From the NCBI GenBank assembly GCA_026770705.1, contig JANJGN010000002.1:12958001-13022000 (forward strand): a DNA stretch of 64,000 bases. The letters are read 5' to 3'. The notes under the pieces were generated by a model. The model had not been told where the DNA came from, made no database searches, and saw only the letters and a program-made list of their open reading frames with translations. This stretch comes from Isurus oxyrinchus (taxonomy: Eukaryota). Both the position numbers and the translations under genes were made by a program. Position 1 is the stretch's first letter; the number at the start of each line of letters is the position of its first letter. Of the stretch, positions 1 through 64,000 are shown piece after piece.

Positions 1-129
1 AGCTGTGAACAGCATCTTCTGCTGCAACAGTGTGACATTTTCCATTCCTCAAAAAACAATCATCTTAAGGTCTCTCTGAGTGACGGTTACTCATCAGTGC
101 CAGGAAGTCTTAGAAGTCTAAGAAACTCC

Positions 130-545
130 ACTGGAGTTTAGGAGAGTAAGAGACAACTTAATTGAAATATATAAGACCCTGAGGGGTCTTGACAGGTTGG
201 ATGTGGAAAGGATGTTTCCTCTTGTGGGAGAGTTTAGAACAAGGGGGGGTCACTGTTTAAAAATAAGGGATTGCCCATTTAAAATGGAAATGAGGAGAAT
301 TTACTTCTCTCAGAGAGTCATGAGTCTTTGGAACTTTCTTCCTCAAAAGACAGCAAAAGCAGAGTCTTTGAATATTTTTAAGGCAGAGTTAGATAAATTC
401 TTGATTAACTTGGGGTGAAGGATTATCAGGGATAGGCAGGAATGGGGGTTGACATTACAATCAGATCAGCCATGATCTTACTGAATGGTGGAGAAGGCTC
501 GAGGGGCCGAGTGGCCTGCTCCTGCACCTAATTCATATGTTCATA
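130..545 (+). mobile_element. CR1-type LINE 3' fragment
   Basis: RGDLIEIYK..MFPLVGE.RTRGH.LK ORF2 C-terminus plus 3' tail (gaatgg..ggcc.gagtggcct.ctcctgc). Confidence 0.8.
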
Positions 546-1538
546 TGTGCATAAACTGCCCAAATCATCTTACAGCTGGAATCTTCCAACCAACAGATGA
601 CGGAGACTCTGAGCTGTCTACAGCCCAAGATGCAGCAGCAAGGAAAAGGTACATAGCAACAGGCCAGGAGCTTCAATGTGGATGATGCTGCAGACTGTAA
701 TGTCACAGAACCACTTTTCACGAAGACAGAAGTGGAAACTATGAAATATTTGTGTATCTGGAATGCACTGACTGAAAGGTGGTAAAAGAAGATTCAGAAG
801 TAACTTGCAAAAGGGAATTAGATATATACTTGAAAAGGAGAAATTATCAGGGGTATGGGCAAAGAACAGAAGAGTGGAAATAACTGAACAGCTTTCTCAA
901 AATGCCGACTCAAACAATGAGGCCATCGGCCTCTTTCTGTGCTATATGATTCTGCAAATATGCAGCAGTGCCATTGACCATGAGAAGAGGTCACAAGCGT
1001 GGCGGTCACAATCAGAATTAAGCGAATAAGAGAGTTTAAAGGCGGTAGAAGAGATTGGAATACAGGGCCAACAAAAATAATGTGATGGAAATAGTGTGAA
1101 GAACATATCTTTTTATTTCTTTGGACTGTAGACTAAAATTACAATGGCTGTGGTTGAAAGACATGTCTACTAGAACAGTGTGAGGGATATATACAGTGTT
1201 GCTGTCCTTGAACAGAGTGTGGCAATAAAGGCAGGATGGTGCTGAGGAGGAGTTTGGTCTAATGGGGAACTGCCTAGCAACATTGTTTTAATTGGCACCT
1301 GACCAGGGTTTGTGTGAGAGCAGCAGCAGAATAGCTCCTAGCCTGAAAAGAAAAGATCTAAAACCTCTTTCTCCTGTATGTGTAAGTTTCCAGTAATTCT
1401 ACACTAATAGCTAGTTGGCTTTTTCTCCTCATATTTCTTTAACCTGCTCTCTCTCTAAAAACCCCTGTCAAGAGGAAAAGGGGAAAATCACCATTAGAGA
1501 CATTGAAAGGCAAGTGCTCAACCTGTGCACTAAAGACT

Positions 1539-2827
1539 TCTTATCCTGTCCACAGACAGTCTATACATGGCCCAGCCAGAACTGGACACATTTTTGCGCC
1601 TTGTTGTTGAATTCGGCAAGCTCTGCAACAATGCAGGGTTCCTCTAGCAATAGACATTGCAGAAGATGTTGCATAGTCTGTGGCTCAGTTCCACATTCAC
1701 AAGTTGTTGGGCAGGTTGTATATCCCCATTTGCTTAGAGACACCTTTGAACAACCTACACCAGTCCTAAGTCTGTTAAGGCACTTCCAGGTTGCCCAGTT
1801 GCAATTAGCTCCTGGGGGAAGGCTTTCATCCGGTAGAATTTCCATCGCTGGGGGTTGTTCGAGACTGGCGAGCCAGGCTTTCCACAAGGCAATGCAGGCT
1901 TCAGATGGGGTTGATTGTAATGGAACAACACTGTTTATGAAGCTCTTCCTTGACTTTAGGCAGCTGGGTGTAGGTGTATGACCATGTAGAGGGTGCCTCT
2001 CATCTGATGTTTGACGAAGTCGCTCTTTCTTGCTGGCTACCGTTCTTCTTATATCGGGGGAGCGATACCCGCCAGGATATATAGGCTGTTGGTGTTTGTT
2101 GGTTTTAAACAACCTGTGATAAGTCGGCAGCTTGCATTCAGAACAGCATCCATCTTCTTAGCATGAGTAGATCTTTCCCATGCAGGGCAGGCGTATTTGG
2201 CAGTGGAATAGCAAAGAGCAAGTGCACTGGTTCGCAATGTTTTCGAGCTTGCTCCCCATTTTGTGTTAATGAGCTTATTCAGGATGTTGTTTCATGCACT
2301 CACTTTTGCCTTTGTCTTTTCGATGTGGTTCTTGAAGGTGAGGCATCTGTCAATGGTGACTCCTAAGTAGATAGGGTGCTCGCAATGCGTCGTTGTTGCT
2401 CCATATCAGGTTACTTTAAGCTGGCATTTGGCTTCACGGTTTCTGAGGAATGCACAAACTTGCATCTTTGATGGGTTTGCGCGAAGGTGGTTTTCTTCAT
2501 AGTAGGATGTTAGTCCCTCCAAGGCCTCAGAAAGCGTTTTCTCCACAATGTTAAAATCAGTGCTTTGGGCAGTGACACCTAAGTCATCAGCATGTATAAA
2601 ACGGTTGGTCATTTGTGTAGATGTTGTACAGCAGCGGTGCAAGCAAGCTTCCCTGAGGAAGACCATTCTTCTGAATACGCCACCTGCTGCACTTCCCACT
2701 TAGTTCAACATAGAACCGGCGATTCTGAAGCATGCTTTCTAACAGCTCTGTTAAGTGAATATCTTTTGTCATCTCTAGGATCTTGCAGAGGAGACGTCTA
2801 TGGTTCACTGTATCGTATGCTAAATTT
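1539..2827 (-). mobile_element. 5'-truncated Vingi/Ingi-like (I group) non-LTR retrotransposon nested in the Gypsy 5' LTR
   Basis: RT motifs GLPQGS.LAPLLYNIYTND and HADD; C-terminal LNRLRTG..CECG..QTMQHLLQC; 11-bp TSD CACTAAAGACT at 1528-1538 and 2828-2838. Confidence 0.85.
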
Positions 2828-5800
2828 CACTAAAGACTGAAAGACCACCTTGTGTCATCAACAAAGAACTGAAAAGAATTTGGAAGACATCGATCAAAAT
2901 CAACCTATTGAATCCTGTACTCCAGAATTGGTGCTATTGAACTGCTTTATCCCACCCTTAAAATCCATGTTTTTGTGGTCTTATGTGTCATGTATGTGTG
3001 TGTATAGGGATTTAAGGAGGGGTAGAGTTTAGGTTATAGAGTTAAAAATCAGCAGTTCGTTTTTCTTTCTTTTGCCACTGCTTCAAGACAATTGGTTCAA
3101 TAATCAGTTATTTACTTATTAAGTTTACAAAACCTGGTGCTCACATTCTGTTAACCTAAATTAAACAATTAGGTGGGAGTAGGATTGCCTTCCAAAGCTA
3201 GGAAGGCAGCGATAATCGAAGAGACAGCACAGCATTTAAAATTGGAAGAAGACCAAAGATCTCCAAGGGGTGGTTCATTTGAATGGGCTCAAATTCAGTT
3301 GCAAATAAAAAAATTGAAACTAGAGGCAGAAGAAAAAGAAAAGGAAAGGGCATTCCAAAGGGAACAGGCAGAAAGGGCAGAAAAAGAAAAGGAAAATGAA
3401 AGAGAAAGGGCATTTCAAAGGGAGTTGGAATTTGGTGAAGTTAGAAAAGGAGGAAAGGGAAAAATAGAGAGAATTCCAGCTTAAAATGCTGGCAGTTAAG
3501 AAAAGAGATACCAGTAGGTGAAGCAGGACTTCTTTCCAGATCAGAACCCAATAGGGAGATGTTTAAATTTGTACAAGCTCTTCCAAGGCTTGAGGAAAGG
3601 GATGTTGAAGCATTCTTTATTTCATTTGAGAAGATAGCTAAACAGATAAACTGGCCAAAGGAAACCTGGGCATTTTCCATGCAGAGCAAATTAACAGGTA
3701 GAACCCAGGAAATTTATGCTTCACTATCAGAGGAGGCTTCAGGGTATTTGGTGAAAAAGGCCATTTTCAATGCATATAAGTTGATCCCTGAAGAATACAG
3801 ACAAAAGATTCGAAATTTAAGGAAACAGCTTAGGCAAACTTACATTGAATTTGAAAGGGTTTGATGGGCATTATGAGTTGAAACTACCTATGAAGTTCTC
3901 AGAGAGACCATTCTCTTGGAAGAATTTAAAAACTCCCTACCTTCTGTAGTAAGAACCCATGTTGAAGACTGCTAGACAGGCAGCAGTAATGGCTGATGAT
4001 TATTAGCTGATCCATAAAACTAAACCTTTTTTCCATCACCCCCATAAATTTGAGAAGGATAGAAAGTGAGAGAGTGAAAGTAAGGAAGTAGTCAGGGTAG
4101 AGAATGAATAACTGGGAATACCTTGAGATCTCCTCCCCAGATCAGGAAGGAAGGTGCTGAGGATGGTGGTGAAACTCGTAGGCCTAAATATTTCCATTGC
4201 AATAAAGTGAGACACATTCATTCAGAATGCTGGATGTTGCGAGGGAAACCCATGGGACTTATTGGAGTTCATAAGAATGAGTCCGAAAAGGGAACTCAAA
4301 AAGAAAATGCCACGGATCAAATTGTAGCTTTAACTACAAATAAGGGATTGGAGATAAACGCTGCTGTGAATGCAGGTGAAGTGAATAAGGTAGGTGAGAG
4401 ATATAAAGGGTCTTTGTTTAAAGGAAAGATAACTCCTTTTTCATCAAACATACAGCTAAACCCATAAATATATTAAGGGACACAGGAGCTACTCAAACTC
4501 TTTTGCTGGAGAAGGACCTAATTTTCCCTCCAGAGAGTTCAATGAAAGCTAAAGTATGGTAAACGGGAAAAGTGGAGAATATATCCTGGTTCCATTGTAC
4601 AAAGTGCAACTGGAGAGTTATTTATTGGTGGTTGTAGGAGTGGTTAAGAGATTACCTGTGGATGGAGTTGATTTACTCCTGGGGAATGTTTTGGCAGGAG
4701 TGAAAGTTATAGCTTCGCCCATAATTACGGAAAGTCTGAGAAAGGCTACAGCAGTTACGAGAACAAATTTCTGGCATTTTTCCATCATGTGTGGTGACTA
4801 GAGCAATGACTAAATAAAGTACAGGTCAAAGTAATACCGCGAGCAGATGTTAGAGTAGCTGAAACTTTCTTTAAGGATGAGGATAATTCAAAAGAAGTGT
4901 TTGGCATGTCTTCATTAATTGAGGCTCAGAAAGCAGATCCAGAATTAATCAAGTTAGCACAGACAGCTTACACTGAAGCTAAGGCTGAAGGAATTCCAGA
5001 GTGCTATTATATTAAAAATGGAGTTCTGATGAGGAAGTGGAGACACCCTCACAGACCTGCAGATGAGGAATGGACAGTTGTTCATCAGATAGTGGTTCTA
5101 CCCAAATATCATAAGGAGATATTGCGAGTAGCACATGAAATCCCTATGACAGGACATGTAGGAATACGGAAAATCCAAGCATCGATAGGCATTTTACCTG
5201 GCCAAGACTTCATAAGGACATAGTGCAATTTTGTAAAACGTGTCATACATGTCAGGTAGTAGGTAAACCTCAACGTGTAATCAAACCAGCACCTTTAATA
5301 CCCATACCAGTTTTTGAAGAACCATTCAGTCAGGTATTAGTAGAATGTGTGGGACCATTACCCAAAACGAAAGCAGGACATCAGTATATCCTTACAATCA
5401 TAAATATGATTTCCAGAAGCTATTCCTTTAAGGACAATTACAGCTAAGGTGGTAGTGGAAAAGTTTTTCATTCGTTATGGCTACCAATTGAAATGCAATC
5501 TGACCAAGGTTCCAACTTCATGTCTAAAATTTTCCAGAACCTAATCAGCAATTTAGGCATCAAACAAATAAAGTCTACTGCCTATCACCCAGAGACACAG
5601 GGAGCTTTAGAGAGATACCATCAGACTCTCAAAACAATGATTGAGACCTATTACCATGAATACCCAAAGGATTGGGACAAAGGATTAGAATTCTTACTAT
5701 TTGCTACCAGAGATTCTCCAAATGAATTTACTGGATCTAGTCCATTTGAATTGATCTATGGTCATGAAAGAAGAGGTCCATTAAAAGTGATTAAGCAGAA

Positions 5801-5961
5801 GTTTGTAAAGCAGAAAGACAAATCCTCCATGTTGTATTACATGCCCATGTTTCTAGAAAGACTCACAGGAGCATGTAAAGTAGGTGAACTACATAACTGT
5901 GTGGTTTATTTAGACGATGTCGTAATATGTAGTATCACATAGGAAGAACATGTAAAGCCAT

Positions 5962-6045
5962 TCATTATAATCAGCCATGATCATAATGAATGGCGGAGCA
6001 GGCCCATAGGGCTGAATGGCCTACTCCTGCTCCTAGTTTCTATGT
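5962..6045 (+). mobile_element. Short CR1-type 3' tail inserted in the Gypsy RT
   Basis: atcagccatgat..gaatggcggagcagg..gggctgaatggcctactcctgctcct; same tail as at ~465-540 and ~45320-45400. Confidence 0.75.
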
Positions 6046-7915
6046 AATTAGAGGACCTATTTAAACAATTACAGTTGGCTGGCTTAGTCATAAATCTGGC
6101 CGAAAGCGAATGTGCAAAAGCAAGGGTAACTTATCCAGGTTACATAGTAGGACAAGGGCAAGTGTTGCCAAGAACAGCAAAAGTGATTGCTCTAATAGAA
6201 TTCCCCATTCCTAAAACTAAACGAGAAATCATGAGGTTTTTGGGAACGTATATAGGAAGTTTGTGCCTAACCTCAGCACAATAGCTGTGTCTCTCACTAA
6301 TTTGTTAAGAAAACTGGTAAAAGTGGTATGGTCAGCAGAATGCCAAGGAGCCTTTGAAAATCTGAAGGCAATCTTAATAAATGAACCAATGTTGGCTGCT
6401 TCTGCCTTTACCAAATCCTTTAAAATGGCAAATGATGTTAATGACTTGAAGGTAGGTGCAGTCCTATTACAAGATTATAAATTGGGTATAGAGAAGGCTT
6501 TTCCAAGAAACTAAATCAATATCAGAGGAAGTACTCTACAGTAGAAAAAGAAATTCTAGTACTGTTGTTGTCTCTTCAACACTTTGAAGTTTTTGTCCGA
6601 CATGATTACAAAGAAACACTAATCTACACTGACCAAATCCGCTGGCGTTCATTGAAAAGTTTAAAACTCGAAATGCATGACTGTTTATATGTAGTCTATT
6701 GTTTCAACCATTCAATGTAAAGAGTGTTCACATTGCCAGCAAAGATCATGTGATCGCGGATGCATTGTCCTGGGTGTAAAATGCTAAAATAAGTTAAAGC
6801 GGTAAGAAATGTTGAAGATTATATAAGATTGTATAAGGGGTAGAAAGGATGAATAGAAGTAAGTCTCGTGTTTTGTTGTCCATGTGTCACATACTTTGTG
6901 ATGAAACACATTTTTGAAATGGTGTTTCATCTCTTTTAAGGGTGGAGGCATGTAAAGAACAAATCTTTTTATTTCTGTTGGACTGTGGACTAAAATTACA
7001 ATGGCTGCAGTTAAAAGACATGTCTACTGGAACAGTGTGAGGGATATATACAATGTTGCTGTCCTGGAACAGAGTGTGCCATGAAAGGCAGGATAGTGTT
7101 GGGGAGGAGTCTAGTCTAATGGGGAACTGCCTGGCACCAAAGTTTTAATTTTTCTCCTGACCAGGTGACCAGGGTTTGTGTGAGGGCAGTGCAGCAGAAT
7201 AGCTCCTAGTCTGAAAGGAAAATATTTAAAACTTCTCTTTCTTGTGTGTGTAGGTTTCCAGTAATTCTATACTAATAGCTAGCTGGCTTTTTCTTCTCAT
7301 ATCTCTATAACCTGTTCTCTCTCTGAAAACCCCTCTCAAGAGGAAAAGGGAAAAATCACCATTAGAGACATTAAAAGGCAAATGCTCAACCAGTGAACTA
7401 AAGACTGAAGATGCTGGAAGATCACCTCGTGTCATCAACAAAGAACTGAAAGGAATTTGGAAGACATCGATAAAAATCAACCCATTAAACCCTGTTCTCT
7501 GGAATTGGTGCTATTGAACTGTTTTCTCCCACCCTGAAAATCCAAGTTTTTGTGTGTCTCATGTGCCTTGTATGTGTGTGTGTATAAAGATTTAAGAAGG
7601 GGTACAGTTTAGGTTATAGAGTTGGAAATTAGCAGTTTATATTTCTTTCTTTTGCCACTAGTTAAAGACAATTTGTTCAATAAACAGTTATTCACTTATT
7701 AAGCTTACAAACCTGGTGCTCGTATTTTGTTAACTTAAATTAAACAATTAGGTGGGTTGATAAAACTTTTTCACATTTTTCACAGCTCGGGGAGCAGCGG
7801 GGCTTGATATTGCAGCACACGATCTCCAGTGAGTCGTGCCAATAGGCACAATGTTAACATGTTGCAGGAAGTAGGTGTGCCTCACCATCCTTTTAATTTG
7901 GACATATATAATTAC

Positions 7916-8037
7916 CAACATCAGTGCAGGTGTAGAGCCATGAACTGGCCAGATCCATAATGACCTGTCTTCCGAAGCTGTCAACAGCCATTTATTATTC
8001 TGAGTCCAACCAACACAATTCACAGCTCCATCATAAC
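7916..8037 (-). CDS. WDR27: WDR27 coding exon 17 (last exon found in the window)
   Basis: cag|GYDGAVNCVGWTQNNKWLLTASEDRSLWIWPVHGSTPALML|gtaatt; WD40 repeat; no stop, gene continues left of the window. Confidence 0.92.
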
Positions 8038-8977
8038 CTGAATGAAAGCACAGAATAAATGTTGAGTATTGTATAAGAAAGTACCTGAATTATAAAGGCT
8101 ATAAAGTATGCATATCAGGTGACAAAATGATAGTCATTGTGGACTAGGCCAAAGTTATTTCCTCCCTTGATTTTCCTCAGTCCTTAGCAATATCTTCTTT
8201 AAACGCTTTAGCACAGGGGCTACTCTGAAAGAAATTATCAGAAATACTACTACCATTTCAAGATCATATTAGTGCAGTACATCTGCCTAATTTTACAATA
8301 TAATACATGAATTAGCCTCAGAAGCTGGTGTTTCTGTTCTGGCAAAAAATTTCAGAGAAGCATCCCCAAAATGCTGTCAAAGATTCTGAATCCCGCTCTC
8401 GCACTGTTTAACTTGTTATTCACAATGGCCTTGCAAATCTTTGGTCAAATCATTTATGAAAGAGACAAGAAACATGAGCCATGATTACAATTGCGTATTA
8501 ACACTTCTGTGGAAAGGCAACAGGAACAATGCAAAACAAAAATCTAACAAGTGCAATTTTTTTAACTAACTTGTACAAACTATTAGTGAAAAGCTATACA
8601 CATGTTAAAGTAAAAACATTTACAAAGTGAGTTTTATGAATATATTAATCCATGTTTATTTAATCTACATAAGTAAAATAGTTTGGTTTAAAAAAACATC
8701 GAAGTGCAGATGCAAGTTTTGCAGAGTTTCAGTGCTGCCCTCTTGTGTACAGAATATTATTATTGAAACAATAGGATTAGAAATTTGAACTGCTTTGGCT
8801 TGCCATTAGTGCCAATGAACATGTAGCGACTACCAGCAATTCTCTGGAATAATTTGCTGATTCAATCACAATTTGTTTTTCTGAACCAACAATAGGATGT
8901 GCAGGCACCACCACATTTACCCACATAAGATCCTCAAAGGGAGAAATTGAAGAATTGCTGTGTTTTGATTAAGAAGA

Positions 8978-9200
8978 AACATAGGAACATAGGAATAGAC
9001 CATTTGACACTTTGAGTCAGCTCCATCGTGGCTGATCTGGTTGTGGTCTCAGCTTCTCTTTCCTGTCTGCATCCCGTAGCCCTTGGCTCCTTGCCTAACA
9101 AAAATCTAACTTGGCTTTGAATAAATTCAAAGACCCAGCCTCCACTACTTTATGGGCAAGAGAATCCCACACACCAACCACCCTTTAGGAGAAAAATCCC
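8978..9200 (-). mobile_element. CR1-type LINE 3' fragment
   Basis: Degenerate reverse complement of the CR1 tail family. Confidence 0.55.
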
Positions 9201-9982
9201 ATGATACTGTTGTTCTTGTCCTTCTTAGAGCTCACAGGGTTGGGAGGATTCACACAAAATTAATGAAGATACTGAGAAGATACTGAGAAGATAGTTAATT
9301 GTGAATGGGTGAAAGTAGAAGGGGCTTAAAATCACTTATTTGATTGGTGAAAAATAGGCATGCCTTCAGAAAGGCATGGTCAGGTATGAGGTTGCAACCT
9401 AGCAATTTGGTTAAAAAAATGCCAAAATGTTATTTAATTTGGACAGGCAGCCTCGGGGAATAACTTGTGCTGAACAGCTTTTACTTGAACACACATACTG
9501 CAGAGTTTGCTCTGGAAATTAAGCATGAGAATGCAGCTAAGTATTTGTATCAGTGGCCTTGAAATATGCCAAACATACAAATGTTTAATTCGTTTGCATG
9601 CAGTTCCTTTCTTTGCCACTTCAACAGAGAAGTTAACTCAACTGAAATAACTTTCGCAGAAATAGCACAGAGGAATTCTGAGTAAACACGTTAAGGTCTG
9701 TCTTCTAAATAACTGTACACTAAATTGCATTTAACACAGGAGAACTTGGTCATGGCCAGTTTAAATGTAAGGAAACCATTACTTATTATGAAGTTAAATG
9801 CTTCTCCCTTTGACATGCTGGGGAAGAATAATCCAATGGCCATATGAAGTCTGTGTATGAGAAAAGTCAACTGGAAAGTAGGAATATCCTGACAACTATT
9901 ACAAATAATAAAATAATAGATACGAAATAGCTTCAAAACCTATTTTTGCACTTTTTAATCAAAACCTATTCACAGCTGTTAC

Positions 9983-10072
9983 CTTTAAACACAGTCGGGG
10001 GTCCAGTAAGTGATGAATTATAAACAAGCATGGAACAGTCAGCCAATCCAACAGCAAGCAGCTTTCCATCTC
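9983..10072 (-). CDS. WDR27: WDR27 coding exon 16
   Basis: cag|GDGKLLAVGLADCSMLVYNSSLTGPPTVFK|gtaaca; 90 bp, phase 1 to 1. Confidence 0.92.
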
Positions 10073-10469
10073 CTGAAAAATACCATTAAATCAGGGGCTG
10101 AAGAAGTGCCATAGCTTTATTCCTGGGTAAAGGTTGTTGTAGAGTCCAACTACTGGTTACAGCATTTGAAAATTATATACTTATTTTTAATGTCCTTGAC
10201 AGATGAATAGATAATATGGATATGACACACCTGACAGGTGCACATGCACCTACACGCATGTGCCAAGCAGATGCCTTTTTAAGTTTTCATTCGCCTAGTA
10301 ATTGTTCAGGCAATATGAATAGTGTTCTGCGTGTAGTTTTTCTCATTGGATTTATGTTTGCAAACACAGTACATTAGTCAGTTTTAAAGAATAAGCACCA
10401 AAAAGAAGCAGATCACATAAACTAGATTTGATTCAGTTGAAAGACAGCTCTTGCTTCAGGCAAGCTAGA

Positions 10470-11990
10470 TCACACGTGCACCAATCCACGGCCAGCCACA
10501 TGCATCAGTCCACGGCCAGCCACCTGCACCAGTCCAGGCCCAGTCACTTGCACCAGTCCACGGCCAGTCACCTGCACCAGTCCATGGCCAGCCACCTGCA
10601 CCAGTCCAGGCCCAGTCACCTGCACCAGTCCAGGCCCTGTCATCTGCACCAGTCCAGGCCCAGTCACCTGCACCAGTCCAGGCCCAGTCACCTGCACCAG
10701 TCCACGGCTAGTCACCTGCACCAGTCCAGGACAAGTCACCCGCACCAATCCACGGCCAGCCACCTGCACCAGTCCACAGCCAGTCACCTGCACCAGTCCA
10801 CGGCCAGTCAACTGCACCAGTCTACAGCCAGCAACCTGCACCAGTCCACAGCCAGTCACCTGCACCAGAACACAGTCAGTCACCTGCACCAATCCACGGC
10901 CAGTCAACTGCACCAGTCCACAGCCAGCCACCTGCACCAGTCCACGGCCAGTCACCTGCACCAGAACGCGGTCAGTCACCTGCACCAATCCACGGCCAGT
11001 CACCTGCATCAGTCCAAGCCAATTCACCTACACTAATCCACAGCCAGTCAACTGCACTTGTCCACAGCCAGCCATCTGCACCAGTACACGGCCAGTCACC
11101 TGCACCAGTACACGGCCAGTCACCTGCACCAGTAAACGGACAGTCACCTGCACAGGTACAAAACCACACCCAATCACCTGCACAGGTACAAAACCACACC
11201 CAATCACCTGCACAAGTACAAAGCCAGTCACCTGCACCATTCCACTGTCAGTCACCTGCACCAGTACACGGCCAGTCACCTGCACCAGTACACGGCCAGT
11301 CACCTGCACCAGTAAACGGACAGTCACCTGCACAGCTACAAAACCACACCCAATCACCTGCACAGGTACAAAACCACACCCAATCACCTGCACAGGTGCA
11401 AAGCCAGTCACCTGCACCATTCCACTGTCAGTCACCTGCACCAGTACATGCCCAGCCAGCTGCACCAGTCCACGGCCAGCCACCTGCACCAGTCCACGCA
11501 CAGCCACTTGCAACCAGTCCATGGCCAGACAGCTACATCCAGTCCATGCCCAGCCAGCTGCACCTTTCCACAGCCATCCACCCAGTCAACTACACCAGTC
11601 TACACTCAGTCAACTGCATACCACTCCCAGCCAATTGCACTAGTCCATGCCCAGCCATCTGCATCAATCTACACCCAGTCAACTACACCAGTTCATGCCC
11701 AGCCATCTACATCAATCCACACCCAATCACCTACGCCCAGTCAGCTACACCAGTACATGCCCAGCCACCTGCAAACAGTCTTCATCCAGCCACTTGCAAA
11801 CAGTCCTCACCCAGTTCTTTGTACCCAATCAACACCCAGCCACTTGCAACCAGTCCACAGACAGTCACCTGCACCAGTCCACAGTCAGCCACTTGCTACC
11901 AGTCTACGACCAGTCACCTGCACCAGTCCATGCCCAGCCATGAGCAACCAGTCCACGGTGAGTGACCTGCAAGCATTCCATGACCAATCA
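10470..11990. repeat. 24-bp minisatellite (CACCTGCACCAGTCCACGGCCAGT) with a 180-bp higher-order duplication
   Basis: Directly visible tandem units, decaying to the right; the sequence starting at 11101 recurs at 11281. Confidence 0.95.
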
Positions 11991-12374
11991 CCAGCAGCCA
12001 TCTGCCAGCTACAAGTTCCCAGTCCAATCCAGCAGCCAATCTCCAGCATCTGGCTTGCAGTCAGCAGCAGAGTGGTGAGAGGGCTCAAGTGTTCCAATTT
12101 ATACAAGCACTGTAGTTAGAATCAGGAGTGGAAGAGGCAGCAGCACTGATACAGCTGCCAATAATAGCAAGCTTCTGAATAAATACAGAGGTGGCACAGA
12201 AACAGGAGAAACTGCACAACATTTCCATTAATAGGTCCAATTCCTTCTGTAAAAGCTGACGATCAGCACTGCTGAATCTCCAGCTTTCAATGCTTGCAGC
12301 AAATTTTGCACTTTACAAATAGCCTGGGTAAGGGTTTGCTGCAACAGATGCAAACCTTGATCATATCTTAAAAT

Positions 12375-12790
12375 CGGGGAGGCAACGGCATAGTGGTATT
12401 GTTGCTGGACTAGTAATCCAGAGACCCAGAGTAATGCTCTGGGGACCTGGCACTTGTTGCCCACCTCTAATTGCCCTTGAACTAAGTGGTCTGCTAGGCC
12501 GTTTCAGAGGGCAATTAAGAGTCAACCACACTGCTCTGGGTCTGGAGTCACACCAGGTAAGGATGCAGATTTTCTTTCTTAAAGGACATTAGTGAACTAG
12601 ATGGGTTTTACGACAATCGATGGTAGTTTCATGGTCACCATTACTGAGACTAGCTTTCAATTCCAGTTTTTTTTAAAAATTGAATTCAAATTCCACCAGC
12701 TGCCAAGGTGAGATTTGAATTTGTGTTCCCAGAGGACTGTGCCTCTGGATTACTAGTCGAATGACATTACCACAACACCACCATCTTCTC
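12375..12790. mobile_element. Two tRNA-derived SINEs in opposite orientation (+ head 12375-12450; - copy ~12452-12790)
   Basis: ggc.tagtggta..g..ctggactagtaatccagag head present on both strands. Confidence 0.7.
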
Positions 12791-13632
12791 CTAAACTGCC
12801 ACGTTGAAACTATTAGCTCTTTAGAGTGTTGCAGATCCCAGGTCTTTGCTGCAGCATTATTTCTCCATATTACTTTCTGAGACAAAAGGAGACATACTTG
12901 CCTGCTTTCATACACAGACAAAACTCTTCCCATTCATGTCCAGATGCACAATGTCATCAAAGATCTTGGGAGATTTCTCAAAATTTCATCACATTTGAAA
13001 TTGATCTACAGCTGGCATTAAGTTGAAGCAAAGTTAGACTATCTCCTCAAACTGGTATTACCAAAATGCAATGTGCCGGTAGTATTTACTCAGCAGTATT
13101 TTTCTGTTGTGGCATGAAGAAAGCACCACATCCACATGAATCTGTCATAAAAGTGGGCCATTCAATGCAGACAAGTAAACTACAGAACGGAAAAGTAATG
13201 CTTTGTGTTTCAGCTATTTCTCCTCAAGTAGTAACATAAAGCAACCCAGGCGAAATAACTTCTGTATCCCTTCTCCATATACTAATTGTGATCATCTCAT
13301 CTGGTCAAAAATTTGTCAGCTCCAGGATATCCATGTTGAAAGGAAGAAGACAAAGCAGAATACTTTCCATCCAGATAGTGATATCAGCACATGCAAAAAT
13401 GACCCAATATTTTGGATATGTCACAGGAAACACATTGATCTTAGTCGGTCTGACAGAATCGATCTGCAATCCCCCCGTATCCCCCACATCATCTTCAGTT
13501 AACAGGAGCATTTCACAATAAAGCATTAGTACAATTTTCCACTGCAGTTTGCTGCATATTTTAATGAGAAGGAATTGGCAAAATGTAAATTACTGTACAT
13601 TATAATTACTTTTAACTTGTTGCAGTGGCCTT

Positions 13633-14282
13633 GGGCTGGATTTTACGGACATACGCAAAATACAAGGGGTGGCAAACCAATCACCTCCCTGCCACTCCCA
13701 AGCTGTCCTCCATAATGCACTAGGTGGGCAGGCACCTGCCATATTTGACTAAATAATTAAGAGTCAACTTCTTAACAAGCCAATTATCCCGTATAATATG
13801 CTGCCCATGCCCTCTGGTTGACGTGGGCAGGCAAGGGGAGAGAAGATTTTGTAAAGGCAGGAAGGACAGCGTCATTCGGGGAGTGCCCTTTGCGCATCAG
13901 GGGCATTCCCCCCTGCTGTATGTTCATCCTGACCTCCAAAACATGCCCTCCCAGCTCCTTCCATGGGTTGCCCAATCCCTCCCCATCCAAGGCCCCCAAT
14001 TTACCTAGGTCCAGATGCCATGGCTGCCTACTCACAGTCCCAGAAGCGCCCACTCCTGAGCTGGCGCTTTGGGCAATCAGGTTAGCTGGCAGCTCTTGAG
14101 GACAAAACTTCCTTCCACTGAGGGGCAGAAGTCTTACTCTCACCTTGGTTAGCCTGCCAACAACATGCTATGGCTGAGAGGCAGGCTTCTTTCAGGCACC
14201 TTTCTGGTGCGTTGACTGCCAACTTTCCTTCCAGAGTTGGAGTGGGGGTCGGCAATCTGTCAACCCCCAAAAAATCCAGCCC
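13633..14282. mobile_element. Harbinger-type MITE
   Basis: TIR GGGCTGGATTTT / AAAATCCAGCCC; 3-bp TSD CTT on both sides. Confidence 0.8.
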
Positions 14283-14829
14283 CTTATTCTAAGAGAAATT
14301 TCATTAGGTGCATTTTCACTGCTGTATGTTCTATTTCAGTGTTTGAAGGCATCACTGATTCTTTACTATGCATACCTTGCAGCATGATTTCATTTATATC
14401 CATTGTTTTGGAATTTGCATCTATTTTAAATGTAGCTATTTTGCAGCAAGAATTAGTTCTTTCTCACCTGATTCAGAGGATCATAGTCATAGGAACATGC
14501 TACTCATCTTATTCAGAGTGCCAGTGTTCCCAGTTTTGAATATCAATTAATCAACCAGACCAAAGCTTTAAGTGCACTGCACGTGGGGAGATTTCACTGC
14601 CTAGATAAAAAGGCTTCATGAAATGGACTGATGGAACATCACGTGGAGTGAGAAGCTGCATGAACTAGACTTTTAAAATTTTGAGTTGGATAGCTATTTT
14701 TTATAATTTTTCAGAATGTATAAGAGATGAGAACACTGTCCCATTTTAAATAAGTCTAAATACATAGCCAACATAGTATGGCTTGTATACAATACTTGTT
14801 AAATGGAAACATTTTTTTCTCAACATACT

Positions 14830-15765
14830 CTATCCTCAAGGTAGTGTCCTCAGCCCAACCATCGTCAGCTGCTTCATCAATGATTTTCCTGCCATTAGAA
14901 ATGGGGATGTTTAGCACCATTTTTGTCTCCTCAGATACTGAACTATGTTCAAATACAGCAAGATCTGGACAATATCCAGGTTTGGGCTGACAATGTCAAG
15001 TAACACTCAGGCCACGCAAGTGCCAGGCAATGACCATCTCCGACGAGAGAATCTTGACGTTCAATGGCATTACCATCACTGAATCCCCCTTATCAACATC
15101 CTGGGGGTTACCATTGACCAGAAACTGAACTGGATTAGTCATATAAATACTGTGGCTACAAGAGCAAGTCAGAGGCTAGGAATCCTGTGGCGAGTAACTC
15201 ACCTCCTGACTCCCCAAAGCCTGATAACCATCTGCAAGGCAGAAGTCAGGAGTGTGATGGAATACTCCCCGCTTGCCTGGATGAGTGCAGCTCCCACAAC
15301 ACTCAAGAAGCTTGACACTATCCAGGATAAAGCAGCCCACTTGATTGGAAGCACATCCACAAACATTCACTCCCTCCACCACCGATGCACAATAGCAACA
15401 GTGTGCACCATCTACAAGATGCACTGCAGGAACTCACCAAAGCTCCTTTGACAGCACCTTCTAAATGCACACCCACTACTATCTAGAAGGACAAAGGCAG
15501 CAGAAAGATGGGAACACCACCACCTAGAAGTTCCCCTTCAAGTCATTCACCATCCTGACTTGGAAATATATCGCCATTCCTTCACAGTCGCTGGGTCAAA
15601 ATCATGGAACTCTCTTCCTAACAGCACTGTGGGTAAATCTACACCACATGGGCTGCAGCAGCTTAAGAAGGCAGCTCACCACCAGCTTCTCAAAGGCAAT
15701 TAGGGATGGGCAATAAACGCTGGCCCAGCCAGCGAAGCCCGCATCCCATGAATGAATTTTTTTAA
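14830..15765 (+). mobile_element. CR1-type LINE 3' portion
   Basis: PQGS.L.P RT remnant, VRSVMEYSPLAWMSAA..KKLDTIQ, 3' tail ggcaattagggatgggcaataa. Confidence 0.85.
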
Positions 15766-16691
15766 AAATTTAATTCTCCCTTTTCCTTTCTTGAAGTCTT
15801 TGATTCCTTGCTGGGGTACAGTTCCATAATCCCTGCCACCTACCTCCAATACCTCATCCAAGTGACCATTATTCATGTAGGAGCCTTGACAGAGAGTGTC
15901 AACAGGTCATTTTTTAATGGACATCAAGACAGATCGTTATCCTGCTGGTTTCTGCATCCATGCACACACTTTCCAGCAGAAGTTACTCAATAGCGATCAG
16001 TGACAACAGCCTTGGAAAATTTACCTCTGCCTAATCTGAGGTGCTGAAATTAACAATAGTACCCTTTCTGAAGCCTCAGTTTAGATCAATTAAATCAGCA
16101 CAAATCTCATCAGCAAGGTGAAACAGATCACTTACTAACCTAGCTGAGTAAGCGGGAAAGCAAATCGAAATGTTACACTTTGTACACTTTGTGTACGACT
16201 TGGTTTGTGAGGCAATTTCCTCTCTGAGGCAGCTGTTCTCCAGTTATGCAATGAATGCCACTACTTAAATAGTTTTGCCAAATATGCAAGAGGTTTCAGA
16301 ACTTCTGACCTACACTTTATGAATTTTCTCAAGAGCTCTTACAGTGTATGGGTATTGCTTTGACATTATCAAGGAAATGGAAACCCAACTATTCCTGGTA
16401 CTCAGTATTGGTATGAAGCAATCCTAGTTACTTGCATTCATAACCACTTGTAGAGTAAATCTTTAAATCTACCCTCACCCAAAAATGTGCCTCAATCTCA
16501 ACGAAGGTAAAGCAACCTACTGCACCAATGCAACAATTTTTCCGTTTTCCATTGTTAGACATCCACAGTCAAGGAGTCTTAGGAGTTTTGTGTTGAGAAC
16601 CAAACTTCACACGGAACCAGATTCAGAATGCCAAACCTCTTGATTCACAGCCTCTAGGAAACATTCTCTATGCTCTCCAATCATGCAATAC

Positions 16692-16798
16692 CTGAGTGTT
16701 GGATGCAGCACACAGGTGTTGGTTGGTCTGAAACAGCAACTCGTGCATGAAGTCTGGTTGGCGCCAGACTGTCCAGCGGGTATTCTTTGGTAACTCCC
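16692..16798 (-). CDS. WDR27: WDR27 coding exon 15
   Basis: tag|GVTKEYPLDSLAPTRLHARVAVSDQPTPVCCIQHS|gtattg; resembles YP...VCCIQYSG; phase 2 to 1. Confidence 0.9.
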
Positions 16799-17460
16799 CT
16801 ATAATAAATCAAATCACTGAAACTCAGCAACAAGGCTTCAACTGGAAATACAAGAACATTTTCAAAAGGTTAAACTTGTTCAAACTCTGATTGGGCATAA
16901 ACACCACCTTTCCCTAAATGAACGGAAAATTGTGGGGGTGAAATTAGGCATGGGTGGGACACAAAATCTGTGGAGTTGAATTTTCACAGGATGGAATATC
17001 TGGCTTGCCATTGAACAGTCAGCAAAAGCGAATCCACCTGTTTTGCAGCTCTGTGCATGCCCAATTTCATCCCAATGCATTGTATCAAAACACCACTGGT
17101 CATCACATTTAAACTGAAAGATTGCAGATCACACATCAGTAACATTTCTTAAGTTATTGAAATGCCATTTGTTAATGACTGATTCAGTGAAAAAGAGCTT
17201 GCTTTATATTTACCATTAGAAACAGGCAGTAGCCTATTGGTTTGCATAACAAATTCAAGTAGACCCCATAATATATGTACAATACACTTGATTTGCTTGT
17301 AATTCCACATTATTGAGCTCTTTTCAGAATATTGGGAGACATGATTACAAATAAGCACCAATGGATTAAATACCATTTTTTACAATTGCACAATAGCCCC
17401 AATCTTTTTGTATTCAGATCTCAGAAATTAAGGAGACGTCCTTGCAGATGGATTCCTTAC

Positions 17461-17538
17461 TTCAGACTGCTAATTTTCTCCTTCATCACTGAGCGGATAG
17501 ATTTTGGGGGACTTAGCTTTGGTGTGAACATTTTCACC
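17461..17538 (-). CDS. WDR27: WDR27 coding exon 14
   Basis: cag|VKMFTPKLSPPKSIRSVMKEKISSL|gtaagg; MF.PK motif; 78 bp, phase 2 to 2. Confidence 0.88.
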
Positions 17539-17679
17539 CTGCAACAAAATCATTAATGTTGTTGAATTAGTATCAAAAATTGAATAATACTTATTTCAAT
17601 GAATCAACATTTAAGTCATTTAGAAATTGAATTTTTGAACTAATTATTCAACAACTGATGTAGATGGATTGTACAGTTA

Positions 17680-18838
17680 GGGCCGGATTTTCATCTGACA
17701 AATGTTGAAATGCATAAGCAGTAGTAGAAACTGCAACCAACTAGTTTGCTCAACTATTTGGGGCTGAAATTCCACAGCCATGCTGATGGGCTCCTGCAAT
17801 GGCTGTGACTCGTGTGGCAGAGGAGCCCTAGAAAGCATTGGGACCTGGATATCACAGGTCCAGACCTTGTCTGGGAGTTTGTTTGAGCCTTGTTTTGGGG
17901 TTGAACCTCTGTCCACCAGAGGCAAGCACTGATGCAGAAGAAGCAAAGCCATGGAGGGAATTTTCAAAGTTAGGAGTTCCCATGATACCACCATTAGATG
18001 GGTTGCTTGGTGGAATCATCAGCCAGTATGTTCAGAAGCAAGAGGCATATCAGCCTCAGAAATGGGGCCCTCATTTATGTCCAAGCACGGTTTGTGACAT
18101 GGCTGTTGAAGAGTAGCTGTGAAATGTTTCAACTGGGTGAGCCAAGACCCACAATGAGCAAGCATCTGAGGTGCTAAAGCAATGCCTGAGATGTCTAAAC
18201 AATCAGTGGACATTATAATGTGCCACATGGATTTTCTTGCTTCAACTAAGTTAAGGGGTAAGGTGAGGTTTCTGTTAAGGCCATGATGTTAATGCAATCA
18301 TGCACAATAATTTCATGAAAGGCCTTGCTAGCAAATGAGTGAACATTCTGGGGGGAGATGTATAGAGGGGTGGTGAGAGCTGATCTGCTGGCAGAGTCCA
18401 CAGGGTTAACAGCAGGACAGAAGAGAGTTTGGCACGATTGACCCCAATGGATGCGCTGGGCAGGAACATCGGTGAGAGAGTAGAATGGGGCAATTGGTGT
18501 TGTTGCTCATAATGAGTCAGCACTGAGTGCCTCATTGAGCACTTTCGAGGATGCCCAGAGAGGCACAGAGGGAAGGTGTAGGCTTTCTAAGAGGGAGTCA
18601 AGTATGGGATGGCGGTAAGAGAGCAGGAAGATCGAAGACTACTGAAGGGTTGGTGAGGGGAATTGGAAAGGCACAGTACCAGAAAGTGGGGATGAGAAAA
18701 GAAGCATGATTATTAAAGAATTGGGTCTATGGTGGCTAAAAAGAGCAAAAGTGGGCTACATTTGAAAAAAAACACTTGTAAAATGTGGCGAGCCGTTCAA
18801 AACTCCATTGACTGCGACAGGACTGGAAAATCCCACCA
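17680..18838 (+). mobile_element. Heavily decayed Harbinger-derived element
   Basis: Left end GGGCCGGATTTTC, right end GAAAATCCCACC; frameshifted remnant like TR..EQ...LK..RCL..S near 18140-18210. Confidence 0.5.
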
Positions 18839-19357
18839 GTGGGAAGGGCTGTAATATCCCATCCTTGCAATTTTAAGACTCCGCTGTGAATATTCATGAA
18901 CAACAATACTTTAATTTCATGTATGAGGAGACACAGAGAAGACAAAGAGAGACGATATGGAATGTTACATGGAGAATGTACAGTTCATTTTACTGAAATC
19001 TGGCACTAATTTTCTGAATATTAACGCCAGAGAAACCAACTATTATAGTGTATTTATACAGGCACGATGATGGAATGATGGAGACTGGGGTAAAATTTGC
19101 CTACTGCCAACTTCCATTAAATTTGTGAAATAATTCAATCTTCCTCAGTTGTTTTACAGCAGAGTTCAAAGTGTATTCTGGCTCATAAATAAATAAGCAC
19201 AGTAGAAAACAACTGTTCTCACATTTTGATATCATATTACTGTTGCAGTGCCATACTGCATAAAACATTGAGCACAGTACTAAACATAAAATTCTAGATT
19301 TTTCACTCAGGTTATACTGGATTCCTGAGTTAACTGCAGTAGATTTAGACAGCCAAT

Positions 19358-20040
19358 GGCCCAGATTCTACAGGTAGCAGCGAGGTGACAGCTGACTTTG
19401 AAGAATGATCCAGCTAGCTCAATGGCTTGGATTTTACTTTTCCCAACATTAATTGCATTCTGGCACCAGCTACGGGAGATCTCTGGTGCCCAGCAACAAT
19501 TATGTCATCAAGCAGGCTAAACAGCCAATCATATTGAAGAATTCTCAGACAGCAACAGCTGTAACAAGCAGATCTATCGTTCACTTTTTACAATTTTACA
19601 TTAAGGTAGAGGTTGAAATATCAGAAACAAACAAATTAAAATCCGTGGAATTTTTAACATGGAGTGGAGAAATTTGGCATTCCATAAATGTAAAATTATT
19701 TCTTCAGGGCCAGAGAGGTTGTTCAACAAAAGTTACAACTTAGATGGCTTCTAAAACACAGTTACACTTCATTCAACAGGATATAACTTTTTCAAGGATA
19801 TATATGGAGAATAAAAGTGCAAAAAGGAGCAGTACACATCAAATCAGTAGTTTCTAATTGACTCCATCTTTAAGGGCTTCAACAGTACATCCTGTGGAGG
19901 AACAAGAAATCAATGACAGGAACTCCTGGGTTTCCATGTTTAACTGTGCATGTGCTGATGTCAGAAGCTGCTACAAGTTTCACAGAGTAATCTCAACAAA
20001 CACTGAGATTCACTCTCACTACAACAGCAAAATCTGCAAC
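19358..20040. mobile_element. Non-autonomous DNA element (Harbinger-like ends), copy 1
   Basis: Begins GGCCCAGATT; shares internal blocks (cagccaatca..tgaag.attctc, ggagaaat.tg.cattc, tcagggccag) with 30830-31565. Confidence 0.6.
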
Positions 20041-20562
20041 AATGTCTTCAGGAGACACTCCACTGGCTCCCAACTCTCCCCTCCACTCACCCCTTGACAC
20101 TTCCAAGATCTCCCACCATAAGGAGATGTACAACTTATACAGGCAAGTGTATTATTATGCACTATACCAGCCAGGTACACCAGGACCATGGTATGCCCTG
20201 CTGTCCAGCCTTGCTAAAATGGAAGAAGACAATATTTTTAATTTTTTAGGTTTGCACAAGCTACACAATCAATTGTACACATAATGATGCTTTTTCAAAA
20301 TAAAATTATAAGACCTTCAAATAACACCCAGCACTACACTTTGTCTGATGACAGGGCCTTTCCATAATCATTCTCTAGCTGGTTGTAGGTGGATCTCTCT
20401 ACACACAAATCACACCGGGGTTTAGGGCACACCATTGGAGCAGGAAGATCTTCCAAACCATATTCAAAGTGCAGCTGGACTCTGCAATAGTGGAAAATTC
20501 CTGCTAAGGTGTTTGATTAAACATACTTCAAACATACTGACTATGTGAACAGTGACCCTTAC

Positions 20563-20638
20563 CTAGGTGCTGAGGTGTAGCCAGAAGACTTCACTTTGGT
20601 ATGAAACACAACCGGCTTGTCTTTGACACTGCTGGCAG
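20563..20638 (-). CDS. WDR27: WDR27 coding exon 13
   Basis: tag|AASSVKDKPVVFHTKVKSSGYTSAPR|gtaagg; matches the KD..VFH.KV.SSGY motif; phase 1 to 2. Confidence 0.93.
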
Positions 20639-21064
20639 CTAGTTCCAGGAATTCAAAATAGAACAGGTTTATTATACTTTGCAGGAGTGTTAAGCCATAG
20701 TTGTCTTTTGCATTAATAGTGATTGAAGAAATTTGCAATATGCATAAATGAAGATAATATCTGGTATATAACAGTGTTTCCAGCACTTAATAAATAACCA
20801 TGGGCTGAATTTTCTGGCTGGCGGGAGGTGGGGGGGGAGCAGGAGTAGGCATGGGCAGGCGCGGACCCGATCGCCATTATACACGGGCAGGCCAATTAAG
20901 GCCCACCGAGCGTAAATAGTGGCTCCCGAGGACAGCGGAAGTGGGCAGGCAGCAGCGGATCTGCAATGACCACCGGGTCCAATAGCAACCCAGGGGGCTC
21001 TTTTAAAAAATTGCTGCAGCCTTTCCAAATCTGCAAATTAAGGTCAGTGGAAGGGCTTCCCAGA

Positions 21065-22460
21065 ATGCAGGCCAGGCAGGAGGGTAGGGCAGGGGGGCAC
21101 TGTGCCCCTCGTTTTTCCAATGATTTCCTTACTGCTCTCCTCGAGGAGGTGGCAGCACAGCGGGAGGTCCTGGTACTCCAGGATGGGAGGAGAAGGCCCC
21201 CCACATGACCAAACGCGCCTGGGAAGAGGTGGCAGAGGTGGTGAGCTCCCGTGACGTGGTGCGGCACACCTGGGTACAGTGTCACAAGCACTTCAACGAC
21301 TTGTTGCGCTCAGGAAGAGTGGGTATCACATTGGCATTGGTCACTTAACCCAGCAGGTAGGCTTTCCCCCTGGAGAAGAATGCACATAATGCCGCCAAGC
21401 GGGTGAGGACTGGCAGCGGGCCGGCACAGTTAGCAATTCTCAGCCTTTTCGAGGAAGAGGCCCTAGATTTGGAGAGGCACCATGCGCCCAGGTCCACTGG
21501 TGTTGGCCAGCAGTGAGGTCACCATTGTTCTCCCAGCAGCCATGGCAGTGCTGAATGTTCAGTGATTGAAGCTTGCAATATGGCTTGGCCATTGCTTATG
21601 GAAGGATGAGCACATAATGATCCGGGGGACAGGGATGCAGACTGACATTGTCTCTACATTAACTGATCCAATGTCTTTGTTCTTCCTTTCAGGATCAGCA
21701 GAGCAGGGCCCCTCTCATACCTGAGGGCCCTGAAGTCTCACCAGCGTCATACCACCTCTGCCAGGCAGGCACCAGCGCAGATACTAGCAACTCGGTGGGA
21801 ATTAGAGCATCGGTTAGTGTCCAGGGGCACAGCGGTGAGGGCACTTCACAGTTGCTGGCGGAGCTGGCAGAGACAGAGTGTGCCCATGGCACCAGCAGTC
21901 AGTGCCTGATGATGTGCCTCTAGAGTCGTCCTCGACACAGCATGCGCAGGAAATGTGGTCAGGTGTGCGGGAGCATCTGGGGGAGACACATAAGGCTATA
22001 CTTGGCTTGGTGTCCATGGTGGCGGAGTCTACGCAGACTATCACTGAAGCAATAAGCCACATGTACAAGCGTCATGCGTCCTCCATGGGGAGAATGGTGA
22101 CTCTCGTGGAGAGGCTCCTCCAGGAGACCCACCAGGGCTTTCTAGGGATACGCTCAGACCAGCAAGCCCTCACATCGGCATTGACCTTAGCTGGTCAGTG
22201 CCAATGTGGGAGATGGTCTAGGCACCAAGTTTCCCAGCTCAGTGCGCAGCAGTTGCCTAACATCTCTACAGGCTCCTCTCAGGGCGCTCCAGATAAGGGC
22301 AGCCCTCTGTCTGTGACCGTTGCATCCAGTGAGGCTGTGACAACTGGCCGCCAAGGTCATCGAGGCCAACAGGACAGTAGAATCAGCAGGCTGTCTCAGA
22401 TGCCACTCCCAGGGAAGGGTCAACACCAAGACATAGCACCCGAAAACGTAAACATAAGGC
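21065..22460 (+). pseudogene. Harbinger Myb/SANT-like DNA-binding protein gene (spliced, frameshifted)
   Basis: APRFSNDFLTALLEEV...AWEEVAEVVSS....TWVQCHKHFNDL...RVRTGSG. Confidence 0.75.
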
Positions 22461-22589
22461 ACCTTAGGCACACCACGGGTTTATCACTGGTGTTTTTGTG
22501 TTGGCCTGCAATGAGGTCTTTATGAGTTGGTGTGACTTTTGGATGGTGGAGAGGTATGAGCCACCTTCTGACGGGATAACCCTTGTCAC

Positions 22590-23200
22590 CCAGCAGCCAT
22601 CCATTCAGCTAGGCTGTCACATGTGTGTAGTCTATTGCACCCTGAACGCAGGGGAAGCCAACAATGGCCGCAAAGCCGCTAGCTCGCTGTGTCTGGCTTG
22701 CCTGGTCCCAAAGGTAGACGATGAAGGTCAATGCATGCCTGAACAGAGCCTCTGTAACCTGCTTGACACAAGTGTGGACAGCTGATTGGATGACACCACA
22801 AAGATCACCCGCCAAGCCCTGGAAGGAGCCAGAAGCATAGAAGTTGATGGCAGCTGTGACTTTTAGAGCCACTGGCATGGGGTGTCCACCCACACAGTTA
22901 GTGGAGATCTCAGGCCCAATCATCTGACAGATATAGTTGACTGCCTCCCTTGAGAGACGGAGCCTCCTTCAGCACTGCACCTCAGACATACTGAGGTAGC
23001 TGCTTCGCCACCTGTATACCCTAGCAGCAGGATAGTGGCGCTTTCTGCGGCCCCTTCCTCCTTGGACAACCTCTTGGCCCTGCACCTCTTGTGCCTTCGC
23101 CTGACCTCCCAAAGGTGGCTCCCCTGGAGGCTGAATGTGTACTGCTGGCCTCCTCCCCCTTCTAGCCCTCCCTTCCTCCTCAGAGGAGGTGCCTCCAGTG
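22590..23200 (-). pseudogene. Harbinger (HARBI1-like) transposase, N-terminal half
   Basis: PVALKVTAAINFYASGSFQGLAGDLCGVIQSAVH...GFPCVQGAIDYTHV; C-terminal catalytic region missing. Confidence 0.85.
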
Positions 23201-23829
23201 GAAATTGAAACATGCAGGCCCAAAAAAGATTCCTCACTGCAGAGTGCTGACCTGAACGTTGTGAGTCCAGACCAAGCAGCTGGTATGTGTTTTGAAGTAT
23301 TTAAGATCACACAGGCAAGTATTAGTGACTTTGAAACATCAATTTTTGACAGAGCACACTTGCGACCCCACTGAGCTCTCTTATCCCGTCCGTGGATGAG
23401 GTTTATACAAATGTGTCCTACCCGACTGCCCACTGAACCCATGCCTCGACCTGAAGATTGCACAGGTGCCAAAAAATCGCAGTCAATTGGTGCCTCAAGG
23501 GCTTTAAGTGGCCCATTAATTAATGGCGGGTGTGTATCGGAGAGCATTGCGCCCCCGCCCAACGGAATATCGCGATGGCGTGCAGTGACGTCGAGAAGCT
23601 CGCCTGACATCACTGCACGTCATTATACACTCGTGCGTGCAGGGCCCTCCCCCACACACCAACAGGAAAATTCTGCCCCATGTATAGCATTCAGTTAATC
23701 AGATAAGCAAAATAATGGAGTAACATAAAAAAGACTACACTATATTAAATAAACAACATTCTGTTAAAATATATCGTAGAATCTTCTCGTCTTTAGGATT
23801 TAATTTGATCAAATTTTAGTGCTTTAAGA

Positions 23830-24200
23830 TAGTACTGTTATAGCACATTGTTACAATACAAAAATTAATTGTATTGTATTGTAATGCAGTAATGTATTAT
23901 TGTTATGGTACAGTATATGTTATAGTGTCATACCACAGTGTTCTACTACAGTATTTCTTTTAAAGTACAGTGCTACACATTAATATTAATATTAATGCAA
24001 TATTAATGTAATAATACTACAGTTTTGTACAGGAATCTATTAATGTTATAGTACTGGACTATATTGGTGCTACAGCATACTGCCTACATATATCAGTATT
24101 ATGATACAATGTTATTGTTATTGTACAGTCGTGTATTATCCTTATATATGTGTTAAGTACAGTATCAGTGTTAAATACCACTGTTATAGTACAGTAATAT
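23830..24200. repeat. Degenerate AT-rich low-complexity repeat (tacagta/tgttat-like)
   Basis: Recurring short AT-rich words. Confidence 0.5.
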
Positions 24201-26281
24201 TTTCTTTTCAAATGCATCACAGCTCTTTATTTAGGTCAGCTAGGTATTTGACACATAAGGAAACTCACTACTATACTTATGATCCAAGCAACTGAGAAAT
24301 GCACAACAAACAGCTTCTGCTTGCATGTCCTCTTTATAGGAGCCCACTTAACCCAAGTCCTGGCATCATTCTCACAATTTGGTAACAATCAAGGTAAAAA
24401 GCAGTTTACAGTACTAGTGGACTGCACACAGTCTCCAGGATGCCAAGCGTGCACAATGGTACTAATGGAGTTTAATCAGCTGAAAATGTGCAGTCTACCT
24501 ATGCAAGGCACTGCTTGGTAAGCTACATATTACTTGTCCAGCCAACAACATCCTACCCATCAGGGTCTTGATTTGCAGGTTTATCTGGAGGTCACCAACA
24601 GACACCATGGATTGTAATATGTAGATTTTCTGTGCTCTAATGTCTATTCAACGTAATTGTGCAGAAATGAATTTCACATTTTCTCCCAAATGAGCTGCGT
24701 TTCCACTAGACAGAGTGGCGGAAGTGTTTTCTTTAAAGGAACACTTAAAGGAACACCAGATACCATCAACTGAAATTAAATTTTATATGCTGCACTTTTA
24801 TATTTCATAATACTAATGTACAAAAATGGGAAGTATTCTGAAATATTCCCTTATGATTTAGGGAATTAAATCTCAATTTTATAGAGTTCATGAATCAATT
24901 CTTTGATGCAACTTATCACCTTGCTTGATGTATGTGAGACTAATTTCAGCTAGAAATTTTAAAAATATCTTTTATTACATTTATATAACAACAATATTAA
25001 TAATACCAAATATGACAAAAATGGCTCCATTCAGCAGTAAAATGAAAGTAATAAAGAATACCATAGATTCAGATGTGCAATATTTGTGTGTCTAACCTGA
25101 AAACCTGGGCCAGATTATTTTGAATCTGGTGATATGTTTGAAATGAGGATTTTCTTTGGACCGTGCTTTCTCCCCCTTTAAAGCAGATTTTCTTACTTAC
25201 ACGTGCCAACGCCAACACTTTCTAACGCAAGCCAAACTATCAGAATGGACATTAGCAAAAATAGCAATGTCTAAGATATGATGAATGAAAAAATGTGCAA
25301 ATTTTGACAGCGAACACTCAAGCTCTGCTACAGAGGGCCTCAGTTACACAAACTTGGCACTCTGTCAGACACCCAGCTACTATAAAACTATTTCAGTCTG
25401 CATTAAAAACTTTTATATTGCTTTAGCTTCTTATAGGCTTTGATGTTCAGCATAATGTATTTCCAACAAACTTGCACGCACATGTCCTTTCAACACATGG
25501 CTTCAGCCATTACTCTTCACAATCATGATTGCAATCTATCACCACAACAATCTGCCATATATTCCATCACATTTCCTGTAGCATAACAATTATTTTTAAT
25601 ACAATCTAAGTGCAATTCAAAGTGTCTCCAAAAGTTGCCAAAAAATTAATCAGTGAAATGGAAATGGAAAAGTGCGCACACAATACAAAACTGAAAAATA
25701 AATTGCTTAAAAAACACCTCCAGTTTATTTTTGGATTAAATTTACTTTATGTAAAGTTTCTGACTTCAGGAATAAATCAATTTCACCAGAAGAAGTTAAT
25801 TGTAATATCAAGAACATGTGGGAGAAGGGAGTTAGTAAATGTAAAATCTAGCCCAGTAAGATCAGCAAACAAAACATTATAATTGCAAGAGTCACCCCAG
25901 CCACCAAACGGTATGCAGTTTTAACACCAATCTAAGCACTAAAATATTGAGACATATAGAAGTGAATTATCATCCTCATCACATGGTAAACTGACCACTC
26001 AGTGATTTCACTGGGATGAAATTGGGGCAGGTTCTATTATAGCACAAAATGGGAAACGAACACCAAACAATACAGCATGAACCACCCATGACAAGTTGTG
26101 CACAATCTGAAATCCCGTCCAAATAAATGGCAGCATTAGGTTCAGTTTTTTTTAACAATACAAGGATTAAAATGAATGGCAATTAAGTATGGTATATTCA
26201 ATCAGCAGCCACAAATCTGGCTGCAATAACAAGTCATTGTGGTTTGTCTACATTCTAGAGAGGCAGGGAAACAGCACATAC

Positions 26282-26364
26282 CTGCCTTTGAGTGCCCGGC
26301 TAGCTTACTTTTCTCTTTCTGCTGCAGATCACAGTTTAAAGGGGAAGTGGGCAGCAAAGGTGAT
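26282..26364 (-). CDS. WDR27: WDR27 coding exon 12
   Basis: cag|SPLLPTSPLNCDLQQKEKSKLAGHSKA|gtatgt; LPTSPL motif; phase 2 to 1. Confidence 0.88.
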
Positions 26365-27135
26365 CTGAAAAAAAGATGAGATGCTCAGTACTGGCTACCA
26401 ATCAAGTGACTCCTGTAGCTCATATTAATAAAGGTTAAAAAAATGAATGATTCAAAGGATATAGCAACTAGTGAAAATTACCACTAAACTAAATAAAAAT
26501 TAAAGGTAAACAACTACAAGGAATAAAACTAATTAAAGAATAGATAAATACACAATGTATTACAGGTAGGCAAATGGCAAGTAACATGATTGAAGAGACA
26601 GGAATAGCACTGTTAGTTGACACTTATAATTTTTTTCCTTCCTTAAATCTTAAAATTCTTTCCCATACTTTTCTTAGTTGTTCAGTTTTAAGGGCTGATT
26701 TTCCTAGATTCCATTAAGACTTCAGGGTTCTGGGGGAGGAGTGTTCATAACTTTTTGCAGCTGGCCTGCTTAAAAGATTCAGCCTGGAGGCAGGCCATCT
26801 TTTCAGAGCACCTCCTGGTCTGAAGCTTCCAACAAATCTTACAGGCAGAAAATGAGAAACCCCCTCCTCTCTCATTTAGGTGCCTTAGTCACAGATAAGA
26901 ATAGTACAGACATGTATTTAACCTGTAGTTTGATGATACTACTACATTTAACATTTTTGCTGTACACTAATATTTGCTGTTAATAAGCTGTATAATTTAT
27001 CACAATGCACCATGAAAAACATAATGTCAGCTGGTTCATACATACTGAATACCTCCATCAGGCCTCTGAGGGGAAAATCTTATTAATCTAAGATTTTAAC
27101 ATCTTTTTAAAATATCTAGTAAGGAATTGTTTTAC

Positions 27136-27260
27136 CTGGCAATGATACTGAGTGATTCCTCCTCGTTGCGAGATTGTAGACACATTTTTGCAAGTTTATG
27201 CATATGAACTTCCAGCAGAGCAATATGCTTTCCAAACATGGAAGAAAGGAGACAGAAAAT
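27136..27260 (-). CDS. WDR27: WDR27 coding exon 11
   Basis: cag|IFCLLSSMFGKHIALLEVHMHKLAKMCLQSRNEEESLSIIAR|gtaaaa; 125 bp, phase 0 to 2. Confidence 0.9.
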
Positions 27261-28164
27261 CTGTAGGAGTAAAACTAATTAATTTCAATAAGAGGTACAT
27301 GTTCAAAAGCTGCAGTAAAATGTTTCCCTCTTAAACTATGTTTTATCTCTTGTAAAAATGTTGACTATTTTTATCGCCAGGAAAGTACTTGTAAAAATTA
27401 TGCAAAGACTGGGTACAATTGAAAACCAAACATATTCGTAAAGATGCTAGCCTAGATTTTGCGGATTAGGGGAATTTCCCTCCAAGATGTATCTTGAACC
27501 GTCGTCAGGCTTACAGCCTCAGAATCATTACTATGCTTTGCGGCAGACCCCCAGACTCACCTTGGAGTCTACCCAGAGCTTTACTCCATCAGGCCTCAGA
27601 GGTGAAAAAGTGTCATGTTCCTGCCATGGTAAATGCAGGGCAATTTGTTGCACAAGTTTCGCAGTCTGAAACATACTGTAACAGCAACGCTGGATGTCAG
27701 GGATTAACAGACATCCTAGTATCTGGTGATGTTATGGTGTAAAAGCTAGGAAATGTGTCACAGGATATATTGCCCTCTTTTTCCCCTGGCGTAATTACAG
27801 TGGAAAATCTATCTCACTACTTTTAAAACAGTCGGTGATTCAACATGTATAAAGAAGTGAGTTTGAAATAAACTTATTCTTGAAGAAACTTCCATTGTTT
27901 GTGTTAAATAAATCACTGATTGTCAATATGCAATGATTTGCATTTTCATACCTGCATTTATACACCTGTAACATTGGCAGTCAAGCTTTGAGACATCATG
28001 AATACAGAATATACCTCATGTAAAGTTTATTGAATCTTAAACTAGTTTCTGTTCCCAAATCCTTCATCCAGAGGAAGCAATGATCCAGCTTGCAGGGGTT
28101 CTACTGACAATGCGAACACTGTGTTCCAGTCAACTGAGCATATGTGTATTTTTTTTTCTTTTTT

Positions 28165-29150
28165 TTTAACATTTGTACATGGGATGTGGGTATCACTGGA
28201 TAGGTCGGTGTTTATTGCCCATCCCTAATTGCCCTCGAAAAGGTGGTGGTGATCTATCTTATTGAACTGCTGCACTCCATGTGATGTAGGTACACCCACA
28301 CTGCTGTTAGGAATTTCCAAGATTTTGACCCAACCACAGTGAAGGGACAGCGATATAGTTCCAAGTCAGGATGGTGCATGGCTTGCAGGGGAACACCACA
28401 GATGGTGGTGTTCCCATGCATCTACTGTCGTTGTGCTTCTAGGTGGCAGAGGTCACAGATTTGGAAGATGCTGGCAAAGGAGCCTTGGTGAGTTGCTGCA
28501 GTACATCTTGTAGCTGGTGCACACTGCTGTCACTGGTGGAGGGAGCGGATATTGAAGGTGGTAGATGGGGTGCACAAGCGGGCTGCTTTATCCTGCATGG
28601 TATCGAGCTCCTTGAATGTTGTTGGAGCTGCACTCATCCAAGCAAGTGGAGAGCATGGGTCAAAATCTCCCTTCCTAACAGCACTGTGGGTGTTCCTACA
28701 ATACACGGACTGCAGCAGTTCAAGAGGCAGCATACCATCACCTTCTCAAGGGCAATTAGGGATGGACAATAAATGCTGGCCTGGTCAGTGATGCCCACGT
28801 CCCATGAACAAATATACAAAACAAAATCCGTCACAGACCTGATATGTGCCTTGTAGATGGTGGAGTCTTTTGGGAGTCAGGAGGTGAGTTACTCTCCACA
28901 GAATTCCAGCCTCTGACCCGCTCTTGCAGCTACAGCATTTATATGACAGGTCCAGTTCAGTTTCTGCTTAATGGTAACCCCCAGGATGTTTTGATAGTGG
29001 GGGATTCAGCGATAGTAATGCCATTGAATGTCAAGGGGAGATGGTTAGATTCTCTTTTGTTGGACATGGTCATTGCCCAACACTTGTGTGGCACAAATGT
29101 TACTTGCCACTTATCAGCCCAAGCCTGAATATTGTCCAGGTCTTGCTGCG
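28165..29150 (-). mobile_element. CR1-type LINE (-) with an inverted CR1 3' tail inserted at ~28655-28830
   Basis: QQDLDNIQAWADKWQVTF on -; a + strand tail gggtcaaaatc..ggcaattagggatggacaataaatg interrupts it. Confidence 0.8.
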
Positions 29151-29699
29151 TGTCATGCAAGAAATGACCGTTCCTTATTCCTAATATACAAGAACAGACA
29201 ATACTTGTTCTCTTGGGCAGCCCAAGAATGAAGAACCATTCCTGGTCTGCTTTATTAAAGTTTATTTTCAACGTAACCAGATCAGTTACAATTTTGTGCA
29301 TGATAGTCCCTTGCACATCTTTGGACCTATGTGTGATTTTTGGCTGACACAACTCTACAAATATTGCTCTTCTTTTGTGAGGATTAGATGCTGGCCCAGA
29401 TTTTCGTGGAGTCTTTTAAAAACGGCGAGTGGAACCCAATTCCAGGATTCTCGCCAGCCCCCCCCCCCCCCCAATGCCCAGCGCCCCAAATTTTTGCTAG
29501 CGCGGAATAAGAATGCAGGTAGTGAGTCCTCACCCTGCATTCCCGACCTGGCCAGCTCCTTTGTAGGTATGGGCATCTCCTAACCCCCAAAAACTTTAGT
29601 GAAGTCAGGCCTTCCCCTCCATGTGTCGACCCCGGCTCGGCACGCATCCGTAACTGTGGCTGTCAACGCTCTGCTTCAGGGGTCAGTGGGCCCCATACC

Positions 29700-30050
29700 A
29701 CACCCACCCCCTCCCTATCTCTGTACTCTTGTGTAGCCCTACGACACTCCAATAATTTTGCGTTCCCCCAACACTAGCCTCCTGTGCTTCCTTAATTTCC
29801 GTCACCCAACTATTGGCAGCCATGCCATCAGCTGCCAGGCCCTAGCGCTGGAATTCCTTCCCCAATCCTCTCTGCCTCTCTCTCCTCTTTTAAGATGTTC
29901 CTTAAAATCTACCTCTTTGAGAAAACATTTCGTCACCTGTCCTAATATCTCCTAATGTTGCTCAATTATTGTATGATTGTGCTTCTGCGAAGTGGCTTGG
30001 GATGTTTTAATTATATTATCAGAGATATATAAATGCAAGTTGTTATTGTT
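29700..30050 (+). mobile_element. L2-like LINE 3' end, preceded by a Harbinger-type left end at ~29393
   Basis: ctggaattcc.tccc..cttaaa..ctacctctttga..tataaatgcaagttgtt tail; GGCCCAGATTTTC at 29393. Confidence 0.6.
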
Positions 30051-30282
30051 GTAATTCTGGTAGAGGGAGGATCGCTGACAGAAAATCAGGTTCCATCACT
30101 CCACAGTGCCAAGCTCCAACAGACGGCATTACTGCACTGACATCATTTATCTTCAATTGGAATATAATACTAGTTTTGTGCAAATATACTTGTATTAAAT
30201 GGCAGTTAGAATATATACAAAATTAAAAATAGTATATTTTGTTCATTTCCTGTTGAAGAGGTATTTAATCATTTTCTCTTGC

Positions 30283-30347
30283 CTTGTTAGTGCTGCTACT
30301 TCCTATTGCATAAGATCCAGCTGTCTGAATGCTTAAGCCAAGATGAT
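30283..30347 (-). CDS. WDR27: WDR27 coding exon 10 (GC donor)
   Basis: cag|DHLGLSIQTAGSYAIGSSSTNK|gcaaga; 65 bp, phase 1 to 0 using the GC donor. Confidence 0.85.
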
Positions 30348-30570
30348 CTGAAACAAGATATTTTACTATTAACATTCCGAGACTTTTAAGCATCCTAAAA
30401 CAAACAATGTAATATAAAATAAGACGAATTATTTCAGTAAAATTGCAAGTGGTTAAGTACTTTAAATTAACTAAATTTAAGTAAATTAAGTAATTAAAAT
30501 AGGATCACAATAACTAAGACTCGAAAGGACTATACGCATAAATAAGGTGCAAGCATGGTATAAAAATTAC

Positions 30571-30674
30571 CTTCAAATTGCACAGTAGCATCAATTTCGC
30601 CAGTGGCCAGATTAATATTGAATAAGCCATTTATTGTCCCTACCCATAGGCTGCTGGAGCCTTCCGGTGTAAAA
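30571..30674 (-). CDS. WDR27: WDR27 coding exon 9
   Basis: cag|FTPEGSSSLWVGTINGLFNINLATGEIDATVQFE|gtaatt; 104 bp, phase 2 to 1. Confidence 0.9.
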
Positions 30675-30829
30675 CTGGAAGAGATACCAAACAATAACAT
30701 AAACAATTAAAAATGCCCAAATAAAAGAGGCGCCAGTGGTCAACAATGTTCCTGATTAATAATAAGCGATCATAGCTACCATGTAACAAAATACTTTGAG
30801 TCTATAGTGACTGTCTGATGGTCGACTCA

Positions 30830-31565
30830 TTTGGTGGTCAGTGGCAAATTGACGGCACTCACTGCTGACCACAAAGAAAGCTGCCCACAAAGATCTCTGT
30901 GATGTATATTTGCCCTTTCCTGGTGTCCGTTTGGTGCCAAATCAAGGGAATCTCCAGGCGTGCAGCCACAGTGTTATCATCAAATAGAGTAGGCAGCCAA
31001 TCACACTGAAGTATTCTCACAGACAGCAAACCAGAAAGTAAAAACCACTGAATCCCTTCACCTTTATTTCTTAAATAAATAGTTGGAACATATACAGAGG
31101 ATAATGGTAGCAGGTTAAGGTTGAAACTAGAATATCATACACAAACTCTAAAAAATATTATTTAAAAATGTTGAATTTCTTATCATATGGAGAAATCTGA
31201 CATTCAACAAATATAAAATTACTCTTTCAGGGCCAGTGAGCCTGTTCAGCAGTAATTACAAACTCAGTACAGCATTAAAAACCCAGTTACACATCAATCA
31301 ACAAGGTGTAACTTTTTTTAAGAGTCCTTTTGGCAAGACTAATAGCATAACAGTGGAAGTTCTTGTCAGTTCAATGATTTCTAATTCCTTTCTGGCAGAG
31401 GATCTCAACAGCACACCTCAAAAGCACAGATATCACTGACAACAACTTCTGGATTTGTTCATTTAACTGTATGTTTGCGGACTCGAAAAGGTCTATCTGT
31501 TTCAGAGGAGTAACGATAATAACGCTGACAGCTTTGCCATCATTACCACCCTAAAATCTGGGCCA
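30830..31565. mobile_element. Non-autonomous DNA element (Harbinger-like ends), copy 2
   Basis: Ends AAAATCTGGGCC; homologous to 19358-20040. Confidence 0.6.
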
Positions 31566-32119
31566 TGACTTTTTGAGAATAGGCTCATGCCCAAATTCTC
31601 TGATTGATTGAATGTCTCAAAGATAAAATAACCAATCATAAAGCAATGCAAATAAATCACTTTCTTTCTAATTGATTCATGTTACTTTTATAGAAAAACA
31701 ATTAATCATATACTAGCTCAGTTTCAGTTGTCACAATAGTTCCAGTCTGGTAGCCCATTAAAAATAGACAAAGATGCAAGCAAAAGTCCAAAAGCACCTC
31801 CACAGCTTACCCAAGTTTCCCACCTGCTACTTTTTATCCAAGACTCATAACCTCATCTTTCACTAACCTCTTCTCTATAAATTTCCAATCTCTGAAAAAC
31901 CTCCTCCCTTAGCTGTCATGCTCCACACACTCTCACTTACTCCCAATCTCATTTTGCCACTGATTCCCTGCCCAGCCTTAACATTGCATTGCAAGGTGGC
32001 CTCCCTTCCTTGGTCTGTGAGAATTAATAAAGGCAAAGTGCAAAGTTACTAAGATAATACTTTCTTATTCAAACCTGCATCCATTTGCAATTTTTAAATG
32101 AGAAAAAATACATGCGTAC

Positions 32120-32288
32120 CTTGAATCCTTTTTCAATAAGCCACTTAATAAATATTCACAATGAGACATTCTGAGGATTGGAAGTTCAATGCATGCATGT
32201 GGTCCTCTTTCCAAATCATTACCATTGAGATAGGGTGAAGAATAGTGCAGATTCTTACAATTACTCAGGCTGTTTATATATTCGACAT
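32120..32288 (-). CDS. WDR27: WDR27 coding exon 8
   Basis: cag|DVEYINSLSNCKNLHYSSPYLNGNDLERGPHACIELPILRMSHCEYLLSGLLKKDS|gtacgc; LPILRMSHCE resembles FPVLRLAPCD; phase 1 to 2 fits both neighbours. Confidence 0.82.
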
Positions 32289-32589
32289 CTGTAAATAAAA
32301 AAAAAGATTAACAATTAAATCAACAAATGATATATGTGAATTATGGATTTTAGAAACAAAAACTAAGAAATCTGATGCTGCAATATTGGCTGTGTCCGAC
32401 AGTGTGACATACAAAATGGTAAAATTGCTTTCTCTTTCAGATATTGATTATTCAGCAATGCATCCCATTACTTTCCATCTTTACACATGCATGTATTACC
32501 ATTATCTTGAAAGACAGACTTTGCCCAGTAAAACATATATATGTATACTCTGAATATACCTTGACCAAATAAACAGCAAGGATCACAAC

Positions 32590-33550
32590 AATCACTTGCA
32601 TTTAAATTGCACCTTTAATGTAAAAAAACTCCTAAGATGCTTCACAAAGATATAAATCAAAAATAATGGACAGTAGCCTATACAGGAACTATTAGGAGGG
32701 GTTCCCAAAAGCCAGCTCAAGAGGTAGATCTTAAAGGAAGAGATGGAGGTTGAGAGGCAGCAGATTACAGGAACTGAAATCCAGAGTATGGTGGCTAATC
32801 AACCACAAGAATAGCCAATAATGCTAGAGCAAAGGAGGGAAGATACTACTAAGATGGGGAGGAACGAAGACATGAAGGGGTTTAAAAATGAGGGTGAGGA
32901 TTGTAAATATGAGATGTTAGGTGTCTGGGTGGACATGGGTAATAGATAAGGGGGTCTTTCTGCAGGATACAGGCACCAGAGTTTCAGGTGAGCTGCAGTT
33001 TATGGAAGGATAGGGGGATGAGACTATTGGAATACTCAAGTTTGGAGATAACAAAAGCATAGATAAGAGCTTTGGCAATTGATTGGTTGAGGTGGACCAG
33101 AGATGGCCAACATTACAGAGGATGTGAGGCTGGAAATTTAGTTGAGGACTGGATGTCAGACAAGAAGTCCTGCATCACAAAGGCAGTGGAGGGGCCAAAT
33201 GAGGTGATGGGTAGGCAGAGGTGGGAGCCATCAGAGTATTTATGGCTCCTGATCCTGTGTCTTTGGATGATGTCACCAGGATGTGGATGAGGATGAGGAA
33301 ACCAAGTGGAAACCTGTGGATGAGGAAACCAAGAGTGGATCTGTGGATACTTCAGAGGTAAATGGGAAGCCATTGTTGGAGATGCCCTGGGTACAATCAG
33401 ATAACACAAAGTGGAACTAGGTGATGGTGGTCCTATTGAGCTGGGCAACACAGAAAAAGCATTGGAGAATGAATGGTGTGTTGAACCATGGTGAAGGATC
33501 CAGAGAGGTCAATGAGGGATAATTGCAGTCACAGAGGACACCATTAATGA
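32590..33550 (-). mobile_element. Decayed L2-like LINE
   Basis: Reverse tail cacttgcattta..gcaccttta; purine-rich antisense ORF2 remnant. Confidence 0.5.
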
Positions 33551-33777
33551 TTTTATTTTATTCACTGCCTCTGAACATTATTGTGATAGCTTTAAGTTAT
33601 TGTAAATCAAGAACCCCGTACCTCATTCATTTTCTATGCAGATTATTGAAGCAACCTGCATGGAGACCTTTTTTTGTCCATATCTGAAGCACTTGCAATT
33701 TTCTTTAATCTCCCACTTGTCTGCACAATTTTCAAATATATCTAAATTATTCAGTAACTTATCCTGCTCAGTTCTGG

Positions 33778-33971
33778 CAACATCTGTGGCTAGAGACACA
33801 GAGTTAACATTTCGAGTCTGTATGATTCTTCTTCAGAGCTCTTAAGAGTCATATAGACTCGAAACGTTAACTCTGTTTTTCTCTCCACAGATGCTGCCAG
33901 ACCTGCTGAGTTTTTCCAGCATTTTTTGTTTTCATTGCCGATTTCCAGCATCTGCAGCATTTTGCTTTTAT
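33778..33971 (+). mobile_element. Short Penelope-like element with head-to-head hammerhead motifs
   Basis: 14-bp TSD CTG(C/T)TCAGTTCTGG at 33764-33777 and 33972-33985; inverted repeat centred on AGCT at 33837-33840. Confidence 0.7.
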
Positions 33972-34323
33972 CTGTTCAGTTCTGGTGTCTGCTATCTTCA
34001 CTAATCCTGTAGCATTTGCAGATTTAGTCCCTGTGCTTGTGACACCTAGTTCCAGATTACTGATAAAAGATATGCTTCTTGTTCAGGTAGCATCCTCGAT
34101 TATTCCAGGGTTGCTGAACAACAGCTTATACCAAGATTTTACTACAAAGCAGGGTGAGGAGACAGGCCCCAAGTCCACCACAGCCAGAATGGTGATCAAA
34201 CCCCATGCTGTTGGCATTATTCTGAGCCATGTGGTCAACTGAACTAACCGGGCCCCCATAAAGATATTAAAAACAATAAAGCTGAAATGAGTGAGAATAA
34301 AATAACTGAATCTAGCTCAGTAC

Positions 34324-34447
34324 CTGCATTCTCTGATAATCTGACTTTCTGCTGGATCTTGCAGTAGTATTTCTGCTGTTCTTTCTGTAGGTCAATGTGC
34401 AGCACACGACGACACTGCTGTCTGTTCAGTAAAGTGAAAACATCTAA
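34324..34447 (-). CDS. WDR27: WDR27 coding exon 7
   Basis: cag|LDVFTLLNRQQCRRVLHIDLQKEQQKYYCKIQQKVRLSENA|gtact; 124 bp, phase 0 to 1. Confidence 0.88.
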
Positions 34448-34729
34448 CTGCAAGAAGCAACTTAGAATTAGTTATCAAAACATAAACTATGAATAAAAAT
34501 TAAAATATTGACCATCTTTAGCTGTAGTTATTACACAAGTAAGTGTTTACTCCATATATTGTACAAAAACTGACTGACATGAAAAATTACTAGAGAAAAC
34601 CATCGGTTTAAGAAACATTTAAGGCAAAACCACTCAATTTCCCTCTTCTTATTCTATACCATGTCATTTCAATTCCTCAATGATATTACAACACTGACCA
34701 CACTTTAGAAGTACTTCATTTGTTTTAAA

Positions 34730-35245
34730 ACCCCTTCTGTTCACCCATCACCTCTGTGCTCCCTGACTCATATTGGCTCCTGGTTAAGCAATGACTCGAT
34801 TTTAAAATTCTCATCCTTGTTTCCAAAACCTTGCATGGCCACGCGCTTCCCTAGATCTGTAATATCCTCCAGTCTCACAAGCCTCCAAGATATCTCCATT
34901 CTTCCACATCTGGCCTCTTGAGCATCTCTGAGTTTCATCACTCCACCACTGGTGGCTGTGCCTTCAACTGCTTGGGTCCTAAGCTCTGGAATCCCCTCCT
35001 TGCTACCTCACTTTCTTTCTTTAAGGCACTCCTTAAAACCTACCTGTTTGACCAAGCTTGTGATCATCTGTCCCAATAACCCCTTTTGTGGCTGAGTCAC
35101 ATTTTGTTATATAACGTCATTATGGAGGGCTTTGAGATGTTGCATCACATTACAGGTATTATGCTATTGATGTAAAGTGCTTGGGGAATGTCATGAAGTT
35201 ATAATTATAATTTATATTCATGTCATATAAATGCAAGTCTTTCTT
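34730..35245 (+). mobile_element. L2-like LINE 3' end
   Basis: PITSVLPDSYWLLVKQ*LDFKIL ORF2 C-terminus plus tail. Confidence 0.75.
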
Positions 35246-35705
35246 TTTTTTACATTAGAGGATGGAAATTTTAGTATCAATAAAGTACACTACAGTACCC
35301 AGACAATATTAAAAACTACAAATTCCCACCACAGGCACTTTCCTATTGATATACAGGATTAGAAGCTGTGCTGAATCATGTCCTTCTCTATAAAATGACT
35401 GAATGAGAGATTCCATAAATGACCTGAGCTGAGGTCTATAACCTGAAGATCAAAAATGGGGAGTTTTTATAATTCAAAAGGAACAACTGTATCTGTTTAC
35501 ATGGCGAATTAAAAGTTTTCAATGTGTGCTCCTCCTGCTGTGTGGTTTGCTGCAATGACACATGGTGCAATTGTATATCACATAGCAATAATTACTCAAT
35601 GAACAATCACAGGTGTATAAAGAGGTGAAAATGGGCATGGGCAGGGATGCAAAACATGCAGAATTGCATTCGACTGTAACAGGCTAGATATTCAATCTAT
35701 TGAAG

Positions 35706-36632
35706 TGTTGTACTGTACAGCTTAGAATTGGCACAGTACCACACGACACTTAAACAAATCACAGATGTTATGTCAAAAATAACAGACTCTTATATAAATG
35801 TTATGATATGGCAGATGGTATTTGCCAAGCTGACCAAATCCACAAGGGAAACTTGGCCACACTATCTGAATGATTTTGCAATTTGTATTATGGGAAGGCT
35901 TGTGCTCTGAAGTCAGAAATAATGAGTCCACTGTCACCTTTAGAGATTTTAAAGGTTTAATTAAAACATTTTTGTAATAAAAGAACAACAAACTTAAACA
36001 CACAAAAGATTACAGTTACACAGTTATAACAGTTCCCAAAATTTCTACCTAACCAGACTCCCAACTAAACATCCCCTTTAAGGCAACAATCCAAATTGAT
36101 TCCAAATTTATAGTCATCCACAAGCACCGACTGGGCAATGGACTTCCAAAGGCTTTTAACACAACTTTCGTTATTGGAACAGCAAACTTCTACAGGGTGG
36201 CTAGAGGCTTTTTCCCCAAGTCTATCTCACACAGTCACCTTTCAAGATCTCACATGGCCACACCTCACACAATTTTTCATGTTATCCTTATGGCCAGCAC
36301 TTTTGGGAAAAGTCAACATAATAACCTTGCCTTATTTATCTTGCCAGTTGTAAACATCTTCCAGATCCCTTTGAAAAATCAAACACCTTTCCCACTTATC
36401 TAAAAATGCAAATTTCACTCACACACTATCTGCCGGCCTCACCCGAGCTTTACCCATCTCCATTTCAAACACCTATTTTACACCTCACTTCTTTGATAAT
36501 TTAAACCTTGCAGTCTAATTGTTTCTAGTTTAATTAAATTAGCCACACACAGAACCATATACACACACAAATATAAATCTGCTTTAAAATATTCCACAAT
36601 AATGTTAGGAAAAATTTGGTAATTCCTTGACA
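35706..36632. mobile_element. Possible solo LTR
   Basis: TG...CA ends; right end resembles that of 46463-47354; TSD not confirmed. Confidence 0.35.
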
Positions 36633-37853
36633 TAAAATAAAAACTGAAAATTCTGGAAAAACTTAGGTCAGCATCTGTGGAGAGAGAAACAGAGCTAACG
36701 GGCGAAACCTTCCATGTCCACTGGTGGCAGGCGTGATATGTGGCGTAAGCAGACAATATGGCACAATCAGTTTCACAATGGTGGGAAGGCAGGTTGCTAT
36801 TGTCCGTTCAACCTGCCATCGGCGGGCCGCGTTTCCCACCATCGATCGTCGGAAGCCTCATCGAAATACATCAGCATATCATTATCAGGCCATCCCACCA
36901 GGCTCTTGCACCCCCACTGGATCGTCCGTCCACGTCAGCAGGAAAGCATGCTATCATGTTTCACAACAGCACAGAGGCAACATACACTTGGCAGCCTACA
37001 ATTTGGGTGAACTGGAAGTGAATGCAAATCAATGTTCTGCAGGGCTCGCCAGGGTCGCCTGTTGCTTTTCAGGCTTCAGGGTGCTGGTGGGATTGGGGTA
37101 AGTGCACCTTGCCTCGGAGGTGATTTGTGAGGGTGAGGGGAAGCGTGGGGCAAGTGTTGCCCTGCCTCGGAGGCAATTTTTGAGGGTGGGGGGAGCGGGG
37201 TGCAAGTACAATCTTGCCTCTGAGGCGATTTGTGAAGGTGAGGGGGAGCAGAGGGCAAATGCCGCCCTGTTCGGAGGTAACTTTTGAGGATGAGGGAGAC
37301 CAGGGGGTAAGTGCAACTCTGCCTCTAAGGCAACTGGGGTGGGGGGGGGGGATGCAAGGGCAGCCCTGCCTTTGAATATAGTGCACAAGGATTTGGGGTG
37401 GGGGGTTAGGGTGGAAGAGGAAAGTGGCCACACATTCGAGAGACCTGCAAAAAGTGACCATTCCTCTACAACTGAGACAGTTCAGGCACAGCCACATTGA
37501 TATGATTGGGGTCAGGCACCAGCTTAACTGCCCACTCAAGCAATACACAGGCATCAAAGTGCCACCAAATTCTCCAGAACTCTCCCCACACCGCACCACA
37601 CTGTCTCCTGCCCCCAGCTGGAGGCCCACACAGCCCCTTGCAATGTCAGCATCCCCATTTGAACCAGTTTCCGCCATGGTTCAAGCTAACAGGGCAGCCA
37701 TGCAGCGCACTAATCTCTGACCATCCAAGGGCCGGCCAGCACTCTCCGGTAAGTGTTAGGAAGCCGTCACACTTAACCAGGACAGATTCTTAGTACACCC
37801 ATGCTAGCCATGTGTCTCTCGCTTTCATCCTGCAGGAGGATTACATCAGGATC

Positions 37854-39081
37854 ATGGAGCCTGGTGAACTAACTGTATGCTTGATGGCCTACAGAAGACA
37901 GAGGAGAGAACGACTGAGGCTCCTGCCAGCGCAGAAGAAGGAGCAGCAACCGCAGGAAGAAGGGGCAACTGGGGCTCCCACACACACTGCCCAAGAGTCA
38001 GAGTGAGCCGTCACAGGCCGGCACCTAGCAACACCCAGGCTCTATAGATGCTGCCTTTCATTCCTGCAGATGATCAAGAACCAGTGTCATCAAAGACTGC
38101 GACAAAGGATGTCTAGGGAACCGCTCGCTCACATCTGCCAGTTACTGCAGGGTTTGGCACCACGGGGACATGGAGAGCATCCACTGCCAGTGGCTGCAAA
38201 AGTGGCCACAGTGCTCAATTTCTACGTTCGTGGCTCCTTTCAGGGCTCCACAGGTGACCTCTGTGGGATTGCTCAAGCTTCCACCCACAAATGCATCATG
38301 GATGCCATCCTTGCGAGGACACACAACTTTGTGCATTTCGCCTAGGGCCAGGACAGCCAGGATACATGAGCAATTGAATTTGCCCAGATCTCGGGTTTCC
38401 CTTTGGTGCAGGGTGTGATTGACTGTATTCGTGTGGCACTCAGATCTCCGTTGCAACACACGGTGGACAACCACAAGTGCTTCATTTGTTGAATGTGCAG
38501 TTGGTGTGCAGTCACCAAAAGCGCATCCTGCAGATATGCGCATGGTTTCCAGGGAGCGTGCATGACGCCTACATCCTCTGTCGGTCACAGATCTCTGGAG
38601 TCCTCCAGGATCCACAGAAGCTGCAGGGATGGCTCCTCAGGGACAAGGGCTACCTGCAGAGGCCTTGGTTGATGACCCCATGTGGCGGCCTCAGACTGCA
38701 GCAGAGCAATGATATAACGAGACTCATACTGCAGCTCGCACCTTGGTGGAGCAGACCATCGGGATGCTAAAGATGAATCCAGTGCCTGGACTGGTTTGTT
38801 GGAGCCCTGCAATACAGTCCTCAGAGGGTGTCACACATCATCATCATCTGCTGTGCCCTTTACAACCTGGCACTCCAATGGGGAGACAAGCTGGCTGAGG
38901 AGGAGATGGAGGAGCTACACGTCTCCTCCGATAAGGAGGACGCTAATGGGGCTGAGGCTGAGGAGGTCCCTGGAGGCGACGATGACAGGGATGAGGCCCT
39001 CGCACTGGCTAGATGAGGAAGACACACTCGGGAGGCCCTCAGAGCCACTAGATTTGTGGAGGATTATGGTGACATGCAGTG
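37854..39081 (+). pseudogene. Harbinger (HARBI1-like) DDE transposase, frameshifted
   Basis: PVAAKVATVLNFYVRGSFQ, GVIDC, LNVQLVC, FPGSVHDAYIL, DKGY..RPWLMTP, VEQTIGMLK, IIICCALYN. Confidence 0.88.
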
Positions 39082-39819
39082 AGCTGATCCCTTAGTTCCT
39101 CACACCGCATTTGTGAACATTTGGCTCCAGTCTGGCTTATGGCAGCACGAATACCCTTCCGTCATGGACAGGCGGTGGAGACCCTAATAGTTGCTCGATT
39201 GCAGGAGGATGATGACCAGATACACAGAGGACACTCCAGAAATCTTCACATAGACTCTGAGAATGTCTGACTCCTGTCTGGCCGAGGGCAGCTCACTTGC
39301 GCTCCATGATCAGGGGCATATCATAAAGATGCAGCCATGAAGCTTTAGAAACATCTGATGTGTTGTCCGCCTTCAGTACCTGAGCTCTTCAGGAGCTGGA
39401 GCACAGCATCAGTGGGCACAGATGCTGAAGAGATGGGGGCCAGCCCCTCCTTAAAGGTACTGAGAGACACCAAGAGAATGAGAGAAACCTGTGGTGCCTG
39501 CCCACTACATTCTGGCAGCAAGGATAAGCACCACCGAGGTGCAGGTATCAGTAATGTCTCCAGGGGGTGTGAGGTCAGATCACCAGATCATCACTTTGGT
39601 CTGAAGGCTGCACAGAGCACAGGGAAGAGGCCCTGGTCGGAGATACCTGCCTTTATCTTGTGCAGAAAGGTTCCACATGTGAGTGATAAGAACACTGCTC
39701 AGCAGAACAAGGAGCCACAAGCAGGGAGACATTCTTGGGAGTTTATTGACAATAGTCAACAGTACGTACAAGTGATTAACACCCGTGCCTAGGCTGTGCA
39801 ACTAATTCTCCTTAACTGT

Positions 39820-41512
39820 CCTAACCCTGCCGCTACATCTTGGTGCTCCCCAGTCATCCACAATGGAGGTGGAGGCAGCCTGCTGACTGCAACACCCTGT
39901 GATGACTTTGGCAGGTGTCCTCTGGAGGGCTGAAATTTGGACAGCCCCAGCCTGCTTTTAGGGTAATGCTATACGCCATTGGCACCCTCCTCGGCTTGTG
40001 GAGCTAGAGCTGCTGAGGTCACAGGAAAAGGGGAGTCGGATGGGCCGGACACTCTGAGTCACCTGGATGGATGGGCCCAGAGCGTCCACCTGCAGATCCT
40101 CCTCCCTATGGGTGCCCAGGGGCCCCAGGCTGACTCCTTGAGGAGCAGGGGTAGCTGCAGTGAGATCGAGCTGCCTGTCATCCCTCTCACGTACACACTG
40201 TTGGAGGTCAACTATGACATCAGCAATGGAGCTAAGCACACGCAGCAGTGCAGCAGGGAAATCTTGGACCAAGGACCCCATGGCGGCTACCACCCTACCA
40301 GTGTTGACCTCGGTGCGTTGACATGCTGGCGCTATCAGCTCAGACAAAAGGCGGACGGACCCCTCTATCGTACCTTGAAATCCAAGGAGTGCAGCGGACA
40401 TCCCTTCCTGAGGAACCCGAGCTTGCCTTTGCAGATCCAGCAACTGTGACATGACTGAGTTCAGAGGCTCATCAACTGACCTGGACTCAGCACATTTCTG
40501 GCCTTCAGCAGTCCTTCGAGTGCCGCACACCAGGTAAGTCCCTGCTGCCGCCTGCAGTGGATCAGACAGTGCGATGTGCTCACCAGATTGTGATCCAGGA
40601 GCTACTCTAAAGCTAGGTCCCACCGAGGTGTGCTTCTCTGTGCTGGTGGAGGGTGAGGGTGAACGCTTTGACAGGACTTCAGAGAGGATGCCTCCAGATT
40701 CCTCTTCAGAGGTTTCTCTGGGGCTTGATTCGAGGCCCTTGGGCATGGACTCTATCAGCTGTTTGACAGATGTACCTGCAAAAGCAAGGAGAGATAATTA
40801 GTGCATGTGAAAGAGGACACATCACTCACAGCATGGTTGTCTGATGGAAGTTGCACTGTTGGATCCCCACTTGGTAGAGTAGCGCCAACCTCACCGTTAG
40901 CACAGGACCAGTCCAGATCCTCGCTGGCCAGCTGGATGGTTCTGTTTTCAAAGTCCGTGAGGATCTTGATTTCGGGCATTCCACCACCAGTCTGCGACCT
41001 GTCTCTCTTGTTGTGTGCTAGCTTATCCTGCATGGATAGAGATAGAGAAAGTGTAAGCAGGACACCTGCCAGGCCAGATGATAAATGTGCCTGCCCTTTG
41101 CAGGTAGTGAGTGGTCCCCATGGACGGGATGAGGATAATAACAGTAAGTATGAGAGAGTGAATGGTGATGTACCTTAAACTGGCAGTGAGTGAGGGCCCT
41201 GTGGATATGCGCTGGGTTTGAGTGTGTGCATTGAGAGTGATGCAAAGAGTGACTTACCCTGGCAGAATGGAGATCATCATTCAACCTCCTGCGGCACTGG
41301 GTGACTGTCCTCTTCTGACGGGTATTGGTGCTGACCACCGCTGCCACCGCCTCCCAAGCCGGATTGGTCACATTGCTAACCATCCTGCAGCCAGAGCAGA
41401 GGTACAGGTACAGGTCTCCGTGGCATCCAGCAGTCTCTCGAGGGGCCCGTCATTAATTCCGGGGGTGGGGGCCGGGGGGGGTGGCTGCAGTCTTCTTGCC
41501 TTTGAGAGCCAT
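39820..41512 (-). pseudogene. Harbinger Myb/SANT-like gene (three exons, decayed)
   Basis: AWEAVAAVVSTNTRQKRTVTQCRRRLNDDL|gtaagt; KLAHNKRDRSQTGGG; acidic/coiled third exon. Confidence 0.75.
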
Positions 41513-43317
41513 GCCTCCTGGGCAGAAGCGGTGAGCTGGAAGCAATGAGCACTATGCTTGTGGCTGGCCTTAAAACACGGCGCCCGGCATGATGAAACTG
41601 CAGGGTGATGGCGGGCAGGCGAATGAGGACCTTAACCGCATGGAAACGGAGTGTTTCCCGGGAGTGCATAAATAATTAGGTGGGCTCAGGACGATACGGC
41701 GTGAAAACCCGCTATTGCCTTCAGCAGGCAGCACGCCATTTTACCCAGCCGCTACCGCACTTGGTGCAAATTTGGGAAAACTTTGCCCAACATTTTGAGT
41801 CCATATGACTCTTCAACAGACTTTTATGCTATTGCTTTTTTGTTATGCAATCTCTTCCATTCATTTTATAAATACCATCGCCTTCTCTCTTGTTCTATCT
41901 TTTCCACTCATATCTTCTGTGACACTGCTCATTGTAAGTGGAAGGTTATGCTGTGACAATTAATTTTGCTGGTATGTGGAAGTCGGAAGGGCAATTTTAA
42001 ATGAAGTTTGTAAGGGATCTTCTTGGAGACAGAGTAGCAAGTCTTTTGGATTTGTTTCTGGAAAATAAATACGACTGAATAGTTTGGCTTTGGTACATAC
42101 GTTTAAATCTAAGATCTTTATTTTGAACTTGTTTCTGCTATTTATATTCATCATCTATTTTGATGGCTGTTTTTGAGTATGGAGATGAGCATAAATGAAA
42201 TAAATGCAGGTGGTGTAACCATTTAGCATAATTTACAAAGAGGAAAGATTAAACAATTCCATGATGCAAGTTCAAATTTTCATGATGTCTCACATACAAC
42301 ATACTGTATTTGTTACTTAAGCAACTCTTTGAATTAAGTATTTTGCATTGTTTAGTAAGTCAAAAAGGTTAATTCCTGCTTTACTTTGTTTTGGTATTAA
42401 ATTTAAAGAAACAAATTCTGGTTACTTTTGCTGCTTGACACATAGATTTCCCTGGGAATTTCTCAGTAATGTTCCATGGATATACAAGTGTGCAGCAGAA
42501 CGAAGCCTATAAACAGCAAGTCCTGGCATGCTCCATGAATACTCTGTCTTGCTGTCAATCGCAAATATTTCTTGAGTTGCAGACACAGAGACAGGCCTGC
42601 AATTTTATCCAATCTCCTTATCCCAGCATTTGGAAATATCATGAACTCTAGTTTTAGATTTCTTCGACGCACAAACCTCTGATACTGTTTGACACATTTC
42701 AAAATACTAAACTTGTTAATGTACTGGTAATTTCAACAATTTTGGAAATTATAATGCATATTAATGAATTTATAATGTCACAATTTGTCATTTCCAGTTA
42801 TATGTTTCTATAAGTCAGAGCCCAAGTGGTTTCTGGAGCAAGTTCATTGGTTCTTTCATTTTCTGGTGATTGATTATTTTCATGCACCCTTACTAGTTTT
42901 TCATTGGGAATTTATTTATATACTATACCTAACTTTGATTGACACACTCCCCATCTGTTTCATTGTGATTTGTTGCAATTTTATAAATATGAAATTTCAG
43001 CTGAATTAGTAACAAGGCTAATACGTACTTTACATATAAGGTGTGATGGCTGAGGTGTGATATTTGAAATGTAAGAGGCAGATTATTGGATAGACATACA
43101 TAGACAGATAAATAGAAGAATACAAGGAAAATCCAGGTTAAGTTGAAAATTGAAAACAAATTTGATATAGCATTTTGCACATACAAATGCATCTGTATTT
43201 GCAGGAGGAAAACCTATATTAACTGAATTAGCATTACTCCATCAAACATCTGAAAACTTTTTACCATCTTTTCTACAATATTTTAGGAATTTTACTCAAA
43301 TATATCACTCCTCCTAC

Positions 43318-43388
43318 CTGTCCATTAGCAGATCCAGTAATAAACTGATTAGCTCTGTTGTCCATGCACAAGCTTAAAAGAGGGGAAC
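43318..43388 (-). CDS. WDR27: WDR27 coding exon 6
   Basis: tag|GSPLLSLCMDNRANQFITGSANGQ|gtagga; 71 bp, phase 1 to 0. Confidence 0.9.
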
Positions 43389-43521
43389 CTAGATAAAAAT
43401 GAAATACTCAGACTTTATATCAAGATTTATACCTCAGGCATACAGCTTAGAAATGATTATAATTGAAACAATCCACACACCTTCACTGAAGAAAGATTTA
43501 GTAAGACTAATGCAAACTTAC

Positions 43522-43573
43522 CTGATAAGACCGCCGACTGATACAGCAATGCATTACTAGTGAGATCCCAAAC
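43522..43573 (-). CDS. WDR27: WDR27 coding exon 5
   Basis: ag|VWDLTSNALLYQSAVLS|gtaagt; 52 bp, phase 0 to 1. Confidence 0.9.
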
Positions 43574-43704
43574 CTTATATAAAAAAAGAGAAATGTGATT
43601 GCTACAGAATAATGTTTGTTATCCTACACGGCAATGTACTACAAATTTCAAAGTCAAGGAGACATTACTTTTTAAAGGATAAGTGCCTTATAAGTCAGCT
43701 TTCA

Positions 43705-44035
43705 AAGGTCTTCAATTTTACACCTCATACTTCATGTACCATGCCCTAAGAGGTCATTGACGACCATGGACTTCCATTGGATTGGTCCATGATTATGCTT
43801 AGCAAAGTACTTTAGTAGTTTGCCATTGCCTTCTGCAATAAGGCTGACCAGGAAACTCTCCTGCTCTTTACCACCTGCAATCAAGCATACTGGAAGGACT
43901 TACAGGTTGATAAGCAACCTGTTTGGCCACATTATGAATGCACCTTCTGTGGTCATTAAATCTTGAAGTGGGGACTTGAACCCAGAGCTTCTGGCCCAGA
44001 GGTAGGGATACTACTCCTGCGCCACAAGACCACCT
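43705..44035 (-). mobile_element. tRNA-derived SINE
   Basis: Minus-strand head with A/B-box-like tggcgcagg..gggttcaagtcc; body shared with 51535-51750. Confidence 0.7.
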
Positions 44036-44992
44036 ATAGATTTTACACCTTTATTCCTAACTCATTAGTGCTCCAAACCCTGTGCAACTCTAGCAGGGCA
44101 ATGATGATGTACTATTTTTGTCCTCAAGCCTCGTCATCCTAATTTAGGCACATTGTAGGTACCAAACACCACAGCACTACTCATCTGTCAAGGCCTAATT
44201 AATTTCAGCCAGTGCCAAGACTCACAGTTAATCTAGGTGGGCCAGTGTGGCAGGGGTGGGTTGTGGGGCTGGCAGCTGTCTGCAGTTCAATCTTGGGACC
44301 TTGTTATTGTTTAATAACGAATTACACACCCAAGCTGAGCTGAAGCTATAAGGGAAGATTGCTCTTGTTGCTGTGTGCAGGCACATTTATAAACATGTTC
44401 TTTCTGAATGCATTTAGAATTCCACTGCATGCTACAGTTAGAGCTGCTCTTCCTCAAATATTTCTTCAACTCCCCTTCAGAAAAGTGCCTCTTACTACAC
44501 ATTACAAGGCTGAATGAAATTGTCATTTGGCTGAATTATGAGCAGTTTTGCAACGTGGATCTGCACCAACTACAAACTGGTTAGTGAATCCCCAAAGTAA
44601 TTCCAAGTAGCAATGCTAAAAGCAGTTCCAAATAGCAGCATAAACAGAAAGCAGATATGCCATGAAAGGCAGAAGCAACTATCTTTTCTGGCCCCTGGGA
44701 TATTGAGCAGCTCTTGGAACCGTTCTAGTGAAGTGTTTTGTGCTCAAAGTACTCGTCCAGCAATTGGGGAAAATATGGATCTTTAACTGTGGCTTAAGAA
44801 CTATGCATGCAAGCTTGCATGAGTTTGTGCCGTTCTGCTGCATTATGTAAACAAAAGCAATTTCTAAAACAATCAAGGTTTGAACTGGTGCTTCAGAATT
44901 GCTTCCTAAATTGACTCCATATGTCACTGGTAACTGATCGTAGAGTTGATTTGATAAATAGGTTGCGCTAGCCCTCTTTTCGATATAAAAAT

Positions 44993-45410
44993 CCACTGGA
45001 GTTTAGAAGAGTGAGGGTGACTTGATTGAAGTATATAAAATCCTGAACAGTCTTGACAAGGTGAACGTGGAAAGGATGTTTTCTCTTGTGGGTGAGTCCA
45101 GAACTAGGGGGCACTGTTTTAAAATTAGGGGTTTCCCTTTTAGAACAGAGATAAGGAGAAACTTTCTCTCTGAGGGTTGTTCAACTTTGGAACTCTGCCT
45201 CAGAAGGTGGTGGAGATGGAGTCACAGTATTTTTATGGCAGAGGTAGATAGATTCTTGTTAGGCAAGGGAAATCAAAGGTTATTGGGGGAAGATGGGGAT
45301 GTGGGATTCAAAACACTAACAGTTCAGCGATGATCTTATTGAATGGCAGAGCAGGCTCAAGGGGTCGAATGGCCTACTTCTGCTCCTATTTCGTATGCTT
45401 GTATATTCGT
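44993..45410 (+). mobile_element. CR1-type LINE 3' fragment
   Basis: IEVYKILNSLDKVNVERMFSLVGESRTRGH plus tail; homologous to 130-545. Confidence 0.8.
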
Positions 45411-46462
45411 AAAAACAAGGAAGTGATGTTGAATCCTGTAGATGACCATGACAGGAGTAGTGTGTGAACTCCTGAATGCCCCATTATATGAAGGATATTG
45501 GAAGCATGTAAATGGTACAGCAACAATGATCTCAGGAAGGGCTTAAAAAAATATTTTTTGACTGGATAGTGAAGATTAGGGGGAGAATCTAATGGCAGTT
45601 TTCAACTAAAGGGTTCAAGGAAGTTGTAACAGACCGGTTGGTGAATGGGCATAGGGGAAGAAATTTAACTTGTACCCGAGTCAAGATGTATGTCCACGGT
45701 GCAATTTCTCCACAGTCAAGACAAATTCGATCTCAGATCTCACTAGATTGGAACTACATGAACTGTAGGTGCTAAAAGATTGACCTGAGGCAGTCCGCTG
45801 GGTTGGAGCCCTGACAATTTTGTGTGGGTCTGATGTTGAATCAGTCCAGTGGAGTTTGGCTGCCAGCTGCAGCACCCAGTCTTTTTGTGGAGACAGGAAG
45901 AGCACTCCTGCTCCTTCTATAACTTTCATACCATCATAGGCAGATACAGTATAGAGGTGTCTATGTCTTTCTGAATGAGTTATCCAGTTAATCCCACTCC
46001 CCTGCTATTTCCCCATAACCTTGCAAATTTCTCCTTTTCAAGTATTTTTAAAAATTTATTCTTCCACAGGATTTGGGAGTTGCTGGCTAGGTCAGCATTT
46101 GTTTCCCATCCTGAATCACCCTTGAGATGGTGGTGATAAGCAGTTTTCTTGAATCACTGCTATCCATGTGCATCCATTGAGCTGTTAGGAAGGGAAATAT
46201 ACAATTCTCTTTTGAAAGTTGCGATTAAATCTGTTTTCACCATCCTTTTCAGGTAGTGCAATCTGCTTCCAACACCCTTTCTAGATCAGAACAACTCACT
46301 TTGTAAAAAAACTATTCATCTCCTTCATATATTAAATGCGTCCTAGTTACCAACCCACCTGTCAATGGAAACAGTTCCTCCATAGGTATTCCATCAAAAC
46401 TACTTGAAAAAGGGTTTATTGACTGGCCTCCAAAGGCCCCTTCAAGGCAGCTCAAGACCTGG

Positions 46463-47354
46463 TGTTACGCACCAAGATGGAGGAGTGTGCAGTTAATTCC
46501 AGTCCCACTTCTCCACAGGCCGTAACTCGAGTTTAAGTGTTTAATTCACCCACAAAACTGGCCAATCATTACTCTTATTCCCAGTACAAAAGGACTCCAA
46601 CCAGGCTTCAGTAAACACAAAAAATTTATTATAAAACAAACTACTTTTTAAAAACAAGTCAATAAACTGATTAACAAACAGGTTGTACTTTAGAAGTGGA
46701 ACGATTTTCCCCTTTTAAAAAGAGATATTCAAACCCCATACACTCACACACAAATACAACACAGGATAAAACAAACACAGATTCCCTGCAGCGGTTGGAG
46801 GATGGGAAAGTTTCTTTTAAAAGGATAAAATTCGAAGAGATCTCAACACTGTTGATCTAACAGAATTCTGGTCACAATAGGTCTGGAAGTTCCTTTAGAT
46901 GGATTTTTTGGTGAAACTGTCCTAGGTGAATCTTATTTACTACAACTTTGCAGACTTTTTGAAAAGACAGATAAGTTATCCTGATGAAACATTTCTGATG
47001 GAACGTTTAATATAAAGGTGCGGCAGAGAGACAGAAAGAGAGATTGTTTTCCTTGCAACTTGTTTCTAGGGCACCAACTCTGAGAGTTTTCAAAAACTCA
47101 GGTGTTCATAACCAATGAGCAGGAGTCTTTAGCCTGGCAACAGCAGTTCTTTGTTAACTTAGATATACAAAGTATCTCTTTCCTCTCCAGACGTTCTAAG
47201 CCGGGCATCTATCTTGACCCGTGGTTTCTTAAAGAACAGCGCATTCACAGCTCAAATTAATATTGCAATTAATTAATATTGCAAACTTTTAAAAATAACT
47301 CAGAATGTCCAAAATTCAATGCCCTTCAATTTTTCTAAAAATGGGTTCCTCACA
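46463..47354. mobile_element. Solo LTR, second family
   Basis: TG...CA ends flanked by CTGG/CTAG (4-bp TSD, one mismatch); no ORF. Confidence 0.55.
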
Positions 47355-47689
47355 CTAGTGCAATTAGGAGGTGCTGTCACAATGTACACTTCTGCATTTC
47401 AATTTTGCATCAGGGTCTTACAACCAGAATGCTCATTTACAAGCCTGCCTAAAAATGGCATTAGATAGACATTGGCAATCAATGGGACAGCCAATAACTT
47501 TAGAGTCTTGGTCACCAACTTTTCAGAGACTGAACGGATGGTTGAGTTGAATTTTTACCCCATCGACTCAGTGCAATGGGGTGGTATGTAGAAGTTTCCT
47601 CACACAGAGAGTTCTTAAGATCTGGAATGCCCAACCAATGAAGAATGCAGGAGGGCATGCCAGGAGCAGCACCAGCACACCTAAAAATG

Positions 47690-49360
47690 TGGTGTCAACC
47701 TGCTGAAGCTGCAACACAGGACTACTTGCGTACCAAACAGCATAAGCAGTAAGCAATAGACAGAGCTGATCGATTCAACAACCAATGGATCAGATCTAAG
47801 CTCTGCAGTTCTGCCACATCAGTCATGAATGGTGATGGACAATTAAACAACTCAGTGGAGGAGGCAGCTCCACAAATATTAACATCCTCAATGATGGAGG
47901 AGCCCAGCACATCAGTGCAAAAGATAAGGCTGAAGTATTTGCAACAATCTTCAGCCAGAAGGGCCAAAAAGATAAGGCATCTTGGCTTCCTCCGGAGGTG
48001 ATCAGCATCACAGTTGCCAGTCTTCAGCCAACTTAATTCATTCCACGTGATATCAAGAAACAGCTGAAGGCACTAAATATTGCAAAGGCTGTGGGCCCTG
48101 ACAATATTCCAGCAATAGTGCTGAAGAACTGTGCTTGAGAGTTGCCGTGCCCCTAGCCAAGCTGTTTTAGTACAGCTACAATGTTGGCATCCACCTGGCA
48201 ATGTGGTAAATTGCCCAGGTATATCCTGTCCACAAAAGGCAGGGCAATTCCAACCCAGCCAGTTACCGCCCAAAGAGTCTACTCTCGATCATCAGTAAAG
48301 TGATGGAAGGGGTCATCAACGGTACTATCAAGCAGCACTTACTTAGCAATAAGCCAGGGCCATTCAGCTCCTGACCTCATTACAGCCTTGGTTCAAAAAT
48401 GGACAAAAGAGCTGAACTCCAGAGGTGAGGTGAGAATGACTGCCCTTGACATCAAGGCAGCATGTGACCAACTGTGGCATCAAGGAACCCTAGTAAAGCT
48501 GGAGTCAATGGGAATCAGGGAGAATCAGTTGGAGCCATACAAAGTGCAAAGGAAGATGGTTGTGGTTGTTGGAGGTCAAACATCTCATTTCCAGGCCATC
48601 ACTGCAGGAGTTCCTCAGGGTAGTATCCTAGGCCCAGTCATCTTCAGCTGCTTCATCAATGATCTTCCTTCCATCACAAGATCAAAAGTGGGGATGTTCA
48701 CTGACAATTCCACAATGTTCAGCATCATTTGCGACTCCTCAGATACCAAAACAGTCCCATGTCCAAACATAGCAAGATCTGGACAACGTGCAGCAAGAAC
48801 TGGATAAATGTAGCAAAGCCTGTCCACCATCCACAAGGCACAAGTCAGGAGCGTGACAGAATACTCCTCACTTGCCTGGATGAATGCAGCTCCAGCAAAA
48901 CTCAAGAAGCTTGACACCATCCAGGACAAAGCAACCTACTTGACTGGCACCACATCCACAAACATTCACTTCCTCCACCATTGATGCATAGTGGCAGCAG
49001 TGTGTACCATCTACAAGATGCACTGCAGGAACTCACCAAGGATCCCTAGACATCACCTTCCAAACCCACAACCACTACCATCTGGAAGGACAAGGGCAGC
49101 AGACACATGGGAAGCTCCCCACCACCTGGAAGCTCCTCTCCAAGCCATTCACCGTCCTGATTTGGAAATATATCCAAGTTCCTTCGCTGTCATTGGGTCA
49201 AAATCCTGGAACTCCCTCCCTAACAGCACTGTGGGTGTACCTAAACCACATGGACTGCAGTGGTTCAAGAAGGCAGCTCACCACCGCCTTCTCAAGGGCA
49301 ATTAGGAATAGGCAATAATTGCTGGTTTAGCCGGCGATGTCCACAATCCATAAGTGAAAA
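47690..49360 (+). mobile_element. CR1-type LINE, RT region to 3' tail with internal deletions
   Basis: AVGPDNIP, ALDIKAACD, GVPQGSILGPVIFSCFINDL, FTDN; tail at ~49300. Confidence 0.88.
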
Positions 49361-49758
49361 AAAGTGGTTAGTGCAGCAGAGATTACAGCATAATTTAACT
49401 AGGATTAGGAAATAAATGAAAATGAGACAGAGAAAGGCAATGTGATTCAAGTAGACAGGGGCAGTTAAGGAGATTGGAAAATGTAATTTCTATGAAGTCC
49501 TGGTTTGAATTTAGTAATAATAGAAGAGATGGTCGATCTGTGAAATGAATGACTCATTTCTGGAGGCTGGAAGATGTACTCCAACAAAGCAGTTAATACT
49601 GTGACAAATGGCTGCTAGACCAATGGACAAGTCATTGGTTTGAGAAGAAAACTGGAGGTGTTGGGATGCATTCTGATTGAGAACATCAAGGTTGTAAGAA
49701 TTGTAAATTGAGATAATTTTATAGAACAAAAACAACTTCAGTTATAAAAAACATTTTA

Positions 49759-49890
<132 letters not shown>

Positions 49891-50754
49891 CTAACAGAGT
49901 ATTAAACATCGATATATAAATAGGTCATTTTACAAGAGTATGAATTTCTCTTTTTAACATAGTATTGGTCCATCACTTGATTATTAACGTTAGAAAGTTA
50001 CAGGTTTATTCATCACTAAACATCCATTAAGAAAAAGATGATGGTTAATTTAATTCAGGACACCGATTTAGGGAAAATGGCAAAAGAACCAAAGGCAACA
50101 TGAGGAAAACCTCTTTTGACGCAGCGAGTGGTTAGGATTTGCACTGCCTGAGAGTGTGGAAGAGGCATGTTCAATCATGGCTTTCAAAAAAGAATTGCAT
50201 AATTATCTGAAGAGAAAACTTTTGATGGGCTACAGGGAAGAAGCGGGAGAATGGGACTAGCTCTTGCAGAGAGCTGGCACAATAGGATGAATGGTCTCCT
50301 TCTGAAACCATTCTTTGATTCTAAGATTGGAGCACGCAGTAATCAAGGATGGATGATGCGGTATTCTTAAACTTTGTCTTCTCTCCACTTTGCAGACTAA
50401 TCACCCCATTCCCTCTTGCAAGACCTTCCCAAACCCCCCTACTTAGAACTTATCTGCTTATTGGCAAGCCTCCCTTTTATGGCAGCCAGCGGTCTATGAT
50501 TGTCTAAACCGCTTTTCCCACGTGGCAGGCAGCTGCCACTTTCCATTTGTTTCAGGAAAGCAGCAGACCAGCAACATGCAGATGAGGCCCAGCAGTTAAA
50601 ATATCCTGGACCTTAAATACAGGCCTGCAAGCGCGCTTTGCATTCATCACCTTCCCACCCTGAACCACACTGGGGGTTAAAACTGACTCCAATAATTCAG
50701 CATCAATAAGTTCTAAAATAAGGTAAACGATTATTATATTGTTTTTGAACTTAC

Positions 50755-50879
50755 CTTACTGTTCAACACATAGATTTTGTCATCTGCACAAGTGGCCAGT
50801 GTCTGGTCATCTGGACTGAAGCATATATATAACACCTTTCCTAGGAGAGTTCCTACAACAGTTCCTCTTGGGACAAAGC
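50755..50879 (-). CDS. WDR27: WDR27 coding exon 3
   Basis: GFVPRGTVVGTLLGKVLYICFSPDDQTLATCADDKIYVLNSK; AG/GT boundaries; 125 bp, phase 1 to 0. Confidence 0.93.
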
Positions 50880-51534
50880 CTGTAAGCATCAAGTTAAAAA
50901 TACAACCACACCCACACAAATATATACAAACAAAAAGCCAAGGTATTCATACAGACTAGTATTTCTTTTTACACTCTGAACACAATAGCAGAAGGTGTCT
51001 GACAAGGTGCCACACAGGAGATAACAGTATTAGAAAAGATTAAGGGGCAGGTTAGCAGATTGGATCAAAAACTAGATGAAGAGAAGGAAACAGGAAATAA
51101 AGGCTGAGAGCAATTTCTTAAGAGCAGTTGGAACTGTTCCAACATGGTTCTGTTCTGGACCCCTTTTGTAATGTGTAGATCAATGATTTGCATATAGAAC
51201 TAGAGGACATGGTGTGCATAAATAGAAAGCATAGTAAATCATTCTTAGGACCATAGCAAGCTGCAATGGGATGTTGATAGGTGGTTGAATGGACAAAATG
51301 ATGGCAGATGGAATTTAATATCATTAAATTTTGTCACTGCATGTTGTAACATCTTATGATCAGATGATTTCTTCTGTTCTAAATTTGATCAAAAGGTATG
51401 TGAATTTGATTTCACTAGAAATACCAACAAGAGGAAATCTCCCTGGATTTATTCATAATGTTGTTACACATAAGGAGTCATTTTGTCTTTGAGTGTTAGT
51501 GTAAAACAGGCAATAGTAAACTATTTACTCCTCC

Positions 51535-51750
51535 TCTTTCAAGTACTATGCTCTAAGATGGCATTGGTGATTATGGACTTCCATTGGATTGGTCCATGAT
51601 TATGCTTGGCAAAGTACTGCAGTGGTTCGCTGTTGCCTTCTGCAGTATGGCTGACCAGGGAACTCTCTCGCTCTTACAGCCTGCCATCAGGTGTATTAGC
51701 AATATTTACAGGCTGATAAACAACCGGTTTGGCCACATTATGAACATACC
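51535..51750 (-). mobile_element. SINE body, 5'-truncated
   Basis: atggacttccattggattggtccatgattatgctt shared with ~43765. Confidence 0.65.
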
Positions 51751-52188
51751 TTAAATAGCTATGACTACAATGGAGATTAAATCGAGAGATGTTAACCGGG
51801 CTGCTGATTCACCATTACCCATTTTACTCCATTGCACAGTCAACCCCACCCTCCACCACCCCAAATTTTGTCTGGACAAAATCATCCCCACTGATTTTTT
51901 TTTATTTTACACAATTGTCTTCAACAATTCAAACTACTTAAATTGCCAACAGTATGATCTGAGTTCACTGTACTACACCATCCAAGCATAAATAGCTTTT
52001 CTCTCCATCTGGATTTCATAGTAAAAGAACTATATCTTTTTCACAGTGCACATAAAGAATAAGTGTTCATCCTCAGTGCTTTAATCTTACCCAGTAATGA
52101 TTTTATAAAATAAAGCAGAGAGGAATTGGGATATGTCAAGGAAACAAAACTATTTTTATCACTGCAAAATACTTAAAAAAATGTGTAC

Positions 52189-52330
52189 CTTCTTGTATTT
52201 TCATTTGACATGCTTCCACATCCCATATAATGATATAATCTTCAGCTGCAGAACACAGAAGTGTTGGTTCATAGTGGTTTCCAAATGTTAGTGCAGTAAT
52301 TGATTGGTGGTGGCCTTTCAATTCCAGGGT
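52189..52330 (-). CDS. WDR27: WDR27 coding exon 2
   Basis: cag|TLELKGHHQSITALTFGNHYEPTLLCSAAEDYIIIWDVEACQMKIQE|gt; WD40 GH...WD repeat; 142 bp, phase 0 to 1. Confidence 0.93.
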
Positions 52331-52937
52331 CTGTATAAAGTTCATGAAAGGACCCATGAATACCTTCATACTTCTGCAAGAATATTGACTTGAAACAGAA
52401 TGCAGAATATTCTAACTGCAGAACATATTGATTAAAATCACATTAATTAATAATTATGTAAAGTTTCTGGATTATTAATTGCTTTGGGGCATTCACTGTG
52501 TTAACTGCAAGTGTAAACGCAAGTTGTTGCTATTATAACCAGATTCCCTGCCAACTGAGGTGACCTGACAAATAAAATTGATGTATTGGTCCACGGTACT
52601 GGTCCACGGTAGTATAACAAACTGCAATGTAAAGTTTTAATTGAAGATAAATTAACGTATATAACTTTGCTGGAGATACAAATTCACACTTTTTTTACAA
52701 GATGAATGAACATACGTTGACTTTTACATGTAAATAAGGCAGTGGGAAATTTGCACATTGGTCCAGTAGCATGTTCATCCAAAAATATTAATAAAATTTA
52801 AGCTATTCAGGCCCAAAAAGAGGTGACTTAAAAAGGGGCCTAATATAGGAATTTTAAGGCAGTCACTTTGATTAAAAAAAAGATAAATAAACGGCATTGA
52901 TTCCTGCAAGTTTCAGGGTAACTACAGGGTAAGAGCA

Positions 52938-53197
52938 GCTGTAAAGAGAGACATGTTGCCAAAGCTTTACATCTTGCACTCATCAGGACAAAGGCAAGAA
53001 TGCCAAATTTCAAACAATCACAATATTTTACACCACAGGAGAAAAGGATGCTGATTGATTAGCAAGTCCTAGTCAACCAATCAGCACCCTTTTCTCTTGT
53101 AGTGTAAATTGTTGAGATTGTTTGAAATTTGACATTCCTGCATTTGTTTTGACGAGTGCAAGACGAAAAACTTCGGCAACATGTCTCTCTTTTCAGC
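52938..53197. mobile_element. Long inverted repeat of Penelope-like terminal repeats, each arm with a hammerhead motif
   Basis: Imperfect arms of ~125 bp around a short spacer at ~53065; CTGATGA..(G)TAAA on -, TTGACGA..GAAA on +. Confidence 0.7.
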
Positions 53198-54810
53198 AAG
53201 ATTCGAGCTCTGCACCAGCAAGCAACTGTTGGTAAAAGCAGCATAATATCACTTTCCTGTCAAGAAACTCACACCTAACTGATTTTACACGGAAACATTG
53301 ATATACACTAAATTTCCTTGATCATTTGCGGCGCTCGCAAGGTATATCTGGAATAGCCCGCTGTCAGCAATTTACATAGCTCCACCTCCATACTAAAGAC
53401 CAGCTCAAGCAAATCATTTGTATTTACACCTGTAAAGCGCTGGCTTAGGTAGATAGACCCAAAACCTTAATGACAGCACATCCAACAGTCACTTGATATC
53501 AGTGTAACCAAGATTTTTGGAGCTTTTCCTGGATGTTTTTGATTTTTTCCTACTGAGAGTTGAAAAATGTTTGAGGCCCTCCCAGCCCCACACCCATGCA
53601 TTCAGAGGAACAAAATGGCCTCTCCAAAGGGCAAACCCCTATTCTGTATAATAATTGATGAGAAGTGTCAGAGGAAAGAGGCTCTGAAAACAAGGCGCCA
53701 GGCCATTAGTGGCATTGCATTTTTGCATTCTGGCAGTGGGAAACCATCTCCACAGGAAATTTTAGACCCAGCAAGATGGTTGTAGGAACTGGCATAAATG
53801 CTATAAAAGCAATTCCAGACCACTATTTCAAGTTAAACAATGACACTTAGATACAGAATGACAGGTTCAAGACAAGAAAGATGTAAATTTAGGTCCAATA
53901 ATAGAAAGTTCTCTTTCACACAAAGAGCAATTAACATATGGGCTGGAAAACACATGCAATCATTCAAGAAGTGATATGGGGTTGTTAATTGTTTTCTGGA
54001 TGGTTGGGGTTAGATGGGATGAATTACCTTGCTCATCAATACCTATTTAGTGATCTTTGTATTTCTTTAATCAGAAACTACTCATCATTTTACTGACATT
54101 ACCACAGTCGCTCGTGCCACCCAGCTATAAAACTGAGTTGCAGATCAATCACCCGTTATTGAAATCAGCTCAATTTTCACAGCCATTGAAATTAATTTCT
54201 ATAATGGATGATAAATCTGTTACACCAGTTTTACACACAGGCAGGCAAGCTAAAAATCTATCCCTCAGTAACCAAGAAAACCAATTAAGCCTCTACTGAC
54301 TATTTGGGGACTTTTCACAGTGTTAAGGCATTACATCTAATAACATTGCCAGTTGGAGGGGGCACTTAAACAACCTGAAAGATCTGCTGTGAAATAAATC
54401 ACAAATAAACTCTCAATCCAGTTTGAATTCATGTCCACAACACAAAAATTGTCCAGAATTCAACATTAATTTGTACTGTTGGTCATTCTTTCTTTTCAAA
54501 AAGTATTTTTTAATGATACTTAAAAATGGACATAAACAATGCAGTGAAAGTTTGCATCACTACAAAACAACTAGGGCAGGAAAATCACAAATAATGTTGA
54601 CCAGAATATACTACCAGTGGAAGTAGAGTTCACAGTATTGTCGTTGTGGAGGTGGTGTACTGCTGCACCTGTGCTACAGTAGAGCTCTGTTCCCAAGTGA
54701 ACAATTACATTACCGAAATGTTAATAGTGATTGGAAAAAAAACTCAGTTTTAATCCAATGTCCACTAAACAAAGCAATACTTACACAATCTCTCTCTGAA
54801 AAAGTATTAC

Positions 54811-55002
54811 CTGCAGGATTGGATTGTGGATATTCCAAACACATACATCTCGTTTGTCATGAGGGAAAGCACAATACTTCCAGCAACAAGCTAGCTGAAT
54901 ATGTGACAGTGGAGTATTGGACTGAACACAATGCTTTTCTGTTATAACTTCTTTCAAATAACCATTTTCCGCATTCTGGTGGATAGTGGTACTTGCCCAC
55001 AT
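54811..55002 (-). CDS. WDR27: WD repeat-containing protein 27, first coding exon
   Basis: ttttag|A ATG start; MWASTTIHQNAENGYLKEVITEKHCVQSNTPLSHIQLACCWKYCAFPHDKRDVCVWNIHNPILQ resembles the vertebrate WDR27 N-terminus (SHVQLACS..CAFPLD..ELCIWN); ends CAG|gtaata, phase 0. Confidence 0.92.
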
Positions 55003-55579
55003 TCTAAAAGTAAAATTAAAAATATCATCAAACTTACAAAAAGAAAAATCGAATGGATCTTTACAAACAAATATCAAAGTAATAGGGTCAGGGCAACAAT
55101 CACTACTTCAATAGAACAAATTGCCTCTGTCGACGTTACTCTGAAATAAGCCACTAGAAGCTGGGGCCAGAATGACTCGGTGTGATTTTCTCTCCCTGCG
55201 TGCAGGGAAGTACTGAGCCATTGCTCAGAAACTTCTCTTGACAGGGTAACAGATTGGAAACTCACTTTGTAGAGAATTCCATTCATGGACCCAAGTGGTT
55301 TACAGTTACCGGACGGAACGGTGGAAGTTTCAATTCAACTCCCACTAACAACTCTAATCACCTCACTTAGTAGCCCTGCTGCTGCCCAGTCTAATCACGA
55401 TACCTATGTAATGGATTCTCTTCCTTTTGTGGAGTAGCAAACATGGACAGGTATTCCCATTAATATCAATCCAGTATATGATTTTCTCCCATCATTTCAA
55501 CAAACAGGAATGTCACCGGCTGGGTGAGTGCAAAAACAGACCACAGCCGCTTCTTTAAAACAATTAGTTCTTACATAAT

Positions 55580-57170
55580 CCCTGTTACAGATTACAGTAT
55601 TACAGAGGAAGCCCCTGTTATTGGTTACAGTATTACAGAGGGTGCCCTGATTACAAGTTACAATGTTACAGAGGATTTCCCTGTTACAGGTTATAGTATT
55701 GCAGAAGGTGCCCTTTTTTTAAATTATTCATTCACAGGATGTGGGCTTCACTGGCTGGGCCAGCATTTATTGCTCATCCCTAGTTGCCCTTGAGAAAGTG
55801 GTGGTGAGCTACCTTCTTGAACCACTGCAGTCCATGTGGTGTAGGTATACCCACAGTACTGTTAGGGAGGGAGTTCACCAATTTTGACCCAGCAACAATG
55901 AAGGAACAGCGATATATTTCCAAGTGAGGATGGTGAGTGACCTGGAGGGAAACTTCCAGGTGGTGGTGTTCCCATCTATCTGTTGCCCTTGTACTTCTAG
56001 ATGGTGTTGATAGTGGGTTTGGAAGGTGCTGTCAAAGAAGCCTTGGTGAATTCCTGCCCCGTTACAGTATTACAGAGGGTTTTCCTGTTACAGGTTACAG
56101 TATTGCAGAGAGCGCACCTGTTACATGCTACAGTTATTACATTAGATGCCCCTGTTACAGGTCACAGCATTATAGAAGGTGCCCCTGTTACAGGTTACAA
56201 TGTTAGAGGGTGCCCCTGTTACAGGTGTAAAGAACATATCTTTTTATTTCTGTTGGACTGTGGATTAAAATTATAATGGCTGCAGTTTGAAAGACATGCC
56301 TACTGGAGCAATGTGAGGGATATCTCTAGAATGTTGCCGTCCTGGAACAGTGTGTGCCATGAAAGGCAGGATGGTACCAAGGAGGAGTCCGGTCTAATGA
56401 GGAACTGCCTGGCAACATTTTAATTGACTCCTAACCAGGTGACCAGGGTTTGCGTGAGAGCAGTGCAACAGAAAGAATAGCTCCTAGCCTGAAAGAAAAA
56501 AAGACCTAAAACCTCTCTCTCCTGTGTGTAAGATTCCAGGAATTCTACAATAATAGCTAGCTGGCTTTTTCTCCTCATATCTCTATAACCTGCTCTCTCT
56601 CTGAAAAGCCCTGTCAAGGGGCAAAGGGGGAAATCACCATTAGAAACATTGAAAGGCAAGTGCTCAACCAGTGAACTAAAGACTGAAGGTGCTGAAACAC
56701 CACCTTGTGTCATCAAAAAAGAACTGAAAAGAATTTGGAAGACATCGATCAAAATCAACCCATCAAATCCTGTTCTCTGGAATTGGTGCTATTGAACTGT
56801 TTTATCGCATCCTTAAAATCCATGTTTTAGTATGTCTTATGTGTCTTGTATGTGTGTATATAGGGAATTAAAAAGTGGTAGAGTTTAGGTTATAGAGTTA
56901 GAAATTAGCAGTTCATATTTCTTTCTTTTGCCACTTGTTAACGACAATATATTCAATAAACAGTTATTTACTTATTAAGTTTACAAACCTGGTCTCGTAT
57001 TCTGTTAACCTAAATTAAACAACTAGATGACTTGATCAAATTTTTTCACATTTGTTATGGTTCGGAGAGCAGTGGAGCATGATATTGCCGCACACTATCC
57101 CCAGTGAGTCACAGTATTACAGAAGGTGCAAGGTCACAGTATTACAGAGGGAGGCCCTGTTACAGGTTAC
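55580..57170. repeat. ~30-bp minisatellite (CCCTGTTACAGGTTACAGTATTACAGAGGGTG-like), split by a CR1 fragment (~55718-56053) and a solo LTR
   Basis: Units visible at 55580-55712, 56058-56225 and 57111-57170. Confidence 0.85.
56226..57110 (+). mobile_element. Solo LTR of the same Gmr1-type family as 1095-7841
   Basis: Colinear with 6951-7835 from TGTAAAGAAC to CCAGTGAGTC. Confidence 0.92.
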
Positions 57171-57267
57171 CAAAGTTATGGTTCTGAACACAGTTTGGTT
57201 GTTCAATCTGGTTCAGAGTCCAAGGAGATGGTGTGGTTGCCTAGTACCCTTTCTGGTTGTAGAAACT

Positions 57268-59160
57268 GAGGACAGGGTCTGGTCGCGGAGAGTGGGGGAC
57301 AGGGTCTAGTTGACCTGGGAAGGGAGACGGATTAGTTGAGGAGAGAAGGGGAACAGGGTCTAGCTGCGGAGAGAAGGGGGACAGGGTCTAGCTGCGGAGA
57401 GAAGGGGGACAGGGTCTAGCTGCAGAGAGAAGGGGGACAGGGTCTGGTCGCAGGCAGGGGGAGACAGGGTCTAGTCATGGAGAGAAGGGGGGCAGATTCT
57501 AGTTGCAGAGAAGGGGGACAGGGTCTGGTTCTCAACAGTGAAAGACAGGGTCTGTTCACGGAGTACAGGGAGACAGAGTGTAGCTGTGGAGGGTGGGAGC
57601 CAGAGTCTTGCCATAGAGAGCTGAGGACAGGGTCTGGTTGCAGAGAATGGAGGGCAGGGTCTAGTTCTGGAGAGGGAGGGACAGAGTCTTGTCGCAGGGA
57701 GAGTCGGGGACAGGGTCCGGTCAAGGGGAGGGTGGGGGACAGGGTCCGGTCAAGGGGAGGGTGGGGGACAGGATCCGGTCAAGGGGAGGGTGGGGGACAG
57801 GGTCCGGTCGCAGGGAGTGTGGGGGACAGGGTCCGGTCGCAGGGAGTGTGGGGGACAGGGTCCGGTCGCAGGGAGTGTGGGGGACAGGGTCCGGTCGCAG
57901 GGAGTGTGGGGGACAGGGTCCGGTCGCAGGGAGTGTGGGGGACAGGGTCTGGTCGCAGGGAGTGTGGGGGACAGGGTCCGGTCGCGGAGCGAGTGGGGGA
58001 CAGGGTCCGGTCAAGGGGAGAGTGGGGGACAGGGTCCGGTCAAGGGGAGAGTGGGGGGCAGGGTGCGCTCGCAGGGAGTGTGGGGGACAGGGTCCGGCCG
58101 CAGGGAGTGTGGGGGACAGGGTCCGGTCGCGGAGCGAGTGGGGGACAGGGTCCGGTCAAGGGGAGAGTGGGGGACAGGGTCCGGTCAAGGGGAGAGTGGG
58201 GGACAGGGTCCGGTCAAGGGGAGAGTGGGGGACAGGGTCCGGTCAAGGGGAGAGTGGGGGACAGGGTCTGGTCAAGGGGAGAGTGGGGGACAGGGTTCAG
58301 TCAAGGGGAGAGTTGGGGACAGGGTCCGGTCAAGGGGAGAGTGGGGGACAGGGTCCCGGGAAGAGGAGAGTGGAGGAGAGGGTCCAGCCGCGGGGAGTGT
58401 GGGGGGGGAGACAGGGTCCGGTCAAGGGGAGAGTCGGGGTCAAGGGTCCGGTCAAGGGGAAAGTGGGGGACAGGGTCCGGTAACGGGGAGTGTGGGGGAC
58501 AGGGTCCGGTCAAGAGGGTAGTGGAGGACAGGGTCCGGTCAAGGGGTGCATGGGGGGCAGGGTCCGGTCGCGGGGAGAGGGGAGGTGGGGGGACAGGGTC
58601 CCGTCGCGGGGAGTGTGCGGGACAGGGTCCGGTCAAGAGGAGAGCGGGGGACAGGGTCCGGTCAAGAGGAGAGCGGGGGACAGGGCCTTGTCGGTGGCGC
58701 GGGGGTTGAGGACAGGGTCCGGTCAAGGGGAGAGCGGGGGACAGGGTCCGGTCAAGGGGAGAGCGGGGGACAGGGTCCGGTCAAGGGGAGAGGGGGGGGA
58801 CAGGGCCTTGTCGGTGGGGCGGGGGTTGAGGACAGGGTCCGGTCAAGGGGAGAGCGGGGGACAGGGTCCGGTCAAGGGGAGAGTCGGGGGTCAAGGGTCT
58901 GGTCAAGGGGAGAGGGGGGGACAGGGTCCGGTCAAGGGGAGAGCGGGGGACAGGGTCCGGTCAAGGGGAGAGCGGGGGACAGGGTCCGGTCAAGGGGAGA
59001 GCGGGGGACAGGGTCCGGTCAAGGGGAGAGTCGGGGGTCAAGGGTCTGGTCAAGGGGAGAGGGGGGGACAGGGCCTTGTCGGTGGGGCAGGGGTTGAGGG
59101 CAGGGTCCGGTCAAGGAGAGTAGTTGGGGGGGGAGGGGGGGCGGGGGAGACAGGGTCTTG
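57268..59160. repeat. G-rich 29-bp minisatellite (GGGGACAGGGTCCGGTCAAGGGGAGAGTG)
   Basis: Directly visible tandem units, e.g. ACAGGG at 58145 and 58174. Confidence 0.95.
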
Positions 59161-59480
59161 TTTGGTGGGGGGCTCGATGCACGTGACCGAGTGCACGCGC
59201 GCTGGCGGTTGGTGCGGGACTTCAGGCGCCTTCCCTCCTTCCCGGGAGAAGCCGATCACGGCGAAGAGGGCTTGCGGTTGCAGCGCGGCCACGGGGCTTC
59301 GCTGCCGTTTCTCACCGCCACCGCGCCCGTGTTGTTAGTCAGAACAGGTAGAAATAGTGCCCGTACATTTTCTGATAACCGAGGCCGTTCCCTTGGCGTC
59401 TTCGTTGCTCTCCGTCTCCCATGGCAGCGGCGCCAGGCGACGGAACAGCGCGAGGATCAGAAAGGGCAGCGAATAGCGGA
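59160..59480 (-). promoter_or_regulatory. WDR27: CpG island; probable WDR27 promoter and non-coding exon 1 (candidate donor GCG|gtgaga at 59316)
   Basis: The main CpG-dense unique stretch; lies upstream of the first coding exon, which has a splice acceptor 1 nt before its ATG. Confidence 0.65.
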
Positions 59481-59689
59481 AGCTGACAAACTCAAAACCA
59501 TGGTGCCTGAGAATGGCAGAGAAAGCTGCAGCACAGAAAGAGGCCACTCCATCTGCCTATCCTGCCTGTGTTGATGGAAGTTGGATTGGGTAGTTGCACA
59601 GAATTTGGTGCATTTTCCAGCCAAGAAGCAAAATTGGAATCTTCTTAACAAATTGAATGCTTGTGACAATCACGTCCACGTCCTTGTTT

Positions 59690-60030
59690 GCTAATAAATC
59701 AGGCGGTCGGACAGCAATGTCCTCTCCCAAGCCAGCCTGCCCAGCATCGCGGTGCTAATCAGCTCTCAAAACCAGCTCTGCTGGGCGGTACATGTCACTC
59801 GTACGCCTGACACCAGAATCCCGAAGCAACCGCTCTACCCGGAACTAGGTGCAGGGGACTGCCGGGGGACTGTGGAAACGCTTTGGGATGTCCCCAAAGC
59901 ATCCCCGAAGAGCTCAAACGTACCCACCGCCTCCTGGGAATCCCTGGCCTGTGACCAACCAAAATGGAGAAGGTTCATTCGGGAAGGCACCGAACACATG
60001 GCGAGAGTTTGTGGGGAATGCACAGAGGTG
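59690..60030 (+). mobile_element. RTE-clade LINE 3' fragment
   Basis: QLCWAVHVTRTPDTRIPKQPLY.EL...WESLACDQPKWRRFIREG. Confidence 0.8.
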
Positions 60031-60059
60031 ACGTCACAAACCTACAAACAAGTCAATTT

Positions 60060-63000
60060 AGTAACTGTAGCTTTAAGGAATGTAGTGATTGTAGCTTTGA
60101 GACTTATTGTACTGTGTAGTTTCTCGTGACAGTGTGAACTAATCAGCCCAAAACGCGGAGAACCTTAGGGCTGGAGTTTGTGTCTGGTTATGTTTCTTGA
60201 TGGAAGCATGAAACTGCTGCTGAAGCCCTGTAAATAAAATTCACTTTCTTCTGAGAAATCTGTGTGCAAAATCAAGTTTATAACAATTGGTGATGAGGAT
60301 AAATTGGTTCCAGCACTGTCCCTCGCTGAGTGTATGTGAGTATCTTATTTTAAACAGAGGAAAGGGAAAATATACTCCCCAGGTATGCCACTTTTTGGCA
60401 GGATCAATCCCTTCAACTCATCCACAGAGGTTTGAGTCAATGTTTAGAATGCATCAGTTTCTTTTTCCAAGCAAACGAAATAATGGTGGAGGAAAAATGG
60501 AAAGCCTAGGCGTCTGTAGGACTAAAACTTATAATTTAACCCATAGTTTGACAGCCCCAAATGGTCCCGATTCGAAGACCTTCAGCGAATTGGTAGACCT
60601 CATAAAGGACCATTTTCCACCCAAACTCCCTGTAATTATGCAGCGGTTCAAATTTAATTCGCACGTAAGAGCCATGGGGGAGACCATAGCAACATACGTA
60701 GCGAAGTTGAAACAGCTAACTGAACATTGTGACTTCGGAGAAACCCTAAACAATGTGTTAAGGGATCTGTTCTGTTGAAGGGTCATGAGGACTCGAAACG
60801 TCAACTCTGATCTTCTCTGCCGATGCTGCCAGACCTGCTGAGTTTTTTCAGGTAATTCTGTTTTTGTTTTGGATTTCCAGCATCCGCAGTTTTTTGTTTT
60901 TATCTCTGTGTTAAGGGATCGTTTGGTCTGCGGTGTGCACAATGATGTCATTCAATGACGGTTATTAGCTGAAGTAAATATTGATTTTAAAAGAACATTG
61001 GAAATAGCGCTTGCGATGGAAAGCGCCAAGCAGGATTTGCAGGCCTTACAGGGTGTACAAAACGGCACAGTTTTCCAGTTGGGGTGGGAACAGACCACTG
61101 GACGTGGCGTGAAAATCAGGGAGTCAGCTGCAAAGTGGAAGACAGTCCCTGCTACCTGAAAATTTAAAAAATATACAGGAGACAGCTCAGCAGCAAATAT
61201 AAAAATGAATTGTTACCGACGTGAAAGTAACCATATCCCTGTAACTTGCTGTTTTAAAGAGGTGGAATGCCATTATTGTCATAAAAGAGGGCACATACTG
61301 AAGCAATGTAAAGCGGACTCCCAGGCAGCAAACTAAACTGATCAAAGTACATAATGTAGAAGAACCAGAAACCACTCATTCCGATGTTTATTCTCTATTT
61401 AATGTGAAAATAGGAAAACAGAGCCATTCACTCTTACTCTGCAGGTCAATGTAAAACCTTTGATTATGGAAGTGGAGACTGGTGCATCAACCCCTATAGT
61501 GGGGGAGCACACATTCAAATATATAAACAAGGGTACTCAACAATTGAATATGGAGCAGACTTCAGCCAAATTGAAAACGTATACTGGTGAAGCCATACAA
61601 GTGAAAGGTATTACCACTGTACCTGTTTATTACAAACACCAGACAGCTCAGCTCCCTGTGATTATAGTGGAAGGTGATGGACCAAGCCTTGTAGGCCGTG
61701 ATTAGTTGAAATAAATTAAACTAAATTTGTCTGAAATTTTCCAGCTGAGAGCTGGAGGACTTTCAGAGCTGCTAAAGAAATATAACAAGGTCTTTCGAGA
61801 AATCAAGGACCTGCAGACTAAGATCTATGTTGACTCTGAAGCAATTCCTTTTTTTTTTAAAGCCAGGCCTGTGCCCTATGCCCTGAGAGACAAAGTTGAC
61901 ACCAAATTAAACCATTTAAAGAAGCTGGATACTATTCAGCCAGTTCAATTTTCAAAATGGGCAGCACCCATAGTCCCTATCTTGAAACCAAACCAGACCA
62001 TTCGTATTTGTGGGAGATTACAAGTTAACAGTAAACAAGGCTGCCAAGTTGAACAAGCACCCTATCCCCAGGATCGAGGATCTGTATCGTTTACTTGGGC
62101 CACTGGGTGGTTGCCCAAGGGTTACACCTGGTAGAAGAAAAAGTCAAAGCTATTAAGGAGGCACCCTTACCTACAAATGTCTCAGAGCTCAAGACATTCT
62201 TGAGTATGGTAAATTACTGTGGTCAAATCCTACCCAACTTATCAATGGTCCTAGCCCCTTTACACATTATTAAAGAAAAACCAATGTTGGTCTTGGAAGT
62301 CACTTTAAGAAGAAGTCTTCACGAATGTTAAACAGCTCTTGCACTCTTCGAACTTGTTAGTATACCACAGCCCATCAAAAGAATTGGTGCTAACTTGCAA
62401 CACATCCCTCTATGGCATGAGAGCAATGCTATCTCACAAGATGGACGACAGTTCAGAAAGGCCAATAGGCTATGTATCCAAAACCCTCCCTACAGCCAAG
62501 AAGGCTATTCACAAATCAAGAAAGAAGGATTTTCGATTATTTTTGGAGTTAAAAAAATTCCATCAATATGCACATGGGTGACACTTTACCATAATACCTC
62601 ATCACAAACTGCTCTTGGGTCTGTTTAGCGAAGAAAAAGCTATCCCTCCCATAGCTTCCGCAAGAATTCAAAGATGGGCTTTGATTTTATCAGCATATGA
62701 ATATACTTTTATGCACAGACCACGGATGCATATAGCCAATGCAGATGCCCTAAGTCACCTTCCTTTGCAGGAAAGCATTGAACATGCTCCAACTCCCCTC
62801 GAGATTGTATTTTAGCGATGAATTTCCTGGATTCTTCGCCAGTTTGTGCAAGACAAATATAAAACTGGACTAACCATGATCCAGTCTTGTCTAGAGTACA
62901 AGACCAAGTATTGAAAGGATGGTCCCAGGAACCAGTCCCCAAAGAATTGAAGCCATTCTTCATTCAAAAGAATGGATTGGGTAGTCAGGATGGTATCTTA

Positions 63001-64000
63001 TTATGGGGTGCACACGTCATCGTTCCTTCACAAGGGAACCACTCTTAATTGAGTTGCATAGCGCACATCCTGGAATTTCCAAAATGAAAATGCTTGCAAG
63101 GAGCTATATCTGGTGGCCAGGTATAGACAGTGATATAGAAAAAATGGCACAGAGCCAGCAACTACAGAAGTTGACTGTTGCAGCCCCACTGCACCCGTGA
63201 GAATGGCCTGGTCAACCCTGGGTGAGACTGCATTTAGATTATGTTTTTGCCATTTCTAGGCACTGTGTTTCTAATAATAATTGATGCACCTTCCAAATGA
63301 TTGGACATATATGAAGTTAGATCGCCAATGTCAGATGTGACTAAAGAAAGGTGATGCCAAAGTTTTTCTATACATGGATTGCCAGGAGTCATTGTCTCAG
63401 GTACTGCATTTACTAGTGCTGAATTTCAAAGATTTGTGATTCTAAATGGTATCAAACACATAAAGGCAGCACCCAACCATCTGTCATCTAATGGATTGGC
63501 CGAGAGAGCAGTACAAACTTTTAAAGTTGGGATGCAAACTTCTCGGAAGGAACAATGGAGACTAAACTTTCACGTTTCCTATTTCACTATAGAATGGCCC
63601 CCCACACGACTACAGGTTCAACACCTTCAGAATTACTTATGAAGTACTGCCTTTGTACAAGATTAAGCCTGGTACTTCCCAATTTAGCGGGGAAGGTAGA
63701 GAACAGTTAAAGGAATCAAAAAGGTGACTCATGATTTGCATTGCCGAGAGCAAGAATTTATTGTCGGTGAAACAGTATTTGTACAAAACTTCAATGGTGG
63801 ATCGAGTTGGTTAGCTGGTGTAATAGTTTCTGTGACAAGACTGTTGTCATACCATGTAGAAGTGGAGGACCAGATCACCTGAAAACATGTGGATCATTTG
63901 AGAAGAAGGGAGATACCCAAACAAACTGATGTTCCACCTGTAACCATTGTAGAACCTGTGGTCCCCGTTGTGATTGATCAACCAAGGGTAGACATGCCAG
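60060..64000 (+). mobile_element. Gypsy LTR retrotransposon (canonical PR-RT-RH-IN order), decayed, runs off the window
   Basis: LTR ends CA at 60285, PBS-like TGGTGATGAG at 60288; gag QRFKFNSH..GETIATYVAKLK, CCHC, protease ETGAS, WAAPIVPI, ERPIGYVSK, integrase HSAHPGI and SNGLAERAVQT; RT core deleted near 62085. Confidence 0.9.
60768..60906 (+). mobile_element. 139-bp hammerhead-bearing Penelope-like insertion in Gypsy gag
   Basis: Perfect 14-bp TSD TGTGTTAAGGGATC at 60754-60767 and 60907-60920; removing it restores gag LRDRLVCG. Confidence 0.85.

Follow-up and report, generated by a model that had tools for sequence, protein, structure and literature searches.

A Penelope-like pseudo-LTR end with a minimal hammerhead motif, from a family with a lineage-wide U at core position 6 and a fixed 5' start

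Penelope-like elements (PLEs) that carry an endonuclease (EN+) encode a reverse transcriptase (RT) followed by a C-terminal GIY-YIG domain, and a CX2-5CxxC linker marks the Neptune/Nematis type (PMC8557442). According to the same account, their copies form partial tandems with pseudo-LTRs (pLTRs), with an inverted 5' copy, an optional tail of 30-40 nt and a hammerhead motif inside the pLTR. These hammerheads are described as minimal: stem I is short, one base stands unpaired between positions 9 and 10.1, pair 10.1-11.1 is G-C, positions 15.2-16.2 form a palindrome in place of helix III, and most truncated copies carry a single motif (PMC4209133). In the anole element Poseidon PAc, reverse transcription initiates at either of two internal positions, which set the extent of the tail; RNA ends are absent from the ribozyme cut site, and hammerhead mutants leave insertion in vitro unaffected (PMC11167929). 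Non-LTR retrozymes of animals are likewise pLTR-related, and are described as non-coding units with a type I hammerhead and a long target site duplication (TSD) (PMC7229834; bioRxiv 10.64898/2026.07.22.740005). The family described here is of modest importance and bears on the role of the hammerhead in Penelope elements (PMC4209133, PMC11167929).

The window analysed here is a stretch of 64,000 nt (C2:12958001-13022000), and the genome searched for related copies amounted to 4.98 Gb. A single, non-tandem insert of 139 nt lies at 60768-60906 of the window on the forward strand, as do all its parts. A preliminary description of this DNA had reported a 139-bp insert with a perfect 14-bp TSD, and this holds: copies of TGTGTTAAGGGATC at 60754-60767 and 60907-60920 are identical at 14/14 positions and bracket the insert. 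The chance of such a repeat is ~5e-9 at a fixed place and 4e-6 over 30x30 offsets, and 14 bp is also the modal length of the flanking repeats in the family. The first base of the insert, T at 60768, is a junction base outside the element; 66/69 young copies have A there, and the family forms a 4-bp stem I, AGUU/AACU. The insert starts at -1 relative to the hammerhead-like motif, which occupies 60769-60805 and was delimited from its sequence, the layout given in PMC4209133 and family counts. The remaining pLTR (60806-60869) extends as far as the nearer of the two common 3' end points, at ~+100 relative to where the motif begins, and is followed at 60870-60906 by the optional 30-40-nt extension known as the Penelope tail, which was assigned by its match to the element template and from the tails described in PMC8557442 and PMC11167929. 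The match to the full-length element continues past the right end of the insert to 60912. The TGTGTT that opens the right duplication also matches the template, which leaves a 6-nt uncertainty in where the insert ends at its 3' side. This 6-nt primer-template match differs from the situation described for PAc, which starts without homology (PMC11167929).

The flanks of the insert translate into gag-like sequence followed by weak matches to a protease, an RNase H and an integrase zinc finger, indicating that the insert sits in a decayed Ty3/Gypsy-type LTR retrotransposon (60401-63640 on the forward strand, limits approximate) with several stops and frame changes. The insert interrupts the gag-like frame (Retrotrans_gag, E 0.052), and beyond it lie a weak protease (gag-asp_proteas, 0.0077), an RNase H (RT_RNaseH_2, 7.8e-18) and an integrase zinc-binding domain (Integrase_H2C2, 1.2e-09). 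As one of tens of thousands of copies, and inside a dead element, this single insertion matters little. Elsewhere in the window, at ~57400-59340, there are G-rich tandem repeats with GC up to 0.65, strong skew and long repetitive open frames.

The insert is the pLTR end plus tail, the last ~140 nt, of an autonomous, probably Neptune-type PLE. Close genomic copies often extend upstream, and three of them share more than 1.4 kb coding for RT and GIY-YIG. At locus L071 (C1:462208-468932) the tandem unit measures ~3,354 bp, and the flanking repeats each carry the same motif with U at position 6 (U6). The search for copies beside a Penelope RT/GIY-YIG reading frame, which had been proposed beforehand, succeeded here: an intact ORF at L071:3734-6487 encodes 918 aa, with RT first and GIY-YIG at the C-terminus. 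RVT_1 scored E 6.9e-08, above the cut-off, while GIY-YIG at E 8.9e-04 and 20.0 bits stayed below its cut-off of 22.6 but reached 23.1 and 23.5 in two other copies. The peptide CPRKRCNTC precedes GIY-YIG in the L071 translation and fits the CX2-5CxxC linker. The probable Neptune/Nematis assignment follows from this linker motif. Over 146 nt the insert is 91.8% identical to the end of the L071 unit. The earlier claim of a Penelope-type retro-insertion with a true TSD was right.

Exact matches across the genome numbered 75,103 for a 32-mer, 98,951 for a 39-mer and 108,694 for a 33-nt anchor. From the beginning of contig C1 we took 82 distinct insertions for which both flanking sequences were available, comprising 47 head-to-head inverted pairs and 35 solo copies; copies lacking a flank or continuing into the ORF were left out of this TSD survey. 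Flanking repeats of at least 8 nt occurred in 53/82 insertions and in 66/1,619 mismatched controls. Repeat length had its mode at 14 bp (19/82) and was 13-16 nt in 40/82, compared with 8-10 bp in the Adineta examples described in PMC3846280. The 3' ends of 100 element arms were bimodal, at ~+95..102 and +130..147, recalling the pair of RT start sites by which the tail of PAc is defined (PMC11167929). Stubs that are solo, measure 101-139 nt and start within -10..+12 made up 16/82 insertions, and copy lengths grade without a break from ~100 nt in stubs to 3.35 kb in tandem units. Tandem or partial-tandem pLTRs, inverted 5' copies, an optional tail and TSDs are all found in the family. It differs from the EN+ PLEs as described in PMC8557442 in its abundance, ~10^5 arms, and in the sharp 5' start at the motif. 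The match to the end of an ORF-bearing unit, the solo stubs, the modal TSD and the tail end points together mark the insert as an ordinary product of the autonomous element. Very probably it represents the end repeat plus tail, copied as a solo unit that is short at its 5' side and likely made by a ~14-bp staggered GIY-YIG cut and RT copying.

One definite and one probable array were seen among these loci. L071 is an array of near-identical full-length elements with a period of ~3.35 kb, one unit of which has the intact 918-aa ORF, and its lineage may still be active. At C5:83299075-83309738, five same-strand matches 2.4-2.8 kb apart are probably another tandem array of the family.

The preliminary description had taken the perfect TSD as a sign of a young insertion, and this did not stand up. 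The insert differs from the young-subfamily majority at 5/100 element positions (6/101 with the junction base), two of them CpG-type, while the median difference among 69 young copies chosen by exact anchor is 1%. By simple arithmetic, a perfect 14-bp pair survives about a quarter of the time at 5% decay, so the TSD says little about age. The closest fetched relative is 98.5% identical. The insert belongs to the U6 lineage and lies outside the youngest copies.

The first 38 nt of the insert read as the minimal type I hammerhead layout that had been described. Stem I is GUU/AAC (60769-71/60803-05), with 3 bp in this copy. The core, CUG-U-U-GA, spans 60772-78, its position 6 being the U at 60775, and an extra A (A9a) follows at 60779. 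Stem II, GGGUC/GACUC (60780-84/60790-94), has 5 pairs including one G-U and is closed by the loop AUGAG. GAA at 60795-97 and a palindromic ACGU at 60798-801 follow, and the cut is predicted after C 60802. The features of minimal PLE hammerheads are present: the two stems, of which stem I is short, the base between 9 and 10.1, the G10.1-C11.1 pair, GAAA, the palindromic 15.2-16.2 with helix III lacking, and an NUH triplet; truncated copies of the family likewise carry mostly single motifs. The core departs from CUGANGA by its U at position 6; across the family it reads CUG-U-Y-GA, and the text of PMC4209133 describes a U3-A8 core variant, not U6. With 5 bp, stem II is also shorter than its counterpart of 7-8 bp in the Schistosoma families of PMC4209133. 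The extra A after A9 had been listed as a possible defect, but it is a conserved base of minimal PLE hammerheads according to the Discussion of PMC4209133. An Rfam scan of 59500-62200 returned no hammerhead model at E<=10 and four weak unrelated hits. In folding calculations, hammerhead pair probabilities of the monomer did not exceed 0.021, the hammerhead fold of the first 45 nt reached -5.5 against -8.3 kcal/mol for the best fold, and the insert was no more stable than its shuffles (z -0.48). An unfavoured monomer fold is expected for a motif without helix III.

Covariation in the stems, which had been proposed as a check, was found in stem II. It reads GAGUC/GACUC, GGGUC/GACUC and AGGUC/GACCU in three families, and since both sides change between families, the motif is a real hammerhead descendant. 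Among the 100 matches listed out of 1,295, pair 10.1-11.1 was A-U in 68, G-C in 23, G-U in 8 and A-C in 1, a tally made by eye that reflects few independent events and a search pattern with fixed inner pairs. A third, older hammerhead family (L285-L299) with a canonical core and stem II AGGUC/GACCU (A-U at 10.1-11.1) accounts for about two thirds of the listed matches of those 1,295. The window itself holds an older head-to-head inverted pair at 33769-33973, 73-81% identical to the insert or the unit, whose inverted arm has a canonical A6 core. Short decayed fragments of related pLTRs lie on the reverse strand at 41790-41820, with a U6 core and the older stem II, and at 36633-36700.

The U at position 6 had been reported as a departure from the core that could mark this copy as inactive. 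The base is indeed U, but the reading as decay of one copy fails, since the change is fixed throughout the lineage: position 6 is A in 113/75,103 exact matches, and U in 68/69 young copies. A looser pattern gave 97,001 U6 and 6,690 A6 motifs, and related families keep A6. Every copy sample came from contig C1, the young set from its first 4.6 Mb and the old sets from its first 21 Mb. The two A6 sets had median divergences of 8.4% and 5.4%, compared with 3.9% among old U6 copies and 1% among young ones, values that the anchors bias low. On a midpoint-rooted tree of 37 copies with the ORF end (three pairs being duplicates), position 6 needs two changes, against a mean of 10.2 after shuffling. 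The two changes can be read as one gain of U6 among old copies, on a weakly supported branch, and one reversion inside the youngest group. U6 was then retained through a ladder of successively younger subfamilies. The family-wide change likely weakens cutting, by analogy with natural A6C hammerheads, which retain low activity (PMC3088659, PMC7151607); in one such ribozyme A6C lowered the rate from 0.30 to 3.6e-6 per min at 0.3 mM Mg2+ (PMC7151607). These observations suggest that the element spreads without needing ribozyme cutting.

A bolder reading, somewhat less likely than not, would be that in a vertebrate Penelope lineage the nearly invariant core base A6 changed to U once and was then carried into ~100,000 copies over successive subfamilies with the rest of the fold kept. 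On this reading the motif would be either a natural U6 ribozyme, protein-assisted or metal-switched, or a signal without catalysis that marks the RNA start or binds protein; the stub start would be the 5' end of the RNA. The points that appear to be new, judged from sequence, lie at the family level only, namely the fixed A6U core and the fixed start. A search of the main texts of openly accessible papers returned no A6U PLE hammerhead and no account of the family; the supplementary alignments of PMC4209133 may hold variants of this type. With A6 ancestors and U6 descendants that have an intact ORF, the family offers a natural pair on the question of whether cutting is needed.

A working U6 hammerhead that cut as a dimer with help from protein elsewhere in the element's cycle, for example in releasing unit RNA from tandem arrays, would explain the conservation of the motif. 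Between the old-U6 and young-U6 majorities 4/7 free positions changed, compared with 1/31 core or stem positions (Fisher p 0.002), and the single core or stem change, A-U to G-U, keeps the pairing. The position classes were, however, set after the structure had been seen, and when the comparison is made with the downstream pLTR, where 7/62 positions changed, the constraint does not reach significance (p 0.26). Column counts omitted 4/30 older loci whose motif was truncated or carried a deletion, and the constraint test omitted two A6 back-mutants. The shift of the cut triplet from GUU to GUC counts in favour of a working variant, as does the anole motif, which is described as cutting only with its protein (PMC11167929). 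The low activity that natural A6C hammerheads keep also speaks for a working variant, whereas the steep loss of rate measured for A6C, the failure of the literature search to find A6U, and a cut site that leaves no genomic footprint speak against it. On balance we regard a working U6 ribozyme of this kind as rather unlikely.

The footprint was sought in the 5' ends of 100 arms carrying a downstream anchor. Twenty-seven ended at -7..+2 and 9 at +3..+10, against 5 at -27..-8 and 11 at +11..+51, a roughly tenfold peak at the motif start; starts upstream of about -50 were not used on account of low-complexity DNA and self-matches. None of the 100 arms started at the cut site (+30..+35). By pattern, genome-wide, 374/108,694 copies start at the cut site and 218 at a control site (+37), a 1.7-fold ratio from which a small cleavage-derived fraction may follow. 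Upon inspection, 10/12 cut-site matches were inversion junctions, several of them explicable by microhomology. An older family that mixes A6 and U6 cores has no cut-site peak either (38/8,398), and 15 inspected matches from it comprised 6 true junctions and 9 copies in which the upstream motif persisted and the sequence was locally deleted or altered. Because the peak is also missing from this mixed family, its absence is not to be pinned on U6. The lack of a cut-site peak suggests that the insertion template was mostly uncut RNA, in agreement with PAc, for which RNA ends at the cut site are likewise absent and the hammerhead is dispensable in vitro (PMC11167929). PAc belongs to a different clade and has its motif across the ATG, while here the motif lies ~170 nt upstream of the ATG. 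The first genome search (58 matches, 40/84 candidates scored) was biased toward copies sharing private changes of this copy, and an apparent start cluster at query position 43, together with arm-to-arm differences, was rejected as ascertainment.

The start site has the form YY-A-G-Y-Y behind a pyrimidine tract in A6 and U6 families alike. From its sequence we infer that it is a transcription start. The initiator consensus resembles it. Twenty-three sequencing runs contain a stretch of the element, and contigs of 4 of these runs, guessed to be RNA, cover 29/30 bins, the contigs being uninformative on ends, strand or level. A fixed start could also arise if the motif start were a splice acceptor or a point where RT stalls at the stem. 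A pyrimidine tract and YAG precede the core in most upstream-extending A6 and U6 copies, YY-AG after such a tract fits a 3' splice site equally well, a Drosophila virilis intron is described as ending at helix I (PMC4209133), and an RT-stalling hairpin could yield the same peak. Yet many arms retain the AG at -2/-1, the junctions share no upstream exon, the youngest subfamily has a weaker AAG, and no GT..AG joint ending at the motif-start AG was listed in the contigs of the 4 runs, which counts weakly against splicing. We consider this explanation unlikely and retain a transcription start as the probable origin of the fixed 5' end.

An insertion mechanism may be proposed on this basis. Transcription would begin at the initiator-like YY-A-G-Y-Y, and the resulting RNA, uncut by the ribozyme, would serve as template. 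The GIY-YIG endonuclease of the element would cleave the two target strands ~14 bp apart, and target-primed reverse transcription would begin inside the RNA, by analogy with PAc (PMC11167929), aided at the present junction by the 6-nt TGTGTT match between primer and template. RT would then copy from the tail back to the probable RNA 5' end, just before the hammerhead motif. The U6 ribozyme itself would be weak or silent, with its fold or sequence kept for another role. The fixed 5' start and the ~14-bp stagger make concrete predictions for transcription and insertion.

The separate non-autonomous, retrozyme-like family suggested in the preliminary description is highly improbable. In such a family, be it retrozyme- or SINE-like, short hammerhead units would be transcribed independently, would undergo cleavage in dimeric form and would rely on the Penelope protein for movement in trans. 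In its favour, solo units that are short, have TSDs of their own and begin at a fixed point are frequent, the retrozymes of animals descend from pLTRs of PLEs (bioRxiv 10.64898/2026.07.22.740005), and in Adineta the pLTR sequences are enough to allow mobilisation in trans (PMC3846280). Against it, retrozymes are defined by tandemly repeated short units, each containing a hammerhead (PMC7229834), whereas this copy is single with a minimal rather than canonical motif; only 2 same-strand pairs less than 500 bp apart occur among 100 listed anchors, copies do not start at the cut site, lengths are continuous, and the sequence is the end of an autonomous, ORF-bearing element.

Two further junction types were noted among the copies. 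At L064 (C1:1318670), a solo stub has ~60 nt of unrelated sequence between the left duplication and the element, apparently captured at the 5' junction. In L216-L227, some inversion junctions join at the stem I complementarity AACT/AGTT, which suggests template switching by microhomology.
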